A DNA stretch of 64,000 nucleotides. It comes from an uncultured Fibrobacteria bacterium (GTDB lineage: Bacteria > Fibrobacterota > Fibrobacteria > UBA11236). This document shows, piece after piece, positions 1-64,000 of this stretch (positions within the stretch are counted from its first letter, which is position 1; each line of letters starts with the position of its first letter). The position numbers and the translations under genes were made by a program. The DNA lies in contig OY970309.1 in NCBI GenBank assembly GCA_963716395.1, positions 1,376,001-1,440,000 of the forward strand, in the 5' to 3' direction. The notes beneath the pieces are model-generated. The model had not been told where the DNA came from, searched no databases, and saw only the letters and a program-made list of their open reading frames with translations.

Positions 1-70
1 GGGGGGTTACAATCCGTTGCTGGCGCACCGTCCGCTGCGCGAGTACTTTAAAGCCTGCAAGGAGGGTGTT

Positions 71-562
71 ATGCAAAGCAAAACTTTCATCGGAGTATGG
101 TGTGCGGCCGCGGCGCTGGCCACGGGCGTATGGGCCGGCGATCAATGCGGAATGCAGAATGAAGCGTCTGCGAATGGAGCGGCCAACAAGGTGGCCATCC
201 AAACGGCGGACATGGCCGCGCATCCCGCAGCCGATTTCCCGGAAATCGCGCGGGCCGATCTGGCCAAAGCCGTCGCGGACAAATCCGTTTTCGTGGTCGA
301 CGCCAACAGCGCCGAATCCTTCGCGGCCGGCCGCATTCCCGGCGCCGTACATTTCGACGCCGACGCGCAGACGTTTTCGGGTCCGCTCCCCAAAAACAAA
401 GAAGCGTTCATCGTGGCTTATTGCGGCGGGCCGGGTTGCCAAGCCTGGTGCGGCGCGGCTTCGGCGCTGAAGAAAATGGGTTACACCAATATTCATCACT
501 ACAAGGGCGGCATCAAAGGCTGGAAAACCGCCGGCCTGAAAGTGGATAAAAGCGAAGGCTGA
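71..562 (+). CDS. Rhodanese-like domain protein, exported
   Basis: ATG at 71 after GGAGG; signal peptide; VVDANSAESFAAGRIPGA, active-site loop YCGGPGC and YKGGIKGW rhodanese motifs. Confidence 0.85.
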   Translation: MQSKTFIGVWCAAAALATGVWAGDQCGMQNEASANGAANKVAIQTADMAAHPAADFPEIARADLAKAVADKSVFVVDANSAESFAAGRIPGAVHFDADAQTFSGPLPKNKEAFIVAYCGGPGCQAWCGAASALKKMGYTNIHHYKGGIKGWKTAGLKVDKSEG

Positions 563-597
563 ATCGGGTCGCGCCGCCGCCGCCATTGCGCCGCGAT

Positions 598-1416
598 TTA
601 TAACAACTGCATCAGCACAGAAAAGTCGGAATCGGCCAGACCGCGGCGCATGCCTTCGTCGTATTGCTGCTTGAGACCGCGCAACTGGGGTAACGGCAAA
701 GTTGCGGCGGTTTCCAGGGCCAGCCGCAAATCCTTGTCCATGTGCTTGAGCGAAAATTGCGGGGCGTAATCGCCGGCGCGCAGCTTCGGTTCCTTGAGAT
801 CGGAAATCCCCGAACGCGAGGCGTTCACTTTTAGAGCCGCGAAAAAAATTTCGTCGGGAATATTTTCGGCGCGGGCCAAGCGCAGGCTTTCGCACAGCGC
901 CTGCATTTGCAGGGCGATGTTGGCGTTCATGCACAGCTTGAGCGACGAAGCGCTGCCGAGGGGTCCGATGTGCAGCAGCGTTTGTCCCAGCCGCGAGAGC
1001 AGGGGGCGGGCGGCTTGGACCTTTGCCTCATCGCCGCCGAGATAAAACACGGTTTTGCGGGCCTCGGCGGCCGGTTTGCTGCCGGTGAAAGGCGCTTCGA
1101 GAAAGCGCGCGCCGGCGTTTTCAACGCGTTGCGCAAAGCGCCGGTTCCAGACGGCCGACACCGTACTGCATTGTATCAGCAGCGATCCCGGGCTCAACGA
1201 CGGTGCGATGCGGTCCAGCACCTGATCCACGGCCGGGGGATCCGACACCACGACCATAATGAAATCGGCGTCGCGCACGGCTTCGGCCGCGTCGGAGATG
1301 AAGCCGGGAACAGCTTTGGGCGTGCGGTTCCAAACCGTCAGAGGAATTCCGTCGGCGCGCAGGTTCGCAGCCCAGGCCTCGCCGATGATTCCCAGACCTA
1401 AAATGGTGGTTTTCAT
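598..1416 (-). CDS. NAD(P)-dependent oxidoreductase, 3-hydroxyisobutyrate dehydrogenase family
   Basis: GLGIIG Rossmann motif, WNRT, FLEAPFTGSK, catalytic LKLCMN, FSLKHMDKDL. Confidence 0.9.
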   Translation of the reverse strand: MKTTILGLGIIGEAWAANLRADGIPLTVWNRTPKAVPGFISDAAEAVRDADFIMVVVSDPPAVDQVLDRIAPSLSPGSLLIQCSTVSAVWNRRFAQRVENAGARFLEAPFTGSKPAAEARKTVFYLGGDEAKVQAARPLLSRLGQTLLHIGPLGSASSLKLCMNANIALQMQALCESLRLARAENIPDEIFFAALKVNASRSGISDLKEPKLRAGDYAPQFSLKHMDKDLRLALETAATLPLPQLRGLKQQYDEGMRRGLADSDFSVLMQLL

Positions 1417-1507
1417 TTTCCCTCCGCTGGAATCCTTATTTGCGGTTGCTTCCTGTTCATGAGTCCAATATCCCAGCGCCGGCCTTCCGGATCGCCGCCA
1501 GTTCCGG

Positions 1508-3187
<1,680 letters not shown>

Positions 3188-3850
3188 GAATTCTTCCTTG
3201 CTTGCGGATGATTACCGCCAAACTTAGAAATCGGGGGGCGCGCCTTCCGACGGCCTCCACTGGGTTTTGCCCAGGTGCACGACCGGGAGGACCACGATGG
3301 TAGTATGTGATTTACGTCACCATACCAAACACTTTGAGCGCGACGGTCCCGCCCAATTTCCTCATCCCGTTTTTTCGAAGTGGACTCGTTGGCGTTTCAT
3401 ACGGGAAGCCGAAGAGGGTGAAGTCCCCATTGCAGAAATCCGCACAGGAAGAGCTTGAGCAGAGCGGCGAGGATGAATCCGTGAAATGGCTGGATGAACC
3501 GGAAGCGACCTTGCAGGGCAGAGAGCGAAGTTTGGGTTGGCGTGAAGAAGGCGCCGATTCTGAGGAGTGAAGGATGAATTTGGAAAGTGAAAATTCGGAA
3601 AAACCCGAATTTTGGAGTCGAGCCGCAAGACGGTTGGGAAAGCAGTGGGAGGATTTGAACTAGGAAAACAGCTTCGATTTACCCATACACCACTCATTTT
3701 AGGGGATAAATTAAGAGATCAGATAACTTTGGCGAAAAAACGAGAGTATTCGCAACTTTGGGAAACCGCTTGGAATCAAAATCCGAAGTCTGCAAAAATT
3801 GGTGAGCATTGCGTAAAGACGTGGAACTTTAGAGAATCATCGAGGAGTAT

Positions 3851-5635
3851 ATGAACGCTATCAAAATTGCCGCGTTGGGATGGTTGCTTTGGGTGCCGGC
3901 ATCCGCGCAATTCACCTCCAGTAGTTGTCCCGGCGGAGCGGGTGCAACCTTGGCCCCCTCGGATTTCACCTTCACCGAGCTCGCCAAAGGCTCGAACTCG
4001 GTTTGGAACGAGCCGGTGAGTTTCGACTTGCAAGGCGTTTATAATGCCGCCGGGGATTCGGTCACCCAAGTCAACATGTTCTTCGCGGAACGCACCACCG
4101 GCAATGTCATGTATTACGACGGAGCCACCGGTAAATTGAGCGTGGCCGGCACGATTCCCACTTACGGGCAGACGCATACCGGCGAACAAGACAATGGTCT
4201 GATGGGGGTGGTGGTCGATCCCAATTACAACACCGATCGCTTCATCTACGTCTGGTTTTCGGCGCCGATAGCCAACCCGAATGATAATCGCCGCATGCGG
4301 TTGGCGCGCATCAAGGTCAATGCCGACAATACCTTGAACATGTCGTCTGAGCAGATCATGATCGACATTCTCGAGAGTAAAAGCGATCAATGGCATACCG
4401 GTGGGCCGATGCAATTCGACAGCTATGGCGATCTCTGGGGCACCATGGGAAACAACAGTACTGATGTGGATCCCGCGGGAGATCAAATCGGCTCGACCGA
4501 CAGTTCCAACACTGCCATGTGGGGCCCGCCCAACACGGCCAGCCTGCGGGGCGGCATTTGGCGCATTCATCCCGACACGACTGCAACTTCGGTCGACACG
4601 GTCGGGCGCAGCATTTATGGGCCGGGATATACCATTCCCGCCGGCAATTTCGGCGATTACTGGGCGACGCAATTTCAAAGCCAGGGTCTTACCGGCTTGG
4701 CGGCGGAATACCGCAATCCCAAGAAAGTGCTTCCGGAGATTTACGTGAAGGGCGAGCGCAGCAATTTTTCCCTGCACATCGATGCCAAAAAGCGTTGGCT
4801 CACTTGGGGAACGGTGAATTACAATTCCGACGCCGACGAGTTTAATTTGGTCACCCATCCCGCCTTTACGGGCATGCCTTTTTGGGAAGGCAACAACCGG
4901 CAATTACCGTGGCCGAGCGGTTATAGCAACAATCTGAATATGCCCACCAACTTCTCTCCTTTTAACAGCGGGGTCGACACCTTGCCTCCCGCCACTCCCA
5001 GCGTGTTTGCCTGCTGCTCGCCCATGAGCAACAATACGGCCATGGGCGGTCCGATTTACGAATTCAATCCCTATTTGAAAAACCGGGGAAAGCTGCCGCC
5101 CCATTTCAATAACTATTGGTTCAACATGAATTTTCAGGCAAGCACGATTTGGACCAGCCCGGTGGATACGACCAACCCGACCGCCCCGGGAACTCCGGTG
5201 CAATTGAGCGGTACGGGAAAACTGTGGGCCAATTTGCCCTTGCGCAGTCCTTTGAGTATCAAGGTCGGTCCGGACGGGGCGATGTACATCCTGAACTACG
5301 ATGGCTATTACAGCACGATGAACCCGAGCGTTGCCCGAGTGACTTATACTGGAAGTTGTGTGGTGGTGGCATCGGTCGCGGTGAAGCCCAAGATCACCGA
5401 ACCCGAAGTCGAGTTCTCCGTCACCCAAAACGATTTTTGGATTGGCGAACAGGGGCCGCATGAATTCAGCTTATACGATCTGCAAGGCCACCGCTTGGTG
5501 CGATTGTTGGGGACCGGCCCTACCCAGTATTCCTTTGCCGACTTGCACAGCCGCTATCAATTGAAGGCCGGCATCTATCTGGCCCGTCTGCAAACGACGC
5601 GGGGAACGCTGTTCCGTAAAATTTCGATGTTCTGA
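3851..5635 (+). CDS. Secreted PQQ-dependent sugar dehydrogenase (GSDH beta-propeller) with T9SS-like C-terminal domain
   Basis: Signal peptide; GLMGVVVDPNY..FIYVWF, HTGGPMQF, LRGGIWRIHP, PEIYVKG, GPDGAMYIL; C-terminal YDLQGH...AGIYL. Confidence 0.8.
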   Translation: MNAIKIAALGWLLWVPASAQFTSSSCPGGAGATLAPSDFTFTELAKGSNSVWNEPVSFDLQGVYNAAGDSVTQVNMFFAERTTGNVMYYDGATGKLSVAGTIPTYGQTHTGEQDNGLMGVVVDPNYNTDRFIYVWFSAPIANPNDNRRMRLARIKVNADNTLNMSSEQIMIDILESKSDQWHTGGPMQFDSYGDLWGTMGNNSTDVDPAGDQIGSTDSSNTAMWGPPNTASLRGGIWRIHPDTTATSVDTVGRSIYGPGYTIPAGNFGDYWATQFQSQGLTGLAAEYRNPKKVLPEIYVKGERSNFSLHIDAKKRWLTWGTVNYNSDADEFNLVTHPAFTGMPFWEGNNRQLPWPSGYSNNLNMPTNFSPFNSGVDTLPPATPSVFACCSPMSNNTAMGGPIYEFNPYLKNRGKLPPHFNNYWFNMNFQASTIWTSPVDTTNPTAPGTPVQLSGTGKLWANLPLRSPLSIKVGPDGAMYILNYDGYYSTMNPSVARVTYTGSCVVVASVAVKPKITEPEVEFSVTQNDFWIGEQGPHEFSLYDLQGHRLVRLLGTGPTQYSFADLHSRYQLKAGIYLARLQTTRGTLFRKISMF

Positions 5636-5726
5636 TCGAGAAGTTTCGATTTACCTACGCCCGCTTCCGCTCTCTCCGACGTCAAAACCCCTGGCATTCA
5701 CGGGCCCGTGCCGGTATTTTCCGGGC

Positions 5727-6491
5727 ATGCAGGCTTCGACCCATTTTATCGCCTTCCGTCCCTGGGGCCGAGTGCATGGGGCGGCTCTGTTGGTCATTTT
5801 CGCGATCACCGTCGGCCTGCCGCTGGGGACATTGCGTCTGCATTCCGCCCGGATGGTAGAAGCGGTGGCCATTGGTCTGGGTTGTGTTCTGCTTGCCTCC
5901 GAGTTGTGCCCGCTGATCTGGTACGGCTCCCAGGGCGTACCCTGGGGCGATTTGCTTCCGCTTGATCTCTGCGACTTGACGGTTTTCACCACCGCCGCTG
6001 CGCTATTCCTCCGCCGGCCCTTTTTGTACGAGCTCGCTTATTTCTGGGGCATGGGTGGAACCTTGCAGGCCTTGCTGACTCCCGAGCTGCAAAACGGTTT
6101 TCCCAGCCTCGATTTCTGGTTCTTCTTCGTGCCGCACGGAATGGTCATGGTCGGAGTGATCTATGCGACCGCGGTGCTGGGATTGCGCCCCTGGCCGCGT
6201 TCCATCTTGCGCGTATTCCTGTGCACGGCCGCACTGGCGGTGTTGGTCACCCCGGTCGATTGGCTCTTGCATGCGAACTATCTCTTTCTTTGCCGCAAGC
6301 CCGAAGCTGCCTCCCTTCTGAACTATTTGGGTCCCTGGCCTTGGTATCTTCTCAGCCTCGTGCCCGTGACCTTGGCCTTTCTCGTGCTCGGGTATTTGCC
6401 TTTCTGGTGGAAGGATCGATGGGCCCGAACCCACGGCGCGAAAACCGGCGCGGCCCGCGTCCGCAGGCGCGGGGTCCATCCCCCGCCCTGA
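5727..6491 (+). CDS. YwaF/TIGR02206-family membrane protein
   Basis: LPLDLCD, LQALLTP, FFVPHG, ANYLFL..KP..SLLNYLGPWPWY motifs; multiple TM helices. Confidence 0.85.
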   Translation: MQASTHFIAFRPWGRVHGAALLVIFAITVGLPLGTLRLHSARMVEAVAIGLGCVLLASELCPLIWYGSQGVPWGDLLPLDLCDLTVFTTAAALFLRRPFLYELAYFWGMGGTLQALLTPELQNGFPSLDFWFFFVPHGMVMVGVIYATAVLGLRPWPRSILRVFLCTAALAVLVTPVDWLLHANYLFLCRKPEAASLLNYLGPWPWYLLSLVPVTLAFLVLGYLPFWWKDRWARTHGAKTGAARVRRRGVHPPP

Positions 6492-6564
6492 ACAAAGCGG
6501 TCTGGCGGCGGTCCGCCCCGGGGAAAGCGTGGACATTATTTTCAAAGGGGATACCGGGGAAAAA

Positions 6565-9500
6565 ATGAGGATCGAAATTTGCCGATGGGTAGGGACGACG
6601 TTGGTGCTGGCGTGGGGGGCTTGGCCGGTTTGCGCCGCCGACGCGAATTTTGCCGGAGCGGAATGGAATCGTTTGGCGCCGCAGAAAGTCCTGGCGGCCG
6701 TGGCGAAGATCACGCCGGCACAATACCCGAATTGCGATGCCGTCCTGGTTGAGGAAAACAGCGTACGCGACTATAACACCGACGGCACGGGCGAAAGTCA
6801 GGACGAGTCGTTCACCAAGGTGCTCACCGAAAAGGGCAAACGCGAGAACCGCACGCTGTCGTTCTTTTTCATGCTGCCGTATTGGACGGTTTCGGTCGCA
6901 AAGTTGGAGGTGATTCCTCCGGACGGTACCCCGATTCCCGTGGACGTGCCGGCCAATTCCAAGGTGTCCATTGAAACCAGCCAGATGGCCATGAACATTT
7001 ACGATCCGAACGACAAAATTCTTCAGGTCAACATTCCGCAACTGGAAATCGGCGATGTGGTTCACCTCGTCGTGCGCCAGATCACTCACCGCTCGATCAT
7101 GCCCAATGAATTCGACGATGAAAACATCTTCGAAGGGACGGGCTTCATCCGGCATTGGTCCTACATCGTGCACGCGCCGGCCGGTTTGCCGCTGGTCCGC
7201 ATCGGTTTGCGCGATACCATTCCCGGAACCGTTGCCTATTCCACCCGAACCCAGGGCGATCACGTTCTTTATGATTGGGAAGTCAACCACGTGCCGCGCA
7301 TGTTCGACGAGCCCGATATGCCGCCCGATGATCAAGTGTTGCAACGCCTCTTCGTCAGCACGGTGCCGACGTGGCAGGACGTTTCCCAATGGTATTGGAA
7401 CCTAAGCCTGCCGCATCTGCAAAAGACGACGCCGGAGATGAAGAAAACCGTGGCCGCGTTGACGACGAACCAGCCGACCGACTTGGACAAGATCAAAGCG
7501 TTGTTTTATTACGTCTCCAACAACATCCGTTACATGGGCGTGACGCCGGAAACCAACCGGCCGGGATTCGAGCCGCATGACGTGAGCCTCACCTTCGACA
7601 AAAAGTACGGCGTTTGCCGCGACAAGGCAGGATTGCTGGTGGAAATGTTGCGATTGGCGGGCTTCCCGGCCTATCCCGTTTTGATCAACGTCGGCGCCAA
7701 ACGCGATCCGGGCGTGCCCCAGCCGTATTTCAACCACGCCATTGTCGGCGTGGAACTAAAACAAGGCCAGTACACGCTGATGGACCCGACGGACGAAAAC
7801 ACCCGCGCCTTATTGCCGTCCTACGATGGTAATCGCAGCTATCTGGTTTGCAAGCCGGACGGCGAAACGCTGCGCGTCAGTCCGGTGCCGCCGGTGGCCG
7901 AACACATGCTGCTTGTGAAAACCACCGGCGCGCTGGACGCCGACGGCCGGCTGCAGGCCGTCTCGGATTTTTCCTTCTTCGGCGTGAACGACGACGAATA
8001 TCGCAATGCCTTTGCGCAGATGAAGCCCGACGAACAGAAGCGCTTTTTTGAAGAGCGGCTCAAGGATGGAATTCCGGGACTGAAATTGGCTTCGTTTAAA
8101 ATCATTCCGAAAAATGTTCTCAACACCGAGGTACCGCTGCGCGTCGAGCTGAAATTCAGCGCCAGCGGCCTCACGGCCAACGGCGGCGGTAAATCCGTGG
8201 TCAGCCTGCCTTGGGTCGCCGGCGAGTTGGGCGTCGCCAACCGCATCCTCATCGGCGCGACGGGCCTGCGACAAAGAAAATATCCGCTCAACCCCCAGTT
8301 GACCTGCGGCGTGCGCGAGGACCTCTCCTTGAAATTGACCGGCGGATTCGGCGCGCCGCTGTCCATTCCCCGATTCGCCGCGGTCGACGACTCCGGCTTC
8401 GCTTACGACGAAAATGTCACCTTCACGCATGACACCCTGAACGGCTCGCGTGAATTTTTGCTGAAGAAAGTCGAATTTTCGCCCGCAGAATACCTCGAAC
8501 TCAAGCACACGCTCAAGCAGAAAGCTTATGATCGGCGCAAAAGTCTCATTCTGGCTCTCAAGGCAAACACTATCATGGAGGCGACGCCTGCGGCCAAACT
8601 CTCCGCCGAGCCTCCCGCGGAATCGGACGCCAGAATTCTCCAAAGCCAAAAGACGCTGGTTGTCCAAGACGCCCACACGGCGATTTATCACGTGAAATAT
8701 TCCAAATTGATTTTGACCTATAACGGAAAAATCAACGAATCCGAAGTGAAAATCCCGTATAATCCGGCGTGCGAAGCAGCGAAAATCCTACGTGCCGTCG
8801 TGATTTCTAAAAGCGGTCAACGCCAGACAATTTCCCCGGATGAAATCAACGTCATGGACCAGGAATGGAACGCGGGCGCCCAACGTTATACCGGCGGCAA
8901 GATACTCGTGGCCAGCCTGCCCGGTGTGGAAATCGGCTCGACCCTTGATGTGGAGTTCGCGATTACCATGCATGATATGCCCTATCTCTCCGATTTTGAA
9001 TCGTTTCAATTTCCCGATGCGCTGGACGAAAAATCGTTTGTATTGACCGCGCCCGCGGACGTGAAAATCGAGACGTGGGTCACCGGCTCCCCCGATGTCG
9101 TGACGGAACAGGAGAGTACCGCCAACGGTGTTCAGACCCTTGACTGGCGGGCCAAAAACGTCAAGGCGCTGCTGTCGGAACCGCAACTGCCGCCCCTGTG
9201 GGCGTACGACGCAGGCGTGGATTATTTTGTCGGCAATCCGAAGGCATATTGGCAGGCGGTGCAGGACACCCTGCTCGTGCGGGCGCAAAATTCGGTCCAG
9301 GCCGCGGCGCTTGCACAACGCTTGACCGCCGATGCCCACACCAAATTGGACGCGGTAAAAGCGATCCGCGATTTCATCGCCGAAAACATTCGCGATGCCG
9401 GCCCATCGTTCGCGACCTTGCCGCTGCGCGAACTTTCGGACGCCGACACGACGCTCGCCGACGGCTACGGCCACGCCGCCGACCGCGCCATTTTGTTCTA

Positions 9501-10407
9501 CGCCATGCTGCGCGCCACCGGTTTTCAGCCGCAAATTGTCATGGCATCGGGTTTGCCTCCCCTCTCCGACATCAAAAAAATCTCCCTCTCCTTCCCGCTG
9601 CCGGACGATTTTCAAACGCCGCTGGTGAGAGTCGCCGTGGACGGCGCCGATTATTATCTGAACGACGGCGATCAATACGCGCAGTTGGGCACCACCGCTT
9701 TTAACGACAATCTTGGCCTGGCGCTGCCCGGCCAAAAACAAATGACCATTCAGGCCGCTAAAAATTGCGAGAACAAAACCGAGACCGATTACGCCGTCTC
9801 ACTTTCAGCCGATGGCAAGGCGAAGATCAAAATTTCCACGCGCTATTACGGCGAGGCTTACAACCAAAAGCACAAGTTTTTCGCGGAACTGCCCCCGGAG
9901 GAACGAAACCATTATTTTCAGGAGGCCGTGTCGGACGTGGCGCAAGGCGCCCAAGCTGTCGGCGAACTGACGACAAAATTCGATCAGTACCCCGGCCTGG
10001 AGGAATTCACCGTGGAACAAGATGACTACGGCGTCGCCAGTGGAAAATATTTTTACTTCGGTCTGCCGTTCACGCCTCCATTTTTTGCGACCGCCGCCGA
10101 CCAACGCTCGCTGCCTTTGTTCCTCTCCGACGAAACGGAAAGAATCGTCCGCGCGAAAATTGATCTCCCCGCCGGCTTCCGTCCCACCGACATCGCCCCA
10201 AGGAGCAAACGCTACACCGCGCCGGGTGGCTCGTGGATTGACGTCACCAACACCAGGGCGGACGGCCAATACCTCGTCGCGGAAAAATTTGCCGCCACTC
10301 CGGCCATCATCGCACCGCAGGATTATCCAAAGTTGCTCGACATCCAATCGGCATTGGGCCAGAAATCGGAAGGCACCTTTCTCTTGGAGCGGGGCCCCAC
10401 GAATTGA
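6565..10407 (+). CDS. Exported protein with two DUF3857 + transglutaminase-like modules
   Basis: Probable ATG at 6565 with signal peptide; module 1 has YGVCRDKAGLL / FNHAI / MDPT triad; module 2 has PGVEIGS and YGHAADRAIL. Confidence 0.85.
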   Translation: MRIEICRWVGTTLVLAWGAWPVCAADANFAGAEWNRLAPQKVLAAVAKITPAQYPNCDAVLVEENSVRDYNTDGTGESQDESFTKVLTEKGKRENRTLSFFFMLPYWTVSVAKLEVIPPDGTPIPVDVPANSKVSIETSQMAMNIYDPNDKILQVNIPQLEIGDVVHLVVRQITHRSIMPNEFDDENIFEGTGFIRHWSYIVHAPAGLPLVRIGLRDTIPGTVAYSTRTQGDHVLYDWEVNHVPRMFDEPDMPPDDQVLQRLFVSTVPTWQDVSQWYWNLSLPHLQKTTPEMKKTVAALTTNQPTDLDKIKALFYYVSNNIRYMGVTPETNRPGFEPHDVSLTFDKKYGVCRDKAGLLVEMLRLAGFPAYPVLINVGAKRDPGVPQPYFNHAIVGVELKQGQYTLMDPTDENTRALLPSYDGNRSYLVCKPDGETLRVSPVPPVAEHMLLVKTTGALDADGRLQAVSDFSFFGVNDDEYRNAFAQMKPDEQKRFFEERLKDGIPGLKLASFKIIPKNVLNTEVPLRVELKFSASGLTANGGGKSVVSLPWVAGELGVANRILIGATGLRQRKYPLNPQLTCGVREDLSLKLTGGFGAPLSIPRFAAVDDSGFAYDENVTFTHDTLNGSREFLLKKVEFSPAEYLELKHTLKQKAYDRRKSLILALKANTIMEATPAAKLSAEPPAESDARILQSQKTLVVQDAHTAIYHVKYSKLILTYNGKINESEVKIPYNPACEAAKILRAVVISKSGQRQTISPDEINVMDQEWNAGAQRYTGGKILVASLPGVEIGSTLDVEFAITMHDMPYLSDFESFQFPDALDEKSFVLTAPADVKIETWVTGSPDVVTEQESTANGVQTLDWRAKNVKALLSEPQLPPLWAYDAGVDYFVGNPKAYWQAVQDTLLVRAQNSVQAAALAQRLTADAHTKLDAVKAIRDFIAENIRDAGPSFATLPLRELSDADTTLADGYGHAADRAILFYAMLRATGFQPQIVMASGLPPLSDIKKISLSFPLPDDFQTPLVRVAVDGADYYLNDGDQYAQLGTTAFNDNLGLALPGQKQMTIQAAKNCENKTETDYAVSLSADGKAKIKISTRYYGEAYNQKHKFFAELPPEERNHYFQEAVSDVAQGAQAVGELTTKFDQYPGLEEFTVEQDDYGVASGKYFYFGLPFTPPFFATAADQRSLPLFLSDETERIVRAKIDLPAGFRPTDIAPRSKRYTAPGGSWIDVTNTRADGQYLVAEKFAATPAIIAPQDYPKLLDIQSALGQKSEGTFLLERGPTN

Positions 10408-10572
10408 AAAGCAGGGGGGAAATTCGAATCTGTTTTCAGTTCAACCACCTGCGCCCTCAGAGGTGGGCCCACAGCCATAGGTTGACAGCGCAGCCATGAA
10501 CGCGTCCCGTGCCGCAGCCCCGTGCATCACCGGATCACCCCGACGAAAGCAAAGCAAAAGTTACCGATGCTC

Positions 10573-10902
10573 TCATTCAGAGCCGGCTGGCCGGGTGGTA
10601 TTGAAGCTGTAGCTGGCCACGGTTCCTTTGTCGTTGAAAACAATTTTCAAGTCATCCGCTTCCGCCTGGCCGAACAAAGAAATGTGGTAGTAGCCGAAGG
10701 TCCAACTGGTTTCGCCGTCCTCGATTCCGGTTCTCCAGGGATTGCCGAAAGCGGCCTGTATCTCCTGGCGGGTGGTCTGACCGATTTTGATTTTCTGCAC
10801 GGCCTGGCTGGGAACGGGTTTTCCCACCGTGGCGCAACCGGCCAGGATTCCTCCGGCCAGAGCGATTGGAAGGAGCCGAAGTTTCACTTTTCTCTTGCGC
10901 AT
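10573..10902 (-). CDS. BamE/SmpA-OmlA-like outer membrane lipoprotein
   Basis: Lipobox LAGC; IKIGQTTRQEI..FGNP, WTFGY, LKIVFNDKGTV. Confidence 0.75.
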   Translation of the reverse strand: MRKRKVKLRLLPIALAGGILAGCATVGKPVPSQAVQKIKIGQTTRQEIQAAFGNPWRTGIEDGETSWTFGYYHISLFGQAEADDLKIVFNDKGTVASYSFNTTRPAGSE

Positions 10903-10970
10903 GATTTCCACCTTCCGGAGCTGATGGTGATCCCCGGCCCTCGCGTCGATTGCCGGTATACCTTCCTAAG

Positions 10971-11401
10971 TTAAGAAAGGGCGGTGGCGGACAGCGCAAA
11001 CGAAAACACATACGCCTGGCTTGGATGCGCCGGCGGAATATACTTGGCGGCACCGAGCGCCAGCATCAGTATCAAGAAGATGCCGAAAAAGAACATCGCG
11101 ATTCCGTACCCGGTCCTTTGCCGAAACGTTTGGCCAATTCGATACTGACTTTAAATCCAATGACGAAGTTCACAATCGGAATGAAGCACAGAATCAGCCA
11201 CCAAATAGGCTTGCCGCATATTTCAAGAATGACAATCACGTTGTATATGGGAATGATTGACGCCCATCCCGGTTTACCCGCCTTGAGGAATAGCTTCCAG
11301 CAGACCAAAATGTAAAAAGCCACCACCATAAACCAGACGAATGCCGTCGTCACAATACCGCCAGTCGACATGTTGCCCGAGGTTGAGCAATCCCAATGCA
11401 T
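10971..11401 (-). pseudogene. DUF5684-family membrane protein, frameshifted near 11112 (pseudogene or sequence error)
   Basis: WKLFLKAGKPGWASIIPIYN motif; the expected C-terminus YGIAMFFFGIFLILMLALGAAKY continues in another frame to TAA ending at 10971. Confidence 0.75.
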
Positions 11402-11698
11402 TTCGAATTCCTCTTTTGATTTTGATGAAACCGATCCGAATCAAAATTGCATTCCCATCCGGGCGCCATGGTTGCGATTCCATGCGGATAGGGGTTTTGT
11501 GATGATTATCACATGTCGGCGGAATGCTTCCTAACTTGCGGATGGTTGCAAACTTAAAATCGTGGATCTGGGATTCGGACTTTCATGGCGAAAGAGGGCT
11601 CCTGCCATTTTGGATGGCCATCACCTAGTTTTGCGGAAGATTCAATGCCAAGCGACAAAGAGCCTCCACAAGCCGCGGTGGAAGGTTGAACGGCTCTT

Positions 11699-11843
11699 TC
11701 AGATCCGCTGGCCGAACAAGCCTATCAATCCGATGACGATGAGATATAAGGCAACGATGTAACTCAGCAGCCTGGGCATGACCAGAACTGAGAACCCCGG
11801 CGATCAAGGCCAGAATGGGTTCGAAGAGGATGTGAACAGTCAT
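11699..11843 (-). pseudogene. DUF3096-family small membrane protein, one extra base near 11789 (pseudogene or sequence error)
   Basis: GGAG RBS and ATG; MTVHILFEPILALIAGVL, then after a 1-nt shift VLVMPRLLSYIVALYLIVIGLIGLFGQRI*; span 145 nt = 48 codons + 1. Confidence 0.75.
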
Positions 11844-11974
11844 AGTTGCTCCTTTCGTAACGTCTGCTCGCTGGAACATCTTTCAAGATACAATCCGTTC
11901 CGGAGGGTGGATAGCCGGAGCATTTCCCACTAATGCGTGGCGCGAATTCCCATTCGGCAACAGGTTCTATATCA

Positions 11975-13932
11975 CTAAAACGTCTGGGCCAAATCGATGA
12001 CCCACGCATCGGGCCAGTTGCCGTTACCGGGCGCGCCGTAGGCCATATGAGTCGGAAATTGAAAATGCCGAGCAGGGGGTAGCGCAAGCCGATGCCGTAA
12101 GCTTTGCCCTGGCCGTGGGTTTGCGTCGAAAAAGAAAAACCGTCTTCGACGTTCCACACTTTGCCGAAATCGTAGAAGGGCACGACTTCAAGTGGAATCA
12201 AGGCCTTCAGGAACGTGCGCGGGTTGATGAAGCCGAAGTCGAACAGCACGATGCGCAATTCGTAGGAAGTCAGGAAATACGCTGCTTCCAGGTGATCGGT
12301 GGAGCAGAACCCGGCTGTGTCGACTTCGGGGCACAGGCTTTGGAAGCCGTAGCTGCGCACACTGCGGCTGCCGCCGAGAAAGAAACGCTCGGAGTTGGTT
12401 CCGCCTTCGCCGAAGAAGCGGCCGCCGGAAAGCCGCACCGCGAATTTGATCTGGCGTAGCGGCGGGTAATAGTAATAGTCTGAACTTTGCACTTCGAACC
12501 AGTTGTGGCGTAGGCGCGTCAGCGCCAGATCCCCGTCTTCGACCAGCGGTCCACCGTTGCCCCAGATGAAGGCGTAGCGCAGGCCGCGCGTCGGGTCCAT
12601 CGGCTGATCGACGAAGCTGATCGTCGCGGTTTGGATGAAGTTGAGGTCCAGCGCGCGCGTGCGGCCGACGCCCATCATCTGGCTTTCGGCGCCCGTTTCC
12701 GCATCGCTGATGAGCCGCAGCCAATACGACCACGGCCAGCTCAGGCGCGCGCTGTTGGTGGCGGTGAAATCGCCTCCGAACAGCCCTTGCGAATTCGGCA
12801 CCGGCGGAGCCTGATACCAGTTCACGTCGAGATCATTGTTGAAACGGATGATGGATCCGAAAAGAAGCGGCAGGGTGATGCCGCCGTAAAGCCTTTGCCG
12901 ATCCGTGCTCAGCGACACTTCGGAGCGCAGTTGGTTCAGCGTGCCCGCCACATTGTCATAGTCGGCGTCGAAGGAAACGCCAGCCCCGTATTGCGAGTCC
13001 CAGAAAAGCGATGAGCGCAGATGTCCCGGAACGTGCTCCTCGCCCTCGAGCAGAAACGCGCTGCCGTGTTCCGGCCCCGGCATCAGGCTGTCCTTGATGC
13101 GCACGAAATCGAACACGCCGGTGGATTGCAATTTTTCGATTAGCGGAGCATTCGGCGAAATTCGCACCGTGTCGCCTTTCCGGTACGGCACCAACGATCG
13201 GAGCAAACCGTGGCGCGTGATGCCCGGCAGCGAATCGTCGGGCGGGGCGCGCCGGTTGTGAATAAAAGTCGTGTCATATATCACGGGAAGAAACGGGTCC
13301 ACGGAATACGACACCTTCACCGTTTTGGAATCGGGTTTCACCGCCACTTTGTCGTCGACCTTGACGTGCACGAAACCCGCGTCGCCGTAATTGCGAATAA
13401 GCCGCCGTCGGTCCTTGAACAAATCGTTTTCCTGGTAGGGCTTGCCCGCCTCGGCGTTGAGCTCCCCGGGTTTCACCACCAGGGCAAGCGGCGTTTTGCC
13501 CGCCGGTTTCGCGTTCATCGTGTCGGCGCATACGCTGTCCACCGGCAACGTGGTGGAATCCCCGCCCGGCGGAGCGGCGCTGTCGCGCACGATCACGATG
13601 CACACGGTGTCGAACAGGTAGCGCTTTCCCTCGTCGAGGGTGAGGCGGCATTTCCAATCCTTGGGTCCGGAGCCCTGCGTCATGTCGAGATCGACATGCG
13701 CGTCGAAGAAGCCATTCTGCCGGTACAGATCCGTGACGTTGAAGACCGCGTCGTCTTTCCACCCGTTGAGGCCGTCGCCATCGAACTTTTCGGGATCGGT
13801 GGGCAGCGCGTCCTTGATTTTCCAGCCGCCGAAAAAATGGTTCCCGGTGATCTCCACGCGGATGCCGCCCAACGCCAGCGCGGCGGATGCCAGCACCGCG
13901 AACGCCGCCCGGGAAAAGTTTTTCGGCTTCAT
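11975..13932 (-). CDS. Omp85/BamA-TamA family outer membrane protein, frameshift near 12048
   Basis: ATG at 13932 overlaps the upstream stop; signal peptide; POTRA motifs (LYRQNGFFDA, YGDAGF); RFFLGGSRSVRSY; FYDFG; true C-terminus RL(D)MAYG...WVIDLAQTF* lies in a shifted frame. Confidence 0.85.
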
Positions 13933-16900
13933 TGCGTCGAATCCGCGGCAACCGGTTTTTTCGCGCCCGGGTTTCCGGCCGGCCGTTTTTTCGTCCACGG
14001 GCTTCCCCAAAAGTCGAAGTTGTAATTGAGACCGAAACGAAAGCCCACCTGCTGCTGGTTCTGCTGGACATTGCCCGCGGTGTCGGTGTACAGCGTCGCG
14101 TCGGTGCTGATGTTGTTCTTCACGCGGCGTTTCCATTCCGAATTGCGGACATAGCGTTCCAGCGGCGGCCGCCAAATCACCGAGACCAGATACGCCCAGG
14201 GATTGTTGGTTTCGGTTTCGTTTGGCCGGTAATACGATCGCAGCCGCAGGCGCGTGCGCCAGAATTCCTTGCTGTCCACTTCAAGCGAAACGGCTTCGTT
14301 GGCCGTGCCCGTATCCGCGGCGGTTTGCTTGCCCGACGACAGCGCCCCGAGTCCGCTGATTTGCGTCTGGGCAATCCAATGGCCCGACAGGCGGCCCGCC
14401 GCTTCGGAGAGATAATCGCTGGCCAAAGGCTCCAGCAGCGCCAACGCCTGCTCCTGATAAGAGGTTCTCGTAGCGCTGGTGGCGAATGCGGTGGAGTAGC
14501 ACCCGCGCCGCACCGAATAGATGAGGGCCGCCACGTCGGCGCCCGATCCGTAAGCTCCGCCGCAGTCGGTGTCGTAAGAGAATTGCACCTGCGAAAGCTG
14601 GCCGCTCAACTTGCTGATGACGGTGCATGAATCCGTGGTGCCGGCTTCGCAGTTGCGCGCCAGCTTTTTCGTGGCTTCCATGTCCACTTCGCCTTCTTCG
14701 AGCGTGGAGTTGAGCCACTTCACTTCGAGCCGGGTGATGTCGTACGACTGCCCTTTCGCGCCCAGTTCTCCCTGCGTGGAATTGATGCGGCCGTCGACAA
14801 GGGCGTACGGGTAAACCCCCCTCATGGAAAAGTTGCCGACATAGGTCATCCGGAAAATGTCGGTTTCGATTTTGTTGCCCGAGCCCGAAGTTTCGACGTT
14901 GATTTGCATTTGCATGGGGCGGCGCGCGCGGCTGCGCGTGGCGCGGCTGCGCTTGAACAAGTTTTGCAGCGCCTCGAAACTCTGGAGCTTGTAGCGGATG
15001 GTGGAGCTGTCCAGCGTCGCGATAACCTTGAGCAACGGTTGCACGTCGTCCGGGCCGTTGGCCGCAGGCTTTCCGGCCGGCGCACGGTAAAAAACCGCGA
15101 GCCGGGAAAAATCCGCGGCCACGCGCAGCGGAGGCTGAACATGCTCCGCCGAACCCGCGCCGACATGGGCCTGCAGGGTGATGAGGTTCGAGTCGGCCTT
15201 GACGTCGACGCCCAGATTGCGTAGTTGCACCTTGTCGTCGGGGCCGAGTTGCGCGATAAAGCCTCCGCCCTCGACGTGCGCCGACAGAACGCGCGCGCCG
15301 GTCAGGCCGTACTCGACGCGGCCGTTCAAATCGCCGGTGCGGCCCTTCAGCGAAAGGGCGGGAACTTTGAGCCGTCCGTCCCGGATTTTCATCGGTCCGG
15401 AAAAAGTTTCGGTGTCGAGGCCGGGAATGGCGTATTGACCTTGCAAGGTGTCCATTTGCAGCACGAGGCTTTTCAGCCCATCCTTGAAGGTCATGCCGAT
15501 TCCGGCGCGCGCGCGCAGATTCAGGATCTCGCCGGTTTTTCCCGGCAACGCGCCGCCGCCTTTCACATCCAACTCGCCCTGCACGTCCTGGAACGCGTGC
15601 ATGCGGGACGTGAAGCGGATGAAAAGGGATTGGCCCGCTTCGACGCGCACGGCCAGGGATTGATTCGGGGACAGCACGCCGCCCAGCGCGATCACGGCGG
15701 AATCGTCGAAGAGGGGTTCTTTCTTGGATACGGTAACCGCGGTGATGACCAGTGAATCTCCGGTGCCTGCGAGCGAAAGCGCGTGGATCGAGGCCATGTC
15801 TGCGGTGGCCGCCGGTTGCACGTTGCGGAAGCGGTATGCGCCATGAAAGCCCGCGGAATCGGAGTAGGAGAGGCGGCCGTCGACCACGCCGCTAAGCAAG
15901 GGAGGGTTCGGCAGCACGATGCGCAGCGCCTTGGCCAGATCGAATTGATTCGCTTCGAGATAAACCAGCCGGTAATCCTTGCGGCTGAGCTTCGTCACTT
16001 CGTAGAAAGGCCGGCCTTCCAGTTTGAGCGCGAGCCCGGCGCGTAAGGATGCGCCACCGATTGACGCAATGAGTTCGGGCACTTCCAATGCGTCTTTGTT
16101 CCAATGCGCCCGGGTTTTGAAGTCCGCTTTTTCCTTGTCGTACACGCCGGCCAAATCGACATCGGCCGCACCGGTTTGCGCCGCGCGATCCCATTGGAAG
16201 TCCAGCGTGAGGCGGGGATGGTAGGCAGCCAGTTTTTTCAAACCCCGGTACGGCAGCTTCTCCGGCATCAACCGCGTGATGCGGGCCTTCAGCAATCCGG
16301 CCTTCGGCATGTCGGCCTGCACCGAACCGAAAGCCGGATTCCAGAGGCGCAAGGTGGCCGATGTTCCAGTCTTGCCCGTTTGCAATCGACCGGCCAATTG
16401 CCAGGTGGTTTTTCCGGAGCGCAAAAAAGACGGCTCGAGTTCGTACGCCGAGTTTCGGGAGCGCAAAATGAGATGCAGCGAATCGGCCGCCGCGCCATAA
16501 GCCGTGAGGCCGCCGGCGTCAAGGGTTGCGTTCAAGGCATTGTTCTCCACGCGGCCGTTCGTGATCAGGGAGCGGAAAGCGACGTTGGTGTCGCAGAAGG
16601 CGCGCACCCACCGCTCCGCGGGGACCACGCGCGCCGAGAAAGCGCCTGCCCAGCCCCGGCCGGCTTTGTTGCGCAGGTCGGCGAAGATGCGCGAACCGTC
16701 GCCGGTGGTGATTTTCACGTCCGCCGCATTGGGATTGAACTGCGGCGCATTCACTTCGGCATCGCCCGCGATCTTGCGGCCGTCCACGACCAGCGGAATG
16801 CCGTGCACATGCCCGCTCAGGGTACCTTTCACGTGATGGAATAGCCAGCCCGGGTTTTTCAACGAGTCGGCGGCCGTTGCATGTAGGTTACCCTGGAAAC

Positions 16901-17855
16901 CGATGTCTTCGCCGCGACTGCCGCGGCTCGTGAGCAGCCATTGCCCGGCCGAATCGCGGAAGTCGAAGCGGAAGAAAACGCGCTGCGGGCTCAGCCGATA
17001 GGGCGCCGACGGATCAAACCCGGAAACCACGGCTTGCAGGTGGACCTGCGCGCGGTAGCCGCGGCCGGAAGAAACCTGCGCGGTGAAATCAAGATGGCCG
17101 ACGGTCGGCCATTTCAATCGGGGTAGCAGGGCGGCGACATACGGTTTCGAGGAAGCGGCCTGCACGTGCACGTCGGCGGAACCCCGCAGCAGATTCGTCT
17201 TGGGAAACTTTCCAGACATGGAAATTTGATCGGCGCCGCACTTCACCTCCACGTCGGCTTTGGCCTCGCGTTGGAACCAATCCACGCCCGCGTGCAGGCC
17301 AAGCGACAGCGCATGCAAAGGCCGCGCACGGATTTTTCCCACGTCCAGTTTCGCAGATTGCGATCCCGCGGTTAAAACCCGCACGTTGACGGCCGAGGCG
17401 AGAAAGCCGGAATCGTCGTCCACGAAAACGCCGCGGGCCGTCGCCCGGATCGAAACCGGAATTTTGACGTCGGGAAAAGCCAGAGAGTCAGGATGTACCG
17501 ATTGGGCGGGCGCTGAAGCTGCGGGCAACAGCGTCAGGCGTGCGGTATCGAGCGCCGCGTCGACCAAGGGTGAGAAACGGAACAGGCTTCGGAACAGATT
17601 GGCCGAAACACGGAACGATCCGGCGGCGACGCGCAGGTTCGGCGCCGTGTAGTACAGCGAATCGGCCGCGAGCGCGAAGTTCCAGTGCCAGCGTGCGTTT
17701 ACCACGCGCAAACTTCCCTGTCCCACGGCGATTCCCCGGCCCAGGTATTTGCGTACGGCCCACTTGCCGCCGAAATACGTCGTGGGTACGGATACGGCAA
17801 CCAGCGCGGCCGCCGTCCACAAGATTCTTTTCAGCCATTTGCGCCAGGATTTCAT
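13929..17855 (-). CDS. TamB/AsmA-like translocation and assembly module protein
   Basis: About 1308 aa; N-terminal anchor MKSWRKWLKRILW..; long beta-rich body; translationally coupled to the Omp85 gene. Confidence 0.7.
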   Translation of the reverse strand: MKSWRKWLKRILWTAAALVAVSVPTTYFGGKWAVRKYLGRGIAVGQGSLRVVNARWHWNFALAADSLYYTAPNLRVAAGSFRVSANLFRSLFRFSPLVDAALDTARLTLLPAASAPAQSVHPDSLAFPDVKIPVSIRATARGVFVDDDSGFLASAVNVRVLTAGSQSAKLDVGKIRARPLHALSLGLHAGVDWFQREAKADVEVKCGADQISMSGKFPKTNLLRGSADVHVQAASSKPYVAALLPRLKWPTVGHLDFTAQVSSGRGYRAQVHLQAVVSGFDPSAPYRLSPQRVFFRFDFRDSAGQWLLTSRGSRGEDIGFQGNLHATAADSLKNPGWLFHHVKGTLSGHVHGIPLVVDGRKIAGDAEVNAPQFNPNAADVKITTGDGSRIFADLRNKAGRGWAGAFSARVVPAERWVRAFCDTNVAFRSLITNGRVENNALNATLDAGGLTAYGAAADSLHLILRSRNSAYELEPSFLRSGKTTWQLAGRLQTGKTGTSATLRLWNPAFGSVQADMPKAGLLKARITRLMPEKLPYRGLKKLAAYHPRLTLDFQWDRAAQTGAADVDLAGVYDKEKADFKTRAHWNKDALEVPELIASIGGASLRAGLALKLEGRPFYEVTKLSRKDYRLVYLEANQFDLAKALRIVLPNPPLLSGVVDGRLSYSDSAGFHGAYRFRNVQPAATADMASIHALSLAGTGDSLVITAVTVSKKEPLFDDSAVIALGGVLSPNQSLAVRVEAGQSLFIRFTSRMHAFQDVQGELDVKGGGALPGKTGEILNLRARAGIGMTFKDGLKSLVLQMDTLQGQYAIPGLDTETFSGPMKIRDGRLKVPALSLKGRTGDLNGRVEYGLTGARVLSAHVEGGGFIAQLGPDDKVQLRNLGVDVKADSNLITLQAHVGAGSAEHVQPPLRVAADFSRLAVFYRAPAGKPAANGPDDVQPLLKVIATLDSSTIRYKLQSFEALQNLFKRSRATRSRARRPMQMQINVETSGSGNKIETDIFRMTYVGNFSMRGVYPYALVDGRINSTQGELGAKGQSYDITRLEVKWLNSTLEEGEVDMEATKKLARNCEAGTTDSCTVISKLSGQLSQVQFSYDTDCGGAYGSGADVAALIYSVRRGCYSTAFATSATRTSYQEQALALLEPLASDYLSEAAGRLSGHWIAQTQISGLGALSSGKQTAADTGTANEAVSLEVDSKEFWRTRLRLRSYYRPNETETNNPWAYLVSVIWRPPLERYVRNSEWKRRVKNNISTDATLYTDTAGNVQQNQQQVGFRFGLNYNFDFWGSPWTKKRPAGNPGAKKPVAADSTQ

Positions 17856-18143
17856 GTTGCTTTTACGCGCATGAATTTCGCAAGGACTACATCGGGCCAA
17901 TCACTCCGCCGATGCGTGAAAATGTCGCGGAATAAAATACGATCAAACCCGTCACGGTTGCGGGAACACGTCCGGCGGAATTTTACGGGCGGGTTTTCTT
18001 TGTCGGCTTCACATCAGGGCGCGGGGAAAACTTTGGCCCTTTCACGGCCGTCAAAGTCACGCGGGGGCATTTGGAAAAACCTCATCATGCCCGCCGCATT
18101 CCGCTCGGACGCCGCGACATCAAAATCCAGAGAGCCGTAAGTT

Positions 18144-18845
18144 CTACAACGAGAAGCCGTAGCCGAGGGTCGCGGCGACCGTGGCCACGCGGGTCGAGCC
18201 GTTCATGTCGGTGGCGACCGTGGAAAAACTGCTGCGCGTGTCCACGTTCACGAGCAGGCACCCGTGCGGCAGGCGCAGGGTGTACTCCAATCCCATGATC
18301 CATCCCGTGTCGCCGTCTTCAATGGTGGGCATGGGTGCACCGGAGTAAGGACCGCCATCCACCTGCCAGGCGATGCGATTTCCTTCTTCCAGCGCGGCGT
18401 AGACGCCGGCTTGCACGAAAAAGCTTTGACGCTTTCCCGCGGCGCCGAAACCGCCTTCCAAGGGCAGCACCAGGTAATCGATCCAGGGCGCGGCGACAAG
18501 TTCATGCGGAAAAGGATTGTTCGGGAATTCCACCGTGGTTTGGTTCGAGGTTTGACCCACGCGTTCATACCAGCCGCCCACCGAAAGGCTGACCCAATTC
18601 CAGCGTGCTTCGGCGGTGAAGCCGTAAGTCGGTTCGACTAGGGGCCGGGCCTTGGACACAGGGTCGAAATAGGCGCTTTGATCGCCCTGGGTAATCAATT
18701 CCGATCCGACCACGCCGACCCGGCCGGAGAGCAGAATTTCGTCGGCATGAAACAGCTTCTGGGAATTTCCGGCCCGGGCGGACCCGCAGACAAAGGCCAC
18801 CCCCACGCCGATTTGCCAGAGCGATATTTTCAGGCGCGGCTTCAT
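18144..18845 (-). CDS. Small outer-membrane beta-barrel (porin/PorT-like)
   Basis: Signal peptide; DYLVLPL, FFVQAGVY; C-terminal ATLGYGFSL; ATGA coupling with the upstream gene. Confidence 0.7.
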   Translation of the reverse strand: MKPRLKISLWQIGVGVAFVCGSARAGNSQKLFHADEILLSGRVGVVGSELITQGDQSAYFDPVSKARPLVEPTYGFTAEARWNWVSLSVGGWYERVGQTSNQTTVEFPNNPFPHELVAAPWIDYLVLPLEGGFGAAGKRQSFFVQAGVYAALEEGNRIAWQVDGGPYSGAPMPTIEDGDTGWIMGLEYTLRLPHGCLLVNVDTRSSFSTVATDMNGSTRVATVAATLGYGFSL

Positions 18846-21070
18846 TTCGCACCTCCCAGCCACAGCGTGGTGGCGTAGGTTCGGCCCTGTGAAAGCAGCC
18901 GCAAGGTGACGTGATTCATCCCCAGGTTCCGGAACAGGGAAAGCGGAATGCGGAATCCGTTTTGAAAGCGGTACGCGTCGAGAGGCAGCACAAATAAAAG
19001 CCGTCCCCGCAAATCGAAAACCTGCAAGACCATGTTGGATTGCAGCGGAACATTGATCACGACGTAATCCATGGAGATTTGAAACGCCGGAGAGCGGGTG
19101 AAAGACGATGCCGCTTTCACGGCGATGATGGGATTGCCATCAGGCCCGGTTAAAATGCCGGTGCCTTCCCCCGCGCTGAGATAAGCCTCTTTGCTGAGAA
19201 TGCCGTAACGCATCCCCAGACTCGATTCGCTGTTTTCAAAAATGCGGTTGGGATCGGCAGCCCACAGGCGCGCCAACCCCGAGTCTTGCGCCACGTCGGT
19301 GAAATGCGGCATCAAGGTAAGTAGGCGCGTATTGCGGCCCAGCGCGTCGATGCCCTGCAATTCCAAGGAGTCGCCAAAGGGGGTGGTCGCTTTCATCACC
19401 GCCTGGGTTTGCGCGTCGTCCGCGAAGGGCATGACCACGGCATGCACACGGTTTTGGGTGAAGGAAAGGTATTCGACCGAAGACGGCTGGAAAATGGGAA
19501 AGGACAGATAGTACAGTCCGGAGGGCGGAGCCGCCACGGACGAATAAAGCTGAAGCGGCGCAGCGTTGACGATGGCGAGGGCATTGCCCAGATCGACGCC
19601 CGGCCATTCCGCGTTATAATTGACGATGGTGGTGCTGTCGAGAATGGTTTGCACCACGGTCGCTTGGGTCAGGTCATAAGCGGTCGAGGTGACATCGCCC
19701 GTTCCCAGCATGATGATGTGGTGCAGATCGCTTTGGTTCTCATAGCTCTTTTGAATTTTGTTGAGCGCGGACAAAAAGTCGGCCTGGCTTTGGGAAATCG
19801 AATTGGAGTCGGTCCACGTGACGGGTGCCCAGCCGGGTTTTCCCGTCTTGGCGTTTTGATAGGCACTGAAAAGATTTTGGGAGCTCGAACCATTGAGGTA
19901 GGCCAGCAGGCGGGTGAAGCCGCTGTCGTTCTCGCCGGCGGGCGGAAAGAAAACCGAATCCCTTCCGTCGATGACATGCAAGAGCCCGAAGCGGTGGCCA
20001 CGGGCCCCCAATTCCACCGCCAGTTGCCGCATGTATTGGGCTTCGCTCACCGCCAGCAGCCCCTGCGCGGAAAGGGTTTTGAGGCCGGTGCCATCGGTGG
20101 TCACGAAGTTTGCGGGATTGTTCCAGCGCCAGAGAAAAACCGTTTCCATGGGATGCGACAGCAAGGTCATGATCGAATCGTTGAGCCCGGCATTGAGCAG
20201 GAGATAATGGCCGCTCCAGTCTCCCGAAGAAAAGTCCGAGGTTTGCAAGGTGGCCAGGGTATGCGGCGGCTGCACGCGTTGAAAGGTGAACGACGGGCTG
20301 TAGGGCACCGTCTGGATGTCTTTGTCATGTAAGGTCACCGGTCCGCTGGAACCCATCCATTGAAACGGGGCCGCGGTAGAATCGTCTTCGAAGAAGGTGA
20401 TGTTCACGGTTTTCGGCGCCTCGCCCGAAGGTTGAAAAATCAGGGGAATGGAGATGGGAGCCGAAGGCGATCCGGGCAGGGGCAATTCATAGCGGATGCG
20501 CACGGTGATGGGTTGGCCCAAAGCCACCTTGGCGAAGGTGGCTTCAAACCCCTGATCCGAAAGCTGCTGCAAAAAAGCCACGCGCCCATTCAGGCTCGTG
20601 GCCAGGGCGGCGCTGTCGGTGAACACATTATTGAGGGAATAGGTCATCGGTTTCAGGGTGGAGACAAACAAAGTGTCGTCATGATAAACTTCGAGCCCCC
20701 GGACGGCGGCATTGGGCGGAATGGGCAACGATCCTTGGAAGAGAAAGTCGAGCGTGCTGTTGTTGGGCCGGTTATCGATATTGCCCGACAGCGTGCCTTC
20801 TTCCACGATGTCGAGGTAAGAACCTTTGGAAGTGATGGTCAGCGCCGGGGCTTCCAACGACACCGAACCGAGCGGCGTCAACACATAGGAATAACTGATG
20901 CTGTCGACGTATTGGCTGTCGCGAAAGACATAATTGTCGTTTTGCTGGATGACATAGGTCTGGTAATTGAGTGCGGCCACGACCGGGCGCGGCATGAGGG
21001 CCAAAGCGGCCAGAATGCCGAGGACAAGCGCGGGCCGGCCGAGTGCGGGGTGGAATCCGGAAGTTTTCAT
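18842..21070 (-). CDS. Secreted protein with VIT-like N-terminal region and T9SS-like C-terminal domain
   Basis: Signal peptide; LPIPPNAAVRGLEV and ITVRIRYELPL resemble the VIT domain; C-terminal VFDLRGRLL. Confidence 0.6.
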   Translation of the reverse strand: MKTSGFHPALGRPALVLGILAALALMPRPVVAALNYQTYVIQQNDNYVFRDSQYVDSISYSYVLTPLGSVSLEAPALTITSKGSYLDIVEEGTLSGNIDNRPNNSTLDFLFQGSLPIPPNAAVRGLEVYHDDTLFVSTLKPMTYSLNNVFTDSAALATSLNGRVAFLQQLSDQGFEATFAKVALGQPITVRIRYELPLPGSPSAPISIPLIFQPSGEAPKTVNITFFEDDSTAAPFQWMGSSGPVTLHDKDIQTVPYSPSFTFQRVQPPHTLATLQTSDFSSGDWSGHYLLLNAGLNDSIMTLLSHPMETVFLWRWNNPANFVTTDGTGLKTLSAQGLLAVSEAQYMRQLAVELGARGHRFGLLHVIDGRDSVFFPPAGENDSGFTRLLAYLNGSSSQNLFSAYQNAKTGKPGWAPVTWTDSNSISQSQADFLSALNKIQKSYENQSDLHHIIMLGTGDVTSTAYDLTQATVVQTILDSTTIVNYNAEWPGVDLGNALAIVNAAPLQLYSSVAAPPSGLYYLSFPIFQPSSVEYLSFTQNRVHAVVMPFADDAQTQAVMKATTPFGDSLELQGIDALGRNTRLLTLMPHFTDVAQDSGLARLWAADPNRIFENSESSLGMRYGILSKEAYLSAGEGTGILTGPDGNPIIAVKAASSFTRSPAFQISMDYVVINVPLQSNMVLQVFDLRGRLLFVLPLDAYRFQNGFRIPLSLFRNLGMNHVTLRLLSQGRTYATTLWLGGAK

Positions 21071-21260
21071 AATGCGGACCCTTCCGTGGCGAAATGAAAT
21101 ATGAAACGTGCGACCCCCGGCGTCTGTGCGGTGAAAACGCCGGGCTTACAATCCAAGCTTAAACATAATGCAAGGGTTTACTGACGGTGTATCGTTTCGC
21201 GCTTCCAAACACAAAAAATGGTGGCTTCGGTCGCCCCGGAATTCTCCCCGGTACGCCCGT

Positions 21261-21359
21261 CCGTCTGTCGTAGGCCTGCCTTAGGCGGACCTGCGTTCAT
21301 TCACCCTCCGGTCTGATACCCCGTCCGCCGCAGGTCTGCCTCAGGTGGACCTGCGTTCA
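21261..21359. repeat. Two REP-like palindromic units, 60-bp period
   Basis: ccgtctgtcgtaggcctgccttaggcggacctgcgttca (21261-21299) and ccgtccgccgcaggtctgcctcaggtggacctgcgttca (21321-21359); each folds into a hairpin. Confidence 0.8.
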
Positions 21360-21388
21360 ATATGCAATTTCGAAGGGGATTTCCGAAC

Positions 21389-22612
21389 CTACCGCGCCGC
21401 CGACAATTGCCGCACATAGGCGATTAGCGGCGGGAATTCGGATTTCTGGATGACGCCCTGGAAGGGCGGCATTTTGGTCAGCGGCTTGAAATTCGCAGGA
21501 TGTTCGATCCAGGCCTGTAGCGAAGAGTCGGCGGGGAAGTCGACCTTGGATCGGGTCAAATCGCCGAGACCCACGCCGGACTCTCCGTGGCAGGCCACGC
21601 AGCCGTATTTGTGATAGATGGCCTTGCCGTCGGCCAGCGCCGGTCCACTCCAATCGGAAAAGTTGCGCGCCACCGCGTTGTGGATGGGCGGTACGGTTTT
21701 GAGATAGGCGAAGATGGCGCGCGCTTCTTCGTCGGTGAATTCCGGCATGCGGGTCATGGGATAGCGCAAGGGCCGGCCATCGGGGCGAATGCCGAAGCGC
21801 AAAGCTTTGACGAAATCATCTTCGCTCCATTGGCCGATGCCGGTTGCGGCATCGGGGGTCAGATTGGCGGAGTAGACGACTTTTCCATCCATTCCCACGA
21901 GAGGATTGCCGCCGCCGAGGTAGCCGAGGGAATGTTCCGGGTGCACCTCGTCCATCTTTTTGAAATCGGCCGAATGGCAACCGAAGCATTCCATTTCATC
22001 CTGCACTACGTATTTGCCGTAGGCCACCCGGTTCTTGATGTCGGGCGCCGTGATGGGGTGGTCGGGATAGGCGAAGGGTTTGAAGGCCACGTGGCAGAGA
22101 AACTTGGCCAGAAAGGTCGGCTCGGATTCGGTGTCGGGCACTGACGCGGCCTGCACGGCCGAGTCGTTGGATCGCAAATAGGCGATGATCGAATAGACGT
22201 CTTCGTCGGCGATGCGCGGCAATTTGACCATCCAGGGCGGCGCATAGCGCCCGTTGCGTTTGATTCCCGTGCGCAGGAGGTAGGCGATGTCGCCGTCGGT
22301 CCAAGTCCCGATGCCGTAGGTTGAATCCTGCGTGATATTGCGCGAATAGGCCAAGCCGAAAGTGGTGGGCAAATCGGCCAGCCGGTGTCCGGTTAACCTG
22401 CCGGTTTCGGCATTCAAATGACACTCCTTGCACAGCATGCTGGCGATGACCTTGCCGCGCGCCACCCGTGCCGGCGTGACCTGTACATGCAAGTCGATGC
22501 GGCCCGGCGAATATTTCGGGATTCCGGTGATTTGGATGTACAGGAGAAATCCACCCAGGGCCACAACCAGCAAGGCCACGACGCTGAACGCAATCAAAAA
22601 AATCCGTTTCAT
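21389..22612 (-). CDS. Membrane-anchored triheme c-type cytochrome
   Basis: N-terminal TM helix; CKECH, CFGCH and CVACH; NITQD..GIGTW and NLTPD..GIGQW repeats. Confidence 0.9.
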   Translation of the reverse strand: MKRIFLIAFSVVALLVVALGGFLLYIQITGIPKYSPGRIDLHVQVTPARVARGKVIASMLCKECHLNAETGRLTGHRLADLPTTFGLAYSRNITQDSTYGIGTWTDGDIAYLLRTGIKRNGRYAPPWMVKLPRIADEDVYSIIAYLRSNDSAVQAASVPDTESEPTFLAKFLCHVAFKPFAYPDHPITAPDIKNRVAYGKYVVQDEMECFGCHSADFKKMDEVHPEHSLGYLGGGNPLVGMDGKVVYSANLTPDAATGIGQWSEDDFVKALRFGIRPDGRPLRYPMTRMPEFTDEEARAIFAYLKTVPPIHNAVARNFSDWSGPALADGKAIYHKYGCVACHGESGVGLGDLTRSKVDFPADSSLQAWIEHPANFKPLTKMPPFQGVIQKSEFPPLIAYVRQLSAAR

Positions 22613-22696
22613 GCGGTTTCCTTTATTTCCCGAAAATGGGAGCGGGGCGAAAGGATAAAAAACGCGACGGGGATCCCGAAATTAATCGTCGGCCAG

Positions 22697-23440
22697 TTAC
22701 GTGTCGTCGGGCGCGTACATCAGGGAGGCGGCCAAGTCGAGAAAATCGGAAAACAGCTTGGCCGCGTCGTGACGCTTCTCACGCAGTTCCCGGTGCGACT
22801 GGGCGAAATCCAGGGCCAAAGGCAGGGGTAGCAAGGTGGCCGGTTCGCCCTCCCAGGTCGAATACATTTGCACCAAGACTTGAGTAAGGCTCACCGAAGG
22901 CCGGATCATGCGAATCTCGGGATGAATCAGATGGCGGCACAGATCGGCCGGACTGGTGACCAAATGCTCGCGGCAAATCAGGGGCCGAAAGGGATGGATG
23001 GAGCACGACTCCTCTTCGAGAAAAGGGCAGGGGATCTGCAATTTGAAATAATCGACGGCCATACGCACTAGTTCTTTGCCCGCGGCCGCCTCGCCTTCCA
23101 GCGTGCGATCGGCGAAACCTTCGGCGCGCAGCGCATCTTGGGCGGCTTCAAATCGTTCGAGATAAGCCTGGCGCTTTTCCGGTAACACGCCGGCCAGCAT
23201 TTCCCACAGCAAAAAGGCTTCGGGCGCCGACACGGGCACGGGCTGCCGGCAGCAGGCGCCGCAACCCGCGCGACAGGAAACCGCGCGCCCTTCCTGCTGG
23301 GCTGCGCGCACGCCCATGGCCACCAGGCGTTCTTCCAGGGGAAACAGGTTGAACACGAATTCGGGCCAGCGCATCGTGCCCTGGGGGTCGGGCACCTGGG
23401 CCTGCAGGCGGCCGTAGCGGGTTCGAAGATCGATATCCAT
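22697..23440 (-). CDS. YkgJ-family cysteine cluster (CxxxCxxCC) protein
   Basis: CRAGCGACC, CPFLEEESCSIHPFRPLICR. Confidence 0.9.
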   Translation of the reverse strand: MDIDLRTRYGRLQAQVPDPQGTMRWPEFVFNLFPLEERLVAMGVRAAQQEGRAVSCRAGCGACCRQPVPVSAPEAFLLWEMLAGVLPEKRQAYLERFEAAQDALRAEGFADRTLEGEAAAGKELVRMAVDYFKLQIPCPFLEEESCSIHPFRPLICREHLVTSPADLCRHLIHPEIRMIRPSVSLTQVLVQMYSTWEGEPATLLPLPLALDFAQSHRELREKRHDAAKLFSDFLDLAASLMYAPDDT

Positions 23441-23711
23441 GCGTCACTTCAAGGTTACGGCCGCTTCCAGATCGAGGCCGCCGCCAGGAAATTAGACTTT
23501 TTCGGGAATCGACGCGGGGGACGGGGCAACCACTGGCGATTCTCCCGTAAATCCAGTCTCCGGCTCCGAAAATCCCGCCCGGGCTACACCGGCAATCAGA
23601 ATCAATTACGGCAATCCCTGAGAAGGCAAGAAACGAGTCAATTCAATATTGCAATGCCAATGCACTTCGTGTCCCGCTTATCCCATCTTGAAATTTTCAA
23701 GGAAACTAGAA

Positions 23712-23731
23712 TGTGACAGTTGCCATGACAC
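23712..23731. promoter_or_regulatory. Possible Pho-box-like direct repeat (TGACA twice)
   Basis: Reverse strand reads TGTCAT-ggcaac-TGTCAC upstream of a phosphatase operon; period is 12 rather than the canonical 11. Confidence 0.3.
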
Positions 23732-23846
23732 TTTGAAAACCAATCAGGATCTCCTTGGAAATGGGTTTGAAGCAGGAGTTTTGTCGAATTCCCGAAGCAA
23801 AAATTATTCACCGGATTGCATCGGGTGAAAAACCAAGGAGAGGCCT

Positions 23847-25535
23847 ATGCGATTTTTCCAACTCATTAAATTTTCCGGAATTTTATCTGCGCTTTTTTTC
23901 TCGGCAGTGCGCGCCGACATGATTTCCGTCACCGACGACAGCGTCAAGGCCGGGGGAACCTTTCATTGGACCAATTCAAATTCCTATTACCTGCACGGCA
24001 AAGTGTTTATCCGTGCGGGGTCCCGGCTCAATATCGATTCCGGCACCACGATCTATGCCGACAATAATTCCGGCGCCGCCACCACCATACTGGTGATTTG
24101 CCGCGGGGCCCGCATCTACGCGCAGGGCACGGCCGGCATGCCCATCACCTTCACCTCCATTCTCGATACATCAAAAATTCTGCTGCCCATCGGCAACATC
24201 TCGCGCGGCCTCTGGGGTGGGCTGCAGATTTGCGGTCGCGCCACGAACAATGCCGCGGGCGGCATCAACCTCAAGCTCACGGAAGACGCGACACTCACCG
24301 ATTCGACTTTGCTCTGGTTCGGTGATTCGGTGGCTGATGATAACGACACCTCCGGCGTGCTCGAGTATGTAAGTGTCCGGTATACGGGTCAAACCGACAT
24401 CGGTCAAATCAAGGGCTTTGTATTGGCTTCGGTGGGCAAGGGCACCATCGTCGATCATGTCGAAGCTTTTTGCGGCGCCGAAGACGGCTTCGACTTGTAC
24501 GGGGGAACGGTGGACGTGAAGTATGTGACCAGCGAATACAATGCGGGTGACGATATCTACTACTCCTACGGATATTCCGGGCGCGTGCAATTCGCTTTCG
24601 CCATCCAAACCGTGATTCCCGGCGGCAAATCCAACGGCACCTGCTCCAAACTGGAAAGCAGCGATTCAGCCGATATGCCCTACTCCACCGGCAAGATTTA
24701 CAACGCCACCTATATCGGCACCGGAGCGAACAATCCGGACACCTGGAAATACAAGTACGGCATCTACTACAAGAAAGACGCGGGCGGAACCTTCGCCAAC
24801 TCGATTTTGACCCAATGCTCCAATTACGGAATCTATGTCGATAGCACGGTGTATCCCAATACCAGCGCCCGGGCGCATTTGGCCGACAGCACCTTGATCA
24901 TCATGAACAACATCTTCTACGGATTCGGCCATGGCAACACCCTTGACAGCGTAGCCGCGAATTCGGGATCGCTGGAAGACTATCTGACTTCGCATAACAA
25001 CGACTTGAGCGATCCCATGATCAACGCCTTTGGCTGGCCCAGCCCCGCGGACAGCTTGACTTTGAAATCGGATTCGGCTTTGGATCCCCGGCCTTCGCCC
25101 TCGGGCATCGCCACGCAAAATATCGCCACGACGCCCAACGACGGATTTTTCGAAAACGTGAATTACCGCGGCGCCTTTGATCCCAATACGACGGTTTGGC
25201 TGAAAGGGTGGTCGACCTTGGCTCGCTTCGGCATGCTGAAACCCGCGGCCACTTCCCCCATCAAAATTCCGTCCAAAGGGTTGGCGTTCACATCCTCGGC
25301 GCGCCTGTTTGCCGACGGCGACCTGTTCACCTTGGAGTGGAATCAATTGTCGGCCGGCCGCACCGTCGTCACCTTGCGCGATATGTCGGGCCGGCAGATC
25401 GGGGTGTTGGATAATTCCCAGCGACGGGTGGGAATGCAGACCATTCCCGTGGCGCTGAAGGCACCCGGCGTTTACGTGCTGCATATCGTGCAGCCGGGCC
25501 ACACCGAGTCGTTGCGCGTCAGCCAAGCCCGGTAA
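23847..25535 (+). CDS. Secreted beta-helix protein (TBDR-associated family) with T9SS-like C-terminal domain
   Basis: AAGGAG RBS; signal peptide; GTAGMPITFTS, GLWGGLQICGRA, SGVLEYVSVRY, DGFDLYGGTV, YRGAFD..WLKGWS; C-terminal RDMSGR...PGVYVL. Confidence 0.8.
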   Translation: MRFFQLIKFSGILSALFFSAVRADMISVTDDSVKAGGTFHWTNSNSYYLHGKVFIRAGSRLNIDSGTTIYADNNSGAATTILVICRGARIYAQGTAGMPITFTSILDTSKILLPIGNISRGLWGGLQICGRATNNAAGGINLKLTEDATLTDSTLLWFGDSVADDNDTSGVLEYVSVRYTGQTDIGQIKGFVLASVGKGTIVDHVEAFCGAEDGFDLYGGTVDVKYVTSEYNAGDDIYYSYGYSGRVQFAFAIQTVIPGGKSNGTCSKLESSDSADMPYSTGKIYNATYIGTGANNPDTWKYKYGIYYKKDAGGTFANSILTQCSNYGIYVDSTVYPNTSARAHLADSTLIIMNNIFYGFGHGNTLDSVAANSGSLEDYLTSHNNDLSDPMINAFGWPSPADSLTLKSDSALDPRPSPSGIATQNIATTPNDGFFENVNYRGAFDPNTTVWLKGWSTLARFGMLKPAATSPIKIPSKGLAFTSSARLFADGDLFTLEWNQLSAGRTVVTLRDMSGRQIGVLDNSQRRVGMQTIPVALKAPGVYVLHIVQPGHTESLRVSQAR

Positions 25536-25616
25536 CGCTTCGGCCTGGATTTAAACAAACCTCCGGCGGCGGATTCCGCATTCTCGTGGAAGTCCGCCGG
25601 TTCGGATTCGAAAACC

Positions 25617-28600
25617 ATGAAAACCTTCAACTTACGTAGCCCGGGAATGGGACGGAAACAAATCCGCGGGTTCGGATTGGTTTTAAGTCTGGCGCTCCCC
25701 GTCGTGGCCGGCACGAATACTTTGTTTCGCGGACGGGTTTTGGATGCGGCCGGCGCTCCGGTTTCGGCCTGGGTCGGCTGCGGCGAGAACGGCGATTCGG
25801 CCGGGCGCTTTTCCCTGGCCGTGAATTCAGACGACACATGCCGACTTAAAATTCGTCACGAAAACTTCGACACCTTACTTGCCGGCGCCATAGCCATGGA
25901 TTCGGTTTTAGATGGGCGCGACCTCCGTTTACCGGTTGCGGATTCGCAGGCGGTGACTTCGGCGCCCATCGACTCATCGCCACCTCCGCGTTGGACGGGC
26001 CGCATCCTCAACGAAGAAGACTCGACCCCGCTGGCCGGAACGTGGGTGCGCTGCCGCGATCAAAGCGATTCGGTTCTCACCACAGCCGACGGCCGCTTTC
26101 AATTGAACGTGGATTCCGTCGACTCTTGCCGGCTGCTGGTCCGACGTCAGGGTTTCGCTGACTTGCGCTCCAGCCCGAGGCCGCCGGGCGCGGAAAGCGA
26201 TTGGGGCGACATTCGCCTTTACCCCGCGACCGAAATCCGGAAAAGCAAAATGGTGGTGGTGGTGTACGGCTTGTCGGGACAGGGACGCGCCCTAAACCAG
26301 CAGAAGAATTCGGATAATTTGAAAAACGTGGTCAGCGCGGAATTGATCGCGGCCCTGCCCGATCATTCCACTGCCGACGCGTTGCAACGCGTGCCCGGGC
26401 TTTCCATCGAACGCGATCAAGGCGAAGGCCGCTACGTGCAAATCCGCGGCACCGAGGCGAATCTTTCCACCGTAACCATCAACGGCCAATCCATTTCGGG
26501 GCCCGACGCCAAAACCCGGGCCGTGTCGCTGGACGTGATTCCCGCGGACCAGTTGGCCGAAATCGAAGTCAGCAAGGTGCTTACGCCCGAAATGGACGCC
26601 GACGCCATCGGCGGCACCATCAATCTCAAAACGGCCACCGCCACCTCGGATTTCTGGAAAGATAGCTTCACAGGGCTGACCGGATTTGCCCAGCTTTCCG
26701 ACGAGCCGAGTTGGCAGGGATCGGCCACGGTGGGCCGGCGTTTTCAGGACGGCAAACTCGGATTTTTTGCCGGTGCGAGTTATTACAAAGATCAAACCGA
26801 GACCCAGAATTTCGAAATGGGGTGGGACACGTCAAGCTATAACACCGCCGGTATCGGTTTGTCGCAACCTTTAAATCTCGAGTTCCGCGATTATGCCCTC
26901 ACCAATGAACGCATGGGCGCCAATCTTTCGCTCGACTATCGCTTCGGCCCCGATCGGCGCGCCTATCTGACCCTCTCGTACAACCGTAACAACAATGACG
27001 AATTGCGGCGGCGACTTCTGCTCGACGCCGAAGCCGAAGATGCCCGCCATGAATCGCTCGACAACCGCGATGTCACCGACGTGCCGGTCTCGCGATCCAT
27101 CCGCGAAGAGGAGAAAACCAAAGACATTTTCAGCGCCGTATTGCGCGGTGAAGTCGCTCTGGAGGGCGGATTCAAGACCGGTGCCAGCTTGAATTATTCC
27201 TATGCGGGCAGCAAAATGCCGTACCGCCTGGACGCGGATTTCACCTACCCGTACAACATCTTTTTCGACGTGTCCAATCCCGATGTGCCCGAGTATTTTC
27301 CCTTCGATATCACCCAATACCAGAACAGCGCCATCAACCACCTCCGCTTTGGAACCCCGATTACCACGGTTTACGACACGGCCTTCGACGACATGAACCA
27401 TTTGACCAACGGCGGACTCGAAATCATCAGTTCGCACGCGCAAGAGCACTTTCTCACCGGCAAGGCCGACCTGGAAAAAACCGGCGTTGGTCTGGGGGCG
27501 GAACTGTCGGGCAAGATCGGCCTCAAAGGCGGCTTGCACGTCAAAGATCAAACCATGACAGGGCAGACGGATACCGTGCCCGGAGTCGACGATCCGCGTC
27601 TCAGCGATTATCTGAGCAGCTACAGTGAAAGCGATTTTTTCAACGGCCATTATACCTTGAACAACATGCCCGACATCGGGCAGCTTTCTGCCTATTACAA
27701 TGCCGAAACCAACACCTATCCGCCGAATACGGGCGGCGACATCCACCTCGAAGTCGATCCGCAAAACTTTCACGCGCAGGATTACAATGCCGCGGGGTAT
27801 GCGCAGGGGAAATATCACCGCGGTGCCGCCACCGTGGTCGGTGGCGTGCGCGTGGAATATACGGCCCTGCATTACGACGGCTTCGTCACGGTTACCGACG
27901 GCAGCCTGCAAAATCACTGGTACCGCACCGATCCCTTGTCGATGGACAAGCATTTTTACTTTGTGCTGCCCATGATTTTGGGCCGCTATGCGCTGACGCC
28001 CGAAGCCAGCCTCCGCGCGTCGTACACCCATTCCTTTGCGCGGCCCGACTGGTACGACCTGGTGCCGCACGGCCTGGTGCAGAACGACGACGGCATCATC
28101 ACGGTCAACACCGGCAATCCCGATTTGAAGCCGCCCAAGGCCCATAACGTCGACTTCAGCATCGAGGATTACACCGGCGGCGAAAACCTCATGACCGCCG
28201 GATTGTTCTACAAACGCATCGATGATTACATCGTCAGCACCGATGTGACCACCTATCCCAACGGCGGTAAAACGCAATGGCTGTATTACGAGGACATCAA
28301 CGGCGATCACGCCGATTTGGCCGGCGCTGAATTCGCCTTCCGCCAGGCACCGCGATTCCTTTACGGCTTCGGCGTCGATCTCAATTACACCTACACCTGG
28401 TCGAACACCCGCATTCCCGGCGAAACGCATACCAGTCCGTTGCCCAAGCAATCGGCGCATACCGGCAACTTCGCGCTTTTCTACGACCACGCGGGCTTCA
28501 TCGCACGCGTGGGCTGCAACGTGCGCAGCCATTTCATCGACGAAATCGCCACCTATGAAAACCGCAACAACGAGAGCTATCCTGATCTCAACGTGTATGT

Positions 28601-28784
28601 CGACGATCACGTGCAAGTCGATGCTTCGGTAAGCGTACACCTCGACCGGCACGCCTCCTGGATTCTCGAAGCCAACAACCTGACCAATGAACCCTACACG
28701 CTGTACCTCAGCAACCGCGACCACGTCACCCAGGAGGAGTACTACTCCTGGTCGGCGCAAACCGGATTTAAAATGCTGTTCTGA
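25617..28784 (+). CDS. TonB-dependent receptor with two N-terminal carboxypeptidase-regulatory-like domains
   Basis: Plug ADALQRVPGLSIERDQGEGRYVQIRG, DADAIGGTINL; GNPDLKP; NNLTNE; terminal Phe. Confidence 0.93.
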   Translation: MKTFNLRSPGMGRKQIRGFGLVLSLALPVVAGTNTLFRGRVLDAAGAPVSAWVGCGENGDSAGRFSLAVNSDDTCRLKIRHENFDTLLAGAIAMDSVLDGRDLRLPVADSQAVTSAPIDSSPPPRWTGRILNEEDSTPLAGTWVRCRDQSDSVLTTADGRFQLNVDSVDSCRLLVRRQGFADLRSSPRPPGAESDWGDIRLYPATEIRKSKMVVVVYGLSGQGRALNQQKNSDNLKNVVSAELIAALPDHSTADALQRVPGLSIERDQGEGRYVQIRGTEANLSTVTINGQSISGPDAKTRAVSLDVIPADQLAEIEVSKVLTPEMDADAIGGTINLKTATATSDFWKDSFTGLTGFAQLSDEPSWQGSATVGRRFQDGKLGFFAGASYYKDQTETQNFEMGWDTSSYNTAGIGLSQPLNLEFRDYALTNERMGANLSLDYRFGPDRRAYLTLSYNRNNNDELRRRLLLDAEAEDARHESLDNRDVTDVPVSRSIREEEKTKDIFSAVLRGEVALEGGFKTGASLNYSYAGSKMPYRLDADFTYPYNIFFDVSNPDVPEYFPFDITQYQNSAINHLRFGTPITTVYDTAFDDMNHLTNGGLEIISSHAQEHFLTGKADLEKTGVGLGAELSGKIGLKGGLHVKDQTMTGQTDTVPGVDDPRLSDYLSSYSESDFFNGHYTLNNMPDIGQLSAYYNAETNTYPPNTGGDIHLEVDPQNFHAQDYNAAGYAQGKYHRGAATVVGGVRVEYTALHYDGFVTVTDGSLQNHWYRTDPLSMDKHFYFVLPMILGRYALTPEASLRASYTHSFARPDWYDLVPHGLVQNDDGIITVNTGNPDLKPPKAHNVDFSIEDYTGGENLMTAGLFYKRIDDYIVSTDVTTYPNGGKTQWLYYEDINGDHADLAGAEFAFRQAPRFLYGFGVDLNYTYTWSNTRIPGETHTSPLPKQSAHTGNFALFYDHAGFIARVGCNVRSHFIDEIATYENRNNESYPDLNVYVDDHVQVDASVSVHLDRHASWILEANNLTNEPYTLYLSNRDHVTQEEYYSWSAQTGFKMLF

Positions 28785-28831
28785 TCACAGCGCCGGCATC
28801 GGAACAAAGGTCGATTTCCAAGGAGCCCGCC

Positions 28832-29992
28832 ATGCAACGAAACCATCACGCCACCCTGACCGTTTTATGCCTCGCGTTCGCGGCCGGAACGGCCCACGCC
28901 GAAGCCAAGCCCAACTCGACCGATGCCGTCGCCGAAAAAGCATCGCATGCCTTGCGGTTTTTGGTCATGGGAGATTGGGGCCGCAACGGCTATACCAATC
29001 AAACCCCGGTGGCGCGGGCCATGGGACGGACCGCCGAGGATTCCGACGCGGATTTTGTCGTGGCCCTTGGCGACAATTTTTATCCCAACGGCGTGCGCAG
29101 TGTGCAGGATCCGCAATGGCGATCTTCCTTCGAAGCGGTTTACACCAACCCTTCGCTGATGCGCGATTGGTACGTCGTGCTGGGCAACCATGATTACCAT
29201 GGCAATACGCAAGCCGAAGTCGGCTACACCCAAATCAGCCGCCGCTGGAATATGCCGGCACGCTATTACGAATTACACAAAAAGATCAAGGGTGATCCCG
29301 CCGGGGCGGACCTGTTTTTTCTCGACACCTCGCCGTTCCAAAGCAAGTATTACGGGAACGAAACCAATGCCGGCGGCGTGATCGGCCAAGATACGGCGGC
29401 CCAGCGCCGCTGGCTCGACAGCGCGCTGTCGGCCTCGCAGGCCACCTGGAAACTGGTCTTCGGCCATCACCCCGTGTACACCAGCGGTCACCATGCCCAG
29501 GAAATGGCCGCCATGCCGGATCAGTTCGGACACCTGTTTGAAAAAGCCGGTGTCGACGCCTATTTCGCGGGGCATGACCACGACTTCGAGTATTTGGAAA
29601 ATAACGGCGTGCATTACTTCGTGGTCGGCACCGGCTCCGAATTGCGGCCGTTGCCCAAAGCCCGCAATCCCCATTCGAAATTCGGATTATCGGAGGCGGG
29701 ATTCGGATTGGTGTCGTTGACATCGGATGCGCTGCGCTTCAGTTTCATCGACAAGCATGGGAAGCGGCGCTTTCAAACACTGATCCGAAAACGCCGCGCT
29801 GAACCGGCCGAGTTAGAATCGGCCTTTAGGTCGTCGCCACCAGCAGCTCTTCCGCATTTATCGGCGGGCGAAGATCATCCGTCCTGTCCGCAAAATAACG
29901 CTGGGCCAGCAAGGCCGCCGACACATGCTGTGCCTCGCGAAAGCCGGCGGCGCGGGCCAAAGCCAGCATTTCTTCGGGCAGGAAGAAGCTGA
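28832..29992 (+). CDS. Purple (tartrate-resistant type 5) acid phosphatase; 3' end uncertain
   Basis: GDWG, GDNFY, GNHDY, GHHP, GHDH metallophosphoesterase motifs; signal peptide; tail overlaps the convergent gene by 167 nt. Confidence 0.9.
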   Translation: MQRNHHATLTVLCLAFAAGTAHAEAKPNSTDAVAEKASHALRFLVMGDWGRNGYTNQTPVARAMGRTAEDSDADFVVALGDNFYPNGVRSVQDPQWRSSFEAVYTNPSLMRDWYVVLGNHDYHGNTQAEVGYTQISRRWNMPARYYELHKKIKGDPAGADLFFLDTSPFQSKYYGNETNAGGVIGQDTAAQRRWLDSALSASQATWKLVFGHHPVYTSGHHAQEMAAMPDQFGHLFEKAGVDAYFAGHDHDFEYLENNGVHYFVVGTGSELRPLPKARNPHSKFGLSEAGFGLVSLTSDALRFSFIDKHGKRRFQTLIRKRRAEPAELESAFRSSPPAALPHLSAGEDHPSCPQNNAGPARPPTHAVPRESRRRGPKPAFLRAGRS

Positions 29993-30686
29993 GAAAGGGC
30001 GTGCCGTTGGCACGCGCGCCCTTGGCCGCCTGTTCCATGGCGGGACGCAGTTCGGGGTTGGTCTGCTCGATCGGCAGTAGGAATGACAGGGCCAGGGTGG
30101 AACCGGGCGCAAGCGACGCGATCTGTTGCAGGGTGGCCTGAATAGCTTCTTTCGTGAGGTACATGCTGACGCCGGCCGAAGCCACGACGGCCGGCCGCTT
30201 CGCGTCGAAGCCGGCGGCGGCCAGCCGCTCTTGCCAGGGATCGCCCGCCTCGAAGTCTACCGGCACGAACCGCAGCCAGGCGGGAATTCCGAATCCGAGC
30301 TCCCGCAGACGCCGTTGTTTCCAGGCTTGGGGACCGGGTTTGTCGACTTCGAAAATCGTCAGGTCCGAGGCGATCTCGGGTCGGCGCTGGGCAAAGGTGT
30401 CGAGGCCCGCTCCCAGGATGACGTATTGCCCCACTCCACGGGCGGATTGCTCAGCGACGAGATCTTCGATATAGCGCGCCCGCGCCACTATGGAGGCGCG
30501 AAAGGGTCGTGTGAACGGGCCCATATCCGGCCGCTGCCGCCATCCTTCCTCGGGAGCGACCAGCTTGAGGCCGATGTCGTCTTCCAGAACATGGGGTGGC
30601 GCATCGGCCAGAACATGCAAAGCCCGCCACAAGGCGACCCTTACCGCCGTGTTGTCCGGTTCCGCCGCGGATGGATCTTCCTGCAT
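29826..30686 (-). CDS. Class I SAM-dependent methyltransferase (LCM/TIGR00027-like)
   Basis: ATG at 30686; QYVILGAGLDTFAQR, FEVD, VPVDF, GVSMYL. Confidence 0.9.
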   Translation of the reverse strand: MQEDPSAAEPDNTAVRVALWRALHVLADAPPHVLEDDIGLKLVAPEEGWRQRPDMGPFTRPFRASIVARARYIEDLVAEQSARGVGQYVILGAGLDTFAQRRPEIASDLTIFEVDKPGPQAWKQRRLRELGFGIPAWLRFVPVDFEAGDPWQERLAAAGFDAKRPAVVASAGVSMYLTKEAIQATLQQIASLAPGSTLALSFLLPIEQTNPELRPAMEQAAKGARANGTPFLSFFLPEEMLALARAAGFREAQHVSAALLAQRYFADRTDDLRPPINAEELLVATT

Positions 30687-30870
30687 GATTTCTCTCCCTT
30701 GCTTTCCGGCCGGCGCCGTCCTGTCTCTGCCGTAGAGCAGGCATAACAACTTCAAAATTATTTTCAGGAAAGCCAATGGCCGATGGATTCGGAGATCAAT
30801 TCGTCGGCGGCATAATCGCCTGCGGCTTACAGGGCCAGGGGCGAGGGACGGGGATGGCGGCGGGTTTTAA

Positions 30871-31584
30871 TTACCGGATTTGCAGCACCCGTAACGTCAA
30901 TGGTACTTCGCCCGGGATCGCAATGCGCAGCAGATACAATCCGTTGTCGGGCCGCGCCTTCACGGGCAACCGCACGACGGCTCCGGTTTGGGGTTCGACC
31001 CGGAAACTTTGCAAGGTCCGGCCGGAAAGCGAAACGATGGCGACCGACCACGGCGCGGACGGAACCCGGGGCAGCGACAAGGCCAAGACTCCCGCCTGCA
31101 AGGCGGCGGAAAAATTTTCGGGCACAAAGTCATTTCGTAACGCAGTAGTTCCGGTCACGTACAGGGTTCCCGCGAGCTGGGGGGCAATCAGGGCGACGGG
31201 GGATCCCACCAGACCAAGGGGGCAAACGGTTCCCGGCGGACAATAAATAATCGGTTCCAGGAAAACCGGATGTTTTCCCGCTTTCAGGGCCGGCATGTCG
31301 AAGGTGGGGCCATAGGGAATTGCGGCGCAAGGGGCCAGGATGGCCAGGGTCGTGTCGGAAAAAGACAGCAACAGCGAATCGCCGATCTGGGCAATGCTTT
31401 GGTTGAAAAAACGCTGGTTGCAATTGTAGTTTTGAATAGTTACGTGTAGCACAAACGGAATTCCCGCGGCGGCGGTGTCGGGCGAAAGCGTATACGGATC
31501 GGAAGTGGGTTGCGCCCCGCCGCACAGCGGCCAGGCCAGCATCGCCCATAGAAATGCAAAACGCGTCTTTTTGTTCCAGTTCAT
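30871..31584 (-). CDS. Secreted hypothetical protein with T9SS-like C-terminal domain
   Basis: ATG at 31584 after GGGAGG; signal peptide; Cys-containing core; C-terminal SLSGRTL...NGLYLLR. Confidence 0.7.
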   Translation of the reverse strand: MNWNKKTRFAFLWAMLAWPLCGGAQPTSDPYTLSPDTAAAGIPFVLHVTIQNYNCNQRFFNQSIAQIGDSLLLSFSDTTLAILAPCAAIPYGPTFDMPALKAGKHPVFLEPIIYCPPGTVCPLGLVGSPVALIAPQLAGTLYVTGTTALRNDFVPENFSAALQAGVLALSLPRVPSAPWSVAIVSLSGRTLQSFRVEPQTGAVVRLPVKARPDNGLYLLRIAIPGEVPLTLRVLQIR

Positions 31585-31738
31585 GGGCCCTCCCAGGCCG
31601 GGGTTTTGTTTTACCTCGCTCTCAACATAAGCATATTGTATTTCAGAAAAACCGCAAAAGCCTTTTATTCGTAAAAATTCGCTCATATTCTGCTCACATT
31701 ATTTTGTATTAGAATGAGGATCAACCAGGGCGGCCGGT

Positions 31739-32593
31739 TTGGAATCACAGCATAGCATCGGCGTATTCGACTACTTGGATTACCGGAAATTTCTGGCGGA
31801 TTATTATCGCGCCAAGAAAGCCGTGAACAAATCGTTTTCACATCGGCTTTTCGCCCGCAAAGCCGGCTTCCGTTCCACGGGATTTTTCAGCGAAGTGTTG
31901 AGCGGCAAAAGAAAGCTGTCCCGGGAATACGCGCGCAAATTCGCGCAAGCCCTGAACCTGGATGAAAAAGAACGCGAGTTCTTCGATTTGCTGGTGGCTT
32001 TCACCCATGCCCCAAGTCATGCGGCGCGTGACACGCTGTACGATTTGCTGCTCAAAGCCTTGCCCGTCAAGATTCAGCAGATGCGCCAATCGCAGCGGGA
32101 GTATTTCTCGAAGTGGTATTACGTGGCCGTGCGCGAAGCCCTGGCCATTTTGCCGGTGCATGATGACTTTGCGGCTTTGGCCGCGGCGCTGCAACCGGCC
32201 ATCACGGCGGCCCAGGCCAAGGCGGCCGTGCACTTGCTGCACCAACTCGGATTGGTTGAAAAAGACGCCGCCGGCCGCTGGCGCGCCAGCCAGTTGTCGT
32301 TGGTGGCGCCGCAAGACGAAGCCACGGCGCTATTACGCCGTTCATTTCAAGACGCCATGCTGGTCAAGGCGCGCGAGGCGCTGGAGCGTGTGCCGCCGGA
32401 TCAGCGCGACATTTCCTGCGTCACTTTCAGCGTGTCCCCGGCGGGAATGGATCGGGTGAAAGCCCTGGTGCAAGAATTCCATCGCCAGGTCATCGCCGTG
32501 GTGCAAGCCGATCGCGGCGAAGATCGGGTCATGCAAATGAATCTGCAATTGTTTCCTTTGACGCGAACCGGGTCGGAGCATGCGCCGGAATAA
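31739..32593 (+). CDS. TIGR02147/DUF4423-family putative transcriptional regulator
   Basis: VFDYLDYRKFL, FSHRLFARKAGF, EVLSGKRKLS helix-turn-helix, WYYVAVRE, RDISCVT, QMNLQLFPL; TTG start. Confidence 0.92.
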   Translation: MESQHSIGVFDYLDYRKFLADYYRAKKAVNKSFSHRLFARKAGFRSTGFFSEVLSGKRKLSREYARKFAQALNLDEKEREFFDLLVAFTHAPSHAARDTLYDLLLKALPVKIQQMRQSQREYFSKWYYVAVREALAILPVHDDFAALAAALQPAITAAQAKAAVHLLHQLGLVEKDAAGRWRASQLSLVAPQDEATALLRRSFQDAMLVKAREALERVPPDQRDISCVTFSVSPAGMDRVKALVQEFHRQVIAVVQADRGEDRVMQMNLQLFPLTRTGSEHAPE

Positions 32594-33293
32594 ACTCTCG
32601 CGTTTTGGAATCGCGGCGGCCGCCTTGTGCGGACTGTGCTGCCTGCATTGCGGCGAGCCCATCGCCGGCACGTCCACCACGGTGGGCAATTCCATCACGG
32701 CCCGGGCCTTGCGCGCCGACGGATCGCCGGCGACGGGAGCGCAGGTTGCGGCTCGCACCCAGGACATCGTGTTGCAAAGCGGCCAACCCCAAAGCCGGCT
32801 GTTGGCCTCGGCCACTGCCGACAGCAGCGGCCGCTTCACCTTGCCCGTGTCGCCGCGCGCCGACTACTATCTCGAAATCCGGGAATGCGGCTCCGATTCC
32901 TGTGCGGCCGCGCCGCCCATCGAAGTTTTCTTTCAGCATTACTTCGATAGCCTGGCCATGGATTCGTCTTTGGGAACGCTGCGCCTCGCGCCGGCGGCCG
33001 CGCTCACGGGCCGGCTGGTCGACACCACGGCGCATGCGGCGGGAACGGTGACCTGGGTGGGAATTCGCGGCACGGCCGATTTCGCGCGCGTGAATCCCGC
33101 GGCCGATTCCTTAGGCGGTGAAGCTTTCGAAATTGAAGGGGTGTATGTGGGCGCGTATGATTTGGCTGCGGTGTTCGCAACCGGAGCCGCCGTCGACGCC
33201 GTCACCCTGCTCACCCTGCCCGCGCCCATCAGCACGCCTCAGGTGGTCACCGGCGCCGTCATCGATTTGGGTCCGGTGTATTACGCACCCTGA
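32580..33293 (+). CDS. Lipoprotein with carboxypeptidase-regulatory-like domain (TIGR02147-associated)
   Basis: Signal peptide with Cys followed by AGTSTTVGN; ATADSSGRFTL motif; overlaps the TIGR02147 gene end. Confidence 0.75.
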   Translation: MRRNKLSRFGIAAAALCGLCCLHCGEPIAGTSTTVGNSITARALRADGSPATGAQVAARTQDIVLQSGQPQSRLLASATADSSGRFTLPVSPRADYYLEIRECGSDSCAAAPPIEVFFQHYFDSLAMDSSLGTLRLAPAAALTGRLVDTTAHAAGTVTWVGIRGTADFARVNPAADSLGGEAFEIEGVYVGAYDLAAVFATGAAVDAVTLLTLPAPISTPQVVTGAVIDLGPVYYAP

Positions 33294-33333
33294 ATCAGGT
33301 AACTTACAGGATACGTTGGGTTCGTCCTTTCTT
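33267..33333 (+). repeat. 67-bp direct repeat, left copy (overlaps the lipoprotein 3' end)
   Basis: ttgggtccggtgtattacgcaccctgaatcaggtaacttacaggatacgttgggttcgtcctttctt; 64/67 identical to 39621-39687. Confidence 0.95.
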
Positions 33334-33621
33334 GGCGGCCCCGACATTTCGGCGGTCGAGGCCGCGTCCTGTCCGCGCGGGCGAGAGCCCGAATCGCCTC
33401 ACAAAAAGCTTTGGTTACGAACGCGGCGTCGGGCCTATAAGTTTGGATTCGCCTTGGTGTTGGGGATCTTAATCCTGTATTATTTTGCAGTGTCTTTCAT
33501 CCGGCAGGTGTGGGCGGGATTGAAAAACCTGGGAAAGCGCGACAAGCCGTTGGCATTGTTTTCCGGGGCGCAATTGGACTGGACCGCGCCGCTTTTGGCG
33601 CCCAGCAGGAACGAAAAATGA
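33316..33621 (+). CDS. Possible small single-pass membrane protein
   Basis: TTG at 33316 after AGGA inside the repeat; basic stretch then hydrophobic FGFALVLGILILYYFAVSFI. Confidence 0.35.
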   Translation: MGSSFLGGPDISAVEAASCPRGREPESPHKKLWLRTRRRAYKFGFALVLGILILYYFAVSFIRQVWAGLKNLGKRDKPLALFSGAQLDWTAPLLAPSRNEK

Positions 33622-34031
33622 AGTGACGCCTGGCCCGACCGAAGCCAAAGCACGGGAATCGTACCTTCCATCCGAAGCGCGGCAGCAGGGAAATCGTGAT
33701 GTCGGCCCGGGTCGAAAAAGCAGGATGGCAAAACGATTTATCAGAAATAATCCATCCGGCCCGTCTTGAATTCCGACGCGCACGCCGCTCATTTTGGTTT
33801 GAAGTTTGTCGCACTTCGTCTAAATGCGATCCAGGAATGGAGAAACCGCATTCTCACTTTGTGTGCGCGGCTAAATATTCGCAACCTTGCAATCAAATTA
33901 TCGAGCTCAGCAAAAAAATGAATCGCGTGTAATAAAATTCGCAGCTGATTTTTGAAATCACGGAAAAATCCGTCCCGTGGCTCCCGAATATGACTATACC
34001 TTAGCGCTCAGAACGGGGGAGGAAGAGAGAA

Positions 34032-35240
34032 ATGCGGGAAAAGCAATTAGTAAAAATCGAAAAAAGAGGAAAAGAAAAATTAGTGATTTTTGCCGGAGTC
34101 TTGCTGGCGTGGGGGCTCGCCTCCGTGACGGCACAACCGGCCACGGCGCCGTTGACGCCCAACACGCCCTGCGCTTCCAGCGCCGGCAGCGCCACCGACA
34201 CCGTGGTTTCGACGCCGGATGATTCCGGGTACTACTCAATTTTTGACGGCAAAGACTTCAAGGGCTGGTGGGAAAGCTGCCAAACCGCACATTCTCCCGA
34301 GGATCGGGTGAATGGCGGTGTGTGGCTGGTGGACACCACCTATCACGCCATCACCTCGCAACAAAATCCCAATGGCGCCGGCAGCGTCATCATGACCAAC
34401 AAGAAGTACACCAACTATGAAATGATGCTCGACTATTGGAGCGATTTCGGCGACGATGGCGGCGTGTTCAACCGCACGGGCGCCACCGGCGATTGTTATC
34501 AGACCACGCTGGATTACATCCAGGCCAGCAGCGTGGGCGGATCGTACGGCGAAAACGGGTACGGCAATTTCAACATCGATCCGTATATCTTCAACAGCCC
34601 GACCGACCCGACCATCATCGCCAACACCACCCAGTGGACGTCCATCACTGCGAAAAACAATCCCACCAGCTACGGTTGCCCGGCCTCCGGCTGCACAGCC
34701 TCGAATTGGACGACGGTTTGGGATACCGGCGGCTGGATGCAGATCAAGTTCAAATTTTACGGCACGGGCGCTTCGGCATCGGACAAGGTGCACATGCAAT
34801 CGTGGTTCCGCAAATATGGCACCACGCCCTGGGTGCCGGTGCTCAACGATTCGCAGCAAATCAACACTCCCGCCGGCTATATCGGATTGCAGATCCATCA
34901 CACCCCCGGGCGCTGGAGCGGCCCCAAAGGAGCGTGGTATCGTAACATCCTGGTGCGTCCGCTCGACGGTCAGGGAAACCCAATCAATATTCCTACGGTG
35001 GTCGCTCCCGGCGTCAAAAACAACTACAAGATTTCGGCCACGGCGAACGCCTTGATGGGCACCGTGGAATCGCCGTATGAGATCACCATCACGGATTTGA
35101 GCGGACGGGTTCTCGATCGATTTGCAGGTCCGGCGGGTTCGTTCCGATATGCCTTTCATACGGCCTACCGGGGATTGATGCTGGTGCAAATCCAAACCGC
35201 TCGGGGCGAGGATTATCTCCGCGTCAGCCGGATTTTCTAA
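34032..35240 (+). CDS. Secreted DUF1080 (3-keto-glycoside lyase/hydratase-like) protein with T9SS-like C-terminal domain
   Basis: SIFDGKDFKGW, TNKKYTNYEM, DGGVF, GYIGLQIH, WYRNILVRPL; C-terminal TDLSGRVL. Confidence 0.85.
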   Translation: MREKQLVKIEKRGKEKLVIFAGVLLAWGLASVTAQPATAPLTPNTPCASSAGSATDTVVSTPDDSGYYSIFDGKDFKGWWESCQTAHSPEDRVNGGVWLVDTTYHAITSQQNPNGAGSVIMTNKKYTNYEMMLDYWSDFGDDGGVFNRTGATGDCYQTTLDYIQASSVGGSYGENGYGNFNIDPYIFNSPTDPTIIANTTQWTSITAKNNPTSYGCPASGCTASNWTTVWDTGGWMQIKFKFYGTGASASDKVHMQSWFRKYGTTPWVPVLNDSQQINTPAGYIGLQIHHTPGRWSGPKGAWYRNILVRPLDGQGNPINIPTVVAPGVKNNYKISATANALMGTVESPYEITITDLSGRVLDRFAGPAGSFRYAFHTAYRGLMLVQIQTARGEDYLRVSRIF

Positions 35241-35364
35241 ATCCGTCGCAACCTCCGCCGCATCCATCGGGTCGGCGGATTGTTTTTAAAAGCAAACTGA
35301 TAGGACGAAACGCAGTTGTGGTGATGCATTTGTTTTCAAAGCATACGGTTCGGGGCTGGAACCC

Positions 35365-36849
35365 ATGAGGAAAAGGCTTTGGTGTGTGCTGATCGGCGCC
35401 ACGATTCCCCTCTTCGCTGACGGACCGGCCCTGCATATTCACGGCGAAGGCTGGAGTCAAGCCGGCCGTATCATGCATGTCACCGATACCCTAGTTGTGA
35501 ATTTGAACGGCAACTGGGTGCAGAGCAGTGGGGCCCAGTTCACCCTCGACGCCGACTTCGGAGATCATCTGGACGGGGCCATCGGATTCGGAGCCTATCA
35601 ACTGTACAGTTCGCTGGGCAACCCCACCCAATCGCGCAATGCGTTGTCTCTTTTCAAGGATTATGTCACCCAGTCGCGCTTCACCTATTACCAGGGGGAA
35701 GAACACCATCCCTGGCTGAGCTTCACCGTGGGGGATTTTCCGTTCAATTACAATCCCGACGTGAAAAACCTCGGCGCCTATTTACTACGCGGCCCGGTGT
35801 ATCCGGGATTTCTGATGGGGGGTTTCGAAGACTTCGCGCTCGACACCACCAAGAGCAATATTCTGGGCGCGCGGGCGCATGCCAGTCTCGGAAATTTCGA
35901 CCTGGACCTGCTGCTCGTCAATGAACGGGATCTGCCGCCCACTTTCGATTGGAGCCTGGCCGGTATCGTGAAATACAAAGCCGGTCCGCTTGAGGTCGGA
36001 GCGGGCGTCAATTTCTATCGCCTGATTCCCGACAATGCGGGCTTGACCACACCCAGTTCCACCTTTTACGCCGCCGACGGCGCCGTGAACAGTGACACGT
36101 TGCCGCATAGCCCGTATGAGCTGAAATACATCGAGGTCGATTCGGCCGCGGGAAAAGCGGATACCGTGTTCTACACCCATCAAGGCACCAAGTTGATGGC
36201 CATGTTCGATTTCGACTTCAAACCCCTGTTCGACATCCACACCATGGGGCCCAACGACTTCAAGCTGTACGGAGAAGCGGCCGTACTCGGGGTGAAGAAT
36301 TACGGATCGGTATACCACGACATTTATCAGCGCATTCCGGTCATGATGGGTTTCAACGTGCCCACCTTCGGTCTCTTGGATTATTTCTCGGTCGAAGTCG
36401 AATGGTATGGCGCCCGCTATCGCAACGATCTCAGCAAGATCGGGAGCATCAACTCGCTGGCGCCTTATTTCCCGGGAATTTCGCCCCCGCAACCGGCCGT
36501 GACCTTGGGGCCTTCGCCCATTCCGGTTTCGTACCAGGATATGGTGGGGGAGGGCAATCTCTGGAGCGGCGGCGTGGATTCGTTGGGCCGGCTCGTAAAC
36601 GATCCCTCCATCCAGATCACGGGGACGGATCTCGATATCGAAGACATGACTTCCGACAACTGGAAATGGTCGGTCTTTCTGGAAAAGAAAATCCTGGACC
36701 ATATCGATCTTATCGCCCAGGTCGCCAATGATCATACCCGTCCGTCGCCGGTACGGATCAGCGGAATTTCCGAAGGCGGGGGAATGGCCGAAGGCTTCAG
36801 CTCGCTCAAGGACTGGTACGTCATGTTCCGGATGGGATACTTCTTTTGA
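35365..36849 (+). CDS. Uncharacterised outer-membrane beta-barrel, paralog 1
   Basis: Signal peptide; amphipathic strands; C-terminal DWYVMFRMGYFF; motifs shared with the next two genes. Confidence 0.75.
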   Translation: MRKRLWCVLIGATIPLFADGPALHIHGEGWSQAGRIMHVTDTLVVNLNGNWVQSSGAQFTLDADFGDHLDGAIGFGAYQLYSSLGNPTQSRNALSLFKDYVTQSRFTYYQGEEHHPWLSFTVGDFPFNYNPDVKNLGAYLLRGPVYPGFLMGGFEDFALDTTKSNILGARAHASLGNFDLDLLLVNERDLPPTFDWSLAGIVKYKAGPLEVGAGVNFYRLIPDNAGLTTPSSTFYAADGAVNSDTLPHSPYELKYIEVDSAAGKADTVFYTHQGTKLMAMFDFDFKPLFDIHTMGPNDFKLYGEAAVLGVKNYGSVYHDIYQRIPVMMGFNVPTFGLLDYFSVEVEWYGARYRNDLSKIGSINSLAPYFPGISPPQPAVTLGPSPIPVSYQDMVGEGNLWSGGVDSLGRLVNDPSIQITGTDLDIEDMTSDNWKWSVFLEKKILDHIDLIAQVANDHTRPSPVRISGISEGGGMAEGFSSLKDWYVMFRMGYFF

Positions 36850-38240
36850 AAAACCGAATTGCAAATACCGCACCGATGGTAAGCGCACTGCCGCTCGCGG
36901 TGTTGGCCGTTTGGGCGGGACTGGCGGGGAATGTCCACGCCGACGCCGCGGGCATGCAATACCATGCCGCGGGCTGGGTGCAATTCGGACGCGTCGAACG
37001 GAGCAGCGATACCATCGCCAATGCCGGCGGCATCGACAATTACAACAAGGACTGGATTCAAAATCAGGGCGGCCAAATCAGCGTGACTTCGCAAATCGGC
37101 GATCATTGGGAAGGCGCGTTCGGGTTGGGTGCGGTACAGACCACACTGTCGCGGGGCAGCATCAATTTCTCGAATGTCTGGCTGCCGTTTTGGACTTCGA
37201 TGGTCCCGGAGGCGCGGTTGACATACACCCAACCCCTGGGCGACGAACCCAAGGGCTTTCAGTTTTCGTTGGGATCGTTCCCGTACAATTACAATCCCGA
37301 CATCAAGGATTTCGGGCTCTACCTGCTGCGCGGCATGGTGTATCCCGGCGTGGTGCTGTCGGGATTCGAGGCCCAGAACGTCGCCCCCAAGACGAGCATT
37401 TTTGGCGCCATGGCCAGCCTGAAGCAGGGCGGCTTTCAGAACGATCTCATCCTGAACTCCGAAACCGAAATCCGCCCCTACTTCGATTTTTCTCTGGCCG
37501 ACGTGGTGACCTATGGCGTGATGCCCGGACTGGAAGTCGGCGCCGGGATCAATTTTTACCGCTTCATCCCGCAGAATTCCAAGGCCACCTCGCCGGACAA
37601 AAGCTGCGACAACAGCCTCAGCAATTACGACGACGTCGAGAACAAAGGCGACAACGAAGTGTGCTACATCCTCGACACCTTGAGCGCCGACACGGCGGCC
37701 GGCACGGCCCAGGTCGACACCATCACCGGTTCCATGGCCGGCACCAAGCTGATGGCGCGCCTGCACTTCGATCCCAAAATCATGTTCGGCATTTCCGGAC
37801 CTTTCGGCAAACAGGATTTGGTGCTGTACGGCGAGGCCGCGCTGCTCGGCATCAAAAACTATCCGAAATATTACAGCGATCCCTGGCAGCGCATTCCCGT
37901 CATGGTGGGCTTCAACCTCCCGGCTTTCGGCTGGCTCGACAAGTTTTCCCTGGAGGTCGAGTATTACGGATCGCAAAATTTCAACGACTACAACAAGGCC
38001 CAGGTGGAAAATTCGTGGCTGCCGTGGACGCGCGCCGTCACAGGCCAGGTCACCCGCAATGATTGGAAATGGTCGCTGTACGCTTCGCGCCTGCTAATGG
38101 CTCATTTACGGGTGGCGGCGCAGGTCGCCGACGATCATTTGCGCACCGGCGGCGCGGTGCTGGGCTTTGCCACGGGCGCCGAAGCGTTGGTTACGCCCAC
38201 GGACTGGTATTGGATGTTCAAACTCGTTTATTCCCTCTAG
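36846..38240 (+). CDS. Uncharacterised outer-membrane beta-barrel, paralog 2
   Basis: TTGA overlap (alternative ATG at 36876); FPYNYNPD, YLLRG, GTKLMA, DWKWS; C-terminal DWYWMFKLVYSL. Confidence 0.75.
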   Translation: MKNRIANTAPMVSALPLAVLAVWAGLAGNVHADAAGMQYHAAGWVQFGRVERSSDTIANAGGIDNYNKDWIQNQGGQISVTSQIGDHWEGAFGLGAVQTTLSRGSINFSNVWLPFWTSMVPEARLTYTQPLGDEPKGFQFSLGSFPYNYNPDIKDFGLYLLRGMVYPGVVLSGFEAQNVAPKTSIFGAMASLKQGGFQNDLILNSETEIRPYFDFSLADVVTYGVMPGLEVGAGINFYRFIPQNSKATSPDKSCDNSLSNYDDVENKGDNEVCYILDTLSADTAAGTAQVDTITGSMAGTKLMARLHFDPKIMFGISGPFGKQDLVLYGEAALLGIKNYPKYYSDPWQRIPVMVGFNLPAFGWLDKFSLEVEYYGSQNFNDYNKAQVENSWLPWTRAVTGQVTRNDWKWSLYASRLLMAHLRVAAQVADDHLRTGGAVLGFATGAEALVTPTDWYWMFKLVYSL

Positions 38241-38259
38241 GGCCTCAGCGGAAACCATC

Positions 38260-39579
38260 ATGCCTCCGATTAACCTGCAGCCCGCCCGTTTCCGCCTGCC
38301 GCTGTTGCTGGCCCTGGCGGTCAGTGCGTCGCCCCTCCATGCTCTGGATGCGGCCGATCTGGACGTGCACGCGTCGGGCTGGTTGCAGTACGGCCGCATC
38401 GGCCACAGTACCGATAGCATTCCCGACAATTACAAGGGCAATTCGGTGCAAACCTCCGGGGCGCAAATTTCGTTGGGGGGGAAGATTTCGGATCGGCTGG
38501 CGGTCACGGCCGGAGTCGGCGTTGAGGAATACCATTACCTCGCAGGAAGTATCAATACCGGCGGTCAATCCCCGTTGATCGAGCACCCCTTTATCACGCA
38601 GGCCGACTTCACCTATTCGTTCCGGGATGAAGACGGTTCCAAGCTCAAGTTAACCGGAGGCATGTTCAATTACGACTACAATCCCGATGTGCAGAACCTC
38701 GGCTTGTATTTGCTGCGCGGTCCCGTGTACCCGGGTATTCTGATTTCGGGTTTTGAGATCAAGCCCGTGTTGCCGGTTGCAAACCTGCTCGGTTTCCGCC
38801 TGCAAAACACGATCGGGAATTTTGAGCAGAACTTCCTCATCAACAGCGAAACGGATCTGTACCCATTTTTCGATCTTTCGCCGGCCTACGTGGCGGACTA
38901 CCATTTCGGTTCGGTGTTGCGCATCGGAGCGGGCGCTAATTTCTACCGGCTGCTGGCAATTGAAAACCGGCTGACGTCCCCCTCTAACCCCGAGCAGGAA
39001 AGACCCTACGTCGATACTGCGACGAATGATACGACCTACATTTCCTATCGCGGCACCAAATTAATGGCCGACTTCTCCTTCGACCCCAAGCTCTTGTTCG
39101 GCGGCAGCGACCTTCTGGGTCCCGAAGACTGCAAGCTCTACGGCGAAGCTGCGCTCATCGGTCTGAACAACAGCGCGGCCTATCGCGCCATTTACGGTCC
39201 GCTTTCCCATCGCATGCCCGTCATGATGGGGTTCAACGTTCCCGCCTTCAACTTCCTGGATCACCTGGCTTTGGAGGTGGAATGGTACGGCGCGACCTTC
39301 CGGGATGATTTGATCAATTACGTGATTGTGCCGTTCGGCGCCAGCAAAGCCCTGACGCCCGTCCCGGTTGCCAGCACCCATGTGAGTGGAACCCGGGATA
39401 ATTGGAAGTGGTCGCTGCACGGCGCCAAAACCATCCAGAAGCATTTGCGGTTGAGCTTTCAAGTGGCCAATGATCATTTCCGGCCGGGCGGAAGCACCTA
39501 TCTCAATCCCACGGGGGAGGTGGCGCTGTCGACCCCGAAGGATTGGTATTGGATGACCAAGATCGCCTACTTCTTTTAA
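38260..39579 (+). CDS. Uncharacterised outer-membrane beta-barrel, paralog 3
   Basis: ATG at 38260; signal peptide; same motif series; C-terminal DWYWMTKIAYFF. Confidence 0.75.
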   Translation: MPPINLQPARFRLPLLLALAVSASPLHALDAADLDVHASGWLQYGRIGHSTDSIPDNYKGNSVQTSGAQISLGGKISDRLAVTAGVGVEEYHYLAGSINTGGQSPLIEHPFITQADFTYSFRDEDGSKLKLTGGMFNYDYNPDVQNLGLYLLRGPVYPGILISGFEIKPVLPVANLLGFRLQNTIGNFEQNFLINSETDLYPFFDLSPAYVADYHFGSVLRIGAGANFYRLLAIENRLTSPSNPEQERPYVDTATNDTTYISYRGTKLMADFSFDPKLLFGGSDLLGPEDCKLYGEAALIGLNNSAAYRAIYGPLSHRMPVMMGFNVPAFNFLDHLALEVEWYGATFRDDLINYVIVPFGASKALTPVPVASTHVSGTRDNWKWSLHGAKTIQKHLRLSFQVANDHFRPGGSTYLNPTGEVALSTPKDWYWMTKIAYFF

Positions 39580-39620
39580 ACCTCATAGCCGCGTGGGCGA
39601 CGGCGGCCCACGGACCCCTA

Positions 39621-39687
39621 TTGGGTCCGGTGTATTACGCACCCTGAATTAGGTAACTTACAGGATACGTTGGGTTCGCTCTTTCTT
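39621..39687 (+). repeat. 67-bp direct repeat, right copy
   Basis: ttgggtccggtgtattacgcaccctgaattaggtaacttacaggatacgttgggttcgctctttctt; 3 mismatches to the left copy. Confidence 0.95.
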
Positions 39688-39813
39688 CGCGTCCCGCCGT
39701 TTCCCTTCCCCGGCCCGGCCGTTGTAACAGGGAAATATCGGCGTAGCCCTCTCTAGCTATATTCCCGGTCAGGAAAAGCCGCCGCATCCCGAAGACGCGG
39801 CGTCGGCTTGGAT

Positions 39814-41490
39814 ATGCAACCGAATCCGCTCGCTGGCAAACCCGTACCCGCTTCGATGCTCGTGAATGTGCCCGAACTCGTGACGGCCTATTACACCGGA
39901 ATTCCCGATCCTTCGGCGCCGGAGCAACGGGTCGCTTTCGGTACTTCGGGCCACCGCGGGTCGGCCTGCAAACAGGCTTTCAACGAAAGGCATATCCTCG
40001 CCATCACCCAGGCCATTTGCCTCTACCGCCGGCAAAACCAGATCGACGGACCGCTGTTCCTGGGCCTGGACACGCATGCGCTCTCGGTGCCGGCGCAGGC
40101 CACGGCGCTGGAAGTGCTGGCGGCGCATGAGGTGGAGGTCATGATCGCCGCAGGCGGCGAATACACGCCGACGCCCGCCGTCTCGCACGCCATTCTCACT
40201 TACAACCGCGGGCGCGAAAGCGGCCTGGCCGACGGCATCGTCATCACGCCTTCGCATAATCCCCCGCAGGACGGCGGGTTCAAATACAATCCGCCGCATG
40301 GCGGTCCGGCGGAAGCGGCCATCACCGCGTGGATTGAAGCCAAGGCCAACGAATTGTTGGAAAAAAATTTGGACGGCGTGCAGCGAATGGATTACGCCCA
40401 AGCCCTGCGCGCCCCCACCACGCATCACCACGACTATGTCTCGGCCTATGTGATGGATCTCGCCCATGTGATCGACTTTGAAGCCGTGCGCGGCGCGGGC
40501 CTCAAGCTGGGCGTCGACCCGCTGGGCGGCGCGGGCGTGCATTATTGGGGCCCCATCGCCGCGCGCTACGGATTGGATCTCACCGTGGTCAACGATGCGG
40601 TCGACCCGACCTTCGCCTTCATGACCGCGGACTGGGACGGCCAAATCCGCATGGACCCGTCGTCGCCCTACCCCATGCAGCGCCTGATCGGCCTCAAAGA
40701 CCGCTTCGACCTCGCCTTTGCTTGTGATACCGATCACGACCGACATGGAATCGTCACCCGCGCCGGGCTGCTGCCGCCCAACCACTATCTTTCGGCCTGC
40801 GTCTCCTACCTCTTTCAACACCGTCCGCAGTGGGGAAAAGAAGCGGCCGTGGGCAAAACCCTGGTGAGCAGCGGCATGATTGATCGCGTGGCCGCCAAGC
40901 TCGGCCGCAAACTCGTCGAGGTTCCGGTGGGTTTCAAATGGTTCGTCGACGGCCTGCGCAGCGGCGCGCTCGGTTTCGGCGGCGAAGAAAGCGCGGGCGC
41001 CTCCTTCCTGCGCCGCGACGGCGGCGTCTGGACCACCGACAAAGACGGCATTCTCCTGGCGTTGCTGGCGGCGGAGATCACGGCGAAAATGGGAAGCGAC
41101 CCGGGGGAGGTTTACGCGGGACTCACGCGCGAATTCGGCGCGCCCGTCTATGACCGGGTCGAAGCGCCGGCCACGCCCGCGCAAAAGGAATTGCTGGCCA
41201 AGCTCTCGCCGCGGCAGGTGCGCAGCGCGGAATTGGCGGGCGAAAAAATAAAGAGCGTGCTCACGCGGGCGCCCGGCAACGACGCGCCCATCGGCGGCTT
41301 GAAAGTTGTGACCGAAAACGGGTGGTTCGCGGCGCGACCCTCGGGCACGGAAAACATCTACAAGATTTACGGCGAAAGCTTTCGGGGCGCGGATCACCTG
41401 CGTTGCATTTTGCAGGAAGCGCAAGTCTTGGTGGATGCGGTTTTGCACCATTCCCCGTCGGAACGGGAATCCCCTCCGACTCCCGGTTGA
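39814..41490 (+). CDS. pgm: Phosphoglucomutase (glucose-1,6-bisphosphate-dependent)
   Basis: FGTSGHRGS, ITPSHNPP, DTDHDRHG, GEESAG, RPSGTE. Confidence 0.96.
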   Translation: MQPNPLAGKPVPASMLVNVPELVTAYYTGIPDPSAPEQRVAFGTSGHRGSACKQAFNERHILAITQAICLYRRQNQIDGPLFLGLDTHALSVPAQATALEVLAAHEVEVMIAAGGEYTPTPAVSHAILTYNRGRESGLADGIVITPSHNPPQDGGFKYNPPHGGPAEAAITAWIEAKANELLEKNLDGVQRMDYAQALRAPTTHHHDYVSAYVMDLAHVIDFEAVRGAGLKLGVDPLGGAGVHYWGPIAARYGLDLTVVNDAVDPTFAFMTADWDGQIRMDPSSPYPMQRLIGLKDRFDLAFACDTDHDRHGIVTRAGLLPPNHYLSACVSYLFQHRPQWGKEAAVGKTLVSSGMIDRVAAKLGRKLVEVPVGFKWFVDGLRSGALGFGGEESAGASFLRRDGGVWTTDKDGILLALLAAEITAKMGSDPGEVYAGLTREFGAPVYDRVEAPATPAQKELLAKLSPRQVRSAELAGEKIKSVLTRAPGNDAPIGGLKVVTENGWFAARPSGTENIYKIYGESFRGADHLRCILQEAQVLVDAVLHHSPSERESPPTPG

Positions 41491-41664
41491 ACCCGAACCC
41501 ATGAACTCCTCCATCCCGGCCCGACCCACAGGTTATTATCCGCGGATGGGCCCGCGGAAGGAAAAACCTGCGAGTGAACCAAAACGACAGCCGTCGCTTT
41601 GGGTGTCGACGCGCCGATGTGCAGAACCCCCGCGGCCGAAAATCCAAGCCCAAGGAGACGAACC

Positions 41665-43947
41665 ATGAATGATCCGAAGAAAAAAGCCGCGCCCCGGCCG
41701 GCGCCCGGACGCAAACCGGCGGTGCGATCTCAAGCCGGGACGGAATTGAAAACGCAGAAAAAATCGCCGACGTCCGAACGCCCGTTGCACGCTTATCTGG
41801 CCGAGGTTTCCGAGCAAACCGATATTCGCGTGGGCATGCCGCTGCCGCTCGGCGCCCGCGCCTTGGGCGAAGGCGTGAACTTCGCCTTCTTCAGCCGCAG
41901 CGCCACCCGTGTGCGCCTGGAATTGTTCGCCCAACCGGGGGATTCGGCGCCGACGCAGGCGCTGGATTTGGATCCCGTGCGCCATCGCACCGGCGATGTG
42001 TGGCATATCTGGATCAAAGGCCTCAAGTCTGGGCAATTGTACGGATTTCGCGTCGACGGGCCTTATCAGCCGGAGAACGGCCTGCGGTTCAATTTCAACC
42101 GGCTGCTGCTCGATCCCTTTGCCGCGGCCGTAACCCGACTCGACGCCTGGGATTTCGGTACGGCGCTGGGGTACGACCCGTCCGCGACCAATGCCGACGG
42201 AGCGCCGGCCACCCAGGATGACGCCGGGGGCATGCCGAAATGCATTTACACCCACGACCATTTTAATTGGGGCGAAGACGCGCCGCCCCGGCACCCTTGG
42301 TCGCAAACCATCATCTATGAAACCCATGTGCGCGGCCTCACCGTGCATTCGAGCTCGGGGGTGGAGCATGCGGGAACCTACCGGGGCGTGATGGAAAAAA
42401 TCCCCTATTTGCGGAAACTGGGGGTAACCGCCGTGGAACTCATGCCCGTGCAGGAATTCAATGAACACGAGGGGATGAACGTCAACCCGCTGACCGGCCA
42501 GCCGCTGGGAAATTACTGGGGCTATGATCCCGTGGCGTTTTTGGCGCCCAAAGCCGCCTACAGCAGCGCCGGGGGCGTCGGCCAGCAAAAGCTGGAATTC
42601 AAGGAAATGGTGCAGGCCTTGCATGCGGCCGGGATCGAGGTGATCCTCGACGTGGTTTTCAACCACACGGCCGAAGGCAACGAAATGGGGCCCACGCTTT
42701 CGTTCCGCGGCATCGAAAACGAAATCTTCTACCTGCTCGGCGGCGATGCGCGGACCTACAAAGACTACACCGGCACCGGCAATACCCTCAATGCCAACCA
42801 CCCCGTGGTGCGCGATCAGATTCTCGGGGCCCTGCGCCACTGGGTGGTGGAAATGCATGTCGACGGATTCCGCTTCGATCTGGCCTCGGTGCTCGACCGC
42901 GACGAAAACGGAAATCTCCTGGCCGACGCGCCGGTGCTCGAACGCATCGCCGAAGATCCGATTCTCCGGGATACGAAGATCATCGCCGAAGCCTGGGACG
43001 CCGCGGGAGCCTATCAGGTGGGCAGTTTCTCCGAGTGCCGCTGGTCGGAATGGAACGGCCGTTATCGCGACGACGTGCGGCGATTCTGGCGCGGCGACGA
43101 CGGAATGCTGGGAGCGTTCGCGCAGCGCCTGTGCGGCAGCGCCGACATCTACGCCAATTCGGGCAAGGGTCCTGAATCCAGCATCAATTTCATCACCTGC
43201 CACGACGGCTTCACCTTGCGCGATTTGGTGAGCTACGGGCAAAAACACAACGAAGCCAACGGCCTGGGTAACACCGACGGAACCGACGCCAATTATTCCG
43301 ACAATCACGGGGACGAGGGCGAGACGCAGGACGCGGGCATCACGGCCGTGCGCACACGCCAGATCAAAAATTTCCTGCTGACCCTGTTCGTGTCACGCGG
43401 CGTACCCATGCTGCTGGGCGGCGATGAATTCGGCCGCACCCAGGGCGGCAACAATAATGCCTATTGCCAGGACAACGAAACCAGTTGGTATGACTGGAAT
43501 CTGCTGGCAGAAAACCAGGAAATCTTCCGCTTCGCCTGCGGCCTCATCGCCTTGCGCCAGGCGCATCCGGTGTTCAGTGCGGAGCAATTTTACGCCGACG
43601 CCGACATTCAGTGGTTCGATCCTCAGGGCGGCGCGCCCCACTGGGCCGATGCGGGCGCCAAGGACTTCGGTTGTTTTGTCCGCGAAGAGGGGCCGAACGG
43701 GCTGTGCCTGCTGTTCAACGCCGGCGCCGGATCGCTCGACTTCGTATTGCCGCCCCTGCCCGCGGGAGCGGGATGGTTTCGGGTCGCCGATACCGCCGGC
43801 GTAACGCCGCAGGATTTTTTCGCCGCCGGGGAAGAACCGTCCTACGCCGCCGCGACCTACCCGCTCGGTCCCCAAACCAGCGTCATCCTGCTCGCGCGCC
43901 CGGCGAACCCGCCGGTGGCGACGGCGGCGCGTCGGAGAAAGAAGTGA
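41665..43947 (+). CDS. glgX: Glycogen debranching enzyme GlgX (GH13)
   Basis: AAGGAG RBS; NYWGY, DVVFNHTAEG, DGFRFDLA, AEAWD, CHDGFTL, GNNNAYCQDN. Confidence 0.95.
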   Translation: MNDPKKKAAPRPAPGRKPAVRSQAGTELKTQKKSPTSERPLHAYLAEVSEQTDIRVGMPLPLGARALGEGVNFAFFSRSATRVRLELFAQPGDSAPTQALDLDPVRHRTGDVWHIWIKGLKSGQLYGFRVDGPYQPENGLRFNFNRLLLDPFAAAVTRLDAWDFGTALGYDPSATNADGAPATQDDAGGMPKCIYTHDHFNWGEDAPPRHPWSQTIIYETHVRGLTVHSSSGVEHAGTYRGVMEKIPYLRKLGVTAVELMPVQEFNEHEGMNVNPLTGQPLGNYWGYDPVAFLAPKAAYSSAGGVGQQKLEFKEMVQALHAAGIEVILDVVFNHTAEGNEMGPTLSFRGIENEIFYLLGGDARTYKDYTGTGNTLNANHPVVRDQILGALRHWVVEMHVDGFRFDLASVLDRDENGNLLADAPVLERIAEDPILRDTKIIAEAWDAAGAYQVGSFSECRWSEWNGRYRDDVRRFWRGDDGMLGAFAQRLCGSADIYANSGKGPESSINFITCHDGFTLRDLVSYGQKHNEANGLGNTDGTDANYSDNHGDEGETQDAGITAVRTRQIKNFLLTLFVSRGVPMLLGGDEFGRTQGGNNNAYCQDNETSWYDWNLLAENQEIFRFACGLIALRQAHPVFSAEQFYADADIQWFDPQGGAPHWADAGAKDFGCFVREEGPNGLCLLFNAGAGSLDFVLPPLPAGAGWFRVADTAGVTPQDFFAAGEEPSYAAATYPLGPQTSVILLARPANPPVATAARRRKK

Positions 43948-44564
43948 AACACGCGACACCAATCACAACGTTGTTTTTTGATATCGGCGGCGTGCTGCTC
44001 ACCAACGGCTGGGATCACCATGCCCGCCGGCGCGCGGCCCGGCATTTTCACCTCGACCGGAGCGAGATGGAAGAGCGCCATGTGCTGAACTTCGACACCT
44101 ACGAGGAGGGAAAAGTCGGGTTGAACGATTATCTGTCCCGGGTCGTTTTCTATAAGCAGCGATCCTTCACGCCCGCGCAGTTCCGGCAATTCATGTTCGC
44201 CCAATCCAAACCCTATCCTGATATGCTTGAACTGGCCAAACAGCTCAAGGCCCGCCACGGGTTGAAAATCGTGGTCGTGAGCAATGAAGGCCGCGAATTG
44301 AATGCGCACCGGATTGAAAAGTTTCGTCTGAACCAATTCGTCGACGCCTTCGTTTCCTCCTGCTTCGTGCATGTGCGCAAACCCGACGTCGACATTTTTC
44401 GTTTGGCGCTCGACATCGCCCAGACCCCGGCGCGGGCCGTGTTCTATATCGAGAACACCGCGATGTTCATTGAAGTCGCCGAAGGTCTGGGCATCCGCAG
44501 CCATCTGCATACCGATTTCCAATCCACCCGTGCCCGGCTGGCGGCATTGGGGTTGAAGGAATAG
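43944..44564 (+). CDS. HAD-family phosphatase
   Basis: GTG overlapping the glgX stop; FFDIGGVLL, SN and RKPD motifs. Confidence 0.88.
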   Translation: MKHATPITTLFFDIGGVLLTNGWDHHARRRAARHFHLDRSEMEERHVLNFDTYEEGKVGLNDYLSRVVFYKQRSFTPAQFRQFMFAQSKPYPDMLELAKQLKARHGLKIVVVSNEGRELNAHRIEKFRLNQFVDAFVSSCFVHVRKPDVDIFRLALDIAQTPARAVFYIENTAMFIEVAEGLGIRSHLHTDFQSTRARLAALGLKE

Positions 44565-44570
44565 ACGCCC

Positions 44571-45764
44571 ATGCTTCCGGCGGACGGCATTCTGACGTTC
44601 AACGGCGGCTCGTCCAGCATTCGCTTCGCGCTGTTCCAAGCCGGCACGAACCCGCAGCGCGGGCTTTCAGGAAAAATCGACCGCATCGGGTCGAAAGAGG
44701 CGCAGTTCGAATTCACCGAATCGGATTCGCAGTCACCCGAAAGCCGCAAGGTCGGTGCATTCGACTTCGCCGCGGCCGCCAGTTTTCTGCTCGACTGGCT
44801 GGAAGCGCGCGGCAGCCTCGCGGCAGTGGGCGGCATCGGGCATCGGGTGGTGCACGGCATGCGGCATGCCGCGCCGGAACGGGTCACGCCGGAGCTCGTC
44901 GCCGAGTTGCGCGGCTACATTCCCTACGATCCGGAACATCTGCCGCTGGAAATCGAATTGATCGAAGCCTGCCACCGCCGGCATCCGCACTTGCCGCAAG
45001 TGGTTTGTTTCGACACTGCGTTTCACGCCGGCATGCCGCGTGTCGCGAAGATGTTACCGATACCGCGAAGTTACGAGGCCAAAGGCGTCCACCGCTACGG
45101 CTTTCACGGCCTGTCGTATGCGTATCTGCTGCAAGAGCTCGCGCGCCGCGGCGATCCGGCGGCCGTCCGCGGCCGGGTGATTCTGGCGCATCTCGGCAAC
45201 GGCGCCAGCCTGGCCGCGGTGCGCGACGGGCAAAGCCTCGACACCAGCATGGGGTTTACGCCCGCGTCGGGATTGATGATGGGCACCCGTTCGGGCGACC
45301 TGGATCCCGGGCTGGTCGGTTATCTCGCCCGCACCGAACACATGACGGCCGCGCAATTCCATGAACTGGCCAACCACCGCAGCGGTCTCTTGGGCGTTTC
45401 CGAAACCGGTTCCGATGTGCGCGACCTGCTCGCCGCCGAAGCCGAAGACGCGCGCGCCGCCGAAGCCGTGGCGTTGTTCTGCTACCAGGCGAAAAAGTGG
45501 ATCGGCGCTTTTGCCGCCGTTCTCGGCGGCCTCGACACCTTGGTATTCGCCGGCGGCATCGGCGAAAACGCGCCGGTGATCCGCGCGCGCATCTGCGCCG
45601 GGCTGGAATTTTTGGGAATCGCCATCGACGACGGGCGAAACCGGGAGAATGCCGACGTGATTTCCCCGGCGGCGGGCCGGGTGGCGGTGCGCGTCGTCCG
45701 CACCGACGAAGAATTCATCCTGGCGCAAACCACGGGCCGCGTCTTGGGCCTCGAGCGAAACTGA
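44571..45764 (+). CDS. ackA: Acetate/propionate kinase
   Basis: NGGSSS, GHRVVHG, FDTAFH, YGFHGLS, HLGNGAS, GTRSGD, GGIGEN, TDEE. Confidence 0.94.
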
Positions 45765-45789
45765 AAACAAGCATGCAAGGAGAACCACG

Positions 45790-48159
45790 ATGTCTGAAAA
45801 AACCCTGACCCCGGATCTACTCCGCAAGCTGGACGCCTATTGGCGCGCCGCCAATTACCTGTCGGTGGGCCAGATTTATCTCTACGACAATCCGCTGTTG
45901 CAGCGCCCGCTGGCGCTGGCCGATGTGAAGCACATGCTGCTCGGGCATTGGGGCACCACGCCGGGCCAGAACTTCATCTACGCGCATTTGAACCGCGCCA
46001 TCAAAAAATTCGATCTCGATATGATTTATATCTCCGGCCCGGGGCATGGCGGTCCGGCCGTGGTGGCCAATACCTATCTCGAAGGTACCTACAGCGAAAT
46101 TTATCCCGACATCAGCCAGGATGAAGCCGGACTGCGCAAACTGTTCCTGCAGTTTTCTTTTCCCGGCGGCATTCCCAGCCACGCGTCGCCGGAATGCCCA
46201 GGATCGATCCACGAGGGCGGCGAATTGGGTTATTCGCTCAGCCACGCCTTCGGGGCGGTGTTCGACAACCCTTCGCTCCTCGTGGCTTGCGTGGTCGGAG
46301 ACGGCGAAGCCGAAACCGGACCCTTGGCCACGGCCTGGCATTCCAACAAATTCCTGAATCCGGCCGCCGACGGTGCGGTGTTGCCCATTCTGCATCTCAA
46401 CGGCTACAAGATCGCCAATCCCACGGTGCTGGCTCGCATCACGCACGAAGAATTGGATCAGTTACTGCGCGGTTACGGGTGGTCCCCCCTGTTCGTCGAA
46501 GGCCACGAACCCGCCCTGATGCACGAAGCCATGGCGACGGCGCTGGATCAGGCCGTGGGCCAAATCCAGGCCATTCAGCACGAGGCCCGCGCGCACGGCC
46601 AGACCGCGCGGCCACGCTGGCCCCTGATCGTGCTCAAATCGCCTAAAGGCTGGACCGGGCCGAAAGTAGTCGACGGGCGCGTGATCGAAGGCAATTTTCG
46701 TTCGCACCAGGTGCCGCTTTCCGATCCGGCCGCCCACCCCGAGCACCTGAAGTTGCTGGAGGAGTGGCTGCGGAGTTACCGTCCCGAGGAGCTTTTCGAT
46801 GCGCAGGGAAGGCTGAATTCGGAGTTGGCCGAACTCGCGCCCCGAGGGGAACGGCGCATGGGCGCGAATCCCCATGCCAACGGCGGTATACTCCTGCGCG
46901 ATTTGCGCCTGCCGGATTTTCACGCTTATGCGGTGAACGTGACGGCGCCCGGCATCGGCGGCATCGGCGACACCCACGTACTCGGGCCCTTCTTGCGCGA
47001 TGTGGTGAAGCTGAACGCGCCGCAAAAAAATTTCCGGGTGTTCGGGCCGGATGAATCGCTTTCCAATGGCCTGGAAGCGCTGTTTGCAGAGACCAACCGC
47101 CAGTGGAACGCCGCCACGATCCCGCAAGACGAGTTTCTCGCGCCGACGGGGCGCGTGATGGAAATGCTCAGCGAGCACCAATGCGAGGGGTGGCTCGAAG
47201 GTTACCTGCTCACGGGCCGGCACGGGCTGTTCAACTGCTACGAGGCTTTCATCCACATCGTCGACTCGATGTTCAACCAGCACGCCAAGTGGCTGAAGGT
47301 CACGGCGCGCCTGAACTGGCGGCGGAAAATCGCGTCGCTCAATTATCTGCTGGCCTCGCATGTGTGGCGCCAGGATCACAACGGCTTCACCCACCAGGAT
47401 CCGGGCTTCATCGATCACGTGGTGAACAAGAAGGCCGAGGTGGTGCGCGTCTATCTGCCGCCCGACGCCAATTGCCTGCTGTCGGTGATCGACCATTGCC
47501 TGCGCAGCCGCCACGAAGTCAACGTGGTGGTGGCGGGCAAACATCCCGCGCCGCAATGGCTTTCCATGGATGCTGCCGTCAAGCACTGCACCGAAGGCAT
47601 CGGTATCTGGGGTTGGGCCAGCAACGATCAGGGTGTCGCGCCCGACGTGGTCATGGCTTGCTGCGGCGATGTGCCCACGCTGGAGACGCTGGCCGCGGTT
47701 TCCATTCTGCGCGCGCATTTGCCCGAATTGAAAATCCGGGTCATCAACGTCGTGGATTTGATGCGGCTGCAGCCGCATACCGAGCACCCGCACGGTTTGA
47801 ACGGCACGGATTTCGACGAACTCTTCACCAAAAACAAACCCGTGATCTTCGCCTTCCATGCCTATCCCTGGCTTATCCACCGGCTGACGTACCGCCGCAC
47901 CAACCACGACAACTTCCATGTGCGCGGCTACAAGGAAGAAGGCACTATCACCACGCCGTTCGACATGACGGTGCTGAACGAATTGGATCGCTATCACCTG
48001 GTGATGGATGCCATCGACCGCCTGCCGCAAACCGGCGAAAAAGGCGTTTACCTGAAACAGCAGATCAAAGACAAACTCATCGAGCATAAGGAATACATTC
48101 GCAAGCACGGCCAAGACATGCCTGAAGTGCGCCATTGGAAATGGGAGGTAACACGATGA
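45790..48159 (+). CDS. xfp: Phosphoketolase (X5P/F6P)
   Basis: [50 protein letters not shown]. Confidence 0.96.
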
Positions 48160-49208
48160 ATACCATGAATTCCGTTCCGACCCCGCCGATAAACGCCCAG
48201 CTCCGGGAGACGGCACAAACCATGTTTCAGGACGGCAAGGGATTGCTGGCCATGGACGAAAGCAATCCCACCTGCCACCGGCGCTTCGCCAAGCTGGGGA
48301 TTCCCCAAACCGAAGAGGCGCGCCGCGCTTACCGCGAGCTCATCGTCACCGCGCCCGGCCTTGCCGCCTCCATCGGCGGCGCCATCCTCTACGACGAAAC
48401 CCTGCGGCAAAAAACGCGCGCCGGTGTTCCCTTCGTGAAGGTGCTGGAGGCGGCGGGCATTGTTCCCGGCATCAAGGTCGACGGCGGGGCCAAGGATATG
48501 GCGGGTCATGCGGGAGAAAAAATCACCGAAGGCCTTGACGGCTTGCGCGACCGCCTGCAGGAGTATGCCGGGTTGGGAGCGCGGTTCGCCAAATGGCGCG
48601 CGGTGATCGCCGTCGACGAGCGCCTGCCCAGCCGCGGTTGCATCGAGGCGAACGCCCATGCCCTGGCCCGCTATGCCGCCTTATGCCAGGAAGCGGGGCT
48701 GGTACCCATGGTCGAACCGGAAGTGCTGATGGACGGCGAGCATACCCTGGCGCGTTGCCGCGAGGTAACCGAAGAGGTACAGCATTCGGTGTTCCACCGG
48801 CTGGTGCGGCAAGGGGTGCTGCTCGAAGGCGTAATTCTGAAACCAAACATGGTGGTGCCGGGATTGGCCTGCCCCGAACAGGCTTCGGTCGAAGACGTGG
48901 CCGACGCCACGGTGGAATGTCTGCGGCGCACCGTTCCCGCGGCCGTTCCCGCCATCGCCTTTTTGTCGGGCGGCCAACCCGCGGTAGCGGCGTCGGCGCG
49001 TTTGCAGGCCATGAACGTACGATTCCAAGAGAGATTGCCTTGGGCCTTGGGATTTTCGTTCTCCCGCGCCATCCAGCAACCGGCCCTGGAAATTTGGCAG
49101 GGCCGCGAAGCCAATGTGGCGGCGGCACAGAAAGCCCTGGTGCACCGGGCCGCGTGTAATCAGGCCGCGCGCCGCGGCGAATATAACGCCCAGATGGAGA
49201 AGGCATGA
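48156..49208 (+). CDS. Class I fructose-bisphosphate aldolase (eukaryote-like type)
   Basis: ATGA coupling; [41 protein letters not shown]. Confidence 0.93.
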
Positions 49209-51739
49209 GTGAACTTTTAAGCGAAGACGGGAGAGCGGGTATGCCGAAAGCGAACAACGAAACCGAAACGAAATCCGACGCGGAAACCGGGGCCAAAGAT
49301 GATTTGAAAAGCATGCCGTTGCCGGAACTGCAGAAAAAATTGGCGTGTTCCTCCGACGGGCTCAGCGCCGCCGAGGCCGGGAAGCGGTTGGCGGAATACG
49401 GACCGAATGCGATCCAAGAGAAGAAGACCAATCCGCTGCTGAAATTCCTTTCCTATTTCTGGGGACCGATCCCGTGGATGATCGAAGGGGCGGTGATTCT
49501 GTCGGGCCTGGTGCGGCATTGGGCGGATTTTTTCATCATCCTCGTCCTGCTTTTTTCCAACGCCGTGGTGGGATTCTGGGAAGAAAGCCAGGCGGGCAAC
49601 GCCATTGCGGCGCTCAAAGCCAAGCTGGCGATCAAAGCCCGGGTCAGACGCGACGGCCAATGGACCACGGCTCCGGCGGCCGAACTGGTGCCGGGCGACG
49701 TCATTCGCGTGCGCCTGGGCGATATCGTGCCCGCCGATGCGCGCTTGCTCGACGGCGACCCGGTCGAGGTGGATCAATCCGCCTTGACGGGAGAGTCGCT
49801 GCCCGCCGAGCGCAAAGCGGGCGAAGCGGTGTTTTCGGGATCGATTATCCGCCAGGGAGAAAGCGGCGCCTTGGTGTATGCCACCGGATCGAAAACCTAT
49901 TTCGGCAAGACGGCGCAATTGATGCAAGAGGCGCATACCGTCAGCCACTTTCAGAAGGCGGTTTTGAAAATCGGCAATTACCTGATCATCCTGGCCGTGG
50001 TTTTGGTGGCCATCATCATCGCCGTGGCCGTGTTCCGCGGCGACCGTTTGCTGACCACCCTGCAATTCGCCTTGGTGCTGACCGTGGCGGCCATTCCCGT
50101 GGCCATGCCCACCGTGCTGTCGGTGACCATGGCGGTGGGGGCGCGCCTGCTGGCGAAAAAACAGGCCATCGTCAGCCGCCTGGTGGCCATCGAGGAATTG
50201 GCGGGCGTCGATGTTTTGTGTTCGGATAAAACCGGCACCTTGACCCAGAACAAGCTGACCTTGGGCGACGCCTTCGCGGTTTCCGGGGTGACGGACGACG
50301 AGGTGATTCTCAATGCGTCGCTGGCCTCGCGCGCGGAAAACAATGACACCATCGATTTGGCCGTACTGGGAGGGTTGAAGAATCCGAAGGTATTGCAGGA
50401 TTACCAGGTGACGCATTTTCAGCCTTTTGATCCGGTGCACAAACGCACCGAAGCCTCGGTGCGGGGCGGCGAGGGACGTAACTTCAAAGTTACGAAAGGC
50501 GCGCCCCAGGTGATTTTGGAGTTGTCGGCCAATGTCGGCGAGGTGCGGGCGCATGTACAAAAGGCGGTGGCCGAATTCGCCGCGCGCGGCTTTCGGTCTT
50601 TGGGTGTGGCGCGCGCCGAGGGGGACGGGGCCTGGAAATTCCTGGGCGTACTGCCGCTGTTCGATCCGCCCCGCGACGATGCCAAAGACACCATCGCCAC
50701 CGCCCGGAACATGGGCGTGCATGTCAAGATGGTGACCGGCGACCAATTGGCCATCGCCCAGGAAACCGCCAAAAAGCTGGGGTTGGGCGCGAACATTCTC
50801 GATGCCGCGGGCATGGGCGATTCAAAACGCACCGAAACCGAGGCGGTGGCCGATTCCATCGAAAAGGCGGATGGATTCGCGCAGGTTTTTCCCGAGCACA
50901 AATTCCACATCGTCGACATGCTGCAGAAGCGGGGACATATCGTGGGCATGACCGGCGACGGCGTGAACGACGCGCCCGCGCTCAAGAAAGCCGATTGCGG
51001 GATCGCCGTTTCGGGCGCCACCGATGCGGCGCGCGCCGCGGCCGACATCGTGTTGATGACGCCCGGCCTGTCGGTGATCATCGACGCCGTCAAGGAAAGC
51101 CGGAAAATTTTTCAGCGCATGAACAGCTACGCCATCTACCGCATCGCCGAAACCATCCGGGTGTTGTTTTTCATGACCCTCTCCATTTTGATTTTCAATT
51201 TCTATCCCGTCACCGCGGTGATGATCGTACTCTTGGCCCTGCTGAACGACGGCCCCATCCTAGCCATCGCCTACGACAACGTCCACTACAAAAACGATCC
51301 CGAGGCCTGGAACATGCGCCTGGTACTCCGCATCTCCACGGTGCTGGGCATCGCCGGAGTGGTGGCTTCTTTTATGCTCTTCTATCTGGCGGAAAAGGTG
51401 TTCCATCTCGGCCCCGCGGCCATTCAAACCTTCATGTTTCTCAAGCTCGCGGTGGCCGGCCATTTGACCATTTTCATCACGCGGACGCGCGGTCCGTTCT
51501 GGTCCATCGCCCCGGCGCCGGTATTGTTCTGGTCGGCGATAGGTTCGAAGCTGTTGGCGACGGTGGTGGCGGTTTACGGGGTGCTCATGACCCCGATCGG
51601 GTGGAAATGGACCTTGATCATTTGGGGGTATGCCTTGGTCTGGGCATTAGTGAACGACCGGTTGAAGTTGATGGCCTATCGCTTTTTCGATCGGCCCAAA
51701 TCTCCCCGGCCGGCCTTGGCGGCGCAGGCCGCAGCCTAG
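49205..51739 (+). CDS. Plasma-membrane-type (P3A) proton-efflux P-type ATPase
   Basis: FWGPIPWMIE, LTGES, IPVAMP, CSDKTGTLT, PFDPV, TGDGVNDAP, LLNDG. Confidence 0.93.
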   Translation: MSELLSEDGRAGMPKANNETETKSDAETGAKDDLKSMPLPELQKKLACSSDGLSAAEAGKRLAEYGPNAIQEKKTNPLLKFLSYFWGPIPWMIEGAVILSGLVRHWADFFIILVLLFSNAVVGFWEESQAGNAIAALKAKLAIKARVRRDGQWTTAPAAELVPGDVIRVRLGDIVPADARLLDGDPVEVDQSALTGESLPAERKAGEAVFSGSIIRQGESGALVYATGSKTYFGKTAQLMQEAHTVSHFQKAVLKIGNYLIILAVVLVAIIIAVAVFRGDRLLTTLQFALVLTVAAIPVAMPTVLSVTMAVGARLLAKKQAIVSRLVAIEELAGVDVLCSDKTGTLTQNKLTLGDAFAVSGVTDDEVILNASLASRAENNDTIDLAVLGGLKNPKVLQDYQVTHFQPFDPVHKRTEASVRGGEGRNFKVTKGAPQVILELSANVGEVRAHVQKAVAEFAARGFRSLGVARAEGDGAWKFLGVLPLFDPPRDDAKDTIATARNMGVHVKMVTGDQLAIAQETAKKLGLGANILDAAGMGDSKRTETEAVADSIEKADGFAQVFPEHKFHIVDMLQKRGHIVGMTGDGVNDAPALKKADCGIAVSGATDAARAAADIVLMTPGLSVIIDAVKESRKIFQRMNSYAIYRIAETIRVLFFMTLSILIFNFYPVTAVMIVLLALLNDGPILAIAYDNVHYKNDPEAWNMRLVLRISTVLGIAGVVASFMLFYLAEKVFHLGPAAIQTFMFLKLAVAGHLTIFITRTRGPFWSIAPAPVLFWSAIGSKLLATVVAVYGVLMTPIGWKWTLIIWGYALVWALVNDRLKLMAYRFFDRPKSPRPALAAQAAA

Positions 51740-51828
51740 CTCGCGTCTTTCACCGGCGGGCTGCGGGGTGGTTCCTTTGCCCCGGGTTTCCGGGAGGCGC
51801 AGGGTTCAAGTTAAATTGAACTCCTCGC

Positions 51829-51904
51829 GGGGCCATAGCTCAGTTGGTAGAGCGCCTGCTTTGCACGCAGGAGGCCAGGAGTTCGACTCTCCTTGGCTCC
51901 ACCA
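51829..51904 (+). tRNA. tRNA-Ala (anticodon UGC)
   Basis: 76 nt, GGGGCCA...TGGCTCCACCA with G3:U70; D-arm, anticodon arm CCTGC-TTTGCAC-GCAGG, GTTCGA T-loop, encoded CCA. Confidence 0.97.
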
Positions 51905-51973
51905 TTTCCAAATCGATCCGGAACCGCGGCCAAAAAAACAAACGAACCTTTCGGGCAGAAAGAGGACGAGGGA

Positions 51974-52396
51974 TTAAGATTCCCAGGGATTCAGGATTTT
52001 CGCGCCCGTCTTCTCGATATCGGCGACATTTCTCGTCACCACGGTAAGGTTGTGGGCGACGGCCGTGGCTCCGATTAATCCGTCCACGGTGGGGATCGCG
52101 ACTCCCTTGGCCTCGGCCTCCCCTTGCATATGGCCCCATGTCTGCGCGATTTCCTCGGTAATCGCCAGGATTCTGCCTCCGAACCGAATACGTAGCTGAG
52201 AATCAAGCCAAGCTTGGAGAGCGGCTTTCCTCTTCATGTCATTGAGTTTGGCGATGCCTTTTTGGATCTCACCCACGGTCAGCACGCTCAGGAAGGTTTG
52301 TTCTTCGTCGCAGTCGACCAACCACTTTGCGACGTTCGGGTCGGGCCTTTTCCGCGACATTTCAGAAACCAGACAGGTGTCCAACAAATACTTCAA
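51974..52396 (-). CDS. vapC: VapC PIN-domain toxin
   Basis: YLLDTCLVSE, LSVLTVGEI, DGLIGATA..HNLTVVTRN. Confidence 0.92.
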   Translation of the reverse strand: MKYLLDTCLVSEMSRKRPDPNVAKWLVDCDEEQTFLSVLTVGEIQKGIAKLNDMKRKAALQAWLDSQLRIRFGGRILAITEEIAQTWGHMQGEAEAKGVAIPTVDGLIGATAVAHNLTVVTRNVADIEKTGAKILNPWES

Positions 52397-52632
52397 AGCC
52401 TTATGTCCCGGGGAAAATCCCGGTTCCTTTCCGTGGAAACCCCCCGGAGGGGGGAAGCGCGAAAGAATTCCGCCAAGTTCCCTTTTCGGCCGATCAGGGC
52501 GCGATAATCCTGCATAGAAAGGATCACGGCGGTTTTGTTGCCATGGCGGGTAATTTCCTGGGGTCCATGGCGAATCGCCTGGTCCACGACTTCACTGAAC
52601 TTGTTCTTTGCTTCTTGCATCTGCCAGTGCAT
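52393..52632 (-). CDS. Phd/YefM-family antitoxin
   Basis: WQMQEAKNKFSEVV..GPQEITRHG..AVILS; overlaps the toxin start. Confidence 0.92.
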   Translation of the reverse strand: MHWQMQEAKNKFSEVVDQAIRHGPQEITRHGNKTAVILSMQDYRALIGRKGNLAEFFRASPLRGVSTERNRDFPRDIRL

Positions 52633-52647
52633 GACACCCTCGCAGTT

Positions 52648-52692
52648 AGTCTAGACTGTCTAGATTATATTCGATTTTATGGCATCCGGCAA
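52648..52692 (-). promoter_or_regulatory. TA promoter with tandem TCTAGA operator palindromes
   Basis: Minus strand TTGCCG (52692-52687), 17-nt spacer, TATAAT (52669-52664); AGTCTAGACT palindrome at 52648-52657 and second TCTAGA at 52659-52664. Confidence 0.7.
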
Positions 52693-52772
52693 GTTTTCCA
52701 GCTTGGTTTCTGCCTTACCTTCGGACCTGGCGGCTCCTGCGCAAGCGGTTTGCGCCGTGCGCCAAACTCCGG

Positions 52773-52820
52773 TTGACGGCGCCGGATTTCAGTATTACCA
52801 TAAATAAATAAGTAATACTG
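52773..52820 (+). promoter_or_regulatory. Promoter overlapped by NikR-type operator
   Basis: TTGACG-N17-TACCAT; perfect inverted repeat CAGTATTAC-N13-GTAATACTG (52790-52820) upstream of the Ni/Co ECF genes, with nikR in the locus. Confidence 0.75.
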
Positions 52821-52970
52821 CCCGTCTCGCCGGCGGGGCGGGCGGCTTACGGATCAAGTGGAATTCGGGGGCTCGCCCATTTTCATTCGGCCCATACTCC
52901 GGCCACTTATGACCAAGTAGTTTTTCGTAATACCCAACGGCTTCGAGAAAGCCCGGGCCGGGAGGCCACC

Positions 52971-54029
52971 ATGCACATGTCCGACGCTTTGATTACCCCC
53001 GCCGTGGGCGGCACCTTCTGGGTGGTTTCGGGGTCGCTCATCGCCTATAGTGCCCACAAGGTGAAGGCCGAACGCGAAGAGTCGATGATCCCGCTCATGG
53101 GCGTGCTTAGTGCTTTCGTTTTCGCGGCTCAGATGATCAACTTTTCCATTCCCGGCACCGGGTCGTCGGGTCATTTGATTGGGGCCATGTTGCTGGCCAT
53201 CTTTCTCGGACCGTACCGGGGATTTCTGGCCATCGCCTCGGTGTTGGTGATTCAATGTCTGTTCTTTGCCGACGGCGGGTTGATGGCCTTGGGGGCCAAC
53301 ATTTTCAACATGGGATTCTTCGCCTGTTTTCTGGCCTATCCTTTAATCTGGAAACCTTGGATGGCGCGCGGTTTTTCGCGCGGGCGGTTCACTGCGGCGA
53401 CCACGGTTGCGGCGGTGATCGCCCTGGTGCTGGGCGCCCTGGGCGTGGTGGTCGAAACCGTGACCTCGGGAATTTCCGATTTGTCTTTCGGCACCTTCGT
53501 CCTGTTCATGGTGCCCATTCACGCCGTGATCGGTTTGGTCGAAGGCGCCGTGACCACCGCGGTTTCGCTGTTCGTCCTGCAGGCGCGTCCCGATTTGATC
53601 CGCCTGGGGAAAGAGGCACCTGCCGGCGGGCCCCGCGGCGTGCGCGTGGGACCCGTCACCGTGGGGTTACTGGTGTCGGCGCTGGCCGTGGGCGGCTTCG
53701 TGTCGTGGTTTGCCTCGATGCGGCCCGAAGGGTTGGAATGGTCGCTCATCCAGACCACCGGGCACATGCCACAGGCCGAGACCAAGGGCGTCAAGGGTTT
53801 CCTCGACCGTTTGCAGCATCGCCTCGCGCCTTTGCCCGAATATGATTTTCGCGGCGCGCCCAAAGCCACGGTGAACAACCCGCCCAGCAAAACCGGCACC
53901 TCGCTTTCGGGCCTGCTGGGGGTGGGCCTGGTGTTGGCCCTGGCCGCGGGGCTGGGATTTCTCATGCGCCGCCTGGGCCTGAAACGCGAAGCCCGGAACG
54001 CGGCCTCGCCTCCGGAGCCCAGCGGTTGA
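52971..54029 (+). CDS. Ni/Co ECF transporter substrate component fused to PDGLE domain (NikMN/CbiM-like)
   Basis: N-terminal MHMSD, QMINF..GSSGH, DGGLMALGAN, PEGLEWS, PLPEY. Confidence 0.9.
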   Translation: MHMSDALITPAVGGTFWVVSGSLIAYSAHKVKAEREESMIPLMGVLSAFVFAAQMINFSIPGTGSSGHLIGAMLLAIFLGPYRGFLAIASVLVIQCLFFADGGLMALGANIFNMGFFACFLAYPLIWKPWMARGFSRGRFTAATTVAAVIALVLGALGVVVETVTSGISDLSFGTFVLFMVPIHAVIGLVEGAVTTAVSLFVLQARPDLIRLGKEAPAGGPRGVRVGPVTVGLLVSALAVGGFVSWFASMRPEGLEWSLIQTTGHMPQAETKGVKGFLDRLQHRLAPLPEYDFRGAPKATVNNPPSKTGTSLSGLLGVGLVLALAAGLGFLMRRLGLKREARNAASPPEPSG

Positions 54030-54772
54030 AGCGGCTCACCGAAGTCCGCCGCCTGTCGAAAAGCGAAGTCCGGCGGCGGGTCGATCTGGACTCGCGGGCC
54101 TTGATCGTGGCGGTTCTCCTGTACATTCTCTGCGTCGTCAGCGTGGGCAAATATTCGGTGGAACGCGTGCTGATCTATTTCGCCTTTCCCTTGTTTACCG
54201 TTCTGGCCCTGGGTCTTCCCCTGCGGCCCATCGTGCGGAAATTGATCTTCGTTTCTCCCTTCGTTCTCCTCATCGGCGCCTTCAATCCCCTGCTCGAACC
54301 GCGGCCCCTTCTCCAGATATTTTCCGTTTCCATGTCGGCCGGCATGGCCTCTTTCATTGTGATCGGCTGCAAAGCCGTGCTTTCGGTGGTCGCCGTGGCC
54401 GTGCTCAGCGAGTTGCTGCCGTTTGAGGAAATCGGCGCGGGCCTGCAAAGGCTCAAAGTGCCCGAGGCCTTCGTCGTGCAACTGCTCTTTGTATATCGTT
54501 ATTTGTTTCTGTTGGTGGAGGAAGCGCAAGCCATGCAAAAGGCCCGCGATTTGAAGTCGTTCGGCCGCCGGGGATTGGGTTTGCGTTCGACCGCGTCGCT
54601 GCTGGGCAATCTTTTTTTGCGTACATTGGATCGCAGTCTGCGCATCCACCGTTGCATGGTGTCGCGCGGCTTCAGCGGTTCTTTTCCCATCGCGCCCATC
54701 CGGCCTTTTGGATGGAAAGATTCGGCCTTTCTCGGCGCAGTGGTTTTACTCTTGGCCGGCGTAAAACTCTGA
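54026..54772 (+). CDS. Ni/Co ECF transmembrane component (NikQ/CbiQ)
   Basis: YRYLFLLVEE, LFLRTLDRS, MVSRGF; TTG start coupled to the upstream stop. Confidence 0.88.
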   Translation: MKRLTEVRRLSKSEVRRRVDLDSRALIVAVLLYILCVVSVGKYSVERVLIYFAFPLFTVLALGLPLRPIVRKLIFVSPFVLLIGAFNPLLEPRPLLQIFSVSMSAGMASFIVIGCKAVLSVVAVAVLSELLPFEEIGAGLQRLKVPEAFVVQLLFVYRYLFLLVEEAQAMQKARDLKSFGRRGLGLRSTASLLGNLFLRTLDRSLRIHRCMVSRGFSGSFPIAPIRPFGWKDSAFLGAVVLLLAGVKL

Positions 54773-54789
54773 AGGCATCGAAAACCGGC

Positions 54790-55557
54790 ATGAGTCATCA
54801 CCTCGTCATCGCCGAAAAGCTTTGCTACCGGTACTCCGACGGCACCCAGGCTTTGCAGGATGTGGATTTCACCATCCACCACGGTGAATCGGTGGGCGTG
54901 ATCGGCGCCAACGGGGCCGGCAAGTCGACCCTCATCAACCATTTGAACGGATTTTTCCTTCCCACCTCGGGGCGGGTGGTCATCGGCGACACGCCGGTCG
55001 ATCGGCATTCGCGCCGGGAAATCCGCAAGCGCGTGGGGGTGGTGTTCCAGAACCCCGACGATCAATTGTTTCTTTCCCGCGTCTGCGACGACGTGGCCTT
55101 TGGCCCGCGCAATCTCGGCCTGCCCGAAGAGGTGGTGGAACGGCGCGTGCGCACCGCGCTGGAATTGCTGCGCGCCTGGGAGTTGCGCGACCGGCCTTCG
55201 CATAACCTCTCCGACGGACAAAAACGGGCCGTGGCCATTGCGGGCGTGCTGGCCATGGAGCCCGATGTGCTGGTCATGGACGAGCCGACTTCAACCTTGG
55301 ACCCGGGCAATCGCCGCAAAATCATCAACTTTCTCCGGGATTTCGGGCATACCCGCATTCTCGTGTCGCATGATCTCGATTTCATCTGGGAGGTCTGCGA
55401 TCGCGTCCTGATTTTGAGCGACGGCAAACTGGCCGCCGAAGGCGAGGCCCGCACGCTGCTTTCCGACGCGGCCTTGCTGGAAGCCTGCGGATTGGAATTG
55501 CCGCTGCGCCTGCAAGGGGATCCGCGTCACGCCCCGGCGGAATCGCGGCGCGGCTGA
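54790..55557 (+). CDS. Ni/Co ECF ATPase (NikO/CbiO)
   Basis: GANGAGKS, FQNPDDQLF, DVAFGP, MDEPT, SHDLD. Confidence 0.9.
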   Translation: MSHHLVIAEKLCYRYSDGTQALQDVDFTIHHGESVGVIGANGAGKSTLINHLNGFFLPTSGRVVIGDTPVDRHSRREIRKRVGVVFQNPDDQLFLSRVCDDVAFGPRNLGLPEEVVERRVRTALELLRAWELRDRPSHNLSDGQKRAVAIAGVLAMEPDVLVMDEPTSTLDPGNRRKIINFLRDFGHTRILVSHDLDFIWEVCDRVLILSDGKLAAEGEARTLLSDAALLEACGLELPLRLQGDPRHAPAESRRG

Positions 55558-55565
55558 GGAGAACA

Positions 55566-57278
55566 ATGCGTCTAGCGTACCGTTTGGGAATTCTGGCTTG
55601 GGCGGCCGGCGCATTGCCGGCCGGCGCGCACACTTTTCCCGTCAGCGATATCGATCATGTCAGCGAAATCCGCATCGACCGCGACAGCATCACCATCGCC
55701 TACGGCATCTCGATCTCCGAGTTGGAGGCCCTGCGCGGAATTTTCGACATGAACCGGGGCCGCGACTACGCCATCAGCAACACCGAGTGCTACGAGTATT
55801 TCAGCAGCCTTTCCTACGACATCGCCCGCGGCGTGCGCTTTTTCTGGGATGGCCGTCTCCTGCAAGTGGAAAACCCGCGCCGTTTCGAATTGCGCAAACC
55901 CTACGGCATGACCTACCACTATGTGGCCCATCTCGATTCGGTCACAAGCGGATTGCACCAATTTCTGTTCCTCGACACCAACGATCAGCACACTCCGGGC
56001 AAAGACACCATTCGCGTCGCAGCCGGGCCGGGGGTGCAGTTGCGGCGCGCGCAGACAGAGCGGCGCCGCGCCCAGGCCTGGGTGGCCGTGGGCGACGTGC
56101 CGGACACGGGCTTGCCCGCCGAAGTGCCCAAGCAGGTGTGGAATGAGAATGGAAATGTCGCCACGACGGCTTCCACGACAGACAAGGTGACGACCGACAC
56201 CGCGGCGGCCAAAGACAATTTGATGCCCTGGTTTTCGGGCGCCGGAGCCAATCAGGGCAATACCTATCAAAGGGTGAAGGGTAAAATCGAGGCGGCGCTG
56301 CAAGGGAAACTTTCGTGGTTCATCGTGTTGACCACGCTTTTCCTGGCCTTTATCGTGGGGGCTTTGCACGCCCTGCAACCCGGGCACGGCAAAACCCTGG
56401 TGGCCGCCTATCTGGTGGGCTCAAAGGGAACGATTTGGCATGCCGTACTGCTCGGCGCCATCGTCACCTTTACCCATACTTTCAGCGTTTTTATCCTGGG
56501 CCTGGCCGCGCTGTACCTCTCGGCCTATGTTCTGCCCGACACCTTGAATTTCTGGTTGAGCATGGTTTCCGGCGCCGTGGTATGGGGTATGGGCATGTGG
56601 CTTTTTCTGCGCGGCTACCGGCGTTGGGTCTTGCACCGTGAAGGCAAAATCGACATCATGGACCATGGGCACACCCATATGTTCGGAGGAGGCCACGGCC
56701 ATGCGCATGGGGGACATGATCACGATCACCCGCATCACCATGAACAGGATCACCACGATCACGATCATGACCAAGGGCATGATGCCGAACCGGATTTGGG
56801 CCAAGAATATTCCGTGATTTCCAAAGCTTCCGGCGCCGCGCACTTTCGTTTCGGCCCCGGCAGGCAACCCCATGAACACGAACCCGAAAGCTCGCATGCG
56901 CATGCTTTGGAACACGGTCATTCCCATGTGCCCAAGCGCAAGGAAGAAGTCACGCTTTGGAGCCTGTTCACCTTGGGCGTAGTGGGCGGCCTGGCGCCTT
57001 GCGTCGACGCCATCGTGCTGCTGCTTATCGCCGTGGCCCTGCACCGCATCGCCTTGGGGCTGCTCATCATCCTGGTGTTCAGCCTGGGCATCGCCACGGT
57101 GCTGGTGTCGGTGGGCATTCTCATGGTCAAGGCCAAGGGCCTGGTCGACCGCCTGGATCGCGGCCGCAACATGCTGGCTTGGCTGCCGATGGTGAGTGCC
57201 GGCATCGTCACCGTGATTGGAATCACGATGATTATCAAATCTCTTACCGCGATCGGCTGGATCCGGTTCGGATCTTAG
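55566..57278 (+). CDS. RcnA-like Ni/Co transporter with N-terminal periplasmic domain and His-rich loop
   Basis: Signal peptide ending AGA-H; HALQPGHGKT, VTFTHT, GLAPC motifs; His/Asp-rich central loop. Confidence 0.85.
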   Translation: MRLAYRLGILAWAAGALPAGAHTFPVSDIDHVSEIRIDRDSITIAYGISISELEALRGIFDMNRGRDYAISNTECYEYFSSLSYDIARGVRFFWDGRLLQVENPRRFELRKPYGMTYHYVAHLDSVTSGLHQFLFLDTNDQHTPGKDTIRVAAGPGVQLRRAQTERRRAQAWVAVGDVPDTGLPAEVPKQVWNENGNVATTASTTDKVTTDTAAAKDNLMPWFSGAGANQGNTYQRVKGKIEAALQGKLSWFIVLTTLFLAFIVGALHALQPGHGKTLVAAYLVGSKGTIWHAVLLGAIVTFTHTFSVFILGLAALYLSAYVLPDTLNFWLSMVSGAVVWGMGMWLFLRGYRRWVLHREGKIDIMDHGHTHMFGGGHGHAHGGHDHDHPHHHEQDHHDHDHDQGHDAEPDLGQEYSVISKASGAAHFRFGPGRQPHEHEPESSHAHALEHGHSHVPKRKEEVTLWSLFTLGVVGGLAPCVDAIVLLLIAVALHRIALGLLIILVFSLGIATVLVSVGILMVKAKGLVDRLDRGRNMLAWLPMVSAGIVTVIGITMIIKSLTAIGWIRFGS

Positions 57279-57580
57279 GCACCGTCTTTCCGCTTTTTCC
57301 CGCGCCGGCGCGCCTCCGGGTGGGCGTGATCATGCGCGGTGCGCTCATGGCCCGCATGAAAATGCTCGTGCTCCCCGTGCTCTCCGGCATGCCGGTGATC
57401 CGAACCGGCGCTCTGCACCCGCTTGCCGGCATGCGTATGGGTGTGATCGTGGGCATGGGAATGCCGGTGCGTATGCGCGTGGGTGTGTTTTTTCCCCTCA
57501 TGCACATGGGTGTGGGAATGCGCATGGGCGTGCCCATGTTCGTGTTCGTGGCTGTGTTCGTGGAGCGGGGCGCCGTTCAC
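57275..57580 (-). CDS. Histidine-rich (HX)n small protein, putative nickel storage
   Basis: GTG overlapping the nikR stop (GTGA) with GAGG upstream; 101 aa with 31 His. Confidence 0.75.
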
Positions 57581-58011
57581 GGCTTTTCCTCGATTTGGGC
57601 GGTGCGCACCAGTTTGGAAAATTTGACCCCGCGCAATCCGCCGATCTCGACAGCGATGCGTTCGATGTCGGCCGGCGAACCCTGGATGAAAATGGTTTCC
57701 AGACAATTGTGGTGATCGAGATGCACATGGGTGCTGCACAACACGTTCAGGTTTTTCTGATGCTGGGCTTCGGTGAGCTGGTAGCCAAGATTGCGTTGAT
57801 GGTGGTCGTAAATCAGGGTCAACACGCCCACCACCTTGGCGCCCTGCGCGTTCCATTTGGTGGCGATCATCTGTTCGCGAATCAGGTCGCGCACGAATTC
57901 CGAACGCGAGGAATAGCCTTTTTCCGTGGTGCGTGAATCGAGTTCGTCCAACAGCGATTGGGGCAAGGAAATGGAAAACCGGATGACCGGGTCGGGTTTG
58001 CGGGATTTCAC
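57577..58011 (-). CDS. nikR: Nickel-responsive regulator NikR
   Basis: [20 protein letters not shown] ribbon-helix-helix; YDHH; [11 protein letters not shown]. Confidence 0.95.
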
Positions 58012-58316
58012 GGGATATCCTTTCCGGGATGTAACAAAGTAATGAATCGCCTTTTCCCTTCGCGAGGCCCCTGACGTCGATTTTCCGGCTTTCGCCCCGG
58101 TTTGGCTGCCGGCACGCGCGTTTTCGCGTCTTCCGAGCCCGGCCGCAGTGCGCGTGCTCCAAGCCGGCGACGAAACCTAGGACTTGTTCCCGGGCTTCAC
58201 AATTCCAGGCAATGTTTCATTTTCTGTTACAACAACTTTTCGGGGAATAGCAAACAAAATGAAGTAAGAAATCGTCCCGAAGTAGCCACAGTAAGGGATT
58301 AGAGAATTTTAACTAC

Positions 58317-58345
58317 TTGACATTATAATTAAATCAAACTATAAT
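58317..58345 (+). promoter_or_regulatory. Perfect-consensus sigma70 promoter
   Basis: TTGACA (58317-58322), 17 nt, TATAAT (58340-58345) in an AT-rich tract. Confidence 0.8.
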
Positions 58346-58403
58346 TTTAGATAGTAAAGTCAAAAGCTCCTCGTATTTCATCCCATAGAAAAGGCCTGAT
58401 ACT

Positions 58404-58622
58404 TTGATTGCGCAGCATTATATCCGTCGACAACAACTGGAAGATCTGTTTCAAAAGAAAAGCGAAGCCCCCATGGCGCCGGAACGAAAAAGGATTCCCC
58501 GCCGACCCTGCGGGCATGAAACCTGGTTTCCCACCTTGGAAAAGTGCCCGTATTGCGGCAGCACCGCCAAGGTGGTGACAGGTGTCATCGCCAAGCCCTT
58601 GATTCAAAACGGCCACTATTAA
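58404..58622 (+). CDS. Small putative zinc-ribbon protein
   Basis: CGH-x8-CPYC; downstream of a consensus promoter; start uncertain (TTG 58404 or ATG 58473). Confidence 0.5.
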   Translation: MIAQHYIRRQQLEDLFQKKSEAPMAPERKRIPRRPCGHETWFPTLEKCPYCGSTAKVVTGVIAKPLIQNGHY

Positions 58623-58713
58623 AAAGCAAAGGCTTCACGGCCCGCTTTCAAGTGAATACCCCGGTTCGGGTTGTTCGGCCACAACAATCGGCTTGAAAGA
58701 CAATTCAATACTT

Positions 58714-58733
58714 GTGACGCGCGGGCGCGTCAC
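58714..58733. terminator. GC-rich hairpin between convergent genes
   Basis: GTGACGCGC-GG-GCGCGTCAC perfect inverted repeat; no clear U-tract. Confidence 0.4.
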
Positions 58734-58789
58734 CGCGTTGACCCGAGGCCAATGTGAGGGTCACGGGTGCCGGGATAGGCAATGCGGAT

Positions 58790-59839
58790 TCAGGGGCGGA
58801 TAATAACCTTCAGCGATTTCGCCCGGTTGTCAGCCTGCACGGCCACGGCTTCGATGAATTGCTTTAAAGGAAAACGATGGGTGATGAGGGCCTTGCCGTC
58901 GATTTTTCCGGATGCGAGAAAACCCAGCGCTTCTTCATAGTCCCGTCTTACGGAACTGTTGGCCCCGTGCAAATGCAATTCGCGGTAGTGGATGAGGTTG
59001 AGGTCGAGCGGCAAGACGCAATCCTGTTTGGGCATTCCCGCGAACAGCGACATGTGGCCGTTACGGGCCAGCCAAGGCAGGGCGCGGCCGACCACGGTTT
59101 TCTCCGAGGCGGAAAGAATGACGCCGTCCAAACCCCGTCCCCGCGTCTCCCGTTGAATCCATTCTTCGGGATTGGTTTTGCCCATGTCCACGAGATCGTC
59201 GAAAGGCAGGCCGAGCTGGGCGATCAAATCGAGTTTGCCGGCGGAGCGGTTGAAAATGGTCACGCGTTTGGCTCCGCGCGCGCGGGCCACCAGACCGTTG
59301 AGCACGCCGATGACGCCCGCGCCCACTACGCCCACGTGGTCCATGCCTTCCAGCGGCAGGTAACGCAACCCGTTGATGGCGCAACTCAAGGGTTCGAGTA
59401 AGGTGCCGAGATCGGCATCGATGCCGGCGGGCAAGGCGATCAAACAACCTTGCTTCACGGCTTGGGCGGGAATGACGATGGATTCGGCGAAGCCCCCGTT
59501 ATAGGCGTAGCCGATGGCGGTGAAACCGTTCTCGCACAGGTTTTCTCGGTGCTGGGCGCACATGGGGCAGTGGCCGCAGCCGATGACGGTTTGCACCGCA
59601 TAGCGATTGCCGGGGCGCACCGAAGGGTCTACTCCCTGCCCCACCGCGGTGACCGTGCCGGCGATTTCATGCCCGATAATGGGCACGCTCACGGGTTTTT
59701 CGCCCGCCAGCACGCGCTTGTCGGTGCCGCACAGGGCGCAGGCGTCGACTTTGAGAAGCACCTCTCCGGGTTGAAGCGGCGGCACCTCCACGTTTTCCAC
59801 GGCAAGGTGTCCGGGGGATTTCAATAAAGCGGCCAGCAT
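58790..59839 (-). CDS. Zinc-dependent polyol dehydrogenase (L-iditol/sorbitol dehydrogenase-like)
   Basis: CGTD, GHE, CGHCPMC..C, EPLSC, GAGVIG, LITHRF. Confidence 0.9.
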   Translation of the reverse strand: MLAALLKSPGHLAVENVEVPPLQPGEVLLKVDACALCGTDKRVLAGEKPVSVPIIGHEIAGTVTAVGQGVDPSVRPGNRYAVQTVIGCGHCPMCAQHRENLCENGFTAIGYAYNGGFAESIVIPAQAVKQGCLIALPAGIDADLGTLLEPLSCAINGLRYLPLEGMDHVGVVGAGVIGVLNGLVARARGAKRVTIFNRSAGKLDLIAQLGLPFDDLVDMGKTNPEEWIQRETRGRGLDGVILSASEKTVVGRALPWLARNGHMSLFAGMPKQDCVLPLDLNLIHYRELHLHGANSSVRRDYEEALGFLASGKIDGKALITHRFPLKQFIEAVAVQADNRAKSLKVIIRP

Positions 59840-59865
59840 AGTTGCGTTTCCCTGGGTTGAAGAGA

Positions 59866-61323
59866 TTAGGAAGGAGACCCGACGCCGGTCCAAGCGCCCT
59901 GGCGCGACGAAGTGCGCAACACGTCCAGGGCCGATGCCGGGCCCAGATCGCGCAGTCGGCGCGCCAAGGCCGTGTTTACCGGCGGTAGTCCGCCCACGGC
60001 GGAAAAGAAGGCGTTCCGGGAGCGGGTGTCACCGGCAAAGTCGGCTTCGACCGCTGCGCTGCAATACCCGTAATCCGCGAAGCGGGTCAGCACGGCATGA
60101 CCCACCAGGATTTTGGCGCCGACGACGAAAAGGTTTTTGTACGGAGCCAATTCCGGCCGAGCCAGATCATCCACGAAAGGCAAGCCCGCCTTATTGCCCT
60201 CGGTGCCGATATGCAAAGGCATGTGGTACTCTGAGGCCAGCGCGATCACGCGCGCCAAATTCTCCAGCTTACGCTGCTTTTCCTGGGGATCCTTCACGTT
60301 CCAGTTGCGGTCGGGAATCAGATTCAGGGCGCATGCTCCCAAACGGCGATTGCATTCGAGCAATTCCCGCGCGCGCGCTTCGCCGGCCGAGGTTCCGTCG
60401 AGCCACGAATCCATGGGAATGGCGCCGCAGGCCTTGATCCACGCGTACACTTCTCCGGTGGGCGGGAAGCTGGTCGGGCCGGGCTGCTCATACCCGATGC
60501 CGCCTTTTTTCATCAGCTTGCCGCGCACCTTTTCGGCCAAGCTGGCCGGGGTTTGCAGCAAAGCCAGGACGGCGTCCGGGGGCTGGCCGAGCAGTCCCGC
60601 CCAGAATTCGGCCTGCTTTTCCGGCATGGGAAAATTCTCCGCGGTCTTGTCGATATAGGCCGAAACGAAATGGCGTTCGGTGGCATAGCCGCCCGGCGTG
60701 CGGGAGCGGACAATCGCATCGTAATCCACGGCGATGGCGGGCAAGGCCGCGTTGATGCGCTCCACCATGGCGCGCGAGCGGCGATCCGAGGTGCGGCGAA
60801 GAACCGCAAGGTATTCGGCTTCGGGGGTGCCGGATTTCGGTTTTCTCACCAGACCCGATCCCGCGATATAATGCACGCCCGGTTCTCCGGGCGAATCGAT
60901 CTCCACGGTCCCGAAGTCGCTCATAAAGGTGCGGATCTCGATACCGGCCGTGGCGCGCAGACCGAGGGCCTCGGCGGCGTCGAGGAACTCTTCGATGCCG
61001 TCGACGCCGTCGAAATCGATGATGCCGGCCGCCAATAGACCGGCTTTGCGCGCTTCCCAGGCATAGTGCGAGGGAGACCATCCCGCAGCGTTGTACGAGT
61101 AAAAAGTGTGCGTATGCAGATTGACGTTTTCCTGGTGGCCATGAGGCCAATCTAGGCCGGCCAGTTTTTCCAGGGATCGGGCGCGCACGTCGGCATCGAA
61201 CTGATCCAACCGGCCTTCCAGTTCCTCGACTTGGGTTTTGGTCTGCGCGGTTGGGCGCGACGCCGACGGGCCGCCGTCTGGCGCGGTTTCTTTACGCTCC
61301 CGAATGGCTGAATTGTCAGGCAC
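59866..61323 (-). CDS. PHP-domain protein
   Basis: NLHTHTFYS, IIDFD, GIE, ATERH motifs. Confidence 0.75.
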   Translation of the reverse strand: MPDNSAIRERKETAPDGGPSASRPTAQTKTQVEELEGRLDQFDADVRARSLEKLAGLDWPHGHQENVNLHTHTFYSYNAAGWSPSHYAWEARKAGLLAAGIIDFDGVDGIEEFLDAAEALGLRATAGIEIRTFMSDFGTVEIDSPGEPGVHYIAGSGLVRKPKSGTPEAEYLAVLRRTSDRRSRAMVERINAALPAIAVDYDAIVRSRTPGGYATERHFVSAYIDKTAENFPMPEKQAEFWAGLLGQPPDAVLALLQTPASLAEKVRGKLMKKGGIGYEQPGPTSFPPTGEVYAWIKACGAIPMDSWLDGTSAGEARARELLECNRRLGACALNLIPDRNWNVKDPQEKQRKLENLARVIALASEYHMPLHIGTEGNKAGLPFVDDLARPELAPYKNLFVVGAKILVGHAVLTRFADYGYCSAAVEADFAGDTRSRNAFFSAVGGLPPVNTALARRLRDLGPASALDVLRTSSRQGAWTGVGSPS

Positions 61324-62188
61324 GCGACTTCCCTCCCGAAATATTGATCACTGTTCCGTGAACGTAACTCGCGCGTTCCGAGGCCAGGAAGGTTACCAGA
61401 TCGGCGACCTCTTGGAGTCTGCCCTCGCGTTTAAGAGGGATGGACAAGGCCGAGTAAGCGTGCCGAAGGGCATCCACCGTAATCCCCCGCGTATAGGCCA
61501 GGGCCGATTCATAACTTTCGCTGCGCAGGCCGGTGGCTTCGAGAATGCCCGGGGCCACTCCCACCACGCGCACGCCGCCCTGGCCCAGTTCCTTGGCCCA
61601 AGAACGCGTAAGTCCGTACAAGGCCGCCTTGGTGGCCGAGTAGCAACTTTGGCCTTCGGAGCCTTCCAGACCCGATTCCGACGTCATATTGATGATCACG
61701 CCGCCGCCTTCGGCCACCATGGCCCGGGCCGCCTCCTGGGCGCATAAGTAAACCCCTTTAAGGTTGATGCCCATCATGCGATCCCAGATTTCTTCGGTCA
61801 GCTCGAATTCGCCGCGGGGATCCATCAGCAGCCGCGGAATGTTGATGCCCGCGTTGTTTACGAAGATGTGGATGCGGCCGAAGGTGCCAACGGTAAACTG
61901 CACCAGCGCCCGCGCATCGTCGCGGCGGGTCACATCGGTTTGGTGAAAGCGAACCGGAGCCGCGAATTTTCGCGCCAGTTCGGACGCGGCGGCGTTTCCC
62001 GCTTCGGGGGAAATATCGGCGATGACCACGCGGGCGCCGTTGGCCGCCAAGCTCTCGGCGCAGGCGTGGCCGATGCCCGAAGCGCCGCCGGTGATTACGG
62101 CGACCTTGCCTTCAAGGCCCAACCAACTGGCCTTACCGGTTCCCGTCGCAACCTCCGGTTCCCGCGCAAGCGCGGAGCCCGCCGTCAT
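61316..62188 (-). CDS. SDR oxidoreductase, sorbitol-6-phosphate 2-dehydrogenase-like
   Basis: TGGASGIG, NNAGINIPRLL, SESGLEGSEGQSCYSATK, RSWAKELG, SGGKSR; ATGA coupling. Confidence 0.88.
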   Translation of the reverse strand: MTAGSALAREPEVATGTGKASWLGLEGKVAVITGGASGIGHACAESLAANGARVVIADISPEAGNAAASELARKFAAPVRFHQTDVTRRDDARALVQFTVGTFGRIHIFVNNAGINIPRLLMDPRGEFELTEEIWDRMMGINLKGVYLCAQEAARAMVAEGGGVIINMTSESGLEGSEGQSCYSATKAALYGLTRSWAKELGQGGVRVVGVAPGILEATGLRSESYESALAYTRGITVDALRHAYSALSIPLKREGRLQEVADLVTFLASERASYVHGTVINISGGKSRA

Positions 62189-62910
62189 TTCCCCGCGTCC
62201 GGGTAATAAAGATCGAGCAACGATTTGTTGACGCCGGGAGCGCCGAACATCGGCAGGCCGCGTTTCTGCATGATGTTGTCGAGGTTGTGCACGTCGGGTT
62301 TGGCAATCTCCTTGATCTCCCCGTAAGGCGCCGCGGCGGTCAAGGTCACCGAGGTCATTTCCAACAGCTCGGTGGTCATCATGCACCATTCGATATCCCA
62401 GGAACTCATGATTACCAAGCCGTGGTTTTCCATCAAGAAGGCGTTGTATTTGGGCAAATACGGGTTGAAGTTGTCGGCCAGCCGCTGGGTCAGCGGTTCG
62501 CCGTAAGGCACCACGGGCACCGGCCCCACTTCGGTGGTGGTTTCGGGAAAGATGGGCCGCATCAACAGATTTTTGTTTTTGGTGATGGCGAAGGCGTTGG
62601 TGTAGGGCGGGTGGCAATGCACCACCGACTTCACGTCGGGGCGGCTCTTAAAGAAGTTGATATACATGGGCGTTTCCCCCGTGGGCCGGCGCGCGCCTTC
62701 TTTCTTGTTGCCGGCCATGTCCAGGAAGACCAAATCCTCGAGGGTGATATCACCTTTGTTCATCTGCGTGGGGGTGATCAACATCAGGTCGGGCTCCAGC
62801 TTCCACGCAGCGTTCCCCCCATGCCCGGTCACATACATGAGTTGGCTTAACTTATGGCAGACTTTAAGGAATATTTCCGCCTTCGACCGATAATCATCCA
62901 ATAATCGCAT
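62185..62910 (-). CDS. Class II aldolase/adducin family protein
   Basis: GGN, ITPT, E, HCHP and LMENHG zinc motifs. Confidence 0.9.
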   Translation of the reverse strand: MRLLDDYRSKAEIFLKVCHKLSQLMYVTGHGGNAAWKLEPDLMLITPTQMNKGDITLEDLVFLDMAGNKKEGARRPTGETPMYINFFKSRPDVKSVVHCHPPYTNAFAITKNKNLLMRPIFPETTTEVGPVPVVPYGEPLTQRLADNFNPYLPKYNAFLMENHGLVIMSSWDIEWCMMTTELLEMTSVTLTAAAPYGEIKEIAKPDVHNLDNIMQKRGLPMFGAPGVNKSLLDLYYPDAGK

Positions 62911-63014
62911 TTCTAACCCCCCTTGACGGCACGCCGGTGTTTAAAAATTAAGATACCGACGGCAGACCGAAAAAACGGCGGTGGATCTGCTGAAAACATG
63001 TACAATCCTGCTGC

Positions 63015-63857
63015 ATGAAACCTGCGCTTAACCGTTTCGGGGGCGACCTTGTGGCCGGTACCAGCCATTACGCGCTGGAGGCGCATGGGCCCACGCTGCG
63101 TCCCACAGGCCTCAATAACTGGGTGCTCAATCTGACCCTTCAGGGGCGCGGCCGGGTCAATTCCGGCGGGGCGCGTTTCTTCACCGCCGAGGGCGATGTT
63201 CTGCTGTTTCCGCCCCATGTTCCGCACGATTACGACCATGCGCCTCCGGCCGCCCGCTGGACCCATCTCTGGATTTATTTCAACCCCCATGAGCATTGGG
63301 TTCCGCTTTTGCATTGGCCGGCGCGCGGGGCTGGCGTGTTGGGCTTTGCGCTTTCCGACCCGGCCACGCGGCGGCGGGTGCGGCGCGCCATGGAACGGTG
63401 CCTGTCCCTCTATCGTTCGCCGCATCGCAACCGTCTGGCTTTCTGTGCCAACGCCCTGGAAGAAGCCCTGCTCTGGTGCGACACGCTGAATCCGTTCTCC
63501 AGCGGTTCGGTCCGCGACGCGCGCATCGATCAGGCCGTGGCCCTCATACTCAAGCACTACGCCCAGGGGTTGAATGCGACTGCGCTGGCCCGCGAATGCC
63601 ACCTCTCGGTGTCGCGTTTCGCCCATCTTTTCCGCCAGACCACGGGCATGTCACCTTTGCGTTACCGGGAAAATCTGCGCATCTGGAAGGCGCAGGAACT
63701 GCTGATCGGCACGACCCGCTCGGTCAAGGAGATCAGCCGGGAGGTGGGCTTCGCCGATCCGCTGTATTTCTCCAAAGTGTTCCGCAAAAACCTCGGGGCC
63801 GGGCCGAAGGACTTTCGCCGCGACTCCCAGGCCCGGCGTACGGACCGCAAAGCCTAA
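63015..63857 (+). CDS. AraC-family transcriptional regulator (arabinose-binding-type N-domain)
   Basis: RPTGLNNWVLNLT..G, PHDY, WTHLWIYF; LSVSRFAHLF; VGFADPLYFSKVFRK. Confidence 0.92.
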   Translation: MKPALNRFGGDLVAGTSHYALEAHGPTLRPTGLNNWVLNLTLQGRGRVNSGGARFFTAEGDVLLFPPHVPHDYDHAPPAARWTHLWIYFNPHEHWVPLLHWPARGAGVLGFALSDPATRRRVRRAMERCLSLYRSPHRNRLAFCANALEEALLWCDTLNPFSSGSVRDARIDQAVALILKHYAQGLNATALARECHLSVSRFAHLFRQTTGMSPLRYRENLRIWKAQELLIGTTRSVKEISREVGFADPLYFSKVFRKNLGAGPKDFRRDSQARRTDRKA

Positions 63858-63861
63858 GAGG

Positions 63862-63887
63862 CGCCGGGAACGGATTCCGGCTTATTT
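63862..63887 (+). terminator. Possible intrinsic terminator after araC-like gene
   Basis: GCCGG(G)AA-CGGA-TTCCGGC hairpin followed by TTATTT. Confidence 0.4.
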
Positions 63888-64000
63888 GATCGCGGCCAGG
63901 TGGGTTCCGGGATAATAGGCCGCCAGAATCTGTTCGGCGTTTTGGCCGGCTGCGGCGCGGCCCAAGGCCCCCATTTGACACATGCCGATGCCGTGGCCGA

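Follow-up and report, generated by a model that had tools for sequence, protein, structure and literature searches.

A His-rich, cysteine-free reading frame overlapping nikR as a candidate nickel-binding protein gene in an uncultured Fibrobacteria bacterium

A short, His-rich reading frame in this genome begins on the stop codon of a nickel sensor gene, which raises the question of whether it encodes a protein and what such a protein might do. All coordinates given here are positions within the window, i.e., the whole 64,000-nt stretch that was analysed (contig OY970309.1, 1,376,001 to 1,440,000). As the initial annotation had pointed out, the frame is buried in the ORF list, where it is visible solely as the end of a longer frame (295 aa, 57275-58162) crossing nikR in another frame. 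It is missing from public protein sets as well; a collection of 15 billion proteins includes this genome's NikR and its NicO-like protein but not the ORF. Taken together with its surroundings, the sequence argues that the ORF probably codes for a small nickel-binding protein. Its parts and start signals are as follows:

57275..57580, minus strand: His-rich ORF of 101 codons plus a TAA stop (translation, composition)
57500..57562, minus strand: first alternating His-X run, residues 7-27, with 11 His (translation, composition)
57488..57499, minus strand: E-G-K-K linker, residues 28-31, at the turn of the AlphaFold2 hairpin (translation, model)
57431..57487, minus strand: second alternating His-X run, residues 32-50, with 10 His (translation, composition)
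57287..57310, minus strand: basic tail RRRGKKRK, residues 91-98 (translation)
57577..57580, minus strand: GTGA overlap of the ORF's GTG (57580-57578) with the TGA of nikR (57579-57577) (sequence)
57588..57591, minus strand: Shine-Dalgarno-like GAGG, 7 nt 5' of the GTG and within the last codons of nikR (sequence)

Translation of the minus strand from 57580 to 57275 gives 31 His and no Cys among 101 residues, with two shorter H-X-H-X-H stretches at residues 71-75 and 83-87 in addition to the long runs. The ORF lies in the -1 frame relative to nikR and has the configuration of a coupled downstream gene, in that its start overlaps the upstream stop and a Shine-Dalgarno motif falls within 5-9 nt of it (spacer 7 nt). 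Homologs from two other NikR loci (L002 and L003) do not conserve the NikR C-terminal residues encoded at the GAGG, and a simple terminator scan of the minus strand found no terminator-like site from nikR to the ORF. At the other end, the TAA of the ORF (57277-57275) and the TAG of the convergent NicO-like gene (57276-57278) overlap. Every statement that the initial annotation had made about the sequence itself was borne out, from the frame, the His and Cys counts, the runs, linker and tail to the GTG and GAGG and the overlapping stops.

The His pattern is far beyond chance. When all six frames of the 3.75-Mb genome were scanned, the ORF supplied the densest 40-residue His window (19/40), followed by the neighbouring NicO-like protein in its loop (17/40), while the rest of the 117 windows with at least 10 His held 15 or fewer per 40 residues and resembled off-frame noise. 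The His-X units of the ORF are varied and do not form a perfect microsatellite; many matches to a (His-X)8 DNA pattern across the phylum were perfect hexamer repeats, and the reversed control of that pattern had no match in this genome.

Codon choice and G+C content of the ORF also look coding-like. Its synonymous codon score of 0.28 (0.41 when His is left out) is to be compared with 0.31 ± 0.20 for stretches of 100 codons taken from long ORFs, and the alternative frames of the same stretch scored -0.11 and -0.32 (shifted) and 0.16, 0.06 and -0.39 (antisense). CAC and CAT are used 16:15, against 55:45 in the long ORFs of the genome, and a mix this near to that of the genome is expected if His itself is selected; read from the opposite strand, the same positions give an unselected mixture of Val and Met. 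The G+C content stays at 0.63-0.67 without an intergenic dip, compared with 0.33-0.39 in true intergenic DNA at 58175-58474. The openness of the frame says little, since the stretch has further open frames.

The frame recurs, free of indels and about 94-96% identical, on short soil-metagenome contigs. They cover 57184-57373 with 11 differences, 57420-57569 with seven and 57506-57645 with six, each with 0 gaps in the alignment, the last of them (record 10, run X4) crossing the nikR/ORF junction; the cover itself has gaps, e.g., at 57374-57419 and 57848-57915. Most of the differences in the metagenome contigs (18) go unlisted; among the listed ones, five fall inside the ORF, of which three are synonymous third-position changes and two alter non-His residues, and none of the five alters a His or creates a stop. 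The differences listed in nikR lie predominantly (28/34) on third codon positions. In a more divergent contig, with about 83% identity in its nikR part, 18 letters extend past nikR and, in the frame of the ORF, read His-Ala-His-Asp. The initial annotation had let its reading depend on whether relatives keep the frame. The near relatives seen as short metagenome contigs probably do; a six-frame search found the ORF in none of the 295 other genomes of the phylum.

That search, across 296 phylum genomes, returned the self-match and nine marginal matches (E 0.002-0.01, 17.5-20.6 bits), six of which fall in open frames 169-571 aa long, the other three being interrupted by stop codons. Together with the matches to the (His-X)8 DNA pattern, the six-frame matches across the phylum were rejected as transporter termini, loops and microsatellites, with no counterpart of the ORF among them. 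A word-indexed protein search with the ORF yielded nothing at E ≤ 0.001 among 1069 candidates and, at E ≤ 10, seven proteins that were mostly Thr-His repeat junk; the same kind of search at shorter length yielded nothing. The sole HMMER match in a scan of 1.84 billion representatives (E 6e-04) is a low-complexity repeat protein, and the sole prokaryote-like weak match (P0007; E 2.6), an unnamed protein of 177 aa with (His-X)n in its second half, was likewise set aside. Pfam, NCBIfam and the PDB gave no family match. In the ESM Atlas, the ORF met no named cluster; the unnamed ones that it matched (84-96 aa, at 0.91-0.93) had low recognition and are a lead at most.

The neighbouring NicO loop was considered as a source of the ORF. 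An origin by inverted duplication was rejected: the DNA matches in inverted orientation reach only 72-75%, which the His codons common to both sequences account for, and the BLASTP match (E 0.024, 12/31 identities) reflects composition alone. The NicO domain (PF03824) is absent from the ORF, which matches 0 Pfam families.

The initial annotation had proposed a search downstream of other nikR genes. None of 163 other NikR loci (three from relatives and a further 160) has a similar small (His-X)n ORF tied to the sensor. NikR itself was found in 3/40 relatives and 0/11 same-genus genomes. His-dense windows occur in 18/83 and 20/80 of the NikR loci, none of them a comparable ORF; those that were tested or recognisable are HypB N-termini or a transporter loop, and several are unclassified. 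Both NikR-anchored scans, of genomes and of metagenome contigs, are silent on close relatives, because the NikRs that they reached are only 52-64% identical.

The surroundings of the ORF form a nickel module, with a sensor, an import system, a NicO-like gene and a palindrome resembling a NikR box:

57577..58011, minus strand: nikR, 144 aa, with ribbon-helix-helix and NikR C-terminal nickel-binding domains (Pfam, NCBIfam)
55566..57278, plus strand: convergent NicO/RcnA-like membrane protein, 570 aa, with a loop rich in His and ~240 additional residues at the N-terminus (Pfam, NCBIfam)
52971..55557, plus strand: cbiM (with a PDGLE domain), cbiQ and cbiO-type genes for an ECF importer of nickel/cobalt, lying 5' of the NicO-like gene on the same strand (Pfam, NCBIfam)
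52792..52818, no strand: GTATTAC-N13-GTAATAC, an inverted repeat with perfect arms ~150 nt 5' of cbiM that may be a NikR operator (sequence)
57415..57492, plus strand: RNA hairpin followed by U6 within the ORF, antisense to the second run and to the codons of K-K; the cbiMQO-NicO transcript may terminate here (fold)

The nikR product is a true NikR (NikR_C, 1.4e-27; RHH_1, 8.4e-08; NF001884, 7e-59). Its convergent neighbour matches PF03824 at 5.2e-15 and NF007454 at 3.4e-38, the latter with 131.5 bits and so under the cut-off of 195. The inverted repeat upstream of cbiM occurs as one perfect copy in the whole genome and matches the architecture of the predicted delta-proteobacterial NikR signal, GTGTTAC-[N13/14]-GTAACAC (PMC545781); it deviates by one base per half-site, and a strict GTTAC...GTAAC search for NikR boxes had 0 matches. 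The sole candidate box 5' of nikR itself, at 58224-58250, is poor (3 mismatches) and was rejected. Within 52000-58700, no Rfam model, e.g., that of the NiCo riboswitch, matched at E ≤ 1. The genome also has urease, a UreG-like gene and a [NiFe]-hydrogenase-like gene. No HypB was found in it above the cut-off, and the best match (62.1 bits vs 121.2) is probably UreG, since it falls below the cut-off and adjoins urease.

On balance, we lean towards the view that the ORF encodes a lineage-specific cytoplasmic protein that buffers Ni(II) and is co-expressed with NikR. The ORF would be co-transcribed with nikR, and ribosomes terminating on nikR may restart at the overlapping GTG, aided by the GAGG 7 nt upstream. 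The predicted product of 101 residues, with neither signal peptide nor membrane segment, would be cytoplasmic and for the most part disordered, and the 31 imidazoles of its (His-X)n pattern could bind several Ni(II) ions. Helicobacter Hpn, with 28 His, binds 5 Ni, and by analogy a handful of Ni per monomer might be expected here. Such a protein could serve as a nickel buffer or store at a fixed ratio to the sensor, a role that fits the genome because urease and a [NiFe]-hydrogenase-like gene are present and a His-rich HypB is absent. A bolder version, which we consider distinctly unlikely, is a sensor-buffer pair wired by translation: held in fixed stoichiometry with NikR via the GTGA, the (His-X)n protein would compete for Ni(II) or pass it on and so set the nickel level at which the importer is shut off, the gene having arisen recently in one soil lineage, either de novo or by repeat expansion.

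Some features of the locus count against the favoured reading. With the stop codons of the convergent genes overlapping, there is no space for terminators; a hairpin with U6 lies on the plus strand inside the ORF; and low-complexity frames can persist without function.

The same stretch might instead be untranslated and functionless, a decayed His-rich fragment or old hexamer expansion in a 298-nt convergent gap that also holds the cbiMQO-NicO terminator. We judge this unlikely, with evidence on either side. The orphan status of the ORF across the protein and phylum searches, its lack of annotation and the count of 0/163 NikR loci with such an ORF after nikR all agree with it, as do the several open frames, which make openness uninformative. 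The hairpin at 57415-57492 and its U6 also point this way; however, its fold of -39.6 kcal/mol is no more stable than that of shuffled sequence (z-score -0.09), and the simple terminator scan flagged just a small sub-hairpin there. Furthermore, an untranslated relic sits poorly with a His frame whose start codon and Shine-Dalgarno motif are placed exactly on the nikR stop, with coding-like codon choice and G+C content, with a likeness to the NicO loop that is compositional, and with relatives diverged by ~5% that retain the stretch without indels. Were the ORF not translated, the locus would be a caution that striking low-complexity frames can occur between convergent genes.

It is improbable, in our estimate, that the ORF is translated but serves an end other than bulk nickel buffering, whether as a partner that tunes NikR, as a metal donor for the NicO-like transporter or urease maturation, or as a protein that binds Zn, Co or nucleic acid. 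Hpn and Hpn-2 are described as acting in nickel sequestration and trafficking and through protein contacts with UreA, HypA and HypB (PMC4671568), which lends such roles some plausibility, as do the urease and UreG-like gene of this genome, the coupling to the sensor at a fixed ratio and a basic tail that could suit nucleic-acid binding. On the other hand, the sequence indicates no specific partner, and (His-X)n stretches are generic binders of divalent metals.

Least probable by far is the possibility, raised in the initial annotation, that the His stretch is a C-terminal tail of NikR split off by a sequence error. The His frame, shifted by -1 relative to nikR, runs through the junction without a stop, so that one extra A in the A4 run at 57584-57587, or a -1 slip on the A-AAG before the nikR stop (a known slippage-prone site in E. 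coli), would fuse both frames into a NikR of ~245 residues with a built-in nickel-gathering tail; but an independent short-read contig from another strain spans the junction (57506-57645) with 0 gaps, which argues against the fusion, no indels are listed, the NikR end matches those of homologs of 136-140 aa (L002, L003), 0/163 NikR loci have a His-rich extension on nikR, and the site has neither a canonical X-XXY-YYZ heptamer nor a remarkable local fold (z -0.57).

A protein translated from this frame would be a small, His-only, Cys-free nickel binder tied both physically and translationally to the nickel sensor, and metal-induced folding could be studied on it as a simple (His-X)n model. The initial annotation had envisaged a beta-hairpin. 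From the single sequence, AlphaFold2 indeed models residues 19-27 and 30-38 as a hairpin around the E-G turn (local pLDDT 82-92); the idea is weakly supported, because the rest of the model is of low confidence (overall mean 63.4, pTM 0.30).

Among known systems, the nearest in kind are Hpn and Hpn-2 of gastric Helicobacter, which are likewise small, cytoplasmic, very His-rich and part of a NikR circuit, both genes being upregulated by NikR (PMC4671568). The His of Hpn lie mostly in stretches and are accompanied by Cys-Cys motifs, and half of Hpn-2 is Gln-rich (PMC4671568). In contrast, the ORF has 0 Cys, strict His-X alternation, a basic tail, 101 residues and a physical coupling to nikR, and the initial annotation was right to set its alternating pattern apart from the poly-His runs of Hpn. 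Searches of the protein collections (1.84 billion representatives and the word-indexed set) gave no sign of homology to Hpn. Both Helicobacter genes are themselves under-annotated: hpn was called in 11/305 and hpn-2 in 56/305 H. pylori genomes, with longer frames often called instead (PMC4671568). If translated, the ORF would renew the case that annotation pipelines miss such genes, and would exemplify free-standing His-rich nickel stores outside pathogens and independent of the Helicobacter proteins.

Alternating His-X stretches adjoining or near nikR are also found in the prefix of HypB (NF053667, HypB_prefix_1; HypB, TIGR00073), which is generally regarded as a nickel store. HypB directly follows nikR in one locus (L020), has a 64-His stretch in another (L105) and carries (His-X)n in loci of Campylobacter concisus, e.g., L083. 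The ORF differs in lacking both a GTPase domain and a Cys motif and in matching none of the HypB models (NCBIfam; 0 Pfam families), and Hpn and the HypB prefixes would be analogous to its product and not homologous. The same (His-X)n chemistry recurs in NicO/RcnA loops, including that of the neighbouring protein with its 17 His in 40 residues, and in CDF N-termini; there, however, it belongs to segments of membrane proteins, whereas the ORF would encode a free-standing soluble protein. Family relatives carry (His-X)8 or longer in both the N-termini of CDF proteins and the loops of NicO proteins.

The initial annotation had flagged a hidden His-rich ORF immediately after the nickel sensor gene nikR. 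Direct re-reading of the frame, composition, start and stop confirmed its existence, and every sequence statement made about it was correct, including the runs, the GAGG motif and the stop overlap. Translation of positions 57580-57275 on the minus strand gives 101 codons followed by TAA, whereas in the mechanical ORF list this stretch forms only the end of a longer frame, of 295 aa, that passes through nikR. The features on which the analysis draws are as follows.

57580-57578, minus strand: GTG start codon of the ORF, in a tetranucleotide GTGA common to the nikR stop (57579-57577)
57591-57588, minus strand: GAGG, 7 nt 5' of the GTG
Residues 7-27 of the product: first His-X run in strict alternation, 11 His
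Between the two alternating runs: linker E-G-K-K
Residues 32-50 of the product: second His-X run in strict alternation, 10 His
57415-57492, plus strand: long RNA hairpin with a trailing U6, in antisense orientation to the second His run plus the Lys-Lys codons
52792-52818: palindrome GTATTAC-N13-GTAATAC, ~150 nt upstream of cbiM, a candidate NikR operator

The product contains 31 His, 13 Ala, 10 Gly, 9 Glu, 8 Arg and 6 Lys, and lacks Cys, Met, Trp, Tyr and Ile altogether. Two shorter H-X-H-X-H stretches lie C-terminal of both long runs, and the C-terminal end reads [11 protein letters not shown]. The ORF TAA overlaps the TAG of the convergent 570-aa gene by two bases. A six-frame genome scan in 40-residue windows gave 19 His for the ORF, 17 for the loop of the NicO-like protein and 15 or fewer for all others; no frame elsewhere in the genome approached the His density of the ORF.

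The nikR product is a typical NikR of 144 aa (RHH_1 8.4e-08, NikR_C 1.4e-27, NF001884 7e-59), and the convergent gene encodes a NicO/RcnA-like membrane protein (PF03824 5.2e-15; the NF007454 match, at 131.5 bits, is under the cut-off of 195) with a His-rich loop of its own and additional sequence at the N-terminus. Upstream of it on the same strand lie cbiM, which includes a PDGLE domain, cbiQ and an ATPase gene of the cbiO type. The palindrome is the sole perfect copy genome-wide, and a two-mismatch copy, also upstream of cbiM and likewise a candidate operator, occurs at 52907-52933. The perfect palindrome is built like the NikR signal that has been predicted for delta-proteobacterial nikMQO operons (GTGTTAC-[N13/14]-GTAACAC, PMC545781), from which it differs by one base per half-site. 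NikR, the NicO-like gene, cbiM/cbiQ/cbiO and this NikR-signal-like palindrome together identify the locus, as judged from sequence, as a nickel uptake and homeostasis module.

From the sequence signals and this nickel context we infer that nikR and the ORF would share one transcript, on which ribosomes terminating on nikR would reinitiate at the overlapping GTG. The product, soluble and rich in His, would bind several Ni(II) ions and would buffer or store nickel in the cytoplasm at a capacity scaled to how much sensor is made, while NikR would repress the importer operon via the palindromes upstream of cbiM. We give this mechanism as a whole a little better than an even chance. Between nikR and the ORF, the minus strand showed no terminator-like site.

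Several frames across the stretch are open, so the openness of the ORF frame carries little weight. Raw codon log-odds are undiscriminating, since the in-phase antisense frame (39.2) outscores the ORF (27.4) simply because His is rare. More informative is the synonymous codon score, at 0.28 for the ORF (0.41 without His) and 0.31 +/- 0.20 for pieces of long ORFs. The shifted frames lie lower, at -0.11 and -0.32, as do those read antisense (0.16, 0.06 and -0.39). His codons are used at a CAC:CAT ratio of 16:15, resembling the 55:45 of long ORFs, and on the other strand the same positions read as an arbitrary Val/Met mix. The G+C content over the ORF is 0.63-0.67, against 0.33-0.39 in the true intergenic region 58175-58474. 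A (His-X)8 DNA pattern has seven matches in the genome, all on the reverse strand, and none in the reversed control; elsewhere in the phylum many of its matches are perfect repeats. The varied X codons of the ORF argue against a fresh hexamer microsatellite. Region 52000-58700 contains no Rfam family match.

Word-indexed protein searches yielded no homolog at E <= 0.001 (seven proteins at E <= 10 were mostly Thr-His repeat translations), an exhaustive HMMER scan of 1.84 billion representatives returned one match, a repeat artefact (E 6e-04), and a six-frame search of 296 phylum genomes gave the self-match and just nine marginal matches (17.5-20.6 bits). NikR was found in 3/40 relatives, and the 11 genomes of the same genus yielded none, making the locus patchy in the group. 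Nothing His-rich follows nikR in the two closest relatives with NikR (loci L002 and L003, 64-65% identity). The comparison was then widened to loci whose NikR is 52-64% identical, 80 of them drawn from species genomes and another 80 from metagenomes. Scanning in all six frames located His-dense windows in 18/83 and 20/80 loci, which where tested or recognisable were HypB N-terminal prefixes or a transporter loop, with several unclassified.

This orphan status would suit an untranslated relic or by-product, as would the plus-strand hairpin and U6 inside the ORF, a possible terminator for the convergent cbiMQO-NicO transcript. The fold is, however, no more stable than shuffled sequence (z -0.09), and we consider such a relic rather unlikely. 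The nickel buffer co-expressed with the sensor that the initial annotation proposed is plausible and partly supported, though unproven. It agrees with the nickel context. Public protein sets contain the NikR and NicO-like proteins of the same genome and lack the ORF product, and no comparable small His-rich ORF was found downstream of nikR among the 83 + 80 loci.

Its further suggestion of a beta-hairpin is weakly favoured for the centre of the protein. A single-sequence AlphaFold2 model (mean pLDDT 63.4, pTM 0.30) places strands at residues 19-27 and 30-38 around an E-G turn (block pLDDT 92 and 82). It adds a pair of short strands, 47-50 and 53-56, and renders the remainder as disordered. Functionally, the nearest proteins are Hpn and Hpn-2 of gastric Helicobacter, described in PMC4671568 as small, His-rich and NikR-controlled, with five Ni bound per Hpn monomer and both genes widely missed by annotation. 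They are not homologous to the ORF product and follow another pattern, with His in stretches, paired Cys and one half rich in Gln (same source). In chemistry, the closest counterparts are the (His-X)n prefixes that HypB carries next to nikR in other taxa, together with the His loops seen in transporters of the NicO and CDF types. The ORF product is putatively a new, lineage-specific form of an established protein type, the free-standing His-rich nickel binder, unusual in its strict His-X alternation, lack of Cys and predicted translational coupling to the sensor. Literature searches, mainly at title and abstract level, on His-rich or small proteins downstream of nikR, on nickel storage and on alternating-histidine nickel binding yielded no paper on such an arrangement.

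The genome also encodes, elsewhere, a urease alpha subunit, beside which lies a HypB/UreG-type GTPase match (62.1 bits, below the HypB cut-off of 121.2), and has one match to a [NiFe]-hydrogenase-type large subunit. That the ORF is translated but serves a different role, for instance by partnering NikR, the transporter or the maturation of urease, or by handling other metals, seems improbable.

Four soil-metagenome runs contain small shares of the stretch, and three contigs cover the ORF region at 57184-57373 (11 differences), 57420-57569 (7) and 57506-57645 (6), each with 0 gaps and no insertions or deletions listed. The last spans the nikR stop and ORF start, and its gap-free alignment provides independent short-read support, from another strain, for the two-frame arrangement. 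It thereby disfavours the His stretch being a NikR tail reached through a sequence error, such as one base in the A4 run, or through a -1 slip, and with NikR itself of normal length we regard this reading as very improbable. Among the differences displayed (18 more lie beyond these, and the contigs are tiny), three of five in the ORF are synonymous third-position changes and two affect non-His residues (Glu28, Arg92), while 28/34 in nikR fall at third codon positions. In a divergent contig (nikR part ~83% identical), 18 unaligned letters past nikR read His-Ala-His-Asp in the ORF frame, and the unaligned part of another record, an apparent length variant, also reads alternating His. These small contigs hint at conservation of a His-rich frame.

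Several minor observations were made alongside. The extra N-terminal region of the NicO-like protein (gene 55566-57278, plus strand) comprises ~240 aa without a Pfam match. In relative G030 the homolog (L002 2-1357) has an N-terminal extension of at least 120 aa, in a frame truncated by the edge of the locus. Its His loop is far longer, with 52 His in the frame, and its gene immediately precedes nikR on the same strand. A similar two-mismatch palindrome occurs elsewhere in our genome at 1894388-1894414. HypB genes with large (His-X)n prefixes were seen near nikR at L105 3403-4779 (up to 64 His in frame), L083 5779-6411 and L020 3438-4220, the last directly after nikR. The public protein P0007 (177 aa) has a (His-X)n-rich second half without Cys, and may be a separate small His-rich protein whose start was called too far upstream. 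In same-genus genome G001, a 186-codon frame (L209 1168-1728, minus strand) with a hydrophobic N-terminus, a (His-X)n/His-Pro region and the ending RVRGPPRG has no NCBIfam match; a gene for a TonB-dependent receptor begins just downstream of it. Divergent from nikR, an ORF of 72 aa that weakly matches a zinc ribbon (58404-58622, plus strand) follows a sigma-70 promoter with 12/12 consensus (TTGACA-17-TATAAT; 58317-58345, plus strand) within the AT-rich gap.
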